Shown here: piece after piece, positions 1 to 64,000 of the stretch | Layout of the letters: the number at the start of each line of letters is the position of its first letter | Numbering within the stretch: position 1 is the stretch's first letter | Assembly (NCBI GenBank): GCA_951406725.2 | Contig: OX597836.1 | Location: 47,430,001 to 47,494,000, forward strand | Source: Octopus vulgaris | Lineage: Eukaryota | Direction: 5' to 3' | DNA: 64,000 nucleotides | Made by a program: the position numbers and the translations under genes | Notes under the pieces: generated by a model | The model's input: only the letters and a program-made list of their open reading frames with translations | Told to the model about the DNA's origin: nothing | Databases searched by the model: none

Positions 1-250
1 CTTGAGAGTGGATTTGATAGAAAGAAACTGTATATGAGCTTGTCATATGTGTGGAAGTTTATCTTTCTGCATTTTACACAGAAATCATTGAGTTAAAAAC
101 AGTGACATCTGTTGACATTCCCTGTCAATAAATCATCCAACAGCTCTGTGCTTTTCAAGGTGAATGCTTTATAAATTCCTGTATTTTAAAAACACAGGTC
201 ATGTTTAGGAACAGGAAGGGCATCTGACTCTAAGACAATGCTCCAATAAT

Positions 251-1034
251 ACCTATTTCTTTACTACCCACAAGGGGCTAAACACAGAGGGAACAAACAA
301 GGACAGACATAGGTATTAAGTCGATTACATCGACCCCCAGTGCATAACTGGTACTTAATTTATCGACCCCGAAAGGATGAAAGGTAAAGTCGACCTCAAT
401 GGAATTTGAACTCAGAATGTAACGGCAGACGAAATACCTATTTCTTTACTACCCACAAGGGGCTAAACACAGAGGGGACAAACAAGGACAGACATAGGTA
501 TTAAGTCGATTACATCGACCCCCAGTGCGTAACTGGTACTTAATTTATCGACCCCGAAAGGATGAAAGGTAAAGTCGACCTCGACGGAATTTGAACTCAG
601 AATGTAACGGCAGACGAAATACCTATTTCTTTACTACCCACAAGGGGCTAAACACAGAGGGGACAAACAAGGACAGACATAGGTATTAAGTCGATTACAT
701 CGACCCCCAGTGCGTAACTGGTACTTAATTTATCGACCCCGAAAGGATGAAAGGTAAAGTCGACCTCGACGGAATTTGAACTCAGAATGTAACGGCAGAC
801 GAAATACCTATTTCTTTATTACCCACAAGGGGCTAAACACAGAGGGGACAAACAAGGACAGACATAGTTATTAAGTCGATTACATCGACCCCAGTGTGTA
901 ACTGGTACTTAATTTATCGACCCCGAAAGGATGAAAGGCAAAGTCGACCTCGGCAGAATTTGAACTCAGAACGTAACGGCAGACGAAATACCTCTAAGCA
1001 TTTCGCCCGACGTGCTAACATTCCTGCCAGCTCC
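251..1034 (-). mobile_element. tRNA-derived SINE (family B here) with its body tandemly repeated 4x (185-bp period)
   Basis: Units start at 251, 436, 621 and 806 (acctatttct...cagacgaaat); single 5' head at ~990-1034; same family as dispersed copies at 17498, 38719 and 55017. Confidence 0.85.
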
Positions 1035-1438
1035 AGTAATACCTTCATCTGACCTATATTAACACAGAAAAACAAATACACACACACACAACACCAACAG
1101 CAATTAAGACATATATATTAAACAGCCACTGGTTCCTATGGTAAAAACTATATATGCTGATGGGGTAGAATGTAACTTCACCACCAATAATGGAGTCAGC
1201 ATTACTGATGAGCATTAAATTTCATGCGAAATTGGCATGCCAATCTAATGCCTCTCAATTGCAGGGAGGAGGTTGTCTCCCCTATCAGTAAATAGAAAAT
1301 GTGCTTTCTGTGGCTATGTGGCTAAGGAGTCCTTTGACTCTTATTTCTAGCAATGCTGGTACTCACTGCACCCTTTGTCACACTTTGGTGATGGTGAATT
1401 ATTTCTGTTATGGTTTTGAATTGCATCTAGCCACCTTA

Positions 1439-1489
<51 letters not shown>

Positions 1490-1560
1490 ATAAGGGTAGG
1501 AATTGATATTAATCAATTAAAACCAGTGGCCTAGCATATTTTTTAAAAAGTCCGAAGATT

Positions 1561-2088
1561 AAAATTTAGAGGTCTGACCACTAAAAGTAGACAGCCTATA
1601 TGCTAGATATAGATGTCAAAATCGTCATTTTCCACAAAGAATATGTTCTCAAGAAAAAATGTTCTCTAACCGGTAAATTGACTGCTGTAGTTTATTAACT
1701 GCAGAGTAATTTCCGATCTCAGCGAGCCAAAGTGAAGGGATTTGAAAGATACACATGAATATAATTTGTAGAACTTTATACATACTGGATTTCGGTTGGG
1801 TGTTCTGTATCTAGTTCTGGAAATTATGTTTTGTAAACAACAGACTATGCTGAGGATCTTGGAGATTTTTGCGTATCCATATACGTAAATATTAACAAGT
1901 GAAACTAATTAGTACATAGGTAATTGTTTTTCTTTTTCGTATATTTTCATTTGTCTTTCTTATTTTTACACTTTGGTTTTTTGCTGAAATTTTTTCTTGA
2001 GAACATATTCTCCATGGAAAATGGCGATTTTGACGTCTATATCTAGCATAAGGGCTGTCTACTTTAAGTGGTCAGTCCTCTAAATTTT
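1561..2088. repeat. ~100-bp inverted repeat pair between (TA)n tracts, probable Penelope-like terminal remnant
   Basis: 1561-1660 (aaaatttagaggtctgaccactaaaagtagacagcc...) is the reverse complement, with mismatches, of 1987-2088. Confidence 0.7.
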
Positions 2089-2091
2089 GTT

Positions 2092-2129
<38 letters not shown>

Positions 2130-2685
2130 CAGAGAGAGAGAGAAATACTGATGATTTGTCTCTGCCGACTCATGATATTGTTGGAACTTATTCCTTTACT
2201 ATAAATGTTGAAGACATCTCTGACAAATCAACAGACTCTGTTGAATGCATTTCTAATCTCTGTGTTATCCCATAAGTGAAAATTTGTTCCTCTTAGATCT
2301 AAAAATTTTTTTACAAAGCTAGTAAGGCAGGCTGTCTGCAGTTGTTCAGCTATAAACAGCAGCCAAATTATCCTCAATTAACAACCTATTGTCATACATA
2401 AATTAAAAAGCAAACGCAAAAACAGAGATATGCTTTTCATCTTTGCAGGAGAGGGAGTTCAATAAAAACGTCTATATTCTTCCCACTAAAGTAGAGGCTT
2501 TGAGCTTATATTAGAAAACACTATCATCAAAGATTATGGTGGATCAGCAGCTTTGATAGATGTTTCCGTGTTTGCTGTAGCTTTTTAGCTTCAAGCTCAA
2601 TTCCCATGACAACTTGCCTTTCATCTTTTGGGGATTGATGATAAAACACAAGTCAAATACTAAGGTCAATTTAATCAACTCGAAC

Positions 2686-3000
2686 ATCATCATCATCGTT
2701 TAACGTCCATTTTCCATGCTAGCATGGGTTGGACAGTTCGACCGGGGTCTGGGAAGCCAGGAGGCTGTGCCAAGCTCCAGTCTGATCTGGCAGTATTTCT
2801 ACAGTTGGATGCCCTTCCTAATGCCAACCACTCCATGAGTGTAGTGGGTGCTTTTTACGTGCCACCGGCACAAGGGCCAGAGGAGGCTGGCAAACGACCA
2901 CGATCAGTTGGTACTTTTTACGTGTCGCCGACACAGACACCAGTCAGGCGACGCTGGTATCAGCCACGTTCAGATGGTGCTTTTTACGTGCCACCGGCGC
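2686..3000 (-). mobile_element. SINE-like element (family C) with (GAT)n tail and RTE-like 3' end
   Basis: catcatcatcgtttaacgtcc...ccatgctagcatgggttgga...gatgcccttcctaa motif recurs near 14800, 24410, 29330, 32480, 45870 and 55950. Confidence 0.75.
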
Positions 3001-3231
3001 GGGAATCATAACTACAATTTCCATTTGATTTTTATTTTGATGTTGACATACTTGACTCAGTAGGTCTCCTCATGCACAGCAGGTCACTCTACGGTAAAAG
3101 GTTCCCCCTCACAAATGTCTGGCCTTGTGCCAGTGTAAGATATCATTAGCACCATGATGAAATTCAGGGCTAATTTCAAGTTATATTATCTCATATTGTA
3201 ATTAGAACATTTTGCAACATTTATCTTAACT

Positions 3232-3620
3232 TTTACTTGTTTCAGTCATTAGACTGTGGCAATGTCGGAGAACTGCCTTGAAGAATTTTTTAGTTGAATG
3301 GATCAACCCCAGGACTAAAATTTCTTTAAGCCTGGTAATCTATTTTATCAATCTCTTTTTTGCTGAACTACTAAGTTATAGGAACATAACTAAACCAACA
3401 CCAGTTGTCAAGTTGTGGTGCAGAACACAGACACAAACACACATATATATATATACACACAACAGGCATCTTTCAGTTTCTGCCTACGAAATCCACTCAC
3501 AAGGCTTTGGTCAACCTGAGGCTATGAGGTTATAGTAGAAGACATTTGCCCAAGGTGCCATACAGTGGGACTGAACCCATAACCATGAGGTTAAGAAGTA
3601 CACACAGCTATACCTATGCC
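3232..3620 (-). mobile_element. Degenerate tRNA-derived SINE (family A)
   Basis: Diverged match to the copies at 4395-4797 and 5271-5680. Confidence 0.7.
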
Positions 3621-4073
3621 TGTAGAATAAGAATTTGATATCATTTTCCAGCTGATATATTCTTACATTCCTTTATTTTTGGGTTTATTTTTTTCTTCTC
3701 CTAATTTCAGTTATTGGACTGTAGCCATGCTGGGACACTGTCCCCTAAGGTATAGTTCATTAGATTGGCCCCTGTACTGATTTTTCATCATCTTTGGAAG
3801 AATGAAAAGCAGAATACAAGGGTAAGAACTGGACTCAGAAAATACAGGGATGTAACTAGATACCACAAGGTATTTTGTCTGATGTCCAACTGACTTCCAT
3901 CATCTATCCATCTTCAAGATAAATACCTATTTTAATCTGAAAGCAAACTTTATTGAAAACAGTTTTATCTGAGAAGTATCAAATGCGGCTGTAGTGACAG
4001 AGACAGACAAAGAGGGGGAGAAAAGAGACATCCACACGAATACCTTCGTCTCATGAGTGGTGATCACGTTTAC

Positions 4074-4205
4074 CTGTTTTATATTTGTCATCTCATTTTG
4101 GTGCAGTTCTGTGAGATCATTTAACTGTTCTTCTAGCCGTTCACTTCGATACCGTTCTTCTTCTAGCAGACTGCGTAGATCACTTAGATCTTGATGTAAA
4201 TTGTT
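4074..4205 (-). CDS. TMCC: TMCC-family internal exon, coiled coil ([44 protein letters not shown])
   Basis: Matches the TMCC motif [23 protein letters not shown]; acceptor ttttatttcag|AAC, donor CAG|gtaaac; 132 bp, phase 0/0. Confidence 0.93.
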
Positions 4206-4394
4206 CTGAAATAAAATCAAGAGAAAACAAAGTGGTTATTTAGATGTTGTTCCTTGAAAGATAGCAAAATAATACACGTGGTAAAGTAATTTGTTGCTGG
4301 GGGATACTAAGAAATTTTGTTAAATTAGCCTTTTGACTAATTGCAAACATCAGCCAGTGGCTTTTGAAAGAAAGAAGAGGAAAACTTCAATAAC

Positions 4395-4797
4395 ACTCTT
4401 TACTCTTTTTTCTTTTACTCTTTTACTTGTTTCAGTCATTTGACTGCGGCCATGCTGGAGCACCGCCTTTAGTCGAGCAAATCAACCCCAGGACTTATTC
4501 TTTGTAAGCCTAGTACTTATTCTATCGGTCTCTTTTGCCGAACTGCTAAGTTACGGGGACGTAAACACACCAGCATCGGTTGTCAAGCGATGTTAGGGGG
4601 ACAAACACAGACACACAAACATACACACACATATATATGTGCATATATACAACAGGTTTCTTTCAGTTTCCGTCTACCAAATCCACTCACAAGGCTTTGG
4701 TCAGCCCGAAGCTATAGTAGAAGACACAGTGGGACTGAACCCAGAACCATGTGGTTGGTAAGCAGGCTACTTACCACACAGCTACTCCTGTGCCTAT
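4395..4797 (-). mobile_element. tRNA-derived SINE (family A)
   Basis: A/B-box-like head, internal TA/CA microsatellite, (agagtaaa)n tail; small internal deletion relative to other copies. Confidence 0.85.
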
Positions 4798-5270
4798 GTA
4801 ACAAAAGCATTTTTTCTTTTATTGTCACTGTTATTTCCTATTTGCTTCTATCCAGAAATCAAAGAAAATGACTTCTATTCCCTTCAAACTTTGCTTTTGT
4901 CACCTGGGCATCAATATTTTGAAACTGACCTATTTTCCATTACACTTCCGACAGATTCAGCACTGAGTTGCTGAAGCGGAAATATCATTATAGCAAATAT
5001 TCTGTCCAATATCACAGATTTGCTTGTCACTTGCTTGACCTTAACCACTTGGGCATGTCCCTTAGTGGCTGTCAATACACACATCTCTCACCATGAGCAG
5101 GGGTAGTGGGGGGATCAATCCTAGCTATGTGTTGAGAGGAATTCTTTGTGGTTTGAATAAATGTAACAAAAGCCAAGTTTGAAGGAAATATTAACCATTT
5201 TTCATTCTTTTTAAAGGGTAAACAAATAGGAAATTACAGTTGCTACCCAAGGGCAAAAAATTTGTTACAC

Positions 5271-5680
5271 AGGCGCAGGAATGGCTGTGTGGTAAGTAGC
5301 TTGCTTACGAACCACATGGTTCCGGGTTCAGTCCCACTGCGTGGAACCTTGGGTAAGTGTCTTCTACTATAGCCTCGAGCTGACCAAAGCCTTGTGAGTG
5401 GATTTGGTAGACGGAAATTGAAAGAAGCCCGTCGTATATATGTATATATATATATATGCGTGAGTGTGTTTGTGTGTCTGTGTTTGTCCCTCCAACATCG
5501 CTTGACAACCGATGCTGGTGTGTTTACGTCCCCGTAACTTAGCAGTTCGGCAAAAGTGACCGATAGAATAAGTACTAGGCTTACAAAGAATAAGTCCTGG
5601 GGTCGATTTGATCGACTAAAGGCGGTGCTCCAGCATGGCCGCAGTCAAATGACTGAAACAAGTAAAAGAGTAAAAAAGTG
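5271..5680 (+). mobile_element. tRNA-derived SINE (family A), full length
   Basis: Head tggctgtgtggtaag...gggttcagtccc (A/B boxes); tail gaaacaagtaaaagagtaaaa. Confidence 0.88.
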
Positions 5681-5954
5681 TAATCAATTATGTTAAAGAG
5701 AATCAACTTCCATTGGTGCTTTTTGTTTTTCTATTTTGATTCAAAGTATGTGATGACTGAGGAGGAGGTATTGTTCAGAGACACTTCGAGTAAGCTTAAT
5801 GAATCTACATGTGAGTGACACCAGTACTTTTGTAGTCTTTCAGTATGATAAAGAGGGATTTTTCAGTGCGGCATTTGTCTTGGATACAATGCTTTGTGGA
5901 TATCTGTTGTGCTTCTGAATTGGTTTCATTGTATGATTTGCTACTGCTGGTAGT

Positions 5955-8213
5955 ATTCGTCTATACTTCTTACCTTGTAAGGGTCAAATTCGTCTATATT
6001 TCTTACCTTGTAAGGGTCAAATTCGTCTATACTTCTTACCTTGTAAGGGTCAAATTCGTCTATACTTCTTACCTTGTAAGGGTCAAATTCGTCAATACTT
6101 CTTACCTTGTAAGGGTCAAATTCGTCAATACTTCTTACCTTGTAAGGGTCAAATTCGTCAATACTTCTTACCTTGTAAGGGTCAAATTCGTCTATACTTC
6201 TTACCTTGTAAGGGTCAAATTCGTCTATACTTCTTACCTTGTAAGGGTCAAATTCGTCTATACTTCTTACCTTGTAAGGGTCAAATTCGTCTATACTTCT
6301 TACCTTGTAAGGGTCAAATTCGTCTATACTTCTTACCTTGTAAGGGTCAAATTCGTCTATACTTCTTACCTTGTAAGGGTCAAATTCGTCAATACTTCTT
6401 ACCTTGTAAGGGTCAAATTCGTCAATACTTCTTACCTTGTAAGGGTCAAATTCGTCAATACTTCTTACCTTGTAAGGGTCAAATTCGTCTATACTTCTTA
6501 CCTTGTAACGGTCAAATTCGTCTATACTTCTTACCTTGTAAGGGTCAAATTCGTCTATACTTCTTACCTTGTAAGGGTCAAATTCGTCAATACTTCTTAC
6601 CTTGTAAGGGTCAAATTCGTCAATACTTCTTACCTTGTAAGGGTCAAATTCGTCTATACTTCTTACCTTGTAAGGGTCAAATTCGTCTATACTTCTTACC
6701 TTGTAAGGGTCAAATTCGTCAATACTTCTTACCTTGTAAGGGTCAAATTCGTCTATACTTCTTACCTTGTAAGGGTCAAATTCGTCTATACTTCTTACCT
6801 TGTAAGGGTCAAATTCGTCAATACTTCTTACCTTGTAAGGGTCAAATTCGTCAATACTTCTTACCTTGTAAGGGTCAAATTCGTCAATACTTCTTACCTT
6901 GTAAGGGTCAAATTCGTCAATACTTCTTACCTTGTAAGGGTCAAATTCGTCAATACTTCTTACCTTGTAAGGGTCAAATTCGTCAATACTTCTTACCTTG
7001 TAAGGGTCAAATTCGTCAATACTTCTTACCTTGTAAGGGTCAAATTCGTCTATATTTCTTACCTTGTAAGGGTCAAATTCGTCAATACTTCTTACCTTGT
7101 AAGGGTCAAATTCGTCAATACTTCTTACCTTGTAAGGGTCAAATTCGTCTATATTTCTTACCTTGTAAGGGTCAAATTCGTCTATACTTCTTACCTTACC
7201 TTGTAAGGGTCAAATTCGTCTATACTTCTTACCTTGTAAGGGTCAAATTCGTCTATACTTCTTACCTTGTAAGGGTCAAATTCGTCTATACTTCTTACCT
7301 TGTAAGGGTCAAATTCGTCTATACTTCTTACCTTGTAAGGGTCAAATTCGTCTATACTTCTTACCTTGTAAGGGTCAAATTCGTCAATACTTCTTACCTT
7401 GTAAGGGTCAAATTCGTCAATACTTCTTACCTTGTAAGGGTCAAATTCGTCTATACTTCTTACCTTGTAAGGGTCAAATTCGTCAATACTTCTTACCTTG
7501 TAAGGGTCAAATTCGTCAATACTTCTTACCTTGTAAGGGTCAAATTCGTCTATATTTCTTACCTTGTAAGGGTCAAATTCGTCAATACTTCTTACCTTGT
7601 AAGGGTCAAATTCGTCAATACTTCTTACCTTGTAAGGGTCAAATTCGTCAATACTTCTTACCTTGTAAGGGTCAAATTCGTCTATATTTCTTACCTTGTA
7701 AGGGTCAAATTCGTCAATACTTCTTACCTTGTAAGGGTCAAATTCGTCTATACTTCTTACCTTGTAAGGGTCAAATTCGTCTATATTTCTTACCTTGTAA
7801 GGGTCAAATTCGTCAATACTTCTTACCTTGTAAGGGTCAAATTCGTCAATACTTCTTACCTTGTAAGGGTCAAATTCGTCAATACTTCTTACCTTGTAAG
7901 GGTCAAATTCGTCTATATTTCTTACCTTGTAAGGGTCAAATTCGTCTATACTTCTTACCTTGTAAGGGTCAAATTCGTCAATACTTCTTACCTTGTAAGG
8001 GTCAAATTCGTCAATACTTCTTACCTTGTAAGGGTCAAATTCGTCTATATTTCTTACCTTGTAAGGGTCAAATTCGTCAATACTTCTTACCTTGTAACAG
8101 TCAAATTCGTCAATACTTCTTACCTTGTAAGGGTCAAATTCGTCAATACTTCTTACCTTGTAAGGGTCAAATTCGTCAATACTTCTTACCTTGTAAGGGT
8201 CAAATTCGTCTAT
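5955..8213 (-). repeat. 33-bp minisatellite (~68 units) spanning a TMCC exon/intron boundary
   Basis: Minus-strand unit ATAGACGAATTTGACCCTTACAAG|GTAAGAAGT; 33-bp period except a 5-bp duplication at 7191-7200. Confidence 0.97.
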
Positions 8214-8466
8214 AATTCGCTGTACTTTCTCTTGGAGTTTCTCAATAGTTCTGCGATTAGCATCATGTTGCTCAAACAGTTGGTAAGTCTCAATGTTAAA
8301 TGGGGAAGGCTGATTGATTACAGTAGGGATCTGCATTGATGCCGATGGCAAAGAGGTCTGTTGTTGCTGTGCCATGTTCTGTGAAGCTGAATGTGGACTA
8401 CTCTGGGCACCAAATCCTGAACCAGACGTTATGCTAGAGTTATCATCTTCAGAACCATATTTGAAG
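8190..8466 (-). CDS. TMCC: TMCC-family internal exon (FKYGSEDDNSSITSGSG...EKVQRIIDEFDPYK), drawn to the first donor
   Basis: KYGSEDDxSSxTSGS is a TMCC motif; acceptor tgtgtttcag|C (phase 2), donor AAG|gtaaga (phase 0), which joins in frame to exon 4074-4205. Confidence 0.9.
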
Positions 8467-8652
8467 CTGAAACACACAGAAATAATAATGAAAAAGTGTC
8501 ACAATAGAAGAGAGAGAATCACTTAAGGCTTCCACATGCAGAGACTAAATAAACTTTTTCAATATGTATATTTTGTGATTGTGTATGTGAGACAGTATGA
8601 TGTACAGGTAGGTGTGAAAACCTGACCAATATGGAGAAAGCTTTATAAAATT

Positions 8653-9009
8653 ACAAGCACTATGACCCGGCAGCTAGTGCATGCATATACAGCTGCGTGC
8701 GTGCGCACATACACACGAGTACTGTCCAAATCTCCGACCAATCACATACAGCTAGCTGGCATTCAATTGGCGTATCAAGTTTCGGGCATTTTGACTGGGT
8801 TTTGGATAGAAAATTCACAAATAAGTTACTTCTATTGATTTTTTAATGGCTTTGCAGGGTGACTGGGGAAATGTAAAGATGTGCACGACCACCCTTGGAC
8901 GGTTTTGAATGACCATAGAAAGTGCGAGCCCTCTAGCTGAAAAATTGTGGATTTGTATAAAGGACACACACACACACACAGACAGACATTTTGCCGTTTA
9001 TATATAGAG
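8653..9009 (-). mobile_element. Non-autonomous Helitron-like element
   Basis: Minus-strand 5' tctatatataaa...(tg)n start like the 11974 and 39091 elements; 3' end degenerate. Confidence 0.5.
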
Positions 9010-9579
9010 GGATGCCAAACTCATGAACAGTTATAACTGCAACAACCAACTGCAGATAATGCAAGAGAGAGAGAGAGAGAGAGAGTGTGTGTGTGTGTGT
9101 CTCTCCCGTCCAATATTATGTGTTTCAGCTCAATGCTCTTGAAGGCGGCAAGCTGGCAGAATCATGAGTATGCCAGGCACAATGCTTAGCGGCATTTCAT
9201 CTGTCTTTACATTTAAATTCTGTCAAGGTCGACCTCACGTTTCGTCCTTTCAGATTCAATTAAATAAGTACCAGTCAAACAACTGGGGTCAAAACCCCTT
9301 CACTGAAATCGCTGACCTTGTACCAAAATTTGAGACGAATATCTGAATGCTCTTGAGACCATATTTCTAATGAAGTGTCTACAATTTTCAATCAACTATG
9401 GAAACAATCAAGAATTTGGAGTGACCAGGTAAAATAACTTTGTGTTTGGAATAAAACAAAAGATTCCTAGATAAAAATTATGATGCAAGGTTCTCATTTA
9501 GATACGAACACATTAAAATTCCTAAGTTCACACCATAGAACAAGTGGCACTCTCATGTGTATTGGTACTGAAAGGGTTA

Positions 9580-9790
9580 TTAACCCTTTAGCATTCACAT
9601 TATTCTCTCAAAAGTAATGTTTATGAATTAATCATGCATTACCTTGTGACTTTGACATTTTGATGAGGTTACTTAATTTTTTAGAATGATATTGTAGGGT
9701 AGGTGCGAGAAGCCAGATATTGCCATTTTGAATATAAAACAAGCAGAATATTTTGGCTGGATATAGTTAATTTAAATGCTAGAAGGTTAA
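9580..9790. mobile_element. TTAA-flanked MITE (family D, piggyBac-like termini)
   Basis: ttaaccctttagcatt...aatgctagaaggttaa; other copies near 13870, 32367, 40820, 51405 and 62652. Confidence 0.75.
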
Positions 9791-10989
9791 ACTCCCGTTC
9801 CAGACAGAGGTTCAGTTCTTTCCTCATACATATACCTTAGGAGAAGGTAATTCACTTCATTCTAAATTCTCACAGGTAGATAAAATTTGATCATAGATGA
9901 GCCAATGAAAGAGCCTTAACATGATGGGTAGATTTAGTAGAAATAGCAGCTAAATCTTATATTTTTTCGTAGAAATATTGCTGAACTTACTCTTTTTCCA
10001 TTCCGTTATTTAAAACTTGAGACCGGGCTGTCTCTATGAATCTAAGGAATTTCTCTGATCTATTCATTTTCATTCAATGTTGCTAGAAATTAAACTTTAT
10101 ATACCTTCCCTGATTGAGTCTTTTTGTTTACTCTTTCCCAATTAGGCTAATTCTCTCAATGTTGTGGTTCGTTTTTTTTTTTTCATTTAAACTCTTCTGT
10201 TCAGCATATTTTCATAATCATAATATTTAAAATGAAACGGCCCTTTTACAAGTAACCTAAAATGTGCAAATGTGATACCTCCATTGACTTACAATATTAC
10301 CCAGACATTTCTATACATACAATTCATTACTATTTCTAGCATCTAATCTATTGTTGCCAATGTGATTAATACCATAAAAACAGCGGCTGCAATATTTACA
10401 TTAGAACCTAATTATTCAAATCTGTTAAACATTCATGAAAAATCGAGTTTGTGTCAATATTTACGATGTTTTCTTGGACAATTTGTTTAGTAAAATAACT
10501 CTTTGTTGGACTGCCGACCAAATATCCATAATATTTGCAGCTTATCTTGGTATACAAGGTGATGGCTAAAACTTAACGCATTAATTTTGCATACAAGGTG
10601 ATGGCTAAAACTTAACACATTAATTTTGCCATTGCTATATTTTCGTTTAATTATTCTGTTTAATACATAACATTAAAGTCATGGCAGTGAATGCATTCCT
10701 GTCAGACAAAAAATAATTATTACATATAAGTCACACATTTTATTCTTTATCAAAAAAAATTAATTACACAATTTGTTCGAATTATGACTTGATTTTTCTG
10801 GGGTTTTTTTATTTAAGAAGTATACCAGACTTGACTATCCAAAAATACAATTTATTACTATTACATTGGCTTTACCAAATAATCATTAGCTATACTATTT
10901 TGAACGATGCAATCCGTTTCTACAGGGTCTTCCTTCTGAGGAAACTCCGCAATCAGTGGAATTTCCTGTTGCTGAACTAAGTGATAGTT

Positions 10990-11505
10990 CAACCCTTTCG
11001 TGCATCGAAGAGAGTAATGAGGCATGTGAGCGTTGCCCTTTCTCCCAATCCACCAGGTGATCACGAAGAAGCGAGACTCCTGCTGCCAGAGAATCACGTC
11101 TTTCTGCCCAGCGTGAAAGAGATCGATTCACCCGTATAACGGAGAATGAGGAGGCTAGGGAGATTCGTTTGCAGGACCAGCAACGTTGAAGACAACAACG
11201 ACATCGTCCAGAACAAAATTTTGGCGTGATGGTGGGTTTCAACTATGATCCTACTTATGACTACGTGAGTCGAGCCGACGTTTCTATTGGACAGATGGAT
11301 CAAGTTTGCAAATACTGCAGGACGAAAAAGTGGAGAGAGGAGACTCCGGGTTCTGCTGTTCCAGGGACAAAGTTCATCTTGAGGCACTGGCTGCTCCTCC
11401 CAAAATACTCTGAGACCTTCTCAGCAGTGACTCTGACCACGGAAAGCTGTTTCGAAAGAGTTTATGAAGATAAAACTCATGTTTTTCGATGACATCTTTC
11501 GGTGT
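10990..11505 (+). pseudogene. Decayed Helitron Rep/helicase N-terminal fragment
   Basis: GFNYDP...IGQMDQVCKYCRTKKWREETPG, then across frameshifts CCSRDKVHL...NSCFSMTSFG, resembling the Cys-rich region of Helitron RepHel; contains stops and frameshifts. Confidence 0.75.
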
Positions 11506-11973
11506 GAGTGACGGCCGAATAACAAGAACAAACACTGACAATGAGTGTGTGTGTAAGTGTGTGTGTGTGTGTGTGTTTGTGTGTGCGTGCATACGAGCGC
11601 AAAAGTTGGCTGTTAATTCAATCGAACATAAAGATATCAAAAAAGTAGTTAAAAAAGCAATTAATAATCTATATATATAAAAGAGGAAAAAAAACTTGCA
11701 CACTTTGGCTTTGGTAAGGATTCAATGGCACTAGACGCACTAGGATCAAGCTGAAATTTACACACCTATAGAAGGCGTGGTGTAGTTATGGCCAGAGTAG
11801 GTTTCAAGTCTCTAGCTCAATAACAAAAGCCCAAAACAATGCATTTTCTGCGAGTGAGTGGATGTCATACACTATTGCCCTGAGTTGTGTTCGCGCAACA
11901 TGTTGGATTCCACGTGTGACTGTGTGCGTGTTTGCGCGAATGCAATGGAAGAATGGGGTGAAAACACGTTCAA

Positions 11974-12382
11974 TCTATATATAAAGCTGAAATTGTCTGT
12001 GTGTGTGTGTGGCAGGTTTGGTAGCCTTCAACTAACACTATCTCCTCCGAGACCCTGCGGCACAAGTTGACCAAAACTGAGAGCATGATAGAAGGCTTGC
12101 TCTCTATTCTGTAGAAGACAAAATTCAAATTGGACCATGTTAACACCAAAAATTATTTACATCAAAAAGGTGCTTTTTTTTTATGAAAATCCCTATTTTT
12201 TACGATTTTTTTTACTGCTGTGTTGCCATTTTACAGTGTATTTCAACCAGAAAAATGTTCACTTAAAGAGAATAACAAGCTACATAATGCAAAATTTTTA
12301 CTTTTCAAAAATTCCAATTCTAAAGGGTCGTTCTAAGTGCAAATAAAAAACAAACCCGAGCAACGCCAGCCTATACTGCTAG
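11974..12382 (+). mobile_element. Non-autonomous Helitron-like element
   Basis: A|TCtatatataaa 5' end; subterminal cccgagcaacgcc; CTAG|T 3' end. Confidence 0.75.
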
Positions 12383-12599
12383 TTTTAAATATAAGAAAGA
12401 ATTTAGTAAAATAACTTAGTTATCATTAAGCTAGTGTTAGGAACATAAATTGTAACTAAGGTTTGGTGGAAGATTTTAATTCAGAACTTTTGAAAACAAG
12501 ACATTTGTACTACAGAGCCAGAGGCAGTTTCAGTGGGGTTGGTATCAAAAGGATTAAACAATAAATTCATTGCTGACTCACACTTTGCTAACATGATGG

Positions 12600-12925
12600 C
12601 ATGTACAGCTCTCACAAGCCATTCATCTACTAGTTTCTTCAGTGATCACCAAATCACAGTGGAGAACCCTGTCAAAGACCTTCTCTAGGTCAACAAATGC
12701 CAGGTTTACTGGCTTACTCTTGACCCAGTACTTTCCCGCAGTTGTATAACAAAGAAGATGGCATCAACACTGCTTTTCTGTGGCACAAAACCAAACAGCA
12801 TTTCATCCAGGTTAATTCTTACCTTAATCAATTGAGCTATAGACTCTTTCTGAAACTTTCATAATCTGATCCAACAATTTAATGCATATGTAACCACCTC
12901 TTCCTAATGCAACTCCTTTACAGTT
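12600..12925 (-). pseudogene. RTE-type LINE reverse transcriptase fragment
   Basis: Minus strand reads DEMLFGFVPQKSSVDAIFFVIQLREKY...LAFVDLEKVFDRVL. Confidence 0.75.
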
Positions 12926-13869
12926 GACATACATGCACACCTGGATGAATCAGTACACACACACACACACACACACACGTGTTCATATTATCATCATTAT
13001 TTTACATCCATTTTTCTATCCTGTCATTAATTCATTTACATTTGCACTAACAAGTGACGTAACTTCTTGTCAACAAATCATCTGCTTGCTTCATGGCTTC
13101 AATGATGTGCAAAATAAGAGATCTGTTACTGGAAAAATAGACTACGGCCAGCAACAAGAAGGGCATCTGGGCGTAAACCAATGCCTCAATGATATAACCA
13201 TCTAAGCTATGCTAGCATGGAGAAATGGGCATAAAAGGAATAATATACACATGCACATTGCTTCTCCAAAGAGAAGAAAAAGTTTTAACCTTTTTAACTG
13301 AGGAGGTTTAATTTGGAGAGGTAGACTTAATCTGTCACTAAGCTTAATACCCAGCACTACCACCAGGTTATTCAATATATATAAGTATACAGTCTGATGA
13401 GAACAATTGATATCTTCGTATATAGTTTCATCCAGAAGTAAACAAAAAGTTGTGGTTTCTTCTCTTTCTCTTCACTAGTATTGATACACACACACACACA
13501 CACACACGCATAGATCGATAGATGGATGGATGGACAGACAGACAGACAGATATAGCTAAATAAACATATAAGGCGTAGGCATACATTTGTGGAATGTAAC
13601 ACATCTTAATTCAACTAACTTTAATCTTCACAATAGTACTTGACCAATAATCAACATTAAGCTTGTAAATTCAGAGCTGTAACATTAGACGACATTGTGA
13701 ACGAGAGAAGTGAATTCCTCCTCTGACCAAGACATTCAAAAACTGAAGTGAGTTGTTGGATGGAGCCAGAAATATGAGCAAAGAAAGGAATATCTGGAGA
13801 AACGTACAAGTAAATCCAAAATTTTAGAATTTGACATCATGATAATAACAACAACAATAAAGAGACAGA

Positions 13870-14098
13870 TTTAACCCTTCATTGTTCAGATTATTCTGTC
13901 AAATGTGATGTTTGTTTATTTATATTGTTTTGAATTAATCCTACATTATCTTGTAGTTTAGAGATTTCAGTGATGTGATTTTTTAGTTTTAGAATGACAT
14001 GGTAGGGCTGAGGTGAGAGACGAGATCTGGTCAGTTTCAATATAAAACAGTTAAATATTTTGGCCGGATATGGCCGGTTTGAATGCTAAAGGGTTAAA
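13870..14098. mobile_element. TTAA-flanked MITE (family D)
   Basis: ttaaccctt...aatgctaaagggttaa termini. Confidence 0.75.
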
Positions 14099-15384
14099 AA
14101 TTAAAATAATATAGTTAAAAATGTCTTTAAAATACCTCAGAAGATTGTGCATGTATCTGAAACTCTTTGATAACTTCATACAAGCAGTGAGAGATTAAGG
14201 CCAACTCAGGTTATGAATGAAAAGTGAAGCAAACTGACTGAATCCACTTTGTGTGATTTTACAATTAACGAAGAGAAGTCGATTCATTTTTATTGGATGA
14301 TGATCTCATAACAAAACAAGACACGTAAAGACCAAAAACAAACAAAACACCCAACTCTATCAATGCCTAGCTCTTCAGAAAGGGGAAAATATATATATAT
14401 ATATAACTTAAAATAGTAAACAAATTGGATGTATCTGATTATATAAGATTTTTTTTAAAACAGAAAGAAAACAACACCACCCTCAAATGTTTACTAGATA
14501 TACAGCTGGTGACAGAAGTGTCAATTAGTATCTGAAATAACTTGTCATCCACTTCACAGATGATTTTAATTCTAATTCCATCTATAAAAATATATATATA
14601 TATATCCAAGCAACAGACAGATTAAACAAACTGCTTATAACAGATAACAGTAAAAAAAAAGGAAGCAAAACAGAAACACCATAAAAAGAGTAATGAGCTA
14701 ACATCAAACACTTGTTTGTTTTCAGTGAAGCTAGATATTGGTTGATTATTATGTAATCAACAAACCAGAGAGTTTGACAGGCATTATGGGTTATCTATAC
14801 ATCATCATCATCATAATCATCATTTAGCGTCCTCTTTCTATGCTGGCATGGGTTGGACATGGAGCTGTCCAGACTCCAGCTGTCTGTTGTGGCATGGTTG
14901 GATGCCCTTCCTAATGTCTTAACAGCAGGTGCTGGGTGCCTTTTACATGCCACCAGCATGGGTACGTTTATGCAACACTGGTACAGCACCTGAAAAGACT
15001 GTATGTGTGGAAGACAGCAATTTTACCTGGCTTCACATGTCATATCAAGTACAACAAATCACCACATCCCCTGATCCAGCAAGTCTATCACCACAAACCG
15101 CATTAGGACCCAATGCAGAGCCTTCCAAACTTTTACATATTATCCCCTATCATTTATCTATTATTTGTTTTAGTCTTTGGGCTGTGACCATGCTGGGGCA
15201 CTGTCTTGAAAGGTTTAGTCAAACAAATTGGATCCATTATTTACATTATTTACATTTGACGGATATTTGTCCTCATCTTGTTTGTTGTTAACACGTTTCG
15301 GCTGATATACCCTCCAGCCTTTATCAGATGTCCTGAGGAAATTTTGAACCTGGGGTTTGATTCCTAAGGTATTTTTCAATGTTG

Positions 15385-15416
<32 letters not shown>

Positions 15417-15432
15417 TTGTGTTCTGTTTTTG

Positions 15433-15471
<39 letters not shown>

Positions 15472-15779
15472 TTGTACAAATGTGTTTATCATCTGAATAT
15501 ATTTAGTTATATGTATCTATTTATATGCATGTGAGTGTGTGTGTGTGTGTGTATCTGTGTACAGGTATAATTTTATATACATAAAGCTTAATTGTATTTA
15601 TCTGCATCACTATCTCCATATCAGCTCACCTGAGTTTCTCTCAAAGCCACTCTTTACCCTATGGACCTAATCTTTGATAAAGATTTCGGAGTTTAAGTTC
15701 AAATCTTTTGAGCACTAGTACAGGTCCCCCCCCCATTTAAACGTAGGAAATTCATATAAGTTCAAGAACAGATTTCATT

Positions 15780-16010
15780 ACATCTTCATACCTGAAGTAT
15801 CATACCTGAAGTGTTCATGATCAATAATTCTATGAACAGGGAGGATTTCCAGAAATCTGGGATCACTTTTTAAAGTGCAACTAATGCTGTGTACTCCCTA
15901 ACCATTGCAGGGACACCATCTGCTGCAACACTGATAAGTTTTGTTCAGTGAAACACCAGGATCTGTTAAGGGTCCGTTAAGGCATTATGAGAAAGCCACG
16001 AGTTGCTTTT
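15780..16010 (-). pseudogene. Possible hAT (Charlie/SPIN-like) transposase fragment
   Basis: Minus strand reads KLISVAADGVPAMV, resembling the hAT SVxTDGAPAM motif; short and decayed. Confidence 0.45.
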
Positions 16011-16077
16011 CCCAATTCCACTAAATCCAACATCATTTCTTAAACAATTAACTCACAAAAAACACAAACAAACAAAC

Positions 16078-16408
16078 ACTGGCATCTTGGGCAAGTGTCT
16101 TCTTCTATAGCCCCGGGCCGACCAATGCCTTGTGAGTGGGATTTGGTAGACGGAAACTGAAAGAAGCCTGTCGTATATGTATATATATATAAGTGTGTGT
16201 GTATATGTTTGTCCCCCTAGCATTGCTTGACAACCGATGCTGGTGTGTTTACGTCCCCGTCACTTAGCGGTTTGGCAAAAGAGACCGATATAATAAGTAC
16301 TGGGCTTACAAAGAATAAGTCCCAGGGGTCGAGTTGCTCGATTAATGGTGGTGCTCCAGCATGGCCGCAGTCAAATGACTGAAACAAGTAAAAGAGTAAA
16401 AGAGAGTA
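16078..16408 (+). mobile_element. 5'-truncated SINE (family A)
   Basis: Matches family A body and tail. Confidence 0.8.
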
Positions 16409-16791
16409 CCAGTTGTAGGTTCTCTTGTATGTCAGTCGATTAATCAACTGCTAAACTGAATGCAAGGGATTATTCTAAATCCTTCTGCATTCTACTTGCA
16501 GCATCAGCACTAATCTAAGAATATGCCTCTCTGCAGTGTGGCATGGAACCGGTGGCTTGAGCTTATTAGTGGCTGAAGTTTGGTGTTCCTTGGATCTAAT
16601 ACTGCAACAACTGCAGTTATATTCATTCAGAATATGAGCATTCAGCACAAACAGTATTCCACAATATAACCAAACTGGCTTCATTGATATCGGATTCCTT
16701 ACTGAACATTGTCAATCATGTTTGCTAGCTATTTAGAGATGGTTTTAACACTGTTAATTCATTTTCCCTTAATTCTGATTTAGGAGGATAA

Positions 16792-17206
16792 TTGGATCTT
16801 TTTGGTTTGAACGGCAGTTTTTAACATAATTTCTAGGTAACTAAAAAATTTTAAACTTTGTATACTTGTAGAATGTGTTTATAAAACATCTTTTTCTCTT
16901 GGCTTTATTGAGAAAATTCTATGGTTTGTAAGATATTTGTTGTTTTTTTCTTCAATTTCTGCAATTTCAACCAATCAATGACGTCCATTGAGGTAAAAAA
17001 CATTCTGTGTCGTATGAACATGTCCCTCGTTTAAGAAACAGATTGGGTTTATTTACATTTGTGAAGAAAAAAAAGATACCCTTCTCCCCACCCCTAACCC
17101 TAAAATAGATTGAAATGCAATAGATCGATACTAGGGTCATAATTATGGGTGACAATTTCATATGACACTGCTAGAAAAAACTGCCGTTCAAACCGAAAAG
17201 ATCCAA
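16792..17206. mobile_element. MITE with ~30-bp terminal inverted repeats
   Basis: ttggatctttttggtttgaacggcagtttttt / aaaaaactgccgttcaaaccgaaaagatccaa; ATAA on both outer sides. Confidence 0.75.
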
Positions 17207-17497
17207 ATAATCATGTGAAAAGTTTCCATGATTTGCTTCACAGTGGTGTTTCAAGTTGTTGGCTTTGTAATGACTCAAGTGAAATCTTTTATTGATGAAT
17301 GCAAAATCTTCCCCCACTCTGGCTAAATGTCTCTATTTTCATCTTCATATCTTATCTTCACGTCTTACAAGCTGATGATGCCATCTTCCTTTGCAACTGT
17401 TTTACAGACACTTATAAACAAAACTTGTATCCAAAGTCTACAAACAAGGTATGAATGGTTGAATAGCTAAGTATTAAACTCCATTCATATACATAAG

Positions 17498-17731
17498 AGG
17501 CGGAGAGCTGGCAGAGTGGTTAGCACGCCGGGCAAAATGCATAGCCGTATTTTGTCTGCCGTTACGTTCTGAGTTCAAATTCCGCCGAGGTCGACTTTGC
17601 CTTTCATCCTTTCGGGGATCAATAAATTAAGTACCAGTTACACACTGGGGTCGATGCAATCGACTTAATCCATTTGCCTGTCCTTGTTTGTCCCCTCTAT
17701 GTTTAGCCCCTTGTGGGTAGTAAAGAAATAT
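17498..17731 (+). mobile_element. tRNA-derived SINE (family B), full length with target-site duplication
   Basis: ggcggagagctggcaga...gagttcaaattcc head; atatacataagag flanks both ends. Confidence 0.85.
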
Positions 17732-19082
17732 ATACATAAGAGTGTGGTTTGGGCTATCCGTGACCAGTCTCATCCCCTCTCCGTGCACATGAATGTTTAA
17801 CCCACTTACCCCTCACATCAGCCTCCTGATATTCTTCTGTAACCCTTGCCAACCTTAAATCTCCCTAATCCCTCTGTTTCCTACCGTTCCAACCTTCAAC
17901 ACTGAAGATCTAGCGTTATCATTTTAGAATTGTTTCTGTTATTCGTTGCTGATGGTGAAGGATCCGTCATCAAGTAAAACAATATAAATTATTGAGTTAA
18001 TAGTTATATCAATATTATTCTAAGCAGATAATGGATGATGCGCTGATGGCCATTATGAAAAGTGAAATGTGACAGACAAGTAGGAAAAGATAAAATAAAT
18101 GTTCCTATTTGTTGCCACTTTCAAGTGCATGTGATACGCTGTAGCATGTTCTGAAAGAGAGAGAAATGAAAATAACAAATCCATATACAGTTATTTATTT
18201 ATTTTTTATTTTTTTTACTTGTTTCAGTCATTTTGACTGTGGCCATGCTGGAGCACCGCCTTTAATCGATCAACTCGACCCCCGGGACTTATTCTTTGTA
18301 AGCCCAGTACTTATTCTATTGGTCTCTTTTGCCAAACCGCTAAGTGACGGGGTTTGCCGAACCGCTAAGTTATACGTATCTATATGGTTAAAACTTGAAA
18401 GGGAAATACGTTGAGAAAGAGAGTACAAAACTAAAATAGAAGGGGTGGAAATTAATTAAAAATATTCATTACAGTTTTATATTAGGAGTTATTTGAAACA
18501 GTTGGGGAATGCCAAAGCCCTAGAGGCAATATCGGAGACAGCAAAGAGATGTTGCAGCTGGATCTAGTCAAGGAGGAAGAAAACAATATCCATACCACAT
18601 GAAGGCAATATTTTCATATTTTAACACTAAGGAAAGTAACTCTGATGGAGTTGTCGTGACAGTATTAATGTTTCACCGTTACCATGACAACAAATATTAT
18701 TTCTTCTTCAAGTATGAGCTTCAAAGCTGAGTCAACGGAAAGGAGTTACAACCAGACGAAGTCCCCAAGCGACTTAAATGTACAAGTCTCAACTGATAAG
18801 TTGCAATTTGGCCACCCCTGTGATTTCAAATTTTGGCACATGGTCAGCAATTTCAGGGGAGGTAGTGAGTCAATTACATCGACCCCCAGTACTCAACTGG
18901 TACTTATTTTATCAGTCTTGAAAGGATGAAAGGGAAAAGTGAACCTCAGTAGAATTTGAACTCAGAACATGGAGAAAGGATTTCTGCAGTAGATTGACCT
19001 CATAAAGCCAACAGACATTTATTTGGAAATTTGTGTATGTGTGTGTTTTAGAGAGAGAGAGAGAGAGAGATGAGAAACCTAC

Positions 19083-19146
19083 CTGGCTGGTAAAGTCCCA
19101 CTACCATGATGGGAGTTGTCTTCTGTAGGATTTTCTTCCATAGAAT
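19083..19146 (-). CDS. TMCC: TMCC-family internal exon ((D)SMEENPTEDNSHHGSGTLPA(S))
   Basis: Acceptor gttattttag|AT, donor CAG|gtaggt; 64 bp, phase 1/2, which bridges exons 40666-40745 and 8190-8466 exactly; DSMEE parallels the DSLEE that follows GSADNI in TMCCs. Not in the ORF track. Confidence 0.85.
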
Positions 19147-19599
19147 CTAAAATAACGGGAAAGAAAAGAAAAACAGGCAAATGAATTAAGCTATAAAAAT
19201 AATAACAACAACAATTGTTTCTGAATCAGGTACAACATTGACAATTTTGGTGCATGTGCAAGGTGGGGGTGGTCAATACCATTGATTCTAGTACTTGACT
19301 GCTACTTTATTTTTTTTATCCTGGAAGGAAATAATAATAATAATAATAATAATAGTTTCAAATTTTGATGCAAGACCAGCAAGTTTGGGAGAGCAGGGGT
19401 AAGTTGATTATATTGACCCCAGTACTCAACTGGTATTTATTTTACCAATCCCAAAAGTATGAAAGGCAAATTGAATCTCAGCGGAATTTGAACTCAGAAT
19501 GTAAAGAGTCACAAGAAATGTCACTGAGCACTGTCCAACACACAAACGATTCTGCTAGGTTGATGCCTTCTGGATATTATAATAATAATAATGATAATA

Positions 19600-21990
19600 A
19601 GGAACACCGGGGGACGTTTAACATGTGAGAGCGATAAAACAGTGCTCCGAAATCTATCCACAAGCATCAGAAATAAAGACATCGCATGGAGCCAAAAAAT
19701 AGCTGACAAAGGATTGGACTATATCCGAGAAAGTAATACACATTGAAATTTATTTCTATTTTCCAAATGAAATTATGTATTTTAACTCAATATCATCTCC
19801 ACCTCTCGCAAAGCACATGTAAACATGCTTGATACATTATGATCCATCAACACCATACCATCTCCAGCCCCAAACACCATGTACAAAAAAATTACAAATA
19901 AATTAAATAATACCGGTATTATTCAACCCAAGAATAACAATCGGGAAGTGCGTACTTTAAACTTGCTACACAAAAAGTATGAAAAACTACACATGCAGAA
20001 CAATGTGACAACAGAAATGAACGGACTGGTATCCTACGAAAATGATGACCGTCAAAACAAAGGGCCGGACGTTGTTCCTCATGTCCCGCAAATAATACCA
20101 AAAAGGCATAAATGGACACGCGAGGAATATATTTCAATCCTACACGCTTACTTTACAGCAGTGCTCTACCCAAAGAATGAAAACACAACAACATATACAT
20201 ATAAAATATGGAAGAAAAATAACCTAAATAAAGACTTGGATACAGCAATGAACCCTAATAAACTAGCTAACATACGAAGATATATTCTCAACGCAAAAAA
20301 AAATATCAGAAATAGAACATTTAAAAGAAAAAATACATCAGGAAAATGTAGATAGAAGCCACACAACAATGCCAAATAATATAAACACTGAGATAGTAAA
20401 ACATGAAGACAAACGTAACATTTCCAACAAAAACGAAATAAACAAAAAACAACAAACCCAGACCGTAGGGATGCATAATAATGTATGAAAAGCAGCAAAC
20501 CAAAACACGACGGACAAACATATGAATGAGAAAGAAAGCGACACAAATCTAAAACCTGGAAACAACGAAGGGGAGCCTAATGATTATTATACTATAAAAA
20601 GTAGAATAATCAAAGAACTGAATACCACAGATCTCAGAATAGACCACCGACCATACCTCCCAAAAATCAAAATAGACAAAAAAACAACATCAATAATAAA
20701 TAGCAGAAACCTAGCCATCACAGAACTAATAGCCACTGAAACAAATAGCAATATCACTGAACTAAATGACTTAGTATATGCAGCAGCCACTGCAGACACA
20801 AAAGAAGCTGGATACTCCCTCAAACCCATCCAAACAGGAGTACCACCACCCAAACAAACCCTGTGGATAAATAACATCCCCCCCCCCCAAAAAAAAAATT
20901 ACAAAATATGAGAAAAGATCTGTCGATTCTTAACGAAATCAGTAGACAATCAACACTAATAAGCAACAAAAAGAAAACAAAAGAACTAGCCAAACTAAAC
21001 AGGGAAACAAGTAAAATAATGATGGAATATAGAATAGACCCCCCAAAATTTGATGTAGAAAGGTTATATACACAATAAATTGAAGGTGGTAGAGGCCTTA
21101 TACAACTAGAAAACTAGCATAAAGTAACCACATCGGAATACAGAAACATCTTATTCAGATCCAAGGAAAACTGGAATAAAAACCCACAAAGCATGAGTAA
21201 AACAAACTGTTTTTCTGTCTTCGAGAAAGCAGAAAAGTACAAGGAGGAAGAAACATCAAAAGCTGTAAAGCAACAAAAAATCTAAACTAAAACAGGAACT
21301 ACAAAATACCAGGAAAATACTATGGCAAGAAAAGCCTTTGCATGGGTAAATACAGAGATAAGCTAAACAAAAAGAGAAATAGACAATGCAAAATACAAAG
21401 ACTGGTTGAGAAGTTTGGATCCCAAAGCAGAGATTGAAGGGATTTTCACTGTGGCAGAAGATCAAAGACTATCCACTAGAAACTTCCAAAAACACACAAT
21501 GAAGAAAAATACAAGTAACTGCAGAATATGTGGTGATGAGGAAGAAACAAGAAAATTATATTGTATCTGGTTGCCCAGTCCTGGCCAAGAAGGAATACAT
21601 TCACAAACATGAAAGATTGGAACTTAAATACACTGGAAGCTGTGCCAGTATTATGGAATAACATCAGGAAAAAGATCGTTATAGGCATATGCCAGAAAAG
21701 GCCTCAGAAAGGGACAAAGGAACCATACTCTGAGATATGCTAATACACACAGAGAGATCAAGGCTAATGGGCCAGATATTGTTGTCAGGGACCACCAAGA
21801 AAAACAAAATGCCTTCTAATTGACATATTACTCTGAACAGATAATAATGTATCTCTAAAACAAATGGAGAAACTCTCAAAATATAAAGATCTGGAAATAG
21901 ATCTTTCTGAAGACAGAAGTAATCCTTATAATAATAGGTGCACTAGGCATGTTTAAAAAACATAGACAAACCAAAACTCCAAAACGTTAC

Positions 21991-21995
<5 letters not shown>
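19600..21995 (+). mobile_element. Decayed, internally deleted RLE-type non-LTR retrotransposon (R4/Dong-like) in (TAA)n
   Basis: RHKWTREEY N-terminal motif, GGRGLIQLE, CRICG zinc knuckle, PDIVV...KYKDLEI endonuclease; many stops; (TAA)n on both flanks. Confidence 0.72.
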
Positions 21996-22028
<33 letters not shown>

Positions 22029-22436
22029 CTTTTCTACTATAGGCACAAGGCCTGAAATTTTGGGGGAGGGGACTAGTCAATTACATTGACCCCAGTGTTT
22101 AACAGGTACTTAGTTTATCAACTCCAAAAGGACGAAAGGCAAAGTCAATATCAGCAGATTTTAAACTCAGAACATAAAAATAGATGAAATGTTGCTAAGC
22201 TTTTCACCTTACTAATAATAATAACCCTTTCTACTACAGGAAGAAGACCTGAAACTTTGGGGAAGGGAACAAGTCAATGCATTAACCCCAGTGTTTCACT
22301 GGTACTTCATTTATCGACCCCAAAAGGATAAAAAGTAAAGTCGACCTAGGCAGAATTTGAACTCAGAACATAGTGACAGGTGAAATACCACTATGCATTT
22401 CACCCAGTACACTAACAATTCAGCCAGCTCTTCACC

Positions 22437-22469
<33 letters not shown>

Positions 22470-22622
22470 GTTTAAAATTTTGCCACAATGTTTAACTGAT
22501 ATTTATTTTATCAGCCCCGAAAGGATGAAGTGCAAAGTCGACTTCAGAGGAAAAATTTGAACTCAGAACATAAAGATGGACAAAAAAAATTGCTTCTGGG
22601 CATTTTAATAATAATAATGCTG

Positions 22623-22677
<55 letters not shown>

Positions 22678-22680
22678 CAA
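22029..22680 (-). mobile_element. Cluster of family B SINE copies separated by (TAA)n
   Basis: Copies at ~22029, ~22224 and a partial one at ~22470, all in the same orientation. Confidence 0.75.
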
Positions 22681-23689
22681 CAACAACAACACCAACAGTG
22701 ACAACAATACTAATAGAAAAAAGTTTAAAAAATTCCCAAAAAGATTTTTTTCCACAAATATTTGTTCTACAAAGAAATATTCAAGCATACATACATACAT
22801 AAATTTATATAGCTATAGATAAGAAAACATTTAGCAGACTTTGTTGTGGTGCACAGAATGCTCTAGAAACTATGACATAACACTAGAAACTCACCTGAAT
22901 AAAACAGAATAAAACCTGCACTGAGCATTTACAAAATGTAGAATTTAACAGATGCAAAATATTATTTGTAAAGCATAAATTTAAAAAACAAAAACAAATA
23001 AAATAGAGATAATGAAATAAAAATATATATTAGCAAGAGAGGCAGTATTAATAACGAGAGGTAATATTTATCCCCACATCAACATGGGTGTTCTGTTAGA
23101 ACAGACTATACTGTGGTAAAAACCACGAGAGAAACTCTCATATTGGCAAAATACATTCTCGTTTATATCACTAGCAAGGAGATGAATCCCCACTGTATCT
23201 CTGGTACCAAGACCACCAGATGACATGATTTTGACCTTCTTTGGTCTTCTCAATGATGGACGCTTGACCACTAGGGATGCAGTGACTTATTTCCTTGCCA
23301 ATGATGCATGCAATCACAGTGCCAGAGCAGGCACTTGTGTCATGATTAGCCAGGGAGCTTGTTAAACACAATATATATTAGCAACAGAGGCAGTTATTAA
23401 TACTGACAGGTTACATTTATCCCTACTTAAATGAGGATGTTCTGTTGGAACAAACTATACTGTGTTCAAGTGGGGGATAAATATCATCTCTTGGAATATA
23501 AATATATGTAAACACCTAAAGGCCTTTAAACTTTGTAATATAAAAGAAACAAGATATTTTTTTTCTACTCATGTTATCATCTTTTTAAAATACGAAAACC
23601 CTAAATTAAACAATTGCATGGTGAAAGAGCTATTTTAGTCATTTATAAATGCTAATATATTTTGTGAAGTGCTGAAATTTTCACTGTGT

Positions 23690-24085
23690 AGGCATAGGAG
23701 TGGCCGTGTGGTAAGTAGCTTGCTTACCAACCACATGATTCCGGGTTCAGTCCCACTGCGTGGCACCTTGGGCAAGTGTCTTCTACTATAGCATCGGGCC
23801 GACCAATGCCTTGTGAGTGGATTTGGTAGACGGAAACTGAAAGAAGCCTGTTGTATATATGTATATATATGTGTGTGTGTGTGTGTTTGTCCCCTCCAAC
23901 ATTGCTTGACAACCGATGCTGGTGTGTTTAGGTCCCCGTAACTTAGCGGTTCGGCAAAAGAGACCGATAGAATAACTACTAGGCTTACAAAGAATAAGTC
24001 CTGGGGTCGATTTGCTCGACTAAAGGCGGTGCTCCAGCATGGCCACAGTCAAATGACTGAAACAAGCAAAAAAAGTAAAAGAGTA
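23690..24085 (+). mobile_element. SINE (family A), full length
   Basis: Head, body and tail match the 5271 copy. Confidence 0.88.
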
Positions 24086-25979
24086 TTACTGCAACTTGGT
24101 CCCTGACACAATTCCACTACGACTTTCTGGAACTTAGAGGTGAGTTTCAAATAACTGATGAAGCTGTGCTCAGCATCCTGATTCTGGTGTCTGTCATAGG
24201 ACTGCCGGCCATGATGGGGCATCACTTTGAAGAATTTTTAATCGAATGAATTAGCTTCAGTACTTTTTTTTGTAAGCCTGGTACTTACTCTATCAGTCTC
24301 TTTTGCTGAACTGTTAAGTTGTGGGAACACCAGTTGTCAAATGTTGGTAAAGGACAAACACACACACAGATATATCTATATACACACACACACACACATT
24401 TAAAATACATTGTCCATGCTGGCATGGGTTGGACAGTTTGACCAGAGCTGGCAAGCAGGAGAGCTGCACCAGACTCCAGTCTGATTTGGGATGGTTTCTA
24501 TGGCTGGATGCCCCTCTTCCTCATGCCAATCACTCTGAGAGTGTAACAGGTGCTTTTACATGACACTGCACAGGCACTTTTACATGGCATATATACTTTT
24601 ACATGGCATATATACATTCAGTTTCTGTCAACCAGATCTGCTCACAAGGACTTGGGCTGCTCAAGGCTATAGTAGCAGACATTTGCCGAAGGTGCCACGC
24701 AGTGGGACTGAACCCAGAACCATGTTGTCAGAAAGTAAGCTTCTTACCACACACCCATGCCTGCACTTATGGTGAAAATTCTGATAGCTCATGGAAAAAA
24801 TATTACGTGTGTATGTTTTGATAGATAGACTAGTTCTTCTGTGCATATGCGTGTATCTGTAGGAAGTTGTGTGTGCATAGAAGTGTGTAAGTGTAGCTAT
24901 GGTTGAGGAAGGAAACAACGACAAAAAAAATTATTTTAAAAACTGAAATTCAAATTAAAATGTAATTCAAACTGAAATGAAATTACAATCCACGCTCTCA
25001 CTTTTTTTGCTATTTTAGCTTGTTTTAATTGGATTGGAATTAAAATTTCAATTTAAGAAAAAAAGAAGGTAACCTATTTACTGAACAGGAATGATGGATT
25101 TACAAATTAAAATCTGCATCAAAATTTTATTGAAAATTAGAAGTGGATTAGATTACTCAAAGCTAACAATAAGTGGTTTTTGAAGTTAAGTTCATAAAAA
25201 AGCTCTCAGCATATTTCCAAGCTGTTATCACTCCTTCACAATGCACCAGCCCCCTTGCCATTAAGGTAGACACTGAAGACCATCGTGCGTTCCAGTCTAT
25301 CATTTGTCCCAAAAAGTTGAGCAGAGGGTTACTGAAATGCTGCACACATCTGCTCAGGCCCAAGTAACAGGGAGCAATTTCGGTCTACCTATGACCAAAT
25401 TGTGGCTCTGTTTCCACACTGCACCTCCTCCACTGAGGCATATCAAACAGCTTTCATTCCCTTGTGTCTTACAGCGTGTGTCTCAGCTTTGACAATGTCA
25501 CCTTTATGCTTACCATTGAAGAATTGGTCAAGGGCCAATCTCACTGCAAGCACATGCCTTTCTTAAGTGCCTCTTCTAAGTTTTTAACTAAGTTTCTCTC
25601 TATTCTATTTCTTTATATTGCTAATGCCTTGCTAAACCTAATTGATTCTACTCTAATTAACCATTCTAAGGCAAAATGCCATTTGTTGTTGATGACTGAA
25701 CCTGTCAACGTCCGCTTGACTAATTCATTAATCCAGTTTGTATAAGCCTGGCACCCAAGAGTGATGTGTTCAGCTTCCAGTAATAGGGTCTCTGCCTGCA
25801 TAGCCTAGCTAGGTCAACTGTAGAGATCACAATTTTGTGGTCAGTGTGGCCAACAATTTTATAAAGTGAACAACTTATGCTATCTTTATTTACTGGCCAA
25901 CAGTAAATCTTATGTAGCTACAACCCAGATGACCCAATGTAGTTCATCCATGTCCACATTGGCACAATTGGAAAATCCA

Positions 25980-26840
25980 GTTGGATATTTTATCGACTCA
26001 AGCAGAAATTGAACTCAAAACATGAAAATGGATGAAATACTGCTAAGCATTTTGTCTGGTATGCTAACAACTCTGCCAGCTCACCACCTTAATAATTATT
26101 ATAATAATAATAATCCTTTCTGCTGTGGGTACAAGGCCTGAAATTTGGGGGAGAGGGAAAGTTGATTACATCGACCCAGTATGCAACTGGTACTTATTTT
26201 ATCAGCCCTGAAAGGATGAAAGGTTAAGTCGACCTTGGCAGAATTTGAACTCAGAACATAAAGACAGGCAAAAGAATGCAAAGCATTTTGACTGACATGC
26301 TAACAGTTCTGCCAGCTCACCACCTTAAATAATAATAATAGCAATAATAATAATAATAACGATAATAATAATAATGATGATGATGATGATTTCAAATTTT
26401 TGCCACAGGGGCAGCTTAGGGGAGGGGATTAAGTCGATTACATCGACCCCAGTGCATAACTGGTATTTATTTAATCGACCCCGATAGAATGAAATACAAA
26501 GCTGACCTCGGTGGAATTCGAAACCAGAGCATAGTGACGGGCGAAATACTGCTAAGCATTTCATCCAACATGCTAATAATTCTGCCACCTTAAATAATAA
26601 TAATAATAATAATAATAATCCTTTCTACAACAGGCACAGGTCCTGAAGTTCAAGGGGAGGGGGACAGTCGATAACATCTGCCTCAGTACTCAACTAGTGT
26701 TTATTTTATCAACCCTGAAAGGATAAAAGGCAAAGTCAACCTTGACAGAATTTGAACTTAGGATGTGCAGACAGATGAAATACCCCTGAGCTTTTATTTA
26801 TCCTGGAATGCTAACGATTCTGCCAGCTCACCACCTTTAA
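25980..26840 (-). mobile_element. Head-to-tail cluster of four family B SINEs separated by (TAA)n
   Basis: Partial copy at ~25980, then ~26113, ~26390 and ~26619. Confidence 0.78.
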
Positions 26841-26935
26841 TAATAATTAGTATTTATGAAGATTGACAACTCTTCATGGAAGTAAATAAGCAATAAGAAG
26901 AGCATGATACACTTTGTAATAAATAGAGATCAAAT

Positions 26936-27349
26936 GGCGCAGGAGTGGCTGTGTGGTAAGTAGCTTGTTTACCAACCACATGGTTTCGGGTTCAGTCCCA
27001 CTGCGTGGCACCTTGGGCAAGTGTCTTCTAGTATAGCCTCGGGCCGACCAAAGCCTTGTGAGTGAATTTGGTAGGCGGAAACTGAAAGAAGCCCGTCGTA
27101 TATATGTATATATATATGTATGTGTGTGTGAGTTTGTGTGTCTGTGTTTGTCCCCCTAGCATTGCTTGACAACCGATGCTGGTGTGTTTATGTCCCCGTC
27201 ACTTAGCGGTTCGGCAAAAGAGACCGATAGAATAAGTACTGGGCTTACAAAAGAATAAGTCCCGGGGTCGAGTTGCTCGATTAAAGGCAGTGCTCCAGCA
27301 TGGCCGCAGTCAAATGACTGAAACAAGTAAAAGAGAGAAAAGAGAGTAA
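26936..27349 (+). mobile_element. SINE (family A), full length
   Basis: Matches the 5271 copy. Confidence 0.88.
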
Positions 27350-27699
27350 CTCTTTTTATTGAATTGAACAATATTTTGGCAGTAAAGGTCTTCTTCAGGT
27401 TCAAATTGAGAAGGAAAAAAAAAACCAGAAATACAGAAATTCAAAATTGGAACTGAAATATAATGCATTCCTTTTAAGACAAAATGGCATCATAAATTTT
27501 TGCTTTTTCATAACTGATAACAAAGAAACAACAAAAAAAGAATGACGAAGAAGAAAAAAAAAAGGAAAGAAAACACTTGATCAAAAAGTTTCGTGTAAAT
27601 GTGATGGTATGTTCTAACCATTTCATTCATTCCTCCAGGGCATGACATTAGTAATTCACAAATATATTTATCCTCAATGCAGTGGAGTTTGAATATTTC

Positions 27700-28080
27700 T
27701 GAGAATCTGTATTTTCAGGTGTTCCTCAAATTTACAGCCATCTGATGAAAAACGTCTTTTGACAAGTTCTGTCCAACCACTGTTATTGTACCTGACATCA
27801 TACCTGTACCCATTTGCATCTTATTTTAAATTTTTCTGTCATACAACCAGCATAAATGGAGTTCTGTTTGGTGCATTCTGCTGTGTACACCAAATGGGAA
27901 TCCTCACAGGTCCCATCTTCTGTATGAATCATAACATTTCTGTTATGGTTTGTGGTGGAGTTGACAAACGTTGTTACACAATGGACAAGTCTCACCTGTC
28001 TTGCAGCCGTCTTTCAGGGAGAGCATTCAGAAACTTCTGTGAAGTTTTCATTAGGATTAGAGTTACTGCTTAACAGTTCC
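27700..28080 (-). pseudogene. Penelope-like GIY-YIG endonuclease fragment
   Basis: GTCEDSHLVYTAECTKQNSIYAG resembles the C-x-VY-x-C-x-YxG pattern of PLE endonucleases. Confidence 0.55.
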
Positions 28081-29409
28081 CTTATATTTTTAACACTGTA
28101 AGAGGCAGCTGAGGAATTATTGTTTTTGAAGCAAGTATATTTTTTTGAAATATACTGGTAACTTTCAGGCAACACTTAAAATGCCAACAAAACTTCAGTG
28201 CCAGTCTATCACTAAATAAATTCAATCATAAATCTTCCTTTGGCTGCTAAAATTAAACATGAAAGTTTTACTTCCTTGGCTAATTGTAGCTATGCCATTT
28301 GCATTTTCCTTTAATCATGATTCACTATAACTGCATTTGACACAATGGTGCACAAGAGCATCTGCATCCCCTATGTCAGTACAAATCTGTTTTATCCTCA
28401 AAAACTGGGATTTCAGATTTAGCTCAATTGTAAGATGCAGATGATTGGAGCGGCAGTGGAAAAAAAAATCTGGTATGAAAATGTGGGTCTTTGAATTAAT
28501 TCTGTCACCTTCTGAAAGCTTAACTTTTGTATCCAAAACTTCAACACTAGTTTTTGAAAAAACTCCATGACAATTTTATATTGGACTTAAATCCATAGTT
28601 TTATGCAAAGCACTCACAAAAATGCAAGAAGTTAACTAAACTATCTTGCAATCCTTCTCAGACATAAGATGTCATCAGTGAACTGCGACCAGATTATTGG
28701 CTGATGACTGTGCAAGGATTTGAATGGCTCCATTTGAATGTATCTCAAATTTTCTCATGAAAACAGTGAAATTAACTGCCCTGGGGGGTATGCATGATGC
28801 ATCCCTCACTGCCCTTGTCTTTCTGCATCTCTCTATTATCCCCAGCTCATAATTTGTCTCATTTCTTCTTCTACCCAAACTATTTTGGCAATCTGCCCCA
28901 CCCTCATTCACCTTCTCAAACAATCATACAATCCACCCACCCACCCACCTCTCCCCAACTTGTACCTTGTGGGGTTACTTAGGCACCTCATCTTAGTACT
29001 TACAAATCATTTTATCTTTCTCTCTCTCTCTTACTAGGTGTAAGTAGCTATGCAGATCCCTCTGCAGAAAACTACTCTGCCACCCACCCACCCTCCCCAG
29101 TAATCCTCTATCATGTAGCTATGCCCAACCTATCTCAGGGCTCATAGTCCTACTGCAAACTGTATGGCGACCACAATAGTGCAGGTAGCACAAAAAAAAA
29201 GCACCCAGTCCACACTGTAAAGTGATTGGAGTTAGAAAGGACATCCAGCCATGAAGACATGCCAAAGCAGTTACTAGAGCATCAAGCAGTCTTTGGACAT
29301 ATTGGTTCGTCAAACTGTCCAACCCATGCCAGCATGGAACATGGATGTTGATGATGATGATGATGATGATACATATGTATATAAATATATGTATATATGG
29401 ATGCGATAA

Positions 29410-30100
29410 ATATTGATTTTGCAAAGGTCTTTGACGAGGCTGATCATGGGATAATAATGTCAGAAACTACAAGGATTTGGTATAGTTGGAAAACTGGGAG
29501 AGTGGTATGACTTCTTAAAAGACATGTGTCAGTCTGTGGAAGCCAATGAAGCCCTCTCCTATGAGACATTAACTCTTTTGTTACCGTATTTCTTTTGAGA
29601 TGCTCTGTGTTTCTTTCAATTACATTAAATATAACAAAGAATTTAGTAAAATAACTTAGTTATCATTCAGCTAGTGTTAGGAACGTTAATTGTGACTAAG
29701 GTTTGGTGGAAGATTTTAATTCAAAACTTTTGAAAATAAGACATTTGAACTACAGAGCCAGAGCCGGTTTCAGCCAGGTTGGTAACAAAAGGGTTAATAG
29801 TTGAGTGAAGTGCCTCAGGAAACTGGGCCATTGCTGTTTGTGGTGACTCTCAGATATGCCACCAGTTATAATGACACCCACTCTTACTAGCTATGCCAAT
29901 GACACAGAAGTAGCACAAGCAAGAATTCTCTCAATGCTAACCTTCTACTCAAAGATCTGGATTCTACGGATAAATTGGCTGAAGAGAACATGCAATTTAA
30001 TGCAGGAAAAACTCCACGCCCTCCTCTGTCAGCTAATTTGTGCTAACATGCCACAACAAATATACTTCAGATCAAAAGTAGCAGCAACCCCAGAGTCAAA
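29410..30100 (+). pseudogene. LINE RT fragment (CR1/L2/Jockey-like) interrupted by a MITE
   Basis: IDFAKVFDEADHGII...GIVGKLGEW, then after the MITE, EVPQ..GPLLFV...LTSYANDT. Confidence 0.6.
29568..29797. mobile_element. TTAA-flanked MITE (family E)
   Basis: ttaactcttttgttacc...ggtaacaaaagggttaa; other copies at 32830-33043 and, partially, 12385-12557. Confidence 0.8.
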
Positions 30101-31803
30101 CACGTGAATGGCTGGATTCGATTCTGAAAACTTATTTCCCTGATTCTTTCCTTATAAGTAAATATTAAAAAGTGAAAAAAACAGCAAAAAAAGATCAACA
30201 TAATATATAATGAACAGACTGCCAAAGTATTTTGTAAACATAAGATATATAAATGTTATGAGACATTTTAATTCATTTATATTATCATACAAAACATTTC
30301 TTAATGTTGTATTTAAGAAATTACATTACACTTTAGTTAGAAAACAATAGAATCATGCAGACATGCACACAGTTATGTTAGGTTGATTTTCAGATACACA
30401 AGGAAGATTAAACACATACCTAATTAGTAATGTTAAATGTCTAGGATGAGTTGTTAAATTATAATTTGTCAAACTATTGACAGTATTTATTTATACATGA
30501 TATTATGACTGCTTTGACATCTCAGTGGGTTACTCTTAAATGTGTACAGAGTACAAAGAGTTCAAACTGTGAACCTTCATTTCTAAACTAAGGGTAATAA
30601 TATCACCTGTTACATGCATCACTGGCCTAAATGATACGAGTGTTATTAATTTGCAGGGGAAAAAATACTCAGTACATGTAGTAGAGTATGTATCTACATC
30701 TGTTCCAATCTGATGGTTTATACTTTCAGTCCTTGCCTCTGTGCTTTACTCGAGCAACAGAAAACCAATCAGTTCATTCATCTCTTTGTCCTCTTAATAA
30801 ACGCATGAGGTGCAGAACACACAGAGTGGATTACCTTCAGTTACACATACACGACATTTATGGTTTGGTCAGACAAGAGAAGCAGCTGTACTCACGACTA
30901 GTTTCACAGGTGTACCAAGACCGGTTCATGTAAGTGAGAGGAAGAATCCACAACTCATAGGTTATCTCCAGATTTAAATGTTTGTATTAGAGTGGATTCT
31001 GCTAAAAGTACCTACCTAAAGGCCAGATGGTGACATTAAACAAGGTAATAGATTATGTCTGCCACCTGAGATCAAATACAGTCCATTCAAGATATTCCAT
31101 TTCACTGGGTCGATTCAAGGCTAGAACAGAAGGTACTTGCCCAAGTGGCTGCACCAGTGAGATTCAAGCTAGCTATATGATGTTAAAACTAACCGTTTCC
31201 ATGACAACTGAAAGCTTAGATGTTTTAGCAGTTGTTCTTACAATTGAAAATTTAATTTCCAGATGATTAATTCAGAGATGTGAATTTATAATTAATAATC
31301 GTCACAAATCTCAATCAATGTACTAGTAAAACAGAAAGAAAATCATAAAACATCCCTTAAAGCATTTTCCAACCTTTAGCTGCTATTTTGATTAAAAACA
31401 CAGTTTTTGCTTATACACAATAAAATTTAATTTCAATTATTACTAAAGTTTTACAAAAGAAAAAATGGAGAGACTCTGATTTGAGTTTGATATCTTCTTA
31501 TGTAATATAAATGCTAAGTAATCCTACAATGATGCAAAATGGTGAGACAGATATATTTCAAAACTAAGAATGGCCATTGCTTTCAATTTAAAAGATCTTC
31601 TAACAAAATGGAGCAAGACAAAAATACGGATCATAGAAAAGAAAGAAAAAGAAAAGAAAAAGAAAAAGCACCAAGATAGCAAATTTAGGAAGAAAAAAAA
31701 AATATTGCAGAAAATATATGCTTTGTATGTGTGGCTAAACAAGACACGTAGATACAGACAGACAGACACTGGTTTCTAAGAGGAGCAGATGAAATATACT
31801 TAC

Positions 31804-31935
31804 CTTTCATTGATTGTGAACTAAATTCTATAAAGGATGACTTAGCAAAATTTCTAGACTGACACTTACCATAATTATGTGCTTTTGGTCCAGATATTTT
31901 CCTTGGTAATCTCTGCTGAACAGGGACCAGCATTT
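31804..31935 (-). CDS. Candidate alternative TMCC cassette exon (66 or 132 nt, two donors)
   Basis: Acceptor ctgttttttag|AA; donors ATG|gtaagt (31870) and AAG|gtaagt (31804); both phase 1/1 and stop-free. No recognisable homology. Confidence 0.5.
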
Positions 31936-32366
31936 CTAAAAAACAGTGACACTACTCCTAAGCACAGTTGAGAGAGATTCTAAACAGGATGTTTTTTTTT
32001 TTTTCTTTTCTACTGAAAAAGGGAACCGCTAAATTTCCATAGAATCAATACACAATAACAAAAAAAAAATGCAAATAGAGATCAGAAATAGCATCTTAAA
32101 GCCAACTTCAACACAAATAACAAAATATCTGACCCTTAAATAATCGCAGTGAAGTCTTATATTTTGTAAGAAAGATATATTCTAATCTAATTTTATATAC
32201 AAATCATATTTTCCAAATTGTTAAAAATAAATATAGCAAGGTAAGATGGAAAAACATTTAAGGTATGTTACAGAGCCAACCTGAGACCACATCTAATTTT
32301 ATGATACAATACCACCTGTTTTAAAGTACTCTGCTTAAATCATAAACTTTATGTCAGAAACTTGAA

Positions 32367-33059
32367 ACCTTTAGCATTCAGATTATTCTGGCAAATATAA
32401 TGCTTATTTATTTCAATTGAATTAGTCGTGCATGCATTATCTCGTACTTTGAGATTTCAATGACATGATTGTTTATTTCATCATCATCATCGTTTAACAT
32501 CCGTTCTCCATGCTAGCATGGGTTGGACGGTTCGACCGGGGATCTGGGAAACCAGAAGGCTGCACCGAGCTCCAGTCTTGATCTGGCAGTGTTTCTACAG
32601 CTGGATGCCCTTCCTAACGCCAACCACTCCATGAGTGTAGTGGGTGCTTTTTACGTGCCAGGCGAGGCTGGCAGCGGCCACGATCGGATTGGTGCCTTTT
32701 ACGTGCCACCAGCATGGAAGGCAGTCAAGGCAGCACTGGCATCGGCCACGTTCAGATGGTGCTTTTTACGTAGGGGCCAGATCTGGTCAGTATGAACATA
32801 AAACTGATGGAATACTTTGGCCAGATAGTTTAACCCTTTTGTTACTGTATTTATTTTGAGATGCTCTGTGTTTCTTTCAATTACATTAAATATAACAAAG
32901 AATTTAGTAAAATAAGCTAGTGTTAGGAACATAAATTGTGACTAAGGTTTGGTGGAAGATCTTAATTCAAAACTTATGAAAACAAGACATTTGTACTACA
33001 GAGCCAGAGGCGGTTTCAGCCGGGTTGGCATCAAAAGGGTTAAATGTTAAAAGGGTTAA
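32367..33059. mobile_element. Nested insertion: MITE D containing a family C SINE (~32478-32770) and MITE E (32830-33043)
   Basis: MITE D sequence resumes after each insert; MITE E is bounded by duplicated TTAA. Confidence 0.8.
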
Positions 33060-35298
33060 GTAATATCCCAAACACTAGCTTAAAATTACAAAAAAAAACA
33101 AAAAAAAGTTATTTTATTAATTCTCTCTAAACTGATTATTTTCAAAACCCATTGAAACAAACTTAGGATTTATTTCATTACAAAATATGATCAGGAAAGG
33201 ATCAAAGAAAATTGATGTCATAATGGCTTTAAGATGCTGAAATACTGATGGAATATCTATTGGGGTAGACTCAATTGTGCTTGTCTCAATTAGTCTGAGT
33301 GACAGATTCGATTTTTACTTCAAAGCTAAGTCATTACTATTTTTGTTAATATAAAAATAACTGTTTCACCAAAAACCCAACATTATTAGTGCAAGAAAAT
33401 AAACACAAAATAACTAAAAAAAAAAAAAAAAATGCTATATCAAACTAGATTACAACTTCCTTTTGTGTATCAAAGAAACTTTAGGTCAAACAAAATTACT
33501 GATTATTAGTGTAATTTAAAAGGCACACTCGAATACAATAAGAATTATAACTGAATGTGTGATTAAGTTGACAAATTAGTAGTGACATGGTTCTCAAATT
33601 ACATATAAACAGTTCCCCCAAAGGATGACACAGCTCCCAGTTGTAAGCAGTAAAGATCCCAAATTTTCAGTGTTGCCATTATTCATCAGCAAATACTAAA
33701 TGGTGACCAATTAAGAAAAATAAACAAGGATAATACTCTCCTACCTACAAAATAATCTCTCTTTACTCTCTTTTAATTGTTTCAGTCATTTGACTGCAGC
33801 CATGCTGGAGCACCGCCTTTAGTCGAGCAAATCGACCCCGGGACTTATTCTTTGTAAGCCCAGTACTTCATCCTGAGACTGTGAGAAAATATAAGCCTAT
33901 GAATAGTGGCCGCTGGAACACCCAAACTCCCCTTGATAATGAATCAACAGCATTTCCTGAAAGCAACTCTGCACTTACAGCAAAGGAGCTACAACACTAC
34001 AGCACTTGTGAATGGAGGGCATTTTACAGAACCGGCCAGAGGTTCAGCTTTTTACTGTAGTGGTAACTGTGAGGAGGTGTGGTTTTTGCACTGAAAGCAC
34101 CTGTAGTCTCAGGTCTGGAAGAACTTCAATGTGAAGTTAGTGAGTCTTATGTACATGAGTCTTCCACTGATCAAGGACCTTCATGTGACTCCTGTTAGTG
34201 TGTGTGCTCCATGTGATTGTCTGAAACTGAAGAGTTTTCCTTCTACATAAAGGGACTTAAAAGAATGGATAAAAAAAAGGCCAGGTATTCAATCAAAATA
34301 TTTGCATCAATACCTGGCCAGATATTTATTTATTTTGTCAGAGGAGGATAAAACCTTATTACTCCACAAATTTCTTCAAGAGTCAGTCCAATTATATGTA
34401 CCCCTCTAAGATAAATTTTTTTTTTAAATAGCTCCTTTGTATGAAGAAAACTTTAATTCTCCAAGCTACCCAGACAAAAATGAAACTAATTTCGGAGGGA
34501 AAACGTAAAGTAAAGTGATTTTTTTTCCCCTGAAACTCTGCATCCTGGATTACTGATTTAAAGAGGAATGAAAAAGCTATTTTGTTTTAATATGATACTT
34601 TTCTGTTGGTTAAATGTTTTTCCTTTCTCTCTTACACATCACATCTTTTACTTTTTTCAATCATAGGACTATATATAAGATTCATCAACCCCACCCCCTT
34701 GTGACGTACCTGGTCAGCTTAGTTCATCACACATATATACACACATATGTATGTGACTATATATATATATATATATATAGATATGTTTGTCCATGTATAT
34801 ATATAATTACACACGCACATATACATACATATACACATACATATATACACATGCACATAGACAAAAACATATACACTTACTTGTACATGTGTAATAAATG
34901 TATAAATGTAGGTTTATACACAAACACATAGGCAAGTGGTGAGTGAAAACAGTAGAAAGTTACAAAGTGTTAATATACAGGTTTATATTTATTATTCTCC
35001 TTGTTTATTTTATATTATTTAAACTAAAACATCTGCTACAAAGTTGAAGTAATATTTTTTTAGTTTTATTATATTTACTATTTTTATTTCTTTACCAATT
35101 TGATTTACTTCTTTATTGTATAAATCTAAATAGCTTCAAATTATTTCAGTTATATTTTTCAAACAATAAACTGAAAACCATTTTAATCCAGAATATTAGA
35201 TAACAACAACAGCAACAACAATAATCTTGCATTTGAAATAATTAACTAATTAATTTCACAACCACAGAATCATCTATAATATTGTTCAATTATTATAG

Positions 35299-35697
35299 TA
35301 CTCTTTTACTCTTTTACTTGTTTCAGTCATTTGACTGCGGCCATGCTAGAGCACCGCCTTTAGTCGAGCAAATCGACCCCGGGACTTATTCTTTGTAAGC
35401 CCGGTACTTATTCTATCGGTCTCTTTTGCCGAACTGCTAAGTGACGGGGACGTAAACACACCAGCATCGGTTAGTCAAGCAATGCTAGGGGGACAAACAC
35501 AGACACACAAACACACACATACATATACATATATACGACAGGCTTCTTTCAGTTTCCGTCTACCAAATCCACTCACAAGGCATTGGTCGGCCCGGGGCTA
35601 TAGCAGAAGACACTTGCCCAAGATGCCATGCAGTGGGACTGAACCCGGAACCATGTGGTTGGTTAGCAAGCTACTTACCACACAGCCACTCCTGCGC
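35299..35697 (-). mobile_element. SINE (family A), full length
   Basis: Reverse complement of the 5271 copy. Confidence 0.88.
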
Positions 35698-36882
35698 CCT
35701 ACTTTAATCTTAACTAATGAATCTATCTTAATGAGAAGTGAGCAGTATTTATTTAATACAGATTAATTACACTTAAGGATATATATATTTGTATACATGT
35801 ATGTATATATGTACATATATTTGGAGACATAGATGAAGATACACCAGCGAGGGAAACTATGCATGCAAATTTTATTGCTGCACATACTTGATCTGGTCAT
35901 AGACATTAGCATTTGAATGCTTGTTTATGCAACTGCAAATTTAAGAACACATTGCACACACATGTATGCATCATATGAATGCATGTCACCCAAGAATAAT
36001 GATAATAGTAATAATAATCCTTTTTACTCTAGGCACAAGGTCTGGAATTTGGCGGAGGGGACGAGTTGATTACATTGACATCAGTATGCAACTGGTACTT
36101 AATTCATCAACACCGAAAGGATGAAAGGCAAAGTTGACCTTAGCAGAATTTGAACTCAGAACGTTAAGATAGACGAAATACCACTAAGCATTTTGCCCAG
36201 CATGCTAATAGTTTTCCTAGCTCGCTGCTTTAATAATGCAATATAGTACTCCCCAAACAAGGTAGGGGAATACAGCACACACCTACCCACCTCGAAAGTA
36301 CAGCAGATGATGCAATAGAAAGTTACCTAAAAGTACCAGGTGTCAAATAATAATAGTGGTGATGATGATGATGATGGTGATGAACATTACCTCACCTCAA
36401 TTTATGAGAGGCAAGAGTTTGCCTAGAAACTCTTGTGGTAAGAGTGAAAATGAGGCTGGACCTTTAACGGAAGGCCTCTCGCTGTACAGTGGTTCAGAGA
36501 AGATGCAGACTGATCACAGGTGATATCCTGAGACAGCATCAGCAGGTAATGGAGTGAGGAGGAGGAAGTGGACCAGTGAAGAAAAGAGGAAAGTGATGTA
36601 GGTGCTGCTTAGAAAGTAGCACTACATCATCTTAAAAGATGGAGTTATAGAAAACAGATGTCGACACTTTGGGCAGAGAAGGGTTTGTTTAAGGTGACTG
36701 AACAGAGACTAGTAGACCAAGCTAATGTTATTAGGGGAAGAAAACCCTTTAAGGCAGCACCCCGAGCAAGGTTCACAGTTCAGTGAATGAAGCAATTAAC
36801 CAATAAAAGATACACTCATGTTTTGACTTCTATTTTCCTGTTTGTATCACCAAACCTTTCTTTGCTCTTTATATATACATAT

Positions 36883-37092
36883 CTCTTTTACTCTTTTACT
36901 TGTTTCAGTCATTTGACTGTGGCCAAGCTGGAGCACCGCCTTTAATCAAGCAACTCGACCCCGGGACTTATTCTTTTGTAAGCCCAGTACTTATTCTATC
37001 GGTCTCTTTTGCCGAACCGCTAAGTAACGGGGACATAAACATACCAGCATCTGTTGTCAAGAGATGTTGGGGGGACAAACACAGACACCCTA

Positions 37093-37143
<51 letters not shown>

Positions 37144-37310
37144 TACGACGGGCTTCTTTCAGTTTCCGTCTACCAAATCCACTCACAAGGCTTTGGTCGG
37201 CCCGAGGCTATAGTAGAAGACACTTACCCAAGGTGCCACGCAGTGGGACTGAACCCGGAACCATGTGGTTGGTAAGCAAGCTACTTACCACACAGCCACT
37301 CCTGCACCTA
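36883..37310 (-). mobile_element. SINE (family A), full length
   Basis: Reverse complement of the 5271 copy. Confidence 0.88.
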
Positions 37311-38718
37311 TTATATATATATATATATATATACATACACACATACACACACACACATACATACATTGGAACCTCGAGTCTAGAGCTGAAATGGCTTCTA
37401 CAAAGCAATCATTTGTAACTCTGCTAATTAGCCAATTTGTATATACGTGTGTGTGTGTGAGTGTGTTTGTGTTGTGTACATACACCTATGCTTTTTGTGC
37501 TCTCATATAACAATCTGTATTAATTCTAATAACATGAAATCTAATGATCAAAATTATTTGTGTATTTAGTCTAAAGTCTATTTAAGGATTTGAATAGGAA
37601 TTCTAATTTTAGAATTAAGGGTAATGAAAAAATTGCAAGCAGATTAATGGATTGTGTAATACCAGCTGATTTTGAAAGATCTATTATTTCTATAAGAGAG
37701 AAACAAAAGCTAATTGTAAAGTTGAATAAATGGAGGAAAAAAATAATGTAGAGAGAAAGAAGGGAGAAGAAGAAATGTGAATTAGAGTTTGGAAATGTTC
37801 CATGGAACCATGCTTCAATAGAAATGAAAGGAAACAAAATTTCAAGTCACACTTTCAAACATAACCAAGAACGCAAGAATCAAATGTATCAAAAACGGAA
37901 AGATGTATGTATGCGTATGTATCTAGAAATGTATGAGTATGTGCTTGTGTGTGAGCATGTGGAAGCACGTATGTATCTATAATTCTGTGCGTGTGTGTGT
38001 GTGTGTGTTCTCCACTTGAACAATTGCAAGTTGATAGCTATGAGAAGAACAGTGCAGTGGGAGCAATCTACCTCTGCAACCCTACAGTCCAATGAGGAAG
38101 GACTGGCTACAGGGGTTAGCAGAGTACCTGAAAGAATGGATAATAAAGAGGGTGCAGAGAAGAACAGGAATGAAGGAGTTGGGGAGGGCCTAAATGGGGG
38201 AAGCATGAGATTAGGATGCTCCAGAGAGTAGAGGCTATTATAGGAAGGAGAGTCAGAGAGAGATGTCAGCACTTCTGCGGAACAAAGGTTGGAGTGAGTG
38301 TGTTGGCAAGTAAATATATGCCAATCGGTCAAGCAACCTTTCTTTGCATATGGGGCACTCAATACCCCACTGTGCGTACATTTGTTTGTTTATAAGTGTG
38401 TGTGGGGCATAGCGTTTTTAGCCTTATTATCATTTTAACATTCTCTTTTCTGTGCTTGCATGGGTCCAATGGAACTTGTTGAGGAAGATTTCTCTGTGTT
38501 GCTAATCTTCACCCACTTCCTAATGAGGTAATACTGCTTGATAGCCTGACAAGTTTTCATGAAAGACTGAAAATTAACAACACTGCTTGTATAACAGTGA
38601 TGCTTCTTTACAACTACTGGGCAATGTCAAGACATGTAAGATACACCAATGCACACACATGCACAAACATGTGTGTGTGTGTGTATGCATACATATATGA
38701 TGGACTTCTTTCAGTTTC

Positions 38719-38950
38719 TTATTTCTTTATTGCCCACAAGGGGCTAAACATAGAGGGGACAAACAAGGACAGAAAAAGGGATTGAGTCGATTACATCGAC
38801 CCCAGTGCGTAACTGGTACTTATTTTATCGACCCCGAAAGGATGAAAGGCAAAGTTGTCCTCGGCGGAATTTGAACTCAGAACGTAACGGCAGACGAAAT
38901 ACCGCCAAGCATTATGCCCGGCGTGCTAACGTTTCTGCCAGCTTGCTGCC
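38719..38950 (-). mobile_element. SINE (family B) inserted into a decayed family A copy
   Basis: Family A sequence (cttctttcagtttc) precedes it and resumes (ttctttctgtttctgtcaac...) after it. Confidence 0.78.
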
Positions 38951-39090
38951 TTCTTTCTGTTTCTGTCAACTCAATCCACTTGCAAGGCCTAAGCCAGCTT
39001 GCGGATATTGTAGAAGTCGTAGTGTCATGCAAGGGAAGTGATTCCAAAACAACATGGCTGAGAAGCAAACTCCTTCACCACACAGTCATA

Positions 39091-39377
39091 TCTTTATATA
39101 TAAAAGTGAGGTTGTGTGCTGTCTGTCTCCTAAGATTTAGATTCCTAACTACTCCCACATTTTGCAGTGCAGTTTAACCAAAACCGGGTATCTTATAGTC
39201 GTGATTCATATCGAGCCCTTCTGGGTATTAGTGCGCATCTACGATGAGTCCACGATTTAAAAAAAAATTTACCATCATTTTTATTCCATTTTTTGCTATT
39301 TTTTGGCTATAACTCTCTAAAAATGCTTATATAGTTATTTCCCTTACAAACCCGAGCAACGCCAGGCAATACTGCTA

Positions 39378-39378
<1 letters not shown>
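39091..39378 (+). mobile_element. Non-autonomous Helitron-like element
   Basis: A|TC start; cccgagcaacgccaggc subterminal hairpin; CTAG|T end. Confidence 0.78.
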
Positions 39379-39411
<33 letters not shown>

Positions 39412-39884
39412 TGACTCCAACCATACTATTGAATGTTCTTATGCCTCCATTGGTCACTAGGTGCTTCACATTGGTTTACCTTTCAGGTGATGCCTCTTCA
39501 CTGGTTAGGCAGGTAGGCTAACGTCCCCCACCAACAGAACACCAGTCCGTCACAGGGTTGCCCATTAGGAGCTGAGTGGACTGGGGCAATAGGAAGTGCT
39601 TTGCTCAAGGACACAGTGCACAGCAAATCTGGATATCGAAACCACGATCTTGGGATCATGAGTGCAACACCCTAACCACAGGCCATGTACCTTTGCACGC
39701 ACACACACACACACACAAACACAAACACATGCGTGTGTATGTATGTACGTGGGCATGTGTGTGCAAGTTTGCGTGTATGTATGTATTGCAATATTCATTA
39801 TGCTAATTAAAAAAGAACATTGTAAAAACCTTATTATTGTATTCTAATTAGTAGATAACATGGTATAAATTATGATTTTTATAT

Positions 39885-40215
39885 GTTAGCAGTTAACATC
39901 ATAAAAGCTATTGTTGTATACCTGTTAACAGTCACCATAGTAAAATCAACTATTATATTTCTGTTAGTCGTTAACATAGTAAAAACGCTATTACCATATT
40001 TCAGTAATTAACATGAGAAAAACTGTTATATTTCTGTTAATGATAAACATAGTAAAAAAGCTATTACCATATTTCTTTCAGTAGTTAAAATGATAAAATC
40101 AACAATTATATTTCTGTTAGTCGTTAACATAGTAAAAAAGCTATTACCATATTTCAGTAATCAACATGATAAAAACTCTATTGTTACCACATTTTTGTAA
40201 TCAGTTAACATGGTT
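39885..40215. repeat. Degenerate ~37-40-bp AT-rich minisatellite
   Basis: Recurring gttaacatagtaaaaa...ctattaccatatttc units. Confidence 0.7.
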
Positions 40216-40665
40216 AAGAACTTGTGTTTCTGTTAGAAGCTGTCGTGGTAAAAATTATATTACCATACAGTTAACATGGAAAGATAGAGTAATAAAAGAG
40301 AAATATAAAACAAACAAAAAACTTAAAAACTCTAAAATGCATTCATTGAATATGATGAAAAAAAATAGATACGAGTATTTTTTCTCTTTGAGAGGACACA
40401 AGTCCTTGGAGTAGCCGTAGGCATTCCTTTTATCTGAACATAACAAGATAGATATTTACAGGCAAAGAAAGCAAAAAAAGGGAAGTCCCTCTACCATAAG
40501 CACCAGGAAACAAAAGTAGAAACAAAAACAAAAAAAAACCCAGCAACTGACCAATCCACTGATATTTATTGTTGCTTTGGCCATGTAGAGACATGGTTTC
40601 TGCAAACATATACCCACCCACCCACCCCAGCAGGATGGACAAAATGGAGCGAAACCAATACTTAC

Positions 40666-40745
40666 CAAGTTGACTGATATTATCAGCACTTCCAAAGCGA
40701 TTCTTTATTAGATGAGCAAATTCACGGGGCTTGGATACTAATGAC
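40666..40745 (-). CDS. TMCC: TMCC-family internal exon (SLVSKPREFAHLIKNRFGSADNISQL)
   Basis: VSKPRE..LI.N.FGSADNI is the TMCC signature; acceptor (t)n gtacag|G, donor TTG|gtaagt; 80 bp, phase 2/1. Confidence 0.92.
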
Positions 40746-41329
40746 CTGTACAAAAAAAAAAAAAAACATTGTCTTCATCACCACAAGGTATTAGCACAAA
40801 ATAGCAAAAAAATTCTTGTTAACTCTTCTATTACCCTGTCAAATGCGATGCTTATTTATTTACATTATTTTGAATTAGGCAAGGATGATCTCATAGCTCC
40901 GAGATTTCAATGATGTGATTGTGTATCTTTTGAATGACATTGTGAGGCAGGTGTGAGAAGCTGGATCAGGCTGGTTTGGACATAAAACATAGAACATCTA
41001 AGATGGATGTGGCCGGCTTTAAATGCTAAATGGTTAAGAGAGGTTTTCTGAAAGGTGAAAATTAATTATGAAAGGAGTTGAGAACAGAGAAGGTTTCAAG
41101 GTATTTTGATGAACCTGTGGAATATACTACAGCCAGAGCTGCATCACAACCACAACCACTACTACTACAGTAACAATACAGTTTTTAAAAAATACTAATA
41201 TCTTGTCTTATTTCTTAGTCCCTGTCTCCAGGTCAGTCCTGATGCAGCAGATGAATGGTCAAGACTTTTTCCATCTGTGGCTAAACCATCTTTTTTCAAC
41301 CACAACGAATCTGGGAGTACGGCCAAGAT

Positions 41330-41347
41330 ACACACACATATACATGC

Positions 41348-41418
<71 letters not shown>

Positions 41419-42150
41419 CATACATACATAAAAACATATATACATATATATATACATACATACATATAAACATATATAAACATACATACATATAAACATA
41501 TATATAAACATACATACATATAAACATATATATAAACATACATACATATATATATACATATATATAAACATACATACATATATATATATACACATATATA
41601 TATATACATATATATAAACATACATACATATATATACATATATATAAACATACATACATATATATATACATATATATAAACATACATACATATATATAAA
41701 CATACATACATATATATATACATATATATAAACATACATACATATATATATATACATATATATATATACATATATATAAACATACATACATATATATACA
41801 TATATATAAACATACATACATATATATATACATATATATAAACATACATACATATATATAAACATACATACATATATATACATATATATAAACATACATA
41901 TATATAAACATACATACATATATACATATATATAAACATACATACATATAAACATACATACATATAAACATACATATAAACATATATATAAACATACATA
42001 TATATAAACATACATACATATATATATACATATATATGAACATACATACATATATATATACATATATATAAACATACATACATATATATAAACATACATA
42101 CACATATATATACATATATACATACATACATACATACATACATACATACA

Positions 42151-42184
<34 letters not shown>

Positions 42185-42214
42185 CATGCATGCATGTATG
42201 TATGTATGTATGTA

Positions 42215-42250
<36 letters not shown>

Positions 42251-42275
42251 TGTGTGTGTACAGGTATATATATAT
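41330..42275. repeat. ~0.95-kb compound TA/CATA/AAAC microsatellite
   Basis: Higher-order repeats of (ta)n-aa-(cata)n; switches from (CATA)n to (TATG)n near 42185. Confidence 0.9.
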
Positions 42276-42566
42276 GAGAGTATTGTAGTTCGCTTCAAGC
42301 AAACACACACACACACATATACATACATGTAGTTACTTGACTGAGAACTACAACTGCTGCTGCTTATAGTGGTTTAGAGAGCAAGAGGGGGAAGAGAGAG
42401 AGAGAGAGAGAGAGAGAGACTATGAGATGACAGAGAAGGTGAATATTTTCCTTAAGAGGAGAGAACCACTTCAGGGTATATATTTTATCTTTTGGTTGGC
42501 AATGCCATCTCCTGTCAAACTGTTCAGCCCATCCATGCCAACATGGAAAATAGTAGTGATGATGAT

Positions 42567-42612
<46 letters not shown>

Positions 42613-42888
42613 CACGCACACACATACATAAATGTGTGTGTATATATATATATATATATATAACAGTTCAATTTGGATATGAACTTTGTAATTTGTTTTT
42701 GAAGGAAAGGCAGATGGCTTAGTGGTTATGGTGTTGGACTCATGGTTGAAAGATGGTGGTTTCAGTTCCTGGACCAGACAATGTAATGTGTTCTCGAGTA
42801 AAAGACTTCATTTTACACTGCTCCTACCCCCTCAGCTAGTAAAAAATGAGTAATCTTGTGGTGAACTGACGTACCATCCAAAAAGGAA

Positions 42889-42928
<40 letters not shown>

Positions 42929-42934
<6 letters not shown>

Positions 42935-43123
42935 TAACAATGAGGGTCTTTGCAGCAAGTTGCTAGACCACATATCGAAAGTATTAGAAATAGCAGCCAG
43001 AGGACAACGTAGACGGGGACATATTTTTGTAGTAAAAGAAATAACAGTCCTCTGGCTGCTATTTATAATACCTTTGGTATGTGGTCTAGCAACTTGCTGC
43101 AAAGACCCTCATTGTTATAATTA
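42929..43123. repeat. ~77-bp-arm inverted repeat next to (TA)n
   Basis: 42929-43005 is the reverse complement, with a few mismatches, of 43047-43123. Confidence 0.8.
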
Positions 43124-43227
43124 GATATAATTTTACCGAATATGGTCCTTTTCCATACCGAAATACTACTTGGTGAAATTTTTTAATTTTATTAAATTAA
43201 TTATATTTCACCCTTTATCTGTACTGT

Positions 43228-43268
<41 letters not shown>

Positions 43269-43493
43269 ACTTGTAAATAAGGGCAAACGAAAAAATTTCT
43301 AATGCCAAAAATGCCAAAATTGGACATATTGTCCATAACCATATAATTTTTCACAGTACGCATGCTACTTGAAAAAAAGGGTGACAGAAATTTCTAGAAA
43401 ATTACATTATTACCATTATAAATTCCATTATATATATATATATATATATAGGAGAGTATTGTAGTTTGCTTGAAGCATTGTGTATTGATTATA

Positions 43494-43912
43494 AAGAATA
43501 AAAAGTTTTGAATGGTACAACAACGCACTAGAATACAGACAATGGGCTGTGTATACCTGTTGTAATTTAGTCATCCATAGTATGATATGATATTTCGGAA
43601 TGAAATTCCTTCTTCAGAAATTCTTTGATGGAGTCGCTGCTATAATCGGTTTTCCAATGGCTTTTCTTTTTTATTTGTTTTTTTTTTTTTGGAGGTGTCC
43701 CAATAGTGGTCTCATGAAGCCCCTTCCGGAATTCCTCATGAGAAAAGCCGTTGGAAAACCAATTATAGCAGCGATTCCATCTAAGAATATCTGAAGAAGG
43801 AATTTTATTCCGAAATATCATATCAGACCATGGATGAGTAAATTACAACAGGTATACACAGCCCATTGTTTGTATTCTAGTACATTGGTGTACCATTCAC
43901 AACTTATTCTTT
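43494..43912. repeat. ~120-bp-arm inverted repeat, Penelope-like terminal remnant with a hammerhead-like motif in each arm
   Basis: 43494-43618 versus 43790-43912; each arm carries ctgaagaaggaattt(t/c)attccgaaatatcatatc. Confidence 0.72.
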
Positions 43913-44347
43913 ACATATATATATATAAGAAACTAGCGATACTGGCCTTATGCTCCTTACAGAGTAATGTGGACTAACCAGTTTGCGTTAGAAAGCCCAT
44001 CAATAGGTACGAGCTACCAGACAGAGTTTTACAGTGAAAACCAGTCATATTACTGAAGATGCATCCGGAAATCCAGAAATATCAATGAGTATATATAAAA
44101 GTGTAAAGAGTAAGAGAGAATGGATTGAGCAAGCAGATTTTATTGCCTAATAATGCTACTGTTTCATCTCCACTTGACCAGCAGATTATTACCAAAGTGT
44201 TATCACATCTGTAGGGTTTTGCTGATGAGGTTTCAATGGAAGGGTAGTTCTTGCTATGCCCTTCTGTTTCATGTTCATCGAAGTGGCTATGTGCCCCCTG
44301 ACCTTACACAACCAGTGAGTTCTCAATATACTGTCACCATCACCAAT

Positions 44348-44760
44348 AGGCATAGGTATGGCTGTGTGGTAAGAAGTTCACTTCCCAACAGCATGGTTCT
44401 AGGTTCAATCCTACAGCATGGTATCTTGGGCAAGTGTCTTCTACTATAGCTTTGAGCCGATCAAAAATTTGTGAGTGGGTCTGATAGATGGAAACTGAAA
44501 GAAGCCTATTGTGTGTTTGTGTGTGCATGTATGCACATGCATGCCTGTGTGGGACTTCACGACTGTGTTTGTGTGTGTCCCCACCACATTGCTTGACAAT
44601 CGGTGTCAGTGTGTTTAGGTCCCCATAACTTAGCAGTTTGGCAAAAGAAACTGATAAAATAAGTACCAGTCCTGGGGTCGAGTCATTTGACTAAAATTGT
44701 TTAAGGTGGTGTCCCAGCATGGCCACAGAGTAATGACTGAAACAAGTAAAAGATAGAAGA
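44348..44760 (+). mobile_element. Diverged SINE (family A)
   Basis: Head, body and tail recognisable. Confidence 0.75.
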
Positions 44761-46989
44761 TAATATATAATATGCATTCAGTTGTACTTGTTTACCTGTA
44801 ATCTTTTATCCTTTAATTATAGGGTAATTTTTGATCTTTTAATGTTTGATTTTATCTTTGTTAATATAAGTCACTGACAAAGCAATGAGTTGGCAGAGTT
44901 GTTAGCAGGCCAGGCGAAATGCTTAGCAGTATTTCATCTGTCTTAACGTTCTGAATTCAAATGCTGAGGAGGGAGGGTGGCAACTTTCCCTTCCATCCTT
45001 TTGGGGTCAATAAAATAAGTGCCACTTGAGCACTGGGGCCAATGTAATTGACTTGGCCCCTTACCCAAATCTGCTGGCCTCGTGCCAAATGTATGAAACC
45101 AATATAGGTCATGGACTACCTTACTGATGTGTATGTACAAATGTGTGTGCATACAAAGGTGGACATATATATATATATACATACGCATTATACAATTAAT
45201 ACTGTATCTCATTGTATGTGCACATGTATATATATCTGTGTGTGTGTAATACATACACACACACACATGAACATAAAGGAATAGAAAGTGATTCCTAATT
45301 CATCAATCTTTATCCATAATTTTATTTTACTCGTTTTATTTAATGGCTTATTTCTTCAAAACACTTCATGTTAATATAAGAATGAGACTGCAATTAAAAT
45401 AGTTGGCCAGTTATAAATCAATCCGAGGTAGCAGACAGCTCTTTGGTAAAGAGAATACCGGACTGTTCTGTTCAAACATCTTACTGACCTCTGGGGACGT
45501 TGGTTATTAGGAGAAAGGAACTATGCAGACACGCAGATAAATTAAATGCTATGTTTTGTCTGTTTATTTATGTATCAAGCTTTTTGATTATTTTCCTTTT
45601 ATCATTTGTTTTCTTCCTTCACCCATTTTCTTGACCAGCTGAACTGAATCTGTGGTTTATGATCTAATGGTGTTTGATTTGATTTTAAAAGTGATTGCAA
45701 CAGAATGAACGCAAGGTCTATGTCTTCTGTGGAATATAGTTTGATTTAGTAAACTCATTGCATTCATACCTAAGGAATCTTCAATAACGAATGTTGCTGG
45801 AATAATACAGATGTGATGTATCATTCAATATATGTAATATATTAAATAATATTAATATTACACTGTCAGAGTGGTTGGCGTTAGGAAGGGCATCCAGCTG
45901 CAGAAACTCTGCCAGATCAAGATTGGAGCCTGGTGCAGCCATCTGGCTCGCCAGCCCTCAGTCAAAATCGTCCAACCCATGCTAGCATGGAAAGCGGACG
46001 TTAAACAATGATGATGATGATTAATATATCTAATATATTAAAGCAGCAAGCGGGCAGAGTTGTTAGTACACCAGACAAAATGCTTAGTAGCATTTCATCC
46101 ATCTGCATGTTCTGAGTTCAAATTCCACCAAAGTCAACTTTGCGTTTTATCTTCTCAGGGACAACAAAGTAAGTACTAGTTGAGCACTGGGGTCGAAGTA
46201 ATTGACTTACCCCCTCCCCTGAAATTTCTGGGCCTGTGCTAAAATTTAAAACCAATATATTTGATATATGATAATATTTCAGCAATAATCCACTGGTAAA
46301 GCAGAGATAAAACAATCATCGTATTATGCAAGAAAACATGTTTACTCAATCCATTCTCTCTTGTTTACACATGTATGTATATATGTATGTATGTATGTAT
46401 GTATGTACATACGTACTCTTTCTCTTTTTAATTTAGAGTACATTTTGACTGGCCACCTGCTGGATACCAAGGTTGTGGAAGGAAAGCATCATCCTTTAAA
46501 TCTTAAGAAAATCTTGCTGACTTTTATGGCCCCAGATATTGTCATCATTTGTATATGAATTAAGGATTTGTGTTCCCTCCCACAAGGACCCAGGTTCAGC
46601 CATACTTTGCTCCAGACAGGTTGGTATCCTATTGCTCCATTAATAGGTATGAAGCTGGGTACTGGATTTGCAAATTCCCTATCAATGGTCAGTAGATGTC
46701 CTCTTTTCCTTGTATTTTTCTAACTACATTGGTGTCTAGACGGCAACTGATTTTCGCAACAGAACATACCTTTTTCCTTGAAGACCCGTACAGAAATACC
46801 TGGCCAGTTGTGTTCTAACTTGGTGGCTGTTTTAATTTGTAACCACCATCAACATTCTTTTGACCCATTATTCCCAATATTGTCAACTTTGTTTGTAGCA
46901 ACCAGTACCTGCTCACACTAAGCACAAGGACTTGCTGCCTCCAAGCAAGTGACTACAAAGATCTTTCCAGACGCTAAAAACATCCCTCC

Positions 46990-49740
46990 ACCCCAAGTTC
47001 CCAGGTCCACAATGAACATTGGCATAATGAAAGGTAGGTCTGGAAAGATTCTTGAAATGTTCAAGTGGAGGCATATAGATGTATGCTGTGTGCAAGAAGT
47101 ACAATGGAGGGGGACCTCAGACTACTTGTAGGCAAGAGACATACATACAAATTTTTCTGGGTGGGCAGCAATGACGGTTTACGTGGTGTAGGTATTCTTC
47201 TAGCAGAGAAATTGGTGGATAAGGAGACTGAGGTAATTAAGGTGTGTTATAGGATTATTAAGCTAAGAATTTTGTTTAATGTAATAGTGTCATTTATCTC
47301 TGCTTAAGTTCCATATGTCAGACTCACAACTATTCAAAAGGATTGTTTCTATGAATCCCTTCTGTTGACTACAGGGTTAACATTCTCATCATGGCAGAGC
47401 ACTTCAATGGTCATGCTGGATTCCATGGCATGCATGGAGGTTACAGTTTTGGTTCTAGAAATGAGGAGGGAACAAGGCTGTAGGTGTTTCGTGATGTAAA
47501 TGACTTACTGGTTTGCAACATCAACTTCAAGAAACCTGCCATCCATTTGATCACTTATGAATTTGTTGGGCACACCAGCCAGACTGACTACATTCTCACC
47601 AGAAACACGGACAGGCATATGCTGGTGAATGCAAACTGGTTCCCAGATGAAGAATGTACAACTTAACATAGGTTAATGGTTAGCAACTTCAAACTTAGGG
47701 CTAGAAGGATACAGAGAAACAAACTGATATGAAAGAAGAGGTTGATGAGAAGGAGGAAGAGACAGACATACAACAAAGAGGAAAACAAGGTTTTTGTGAG
47801 ACAATCTGCTGAGAGCAACAGACCAAATATGTGGTTGGAGCAAAACTCTGCCAGACCATGGGTGACTTTGTGGTGAAACAGTGAGGTCAACAAGGCCATA
47901 AAAGTGAAGAGAATGGTTTGGAAAGAGGGGAATGTGGGGGTAGGAAAGAACCCTATCAAATAGCAAAAAGAGAAGCTAGGCATCAGGTTTATCTAGCTAA
48001 GGGCAGAAAGGAAGAGGTTTGCGAATGTCTTACAATGTGAAGATGGGAGACTTGAGGTGTCTTGGATTGGTAGACAGTATGCCAAAGAGAATGAAGATGT
48101 TGTGAGAGAGAGAAGCGTGTACAGATGGATGATGGTATGCTTACACTTAGTAACTCTGGTAAGAAACATGAAAGAACGACTATGAAAGGTTATTAAATGC
48201 AGAGAATGAATGGAAGAAACAGAGTCTCCTCCATGTGAACCCAACAGAGGGACCAGCTATCCTAGTTGACAGCAGTATGATAGATAAGGCAATTAAGGGT
48301 ATGAAGACGGGGAAAATCCATGGTCCATCAAAAGTTGCTGTTGAGATTCTTAAAATATTTGATAGAACATAATATGGTCTAGTCATCCATAAAGTTAATC
48401 AGATTATTCAGGGAGGCATAAGCTCCAGTGACAAGTGTAGCAGCATCAGAACCAGCTGCTACAAGGGTAAGGGAAATGACTTAAAGGGAAGCATCAAATT
48501 ACTAGACCGGTCATAACAGGAACAGAATTAGACAAAATGAAATGCAGATTAGCTCTGTGCCAGGGAGAAACACTAATAATGCTATTATTATAGCCAAGCA
48601 ACTGCAGGAGAAGTATTTAGCCAAGAATAAGCCATTGTACTTGGTATTTGTTGATCTGGAGAAAGCCTTCAACAGGGTCCCTTGCTAAGTGATATGATGG
48701 CATCTGAGGAAGCTAAGGATAGACAAACGGCTTATGAAAGCAGTACAGAACATGTACAAGGGTGCTGTTAGTAAGGTAAGACTTAGCCATGAGTACAGTA
48801 ATGAATTTAGTGTACAGATAGGTGTTCACCAAGGCTCGGTCCTCAGTCCCCTTCTGTTCATCATCGTCCTCCAGGTCATAACAGAGGGATTTAAGACTGG
48901 AAACTCAAGGGAATTATATGCTGATAATCTTGCCCTCATAGTAGAATCTGTAACAGAACTAGAAAAGAAATTTCAGATGTGAAAACAAAACCTAAAATCA
49001 AAGGGTCTCAAAGTTAACTTAGCAAAGACCAAGATCCTAGAAAGGAAAAATATCAGACAGGACCCCACTTGTTTCAGGTAAATAACCCTGCTCAATATGA
49101 AGGAAAAGTGTAGGCAGGAATTCCATTCAGTGTACCCAGTGCAAGCTAGGAAAACACAAGAGGTGCAGTGGAATAGTAGGAAAGTCAACAGAGAAAGTAG
49201 TGCTTGTGTGTGGAAGATGTACAGGAGCCATAAAGACTACAGATACATGGGAAACAGATTTCCTCAAATGCCCCTAAGGTTCTCTGGAAGTAGTAGATAC
49301 TTCTGCTACCTAGGTGACATAATTAGCAGTGGAGGGAGATGTACTGAAAGTGTAATTACTAGAAGAATAGGATGGAGAAAGTTCAGAGAACTTTCACTTC
49401 TGTTGATAAACAAAGGTCTTTCTTTCTCTCCCAGTGAAGGAAAGATTGTATCTTGCATGTGTATGAACAGCAATGATACACGGTAGGGAGATGTGGGCCC
49501 TGAACGCAGAGACTAGAACGTGAAGACTAGAGAGGAATGAAACCAGTATGTTCCACTAGATCTGCAATGTCAGTGTATATCCACAACAGAGCATTGGTGT
49601 ATTGCGATAAAAGTTAGGCATAAGAGGAATTAGATGCAGTGTGCAAAAGAGAAGACCATGCTGGTTTGATCATGTGATGTGGATGGTTGAAGACGGTTGC
49701 ATAAAGAGGTGCAGATCCCTTAAAGTGGATGGAACTTGTG
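46990..49740 (+). mobile_element. Decayed RTE-clade LINE (AP endonuclease + RT)
   Basis: NIGIMKGRS...DVCCVQEVQWRG, FVDLEKAFNRVP, GVHQGSVLSPLLFIIVL, LYADNL; many stops and frameshifts. Confidence 0.85.
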
Positions 49741-51230
49741 GAATTTCCAAGCAAATATTGCCAATATCCAAAACTTTATTATTACTGAGCTTCCTTACAG
49801 CTGCTGCAGTATCGTCTTGTGTTGGTTCAACAGATATTTCTATGACTGCAGGGAGGTCTACCATTTCCTCAATTATTCTCACATTTATATTTGAACATCT
49901 ATTGAGATCAGAATAGTGCTGTATCCATCATTGTTGTAGGTATGGACATCAGTAAACAGCTTTTGGCCATCAACAGATCTCAGCAGAGCCTCTAAACACT
50001 GGTCTAGAGCTTCAAACCTCTTTTACAAAAAATCGAAAGACTTTTGTAACTTAAGTCTATAGCATCTTGCACATCGTTTGCTTTTTGGTTCCACCACTTA
50101 TTTCTTTCTTTGTTTGGAGACTTCATTGAATTATTAATTTAAGAGATTTATATCTCATGTCTTGGTTAAGATTATTTGACTTACACAGAACTTTTTGCCA
50201 AGTTGCTGCTTTTCATGAAGATTAATGATTTCCAAGTCATTGCCAACAAACCAATCAACTACTTTCTTAGATCCGTACTCCAAAGTGGAAGACACTGCAT
50301 TATAGACTTGTGGTTTGAAATTTTCCCATGGATTTTCTTGTTTAAGTGAGACACCTTTCATTGCATCATGACAACATTGCAATCAAGTGGGAGAATTAAG
50401 GTTTGGTATGCTAATTCTCCTTAGTACACTAGAGCCTTACTCTCTAATTTGGGGCTCAATTGCAAAATTTAACTTCCCTCTCACAAGCCGAAGATTTGTC
50501 CACTATTCTGCTCCTTTCATAGCTTGTACATTGTGGACATCCTTCAAACCTGATTAACATACTAAGACATAGTCAATAAGGGGTCAGCTCTTAGACTTTG
50601 GATGCATCCATATTGTTTTATATCTATGTTTTTTGCTGAAAGTGCTTGCTATCATGAGCCAATGTTCAGTGCAAAAAGTAAGGAGTGAGACACCATTTCG
50701 ATTACATTTTCCTACACTTTGTTTACCCAAAGCTAGCCACATCATGAAATCAGATCCCACCCTCAAGTTGAAGTCACCCATAATTATTAGCTTATCACCA
50801 GCCGACCCATTTCTCACCAATTCTCCGAGTTCATTATTAACAGATGCTTCTTTGGGTGATATTGTGGGTACATAAACACTTATTAGTGTAAGGTACCTTC
50901 CTTTATTCAGATGCAGACACCACAACATCATATGTTCTGAGAAACCACTGGGATAGATTTCAATAGAGGAGCTGAAAGTTTCTAACAGTCAAGCCAACAC
51001 CTGACTCTCTTCCTTGATTCTCTGCTACACTTTTCTAACAGAAAGTGTAGCCAAAGTCATGCTCATTGCACTGACTCTCCGCATGTAGGTATGCTTCAGT
51101 GAGAGTCACTACATCGAATGAGTATCTTTTCAACTCCTAGGTGATCAATGTGGTTCATCTCTCTGGACTTTGACTAAAATTGTCATCAACTAGAGTATGC
51201 ACATTCCAACAAGCAAGTTTCATTGGGTGC
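49741..51230 (-). mobile_element. Second decayed RTE/BovB-like LINE fragment (endonuclease region), opposite orientation
   Basis: LISVYVPT...IIMGDFNLRVG...GKCNRNGVSLLTFC...WMHPKSK. Confidence 0.78.
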
Positions 51231-52371
51231 TTAATCTTTTTATGTTGTCGATTGACCACTGTGGTAGGATAAGGACAAGGCTCAGCCTGTGGCATACAGG
51301 GACACCTGCTGAGTCATTCTCAAGCCCTTACTGCCATGAGTCATTCCTAAGCCCTTATTGCCATTTACTGATTTTTTTTCTTCTTTGAGACATTTCCAAT
51401 GAGTTTAACCTTTTAGCCTCTAAACCAACCAATATTTTACCTGTTTTATGTTCAAACCAGCCTGATCTGACCTCTCACACCTATCCTACAAAGTCATTCT
51501 GAAAATAAGCAATTACATCATCCAAATCTCAAACCTGTGATTAATGCATGATTAATTCAAAACAGTGTCAATAAATAAGCATTATATTTGAATAATCTGA
51601 ACACAAAAGGGTCAAAGTGCATTGTAAGGTTACTGCCAAGCATACGGCTGATGATAACTGAGCTTGTAGTGTCCGAGAAGTATCTGTGCAGTTGAATATA
51701 TTTTGAGCGATATAGCTAGTACAGGACTACCCCACTTCTTCACCATCGAAGATTTCATTGGTGTGACATATGGAATGGCAAAACCAAAATCTTCAAGGGC
51801 CTCATGCTTTTATTTCAGAGTTAACATAGCTTTCTAGGCTAGTTGCCTTAACCAGGCTGTAGGGTCCAGTCTACCCTATGAGACAGAGATTACTAAAAAG
51901 GACTTTCTGCAATCAGAAACCTGACTTTATAAGAGACTTATGTTAGAGTTATAAAATAATGATATACAATAAAATAAAATACAATAGAAACCATATACAA
52001 TATATAAAAATAAGAAACACAACACAAAATAAGATATAAACTTTTTTATAAATGTTCAAAGTTAAAAATTTTACACAGCCACACACACATATACACAGCC
52101 ACACACATGTACACAGCCACACACACATATACACAGTCACACACATATACATACACATTTGGATGGCTGTTGACTCTCACAAGTTCCTCAACCCTTTGAC
52201 AGGTTTCGTTTTTCATCCCACAGGGTGTCCCGATATCACCCTCCACACCAAGCAAGCTTGGTAGGGTTACCGGTTCAGCTGCCCATGACCCAACCATGTG
52301 ACAGGTTGTACTGGATAACATGTTACCAGTTACCAGTAGTACTCAAGAGTGACCTGACATAAATAAATAAG

Positions 52372-52434
<63 letters not shown>

Positions 52435-52676
52435 CCTCCTCATCAACTTCACCCTCTTGTACTGTCTTATTCCTCCCCACAACTACGAAACTCTATAAAA
52501 TGATTAAATTCCCCACAAAGGAATTAATTTGATTTGAAAACCCCACTAGAATGGGAGAAAGCGCTAATAATCTGAATGATATGATCTGAATGATATGATA
52601 TATATATGTAAAAAATGTAATATATAAATAAATATCTATAAATATGAACCATCCGATCTTCTGATTACCTCATTTC

Positions 52677-52725
<49 letters not shown>

Positions 52726-52777
52726 CTTTTTCTCTATGTGTATACATGTGTTGCTATCTTATATCTGAGAACTATCG

Positions 52778-53900
52778 TATGAAGAAGTGCTGCAAAGTTC
52801 CTAGATTTAAGGGTATCATGAAAGAGAAGAGCTGATACCTTTACAGGTGAGGTAGGAGAACTAGAATATATGCAAAAAATCAAGATGATATACAATATAT
52901 CATTCTCTTTTTTGCAGATTTAATGGATGATGGCAGCTCCTACAGTGGATTTTGGTAAAACTGAAGCACAAGCAGTCTTGAAATTCCATTTTTTGCAAGG
53001 CAAAGGAGCAGCAGAAATCCATTGTGAGATGAAGGAGGCCTTGAAGGATGGCTGCCCATCTTACTCCACAGTGAAAATCTGGGTGCCAAGGTTTTGGACT
53101 AATCGTTTCAAGGTCACAGATGAACCCCAGGCAGGACAGCCAACTTCCACAACCACTGAGGACAAAGTCAACGTTTTGCATGTCACAATTCTTGAGAACT
53201 GCTGGATTTAAGCTGAAGTCACAGCTGAGACTCTGGAGATTTCTGGCAAAGGAGTTGGCCACATCGTCCACAACATTCTGGACATAGAAAGCTTTCTACA
53301 AAATGGGTGCCGAAACGCCTGACTACAAATCAGAAGCACATCAAAGTAATGACATCAAAGGCGATTTTGTACTGGTTTGCAGCAGGAGAGGCTGATTCAA
53401 TAGCTCGTTTTGTCATTATGGATGAAACTTGACTTCGTCATGATGATCCCCAGACCAAGTAGTAATCAATGGAGAGGTGCCATAGTGGTTCACCATGTTC
53501 CAAGAAGTTTCAAACCCAGAAATCAGCTGGAAAGATTCTGGCTTCAGTGTTCTGGGACAAAAACGGAGAACTCCTCATAGAAAGGTTGCACCAGCAATGC
53601 AGAATACTACCTCTCTGCTGGATGAACTGCATAAAGCTTTGAAGCAGAAACACCAAGGAAAGCTCAGCCACGGGTGTCCCGATTACATGGAAATATGTGA
53701 CTTTGACTTCAAATTGGGACGACCACTCACCTTACTCTCCTGACTTGACCCCCCACCCCACTCTGACTATCACCTCTTTCCACACCTGAAGAGAACAAAA
53801 TTTCACTCTGACTCAGCAGTAATCGCTGCTGCAGAGGCCTGGTTAGAGGCCAACCTTCTGAGTTCTTTTTACAGGACTTTGCAAAACTGAAGAACCACTG
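52778..53900 (+). mobile_element. Mariner transposon fossil
   Basis: AVLKFHFLQGKGAAEIH helix-turn-helix, WVPKRLT, MDET, YSPDL..SDYHLF motifs; disrupted; no 3' TIR seen. Confidence 0.85.
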
Positions 53901-55016
53901 CACCGTTCTAACTCTATAATCCATTACTTATGTATTTTTATATTTCTAATGATAATTTTTTTTTCTATATATGTAGCAGCTTTTCTAAATAAACTTACAC
54001 TTCATTCCAGAAGCTCTGAGGAAGCTATAAAGTGATGCACAAGAACTAAGATGTGAGTGCACAATGTTTTATAGCGAAAACTGCTGTGAGCTAATGAAGA
54101 CCGTTGCATAATTTCTTGTTCCTTTGTCATTTAAATTCATAGTACACTCTGTACTTGACTATTGCTTTATTCTGAAGCATATGTATATTGAGTTCTAACA
54201 CCATGTTATTAGTGTCACTATGCTTAAGCAATATGTATATATATATTAAAGTTAGTCGTGTGTGATGTGTGTGAAATTTGGCCGCATTTTCAAGATACTT
54301 GTAATAGTTCCCTCAGTGATATTCAACATGCTTTAACACTCAATACTTCTAACAAGTGCCACTTCTAACAAGTTTGAAGTATGGCACCTATTTCTGGACG
54401 ATCAAGAGATCATATAAAGCAGTCATGAGAAATTCCTTGTCTGCAGATGGAACTTTGATCCCATTCAAAACTAAAATAAGACTCAAGCAGTAACTTAATA
54501 CGTCATCATTCTTTTCTTTATTTACCCTCTTGGTCATATCTGTTTTGAATGAACAAAGAAAATGTAGAGTAGAGAGGACATTTTAGTATTGCAGAGGACA
54601 CAACAACCTCCCTAGTGCTGGTGCATGATAAAATGTACCTCATATACTCTCTAGAAGAAGTTGGTAATAGGAAGAGCATCCATCTAGAGAAATCATGAAA
54701 AAATTATGATCAATGACAATAATAACTCTATAATAACTGACTTGTGTAGGGATGACTTGTTATTTTTCAGAGTACAGATTATTTCCACAGGTTCCTAAAA
54801 ATTTGTATCTCACCCCTGGTATGAGAAAGGTTTCAAATCCATGAACTAGAGGCTTGGTCATTGGTTTGTTTAAATAGCTTAATTGTTGCAGCATTAATTT
54901 TCCTAACAAATGCTACATGTATGAAATTTTATGTTTTCACATGGATGTTTATGTCACTGATTAAATGATACATTCTGTCTTAAGCCAGTCGGCTGCAGGG
55001 CAGAAACTTAGCACAT

Positions 55017-55600
55017 TAAGGTGGCGAGCTGGCAGAATAGTTAGCACGCCGGGCGAAATGCTTTGCGGTATTTCGTCAGCTGCTATGTTCTGAGTTCAAA
55101 TTCCGCCGAGGTCGACTTTGCCTTTCATTCTTTCGGGGTCGATAAATTAAGTACCAGTTACACACTGGGGTCATTGTAATTGACTTAATCCCTTTGTCTG
55201 TCTTTGTCTGTCCCCTCTATGTTTAGCCCCTTGTGGGTAATAAAGAAATGAGAAACGTTAGCACGCGAGGCAGAATACTTGGCACAATTTTATTTGCTTT
55301 AAGTTCTGAGTTCTAATTCCACTGAGGCTGACTTTGCTTTTCCTCCTTTCAGGATTGGAAAAATAAGTACCAGTTGAACACTGAGGTTGATGTAATTGAC
55401 TGACCCTGAAATTGCTGGACTTGTGCTAAAATTTGAAACCAATATTTAATCTGGCTTTAAGGCAGCAAGCTGGCAGAATCATTAGGGATGCCAGGCAAAA
55501 TGCTTAGCAACATTTTGTCCAGCTTATATTCAGAGTTTAAATTCCCATAAAGTTGACTTTGCTTTTCAGAAACTTCTAGCCCTGGGCCTAAATTTGAAAT
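55017..55600 (+). mobile_element. Three tandem family B SINE copies
   Basis: Copies at ~55017, ~55255 and ~55459. Confidence 0.75.
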
Positions 55601-56269
55601 GAATATTTCTAACAAGTGTTGTATGTAGGAAATCCTATGCTTCTGACATGGATGTTTGTGTCATTGAGCTCTCTGAGAGAAATGCTTTGCAGTATTTAAT
55701 CTGGCATTTTGTGATCTGAGTTCACATCCTGTTGAGGGCAAGTTTGCCTGTAGGTGATGAGGAGGGGAGGGTTTCAATAACTAAATTTCCAGTCTAGAAT
55801 GGGGGTCAGCTGAAGATGTTAGAATACTGAACAAGATACCTCGTGGAATTTGTTCTAGTTCTTTGCATTCTGAGCTGAATCCCCATTATGGTGTAGGTGG
55901 CAGACTTAATCTGCCGCCAAGTTTAATGCCACCAACTTAGTCCTTGAGATCATCATCATCATTTAACGTCCGTTCTCCATGCTAGCATGGGTTGGACAGT
56001 TCGACCAGGGATCTGGAAAGCCAGGAGGCTGCACCAGGCTCCAGTCTGATCTGGCAGTGTTTCTACAGCTGGATGCCCTTCCTAACGCCAACCACTCCGA
56101 GAGTGTAGTGGGTGCTCTTTACGTTATAGATGTTATGGCAAAATCCATTCTGTTGTGAGACATTCAGGTTTGGTCAGAGAGAATTTTTTTTTTTATTCTT
56201 GGAATCCAAGACATGAAGGTCAGAGAGAAGGTCACTGATAACAAAATAGAAAAAGTTTCATATACTTAC

Positions 56270-56302
56270 TCTTTGGCCCCTTTAATATTGTCTACGACAC
56301 CA
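56270..56302 (-). CDS. TMCC: TMCC-family 33-nt exon (GVVDNIKGAK(E))
   Basis: Acceptor cttctttttcctttatag|T, donor AGA|gtaagt; phase 2/2, in frame with exon 40666-40745; parallels the GVVDSVKG upstream of VSKPRE in TMCCs. Not in the ORF track. Confidence 0.82.
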
Positions 56303-56729
56303 CTATAAAGGAAAAAGAAGAAAAAAAGCAATTATAAGATATTCAGGAAGAAAACCACTATCATCATCATCATCATAACAATCATCAACAACAGCAATAA
56401 TAAATAAAGTACCATAGAAACAACAACAACAGCCAATATAAACATACAGTTCACATTTTTTATATCATTTCATACTAATAATAAAGGTGACAGATTGCAG
56501 CCATCTGCAAGATGTTTGACATATGCATGCATACATAAACACATACACACACACACACGCACACACATATATAATGAAAACAAGTTTGTTCTCAGTCTGA
56601 AAAACAACGAAATAAATGTTTCAGCCATGAAACCCTGGGTAGCAGTAATTAACAAGACTTGTGTTTCTTATTATAACATTATCTTTGCTCTCTTAGCTGA
56701 CCAACCCCTATTCTACTTTACCACATCAT

Positions 56730-56785
<56 letters not shown>

Positions 56786-57579
56786 GATTTCACTTAGACT
56801 TAGTGATACTAATAACCTGATGTCAGAATCAATATACATATGCTTTGGAATAAAGCATTAGTGGAGCACTGAATATAATATGAAATTAAAGAAATGACAA
56901 GGGAACAGGAATTGCATAATCAACTTCATTAGCTTACAGTCGTTTCTGCTATATGATACAGTGTACTTACAACTGAGTGCTTGTGCATTATCTTAGAGTT
57001 TTTTCTTTGAAGCTTCTAAAATGAAATGCAAGTTTATTTGAAAAAGCCTTTATATAGATGGAAAAGAAGCCAGCCACCAGAGATATGTAAGCTTAGATAA
57101 TTTTGTATCAAGATGTAGAAAGAATGGCACAACCAAGAGAGAGCTGGAAGCACACTGTGACCAGCAATGTATAACAGCATCTGATGGTCTAGATTCTGTG
57201 GTACACACACACACACACACACACACACTGGTGTATAGTGAATCCTTATATAAATGACTATAGATAGTTGCATAAAAAAAAAGAAATAGATGGAAGATGT
57301 ATCCTTAAATCCTTAAAAATGTTTTAGCCCGAAGGCCGCGGCCATGCTGGGGCACCACCTGTATGCATGTCAAAACACATTTAAACATTGTACATATAAC
57401 TGACCGTAGGGTCCTAGACAGAAAAAACCAATTGGGGACTGATACAATATGAGATAACCTAAAATTTAGAGAGATGGGGGGGGGAGAAGAAGGAAATGGA
57501 GTGTTACAGTGATAAAACTGTTGAGGACTGGACAATAAACAGGCTAATGCAATAGCAAGCAAATACTTTATATACATAA

Positions 57580-57672
<93 letters not shown>

Positions 57673-57777
57673 TACCAGAGTAAACACATAAATCTGAAAC
57701 AAGGTGGAAAAAAAAGTACTCAAATACCATTGGTAGAGTAATATGGTTTATTTAAGCAGCAGAAAATTCAACAAAAC

Positions 57778-57815
57778 CTGTTACTCTGAGTTTCACGTTG
57801 CCGTTCATCGGACAG
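57778..57815 (-). ncRNA. Minimal type I hammerhead ribozyme motif in a palindromic Penelope-like remnant
   Basis: CUGU-CCGAUGA-ACG(GCAA)CGU-GAA-ACUC(A)GAGU-A-ACAG; all three stems pair; U4C core variant. Confidence 0.65.
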
Positions 57816-58399
57816 TTTTTTCTAGCAAAAACTGTCCGATGAACAGCAACGGAACAGAGTAACAGGTTTTGTTGAATTTTCTGCTGCTTTAAATAAAGTA
57901 TATATATATATACAAAGAAAATACATGTGTGTGTGTTCATACATTTACATGTATACACATATACATACACATATAAAGACATACATACTCACTCACATAT
58001 ACATATATATATATATGCAAACAGAAGGAAATCTATACATATGTACAAATACAATTACACATCTGCACACCCATACACACACAGACAGACAGGACACAGA
58101 CAAACATAGACAGCTACAGAGACACATGGACATACACACACACACACACACACATATACATATTTGTACATGTGTATATATATTTATATGTACTTATATA
58201 CATATAAACATATAAGTATATATTTATACACACACGTGTGTATGTTTATATGTTTATGTTTATATACATATATATATATATATGTGCATACATGCATGCA
58301 GACATTAATGGAGATAAAGAGAGTTAGTTTTGATATAAATTATATTTACATGGTGCACAAAAAAACCCCACAAAAAATGCATGGAATAAGATAAGAAAA

Positions 58400-60520
58400 T
58401 ATGTAATTTCATAACTCAGCAGCTGCTTCGGGAAACCCATAGTTATGGAATAACTACACTAACCATAAATTGCAGATGAAATATGCAAAGACTTATGTAA
58501 CTAGTAGCCAGTCACATGAAGATACAGTTAGTCCAGCTCCCCTCATCAAGAGAAGCTTGGCAAATGTGGTTCATATAGTAGAGCAAGCAGAAATAAACAG
58601 TTAAAGGAAGAGGGGAAGCAGAATGAGATGAGGGGTGAGGGAAGGAGGAGGAAGGACAACCTCTAGATCATAAGAAAGGGAGGATAGAACAGAAGAAAGG
58701 AGAGAAGGTAAAGTTAAAATCATCCTAGCAAAAGGAAGTGTGATGATTCATATAGTAGAGCAACTAAAGATAGAGTTAAGGAGACCATAAAATCAGTCAG
58801 AAATATCAACTAACCAGACAGAGAAGCAGGAAGAGATAAGCACTGAGGTAAAGTTGTAGGAGTGGGTGTAGCGGAGGAGGAAAGTAGGTTGTGAGAAAGA
58901 GAATAAGGAAATTTGGTACTTACATATTTGGATAAAAAGTTACAATTTCATCCACAATTAGGAGAAATTATAAAGACTTTTAATAATGAGCAAATGTGGA
59001 ATAAAACTTATGTGTACATGAAAAAATCACATCAGAAAAATCTATTGAGTAAGGAGGTATTATAATGTTTAACAATATATGGGGTACTCTCACTAACTAT
59101 GGACAAGGACAAGGTACAGATTATATCCTGGGACTTGTGATGTATATATCTAGCTAAGGGAGAGTTTAGAGGCTCCATTTGAAAATGAGCTCAGGTTAGC
59201 CTGGTAGTGCTACCTGAAATCAAATGTCCCCAATGTAGACCTTAGCCTGGTGGAAATGTGGAGTTATAACCAGACATTTATATGCCATGATATAGTGTAA
59301 GCAAAATCCATCTAATGGACATAATTGGGAAACCCAACTATTACAGGGTTTTATCATTACTGGTAGACTTATGTTTAATCTCCAGCCTATGCTGATTTAT
59401 AAAAGGGAGAACCACAAGTGCTATCAATTCCCATCTGGAGCTGAGAGGGGGCTTCACCGCAATCACAAGAGCTATGATTACATGAACCAGGAGTAACAAT
59501 GCTACCATCACTATTCTTAAGGGGGGTACGACCTATAAAGAACTGATCAGGCTTCCACCCTGACTGTAGTTAGAGTGCTCCATAGAGCCCACGATAAGGT
59601 AGCCATTAGCACCTATTGGAGGAGGTAATTATAGATCCCAATTCAGGGGTTATGGAGTATGAGATTTTTATAGATATATTAAAGGTGGGGTAATATTTAT
59701 TGTGGGATGGGAAATTAAAGCTAAGTATAGTGTAATATAACATGGGTAAAGATTTAACCTGGGAAGAGAATGAGGGTACAAACCATAAGATGTCCTATTT
59801 TCTGCCCTTGGAGGTTTTAGAATTCAGTGTAGTGATGGGCAGGCTAAGCTCGGGAGGCCAGAGATTATTCCACCTCTGGGTTGGTCAGAGTAGTGGATGT
59901 GTATTGATGAAAGGGGGATACTGCTAGTGGGTGGCATGATGTGGATTAGTAGGAGAAAACTTGGGGGCCAGAAATTCTATACCAGGAAAAAGGAGCTCAA
60001 ATTTAGTTTTGAATCTAGTATTTAGAATATATGAGATCCTCTCAAAGAAGTTGCTGTTTCAGGGTGAGAGTACTGGGGGCTGAGTATAATACAGGGTGGG
60101 ATTATTAAAGATATCTTTATTGGCTCATAGGTGAGAGATCCTAATAGAAATGCCAATAACTATGCTGATAAAGGAAAATTTAGGGTGATTTGAACAGACA
60201 CTGAAATATAATGACTCATTCGGCTCATGGTAAGGGTAATAGAAGTTAGCATCTAAGTTGAGATTCACATCTAAAATGTTAGCTATTTCAGTAATGTCTT
60301 TGAATGAGATAGATAGATTATCATTTTTTTAAAACTTGTGGAGGGCCTTCAGGATACAGTCAGAGGATAGCCAAGATGTACCTAAGGTTGAGAAAAGAAC
60401 ATCATCCCTGTATGAACCTCTGAACATATTAGGGAAGTACTAGTTTATTTGAGAGAGAAGAAAAGGACCAGTCAGGTCTGTAACCAGAGCAGATTCCAAG
60501 AAATCCATCATAATATCAAA
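58400..60520 (-). mobile_element. Heavily decayed Penelope-like retroelement
   Basis: Minus-strand YRDD at ~60400-60412, strong strand compositional skew, and a degenerate hammerhead-like motif near 58425. Confidence 0.5.
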
Positions 60521-60748
60521 AAGATCTATAGAGTAATTATGGGACCAATATTTGTTATTAAAAGACAGAAATGTTTTTCTCAGCTACATACACACACACA
60601 CACACATAAACAAGAAAGCATAGACTTGGTCACAGATTAAACAGAGGCAACAGGTCACAAAACAGACATTTCTGTCACTTCAGACAAACTAAAAAATCAT
60701 ATTCGTTGCTGGTAGGGACACCATATTTCCTTATACAACCATAATATA

Positions 60749-62001
60749 TTGGGTCATCCCATAAATAATGCAGTTTTTTTAATACTTCTTTTATTTTTCA
60801 AAATTAAGATAAACAAAGTTCTTTTTTAATCTAAATATATTATCCTTCATTTTCTACAATGCTCTTCCATATATTTGGTAGACTTGCAAGGCCCGTCTTC
60901 CAAAATTCACTTGTCCATGATGTAAAATATCCCTCAGTACTGTTCTGACCTCGTCTACATAATTCCTATCTTTTCCATCCAAATGATTTTGAAGACTGCG
61001 GAATAAATGATAATCAGATGGGGCAATGTCCTGCAAACAGGGTGGGTGGGGCATCATTTCTCATTCAAACTGCTCCAGCCTTTCGAATGTCATCCTCGTT
61101 GTATGTGGCTGAGCATTATCCTGATGGAGGAGCACCTTTCATCTTGAAACCAAAGATGGTCGTTATTCTTCTCGTGCTGACTTAAGCTGCTCACAGTAGA
61201 TCTTTGTTATCAGTTGGTTTGGGTTTAAAAGTTCAAAGTTTACTAAAACTTTCATATGCCACCAAAGAGATAACACCATACCAGGGTGAAGAACTTCTTT
61301 AGTCAAAGGTGCCAATGTTTCTCCTTTCCCTACCTACTGTCTTTGGTGCTTGACATTTTTATAGAGAACCCATTTCTCATCACCAGTCACTATTTGGTCC
61401 TAAAAAGGTTCATTCTTGAGACATGACACTAAAGAAGAGCACACATTCACTATCTACAAGCAATTAGACTGGGAAAGTTTGTGAGGAACCCATTGACCCA
61501 ATTTACTGACTTTTCTAATGGCATGCAGGTGTTGATGAATGGTTGAAAGACCAAATCCAAGCTTCTCTGCTAGTTCCTCAACAGTTACAATGGTATTTTA
61601 TACCACCAGAATTTGCAGGACATCCTCATCAAGCTCTACAGATCTACCAGAAAGAGGCTAGTCTTCTGGGCTGTAGTTTCTGGCTCAGAATTTCCAGAAC
61701 CAGCGTTAACACTGGCTTATGCCTATCGTCCGATCCCCATATGCTGCATTAATATTCTCGCACTTTCCGTTGTGTTTACTGAACTCATAAATCAAAATAT
61801 GCTGCTTTGCCACTTCCATTATAGCTTTGAAGAAATAACTGTTAAAATCGAACTGCACTCTTCAAAACCTGCACTATGAATAAAGACAAGGTAAAATTTC
61901 TACCTGCTTTTATAGCAAGTTGATGCAGGTAGTTTATGCCAACCCCACTGACTTTTAGTTCATGCAATTGAAAAAACTGCATTATTCATAGGATGACCCA
62001 A
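60749..62001 (-). mobile_element. Full-length (~1.25 kb) mariner fossil with TIRs and TA target duplication
   Basis: TA|ttgggtcatcccataaataatgcagtttttt...aaaaaactgcattattcataggatgacccaa|TA; WVPH and DIAPSDYHLFRSL motifs; ORF broken. Confidence 0.9.
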
Positions 62002-62064
62002 TACTACCAAGTATATGAAAGTTTTATATGTCAATACTGTGTCCCACCGTGTTAGCAGTGTTAT

Positions 62065-62285
62065 TACTCTTTTACTCTTTTACTTGTTTCAGTCATTTGA
62101 CTGTGGCCATGCTGGAGCACCGCCTTTAATCGAGCAACTCGACCCTGGGACTTATTATTTGTAAGCCGAGTACTTATTCTATCAGTCTCTTTTGCCAAAC
62201 CGCTAAGTAACGGGGACATAAGCACACCAGCATCGGTTGTCGAGCGATGCTAGGGGGACAAATACAGACACACAAACACACACAC

Positions 62286-62327
<42 letters not shown>

Positions 62328-62520
62328 GTATATGTATATATATATACATATATACGACGGGCTTCTTTCAGTTTCCGTCTACCAAATCCACTCACAAGGC
62401 TTTGGTCGGCCTGAGGCTATAGCAGAAGACACTTGCCCAAGATGTCACGCAGTGGGACTGAACCCGGAACCATGTGGTTGGTTAGCAAGCTACTTACCAC
62501 ACAGCCACTCCTGCCCCTAT
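62065..62520 (-). mobile_element. SINE (family A), full length
   Basis: Reverse complement of the 5271 copy. Confidence 0.88.
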
Positions 62521-62602
62521 TATTTAACTTTATGAAGTTATATCATCAGATTTCAGAAATGAATACATCTATGTAAACAATACAATCGACGATAGGAAAA
62601 CA

Positions 62603-62648
62603 GGTGTAGATGCATATTTCAGGAGTTATTTGCTCCTTCTTCAGCACC
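62603..62648 (-). ncRNA. Minimal type I hammerhead ribozyme motif
   Basis: GGUG-CUGAAGA-AGGAG(CAAAUAA)CUCCU-GAA-AUAUGCAUCU-A-CACC; palindromic stem III with one mismatch. Confidence 0.6.
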
Positions 62649-62651
62649 ACA

Positions 62652-63309
62652 TTAACCCTTTAGTGTTTGCATTATTCTGCCAAAATTAATGCTTTTTTTA
62701 TCCACATAGCTTTGAACTATAGGCACAGGAGTGGCTGTGTGGTAAGTAGCTTGCTAACCAACCAACCACATGGTTCCGGGTTCAGTCCCACTGCGTGGCA
62801 TCTTGGGCTAGTGTCTTCTGCTATAGCCTCAGGCCGACCAATGCCTTGTGAGTGGATTTGGTAGACGGAAACTGAAAGAAACCTGTCGTATATATGTATA
62901 TATATATGTGTGTGTATGTGTTTGTGTGTGTCTGTGTTTGTCCCCCCAGCATTGCTTGACAACCGATGCTGGTGTGTTTACATCCCCATCACTTAGCGGT
63001 TCGGCAAAAGAGACTGATAGAATAAGCACTGGGCTTACAAAAGAATAAGTCCTGGGGTCGAGTTGCTCAATTAAAGGCGGGGCTCCAGCATGGTCGCAAT
63101 CAAATGACTGAAACAAGTAAAAGAGTAAAGAGTATAGTTTTGAATTAATCATGAATTATCTTGTGGCTATGAGATTTTGATGATGTAGCTGTTAATTTTT
63201 AAAACGATATTGTAGGGCTGGTGTAAGAGACCAGATCTGGCCAGTTTGAACATAAAACAGGCAGAATACTTTTGGCCGGATATGGCAGGTTTAAATGCTA
63301 AAGGGTTAA
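62652..63309. mobile_element. MITE D interrupted by a plus-strand family A SINE (62720-63133)
   Basis: ttaacccttt...aaagggttaa termini; atag(c/t)tttgaa occurs on both sides of the SINE. Confidence 0.82.
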
Positions 63310-63514
63310 ACCCATTAACCATCCATGAATACATTGCCAAAAAAAGTTGCTAAATTTAGTGATGTAACACAACTGGATGCACCGATTTTACATATTGAAC
63401 ACATTTCTGGCAACAGGAACATACATGTTAATTGCTGATGGGGTCAACTGTACTTCGTTCTGCAACCGTAATATACCACTAAATACATTTAAGACTTTTT
63501 AAGTCAATACTGTA

Positions 63515-63891
63515 CCCTGTTGGAAGCACTCTGTTGGTTCCGACGACGAGGGTTCCGGTTGATCCGATCAACAGAACAGCCTGCTCGTGAAATTAACGTG
63601 TAAGTGGTTGAGCACTCCACAGACACGTGTATCCTTAACGTAGTTCTCGGGGATATTCAGCGTGACACAGAGAGTGACAAGGCCGGCCCTTTGAAATACA
63701 GGTACAACAGAAACAGGAAGTAAGAGTGAGAGAAAGTTGTGGTGAAAGAGTACAGCAGGGATCACCACCATCCCCTGCCAGAGCCTCATGGAGCTTTAGG
63801 TGTTTTCGCTCAATAAACACTCACAACGCCCAATCTGGGAATCGAAACCGCGAGTCCGCTGCCCTGACCACTGGGCCATTGCGCCTCCACA
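63515..63891 (-). mobile_element. Another tRNA-derived SINE-like family
   Basis: Minus-strand head ggcgcaatggcccagtggtcagggc...ggtttcgattccc (A/B boxes); single copy in the window. Confidence 0.55.
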
Positions 63892-64000
63892 CTGTGCCCT
63901 ACCATGTTACTTGATCATACATCATGTTTACTGTGCCCAGACATCTGCCACACACAAACACCACCACCTCTGCTAATCTTCTTTTGATACAGTTGCACCT

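Follow-up and report, generated by a model that had tools for sequence, protein, structure and literature searches.

A TMCC gene of Octopus vulgaris carries, at one of its exon-intron junctions, a minisatellite in which the splice donor of that junction is reiterated 69 times. Which of these donors does the RNA use, and can the others lengthen the protein? The question was addressed in a window of 64,000 nucleotides (the whole stretch of DNA analysed, positions 47,430,001 to 47,494,000 of contig OX597836.1), and all coordinates below are those of the window. The initial annotation had offered two answers, an isoform ladder built by donor choice or a neutral expansion in which a single donor is used. 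The relevant features are the following.

8190..8466, minus strand: TMCC coding exon that precedes the array and supplies, with its final 24 nt (8213-8190), the exonic portion of unit 1 (protein match; spliced contigs of runs X1, X12 and X14 with 0 differences).
8184..8192, minus strand: authentic 5' splice site of this exon (donor 1), with the exon end at 8190 and phase 0 (joined to 4205 in 6/6 spliced runs examined and in 10/10 motif-bearing octopus proteins).
5955..8218, minus strand: 33-bp minisatellite, 68.5 copies, 69 donor sites (TRF; repeat contigs also in runs X1, X12, X14 and X15).
7200..8157, minus strand: donors 2-31, which keep the TMCC frame open; each step would lengthen the coding sequence by 11 codons (frame modelling; use seen in no contig or database protein).
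7191..7199, minus strand: 5-nt GTAAG duplication with an added donor at 7195, a frame shift and a TAA stop in the TMCC frame (ORF end 7191).
5974..7195, minus strand: donors 32-69, out of frame and 3' of the stop (in models joined to the next exon, 38/38 reach a stop).
4074..4205, minus strand: next TMCC coding exon, an EERY coiled-coil segment with acceptor 4205 (Pfam PF10267 Tmemb_cc2, E=3.3e-15; 4 runs with a single spliced contig each).

The genome contains five matches to PF10267 (TMCC/TEX28 family, Tmemb_cc2). All of them lie on the minus strand of C23 around the window, with the exons in order. Thus, the genome has a single TMCC gene. Over 92 aa, the protein sequence of exon 8466-8190 agrees fully (100%) with O. 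sinensis TMCC; its identity to the O. bimaculoides cluster is 98%. Further TMCC exons, mapped from the O. sinensis protein P0028, were located at 56301, 40744, 31939 and 19147 and past the left end of the window. The N-terminal part of the O. bimaculoides model P0034 matches 48829-48957 (minus strand) at 86%, where P0028 has no match; either the stretch serves as another first exon or the two gene models differ. TMCC3 has been described as an ER membrane protein (PMC9860497).

TRF reported the minisatellite with 97% matches and a score of 4161. On the minus strand the unit consists of the final 24 nt of the TMCC coding exon followed by the first 9 nt of the intron. Unit 1 spans the authentic exon-intron boundary, as the exon end of the spliced contigs (8190) falls within it. 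When overlaps were counted, the minus-strand donors comprised 68 AAG/GTAAGA sites and one AAG/GTAAGG site. The donors fit the MAG/guragu consensus at 8/9 positions and, the GTAAGG site aside, are mutually identical. The 26-nt core of the array yielded 66 matches in the 2.8-Gb genome, every one within this array, and a reversed control yielded 0. TRF and the donor count thus bore out the position, the 33-bp unit (24 nt of exon and 9 nt of intron) and the approximately 69 donors of the initial annotation. Its division of the donors into 31 (8190 to 7200) and 38 (7195 to 5974) also held when recomputed: 31/69 are in frame with donor 1, in phase 0 and stop-free into exon 4205-4074.

Among the units we found one synonymous variant, three amino-acid-changing variants and one frameshift, and these variants are clustered. 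ATA-type units make up 33/68 of the array. The near-identical units, the clustered variants and the single 5-nt slip point to an origin by duplication, followed by slippage or unequal exchange. The array probably started with a 33-bp duplication across the junction and would then have grown by one of these two processes. On the plus strand two antisense ORFs traverse the array, one of 800 aa (5937-8339) and one of 456 aa (5836-7206). The 800-aa frame was rejected as a gene, since two of the three antisense frames of the unit are without stops by chance. Pfam matches of the repeat translation (UvrB_inter and others, with 0 stretches passing) were rejected as repeat artefacts.

The exon is contained in 20 sequencing runs from 8 studies. 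Seven runs were examined, six spliced ones and X15, which is of genomic type. None of the runs is recorded as RNA, and their RNA status was deduced from contigs that join exons. The evidence consists of Logan assembled contigs, which lose minority forms, and these were compared over two stretches, 4030-4400 and 8112-8600 (approximately three units).

X15 (short reads, organism label B) gave an unspliced contig over the exon at a depth of 5 and five repeat contigs at depths of 27-112. The high depth of the array in a genomic-type short-read run makes an assembly artefact unlikely. Moreover, the repeat was present in 4/4 runs examined across it. The core repeat word of X15 reached approximately 22 times the flank depth, compared with a multiplicity of 57 in the assembly, in a run of low depth with a different organism label and with contig depth not being copy number. 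This figure is the one observation in favor of an artefact or an inflated copy number. However, a shorter allele in another animal accounts for it equally well, and the clustered unit variants and the unique slip are unlike a collapsed or looped assembly. An artefactual or inflated array is hardly credible. At 8112-8214 the repeat depth of X15 fits roughly 20-30 units compared with 68 in the assembly, which hints weakly at a shorter allele, at length polymorphism or at an array shared between species.

In all six spliced runs (6 studies, 2 organism labels) donor 1 at 8190 was joined to exon 4205. Over the downstream exon, X9, X3, X12 and X19 gave one contig each, whose upstream loose end carries exon-specific bases unique to the sequence before unit 1. 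Over the upstream exon, X1, X14 and X12 likewise gave one contig each, which exits the exon at 8190 and continues with the first bases of exon 4205. These donor-1 junction contigs are 1233-2751 nt long and unbroken. With a surviving path through a later donor, the k=31 graph would show a fork at the junction and a merge 21-25 nt upstream of it. Neither a fork nor a merge break nor a second junction contig was observed in the contigs of the six spliced runs. Consequently, donor 1, the most upstream site, is the majority form in the assembled RNA; that it is the only form is beyond what contigs can show. The contigs of the six runs, which lose minority forms, and the database proteins contained no transcript or protein that uses several donors. 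The annotation's check, whether all spliced reads end at 8190, therefore came out in favor of donor 1 in 6/6 runs at the level of contigs, at which minor use of donors 2 and 3 could escape. Its ladder with up to 330 inserted aa found no support, since besides the RNA result the unit peptide occurs once per protein (10/43 TMCC proteins), and its alternative, a neutral expansion with one donor used, holds.

The repeat itself is present in the RNA runs. In X1, X12 and X14 (organism A, three studies) it forms a separate 63-nt contig that represents one closed 33-word cycle. This cycle is of the ATT type only, despite the ATA type of nearly half of the units. The missing ATA-type repeat shows that even common variants can vanish from contigs. 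Repeat words were detected in 3/3 RNA runs checked, and the ratios of repeat depth to main-contig depth were 0.32, 0.09 and 0.22 in three RNA runs, contig depth being a poor measure of abundance. As rough estimates, these ratios match 0.3-0.9% unspliced RNA or genomic DNA and cap a uniform 30-step ladder at approximately 1-3.5% of the donor-1 RNA. A broad ladder is thus unlikely in the samples examined.

The array is best described as a minisatellite whose unit 1 lies over the TMCC exon-intron boundary, whose first donor is used and whose other copies are probably near-neutral pseudo-donors. The spliceosome picks the first donor, at least in the majority form, and the remaining copies would leave together with the 4-kb intron. 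That the most upstream of identical tandem donors wins is a rule from mammalian work, applied here by analogy. The in-frame, stop-free unit would follow incidentally from its length of 33 nt and the phase 0 of the junction, without selection for it. By arithmetic alone, a unit that is in frame and stop-free is expected approximately 1 time in 3 at such a junction. An open frame is cheap, as it mostly results whenever the donor has phase 0 and the unit is a multiple of 3 in length. The first-donor explanation is also backed by the open antisense frames, two in number and up to 800 aa long.

A less strict version of the same rule would have donor 1 dominant and donors 2 and 3 in use at a few percent, giving stable in-frame TMCC with 11 or 22 additional aa and no selected function. 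There is precedent in human CBS and 6-16, which use two pseudo-donors (PMC1557585). The identity of the donors and their consensus match are in line with such leakage, and the in-frame products would presumably evade nonsense-mediated decay. If all repeat depth came from the mRNA of one donor, the ceilings would be 12-44% of the donor-1 level for donor 2 and 5-19% for donor 3, which leaves room for it. Nevertheless, the six runs without fork, merge break or second junction contig speak against leakage, as do the seven O. sinensis models, in which no isoform with 11 additional aa is annotated. We consider leakage of this kind improbable, though worth bearing in mind.

The consequences of using later donors for the protein depend on where the inserts would be placed. 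The initial annotation had put them directly before the coiled coil. The next exon is indeed a coiled-coil segment; by heptad spacing, however, the predicted coiled coil already starts in the upstream exon and its heptad pattern continues through the junction, which places the junction within it (heptads read by eye, together with the Pfam name). Inserts from donors 2-31, with one proline per unit, would accordingly fall within the predicted coiled coil.

Of the ten carriers of the unit peptide among the 43 TMCC proteins, 7 are RefSeq isoforms of O. sinensis and 3 belong to the O. bimaculoides cluster. Each carries a single copy, followed by the next exon. A homolog search with 7 units returned no repeat-bearing TMCC but only the two ordinary octopus TMCC clusters, a null result that is weak evidence. 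Its 18 PF11178 proteins (E 0.7-9) were set aside as unrelated. The database proteins are mostly gene models, from species that may or may not carry the array. The distance from the junction to the EERY-type motif was counted in 39 TMCC proteins in which both motifs were matched (4/43 were unmatched). Octopus, bivalves and gastropods share a distance of 13 residues, and one other cluster has 15. This cluster (P0003-P0006 and P0036-P0043, approximately 64% identical to the octopus exon) carries two additional residues at the same junction, possibly by a shifted splice site. Neither coding constraint on the units (3 amino-acid-changing compared with 1 synonymous variant and the frameshift, few events) nor length variation of homologs at the site (spacing 13 or 15, n=39) was found.

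These data also bear on a functional ladder, in which the choice among donors 2-31 would be regulated, the TMCC coiled coil would receive as much as 330 aa of repeat and allele length would determine the range. The 31 in-frame, stop-free donors would permit it, and boundary repeats can stay in alternative transcripts of human duplicated genes (PMC2812944). However, such an open frame is expected about one time in three anyway, and the frameshift and stop cut off more than half of the donors. Furthermore, a uniform ladder is roughly capped at the low level given above, the junction spacing is conserved across molluscs, and every unit would probably place a proline inside the heptad run. A functional ladder is very doubtful. 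The same low credence applies to its use in an unsampled tissue or stage, for example nervous tissue, where many of the 30 downstream in-frame donors might give an allele-length-dependent ladder of TMCC proteins of the ER membrane whose coiled coil carries proline-bearing inserts of 11 residues, a splice-controlled molecular ruler built by a minisatellite. If a ladder were true, a polymorphic repeat would set protein length through splice choice.

First-donor use of an array of pseudo-donors has parallels. Several such arrays have been published (PMC1557585, PMC3087553), although the initial annotation was aware of none. Junction-spanning donor minisatellites are reported for human F7, CBS, 6-16, LAMIN B2 (LMNB2) and PDGF (PMC1557585). 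According to this source only the first donor is used in F7, LMNB2 and PDGF, and two pseudo-donors are used besides the authentic donor in CBS and 6-16. The closest likeness is the 37-bp VNTR in intron 7 of human F7 (Borensztajn et al. 2006, PMC1557585), in which unit 1 also lies over the boundary, the donor is identically reiterated and the most upstream copy is used. The F7 units number 5-9, contain 4 exonic bases and are not a multiple of 3 in length, whereas the TMCC array has 68.5 units with 24 exonic bases, its first 31 donors being in frame and stop-free. In F7, polymorphism and mechanism were tested experimentally, and minigenes showed that the pseudo-donors are functional once the first is inactivated, which was termed oriented selection (PMC1557585); the TMCC array is known from sequence and contigs.

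The 31-bp VNTR in intron 13 of human CBS, c.1444_1467+7(16_21), comprises 24 exonic and 7 intronic bases by its notation, compared with 24 and 9 in TMCC, and single-base unit variants are common to both arrays (PMC2630376). The CBS array has 16-21 units, is out of frame and has two pseudo-donors in use, whereas no such use was seen in the TMCC contigs (PMC2630376, PMC1557585). The arrays of 6-16 (25 pseudo-sites), LAMIN B2 (100-bp unit) and PDGF intron 4 (81-bp unit) span a junction with a donor as the TMCC array does, but have fewer copies, and 6-16 also uses the two nearest pseudo-sites (PMC1557585). Among invertebrates, the "mirage" minisatellites of amphioxus in Adh3 and the globins BflGb6 and BflGb9 are length-unstable tandem duplications of boundaries with regular splicing reported as undisturbed (PMC3087553). 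Amphioxus is a cephalochordate and not a mollusc, and the globin mirages have 3-6 units of approximately 150-160 bp (PMC3087553). The precedent for a ladder comes from boundary repeats of approximately 30 bp in human duplicated genes, which can affect splicing or change the encoded sequence (De Grassi and Ciccarelli 2009, PMC2812944). They have approximately 4 copies and their transcripts keep the repeat, in contrast to the TMCC array, for which no repeat-keeping transcript was present in the contigs examined. With a head-to-tail unit within approximately 10-160 bp, a boundary-spanning unit 1, intact donors and the first donor as the main one, the TMCC array matches the junction-spanning donor minisatellites of the F7/CBS type, or mirages. 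A search mostly outside subscription journals found no published account of the octopus TMCC array, and no paper on human VNTR splice cases in UPF3A, CUL4A or PQLC1 was found.

The TMCC array thus adds a large case from a mollusc to a repeat type already in the literature. Its size sets it apart, with 69 donors where the cited human cases reach 26 at most, as do its 30 pseudo-donors in frame. Since donors 2-31 share the sequence of donor 1 and its frame, their products should not be concealed by nonsense-mediated decay, in contrast to those of the 37-bp F7 and 31-bp CBS units. Counts of raw junction reads would therefore test the rule that the most upstream donor wins without a decay bias. This rule was established in mammalian cells, and the TMCC array offers a lophotrochozoan test case at 69 donors.

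Other donor repeats in this genome were sought with a triple-donor pattern, which was not enriched genome-wide (663 matches compared with 1854 in a reversed control). Nine loci picked from the 100 matches listed had open frames no longer than 111 aa, and none of them showed an obvious exon that stops at the first motif. The units of the minisatellites L012 (G000:C2:869200-872500), L011 and L013 measure 35, 49 and 32 bp and all contain a donor-like motif; no obvious exon precedes the first unit.

Several further features were observed in the window. The intron of the array also contains an inverted pair of presumably SINE-like elements (4413-4805 and 5261-5675), located between the array and the acceptor. 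Its arms pair over 237 nt at 95%, 127 nt at 86% and 82 nt at 90%. The pair could form long double-stranded RNA and is a possible candidate substrate for A-to-I editing. Other TMCC introns contain tandem arrays of 185 bp x 4.0 (248-993) and 196 bp x 2.0 (22016-22404). Finally, an A-rich stretch at 19843-22000, with an AT skew of 0.42 at 20001-22000 and a 170-aa open frame at 19843-20355, is perhaps a decayed retroelement.
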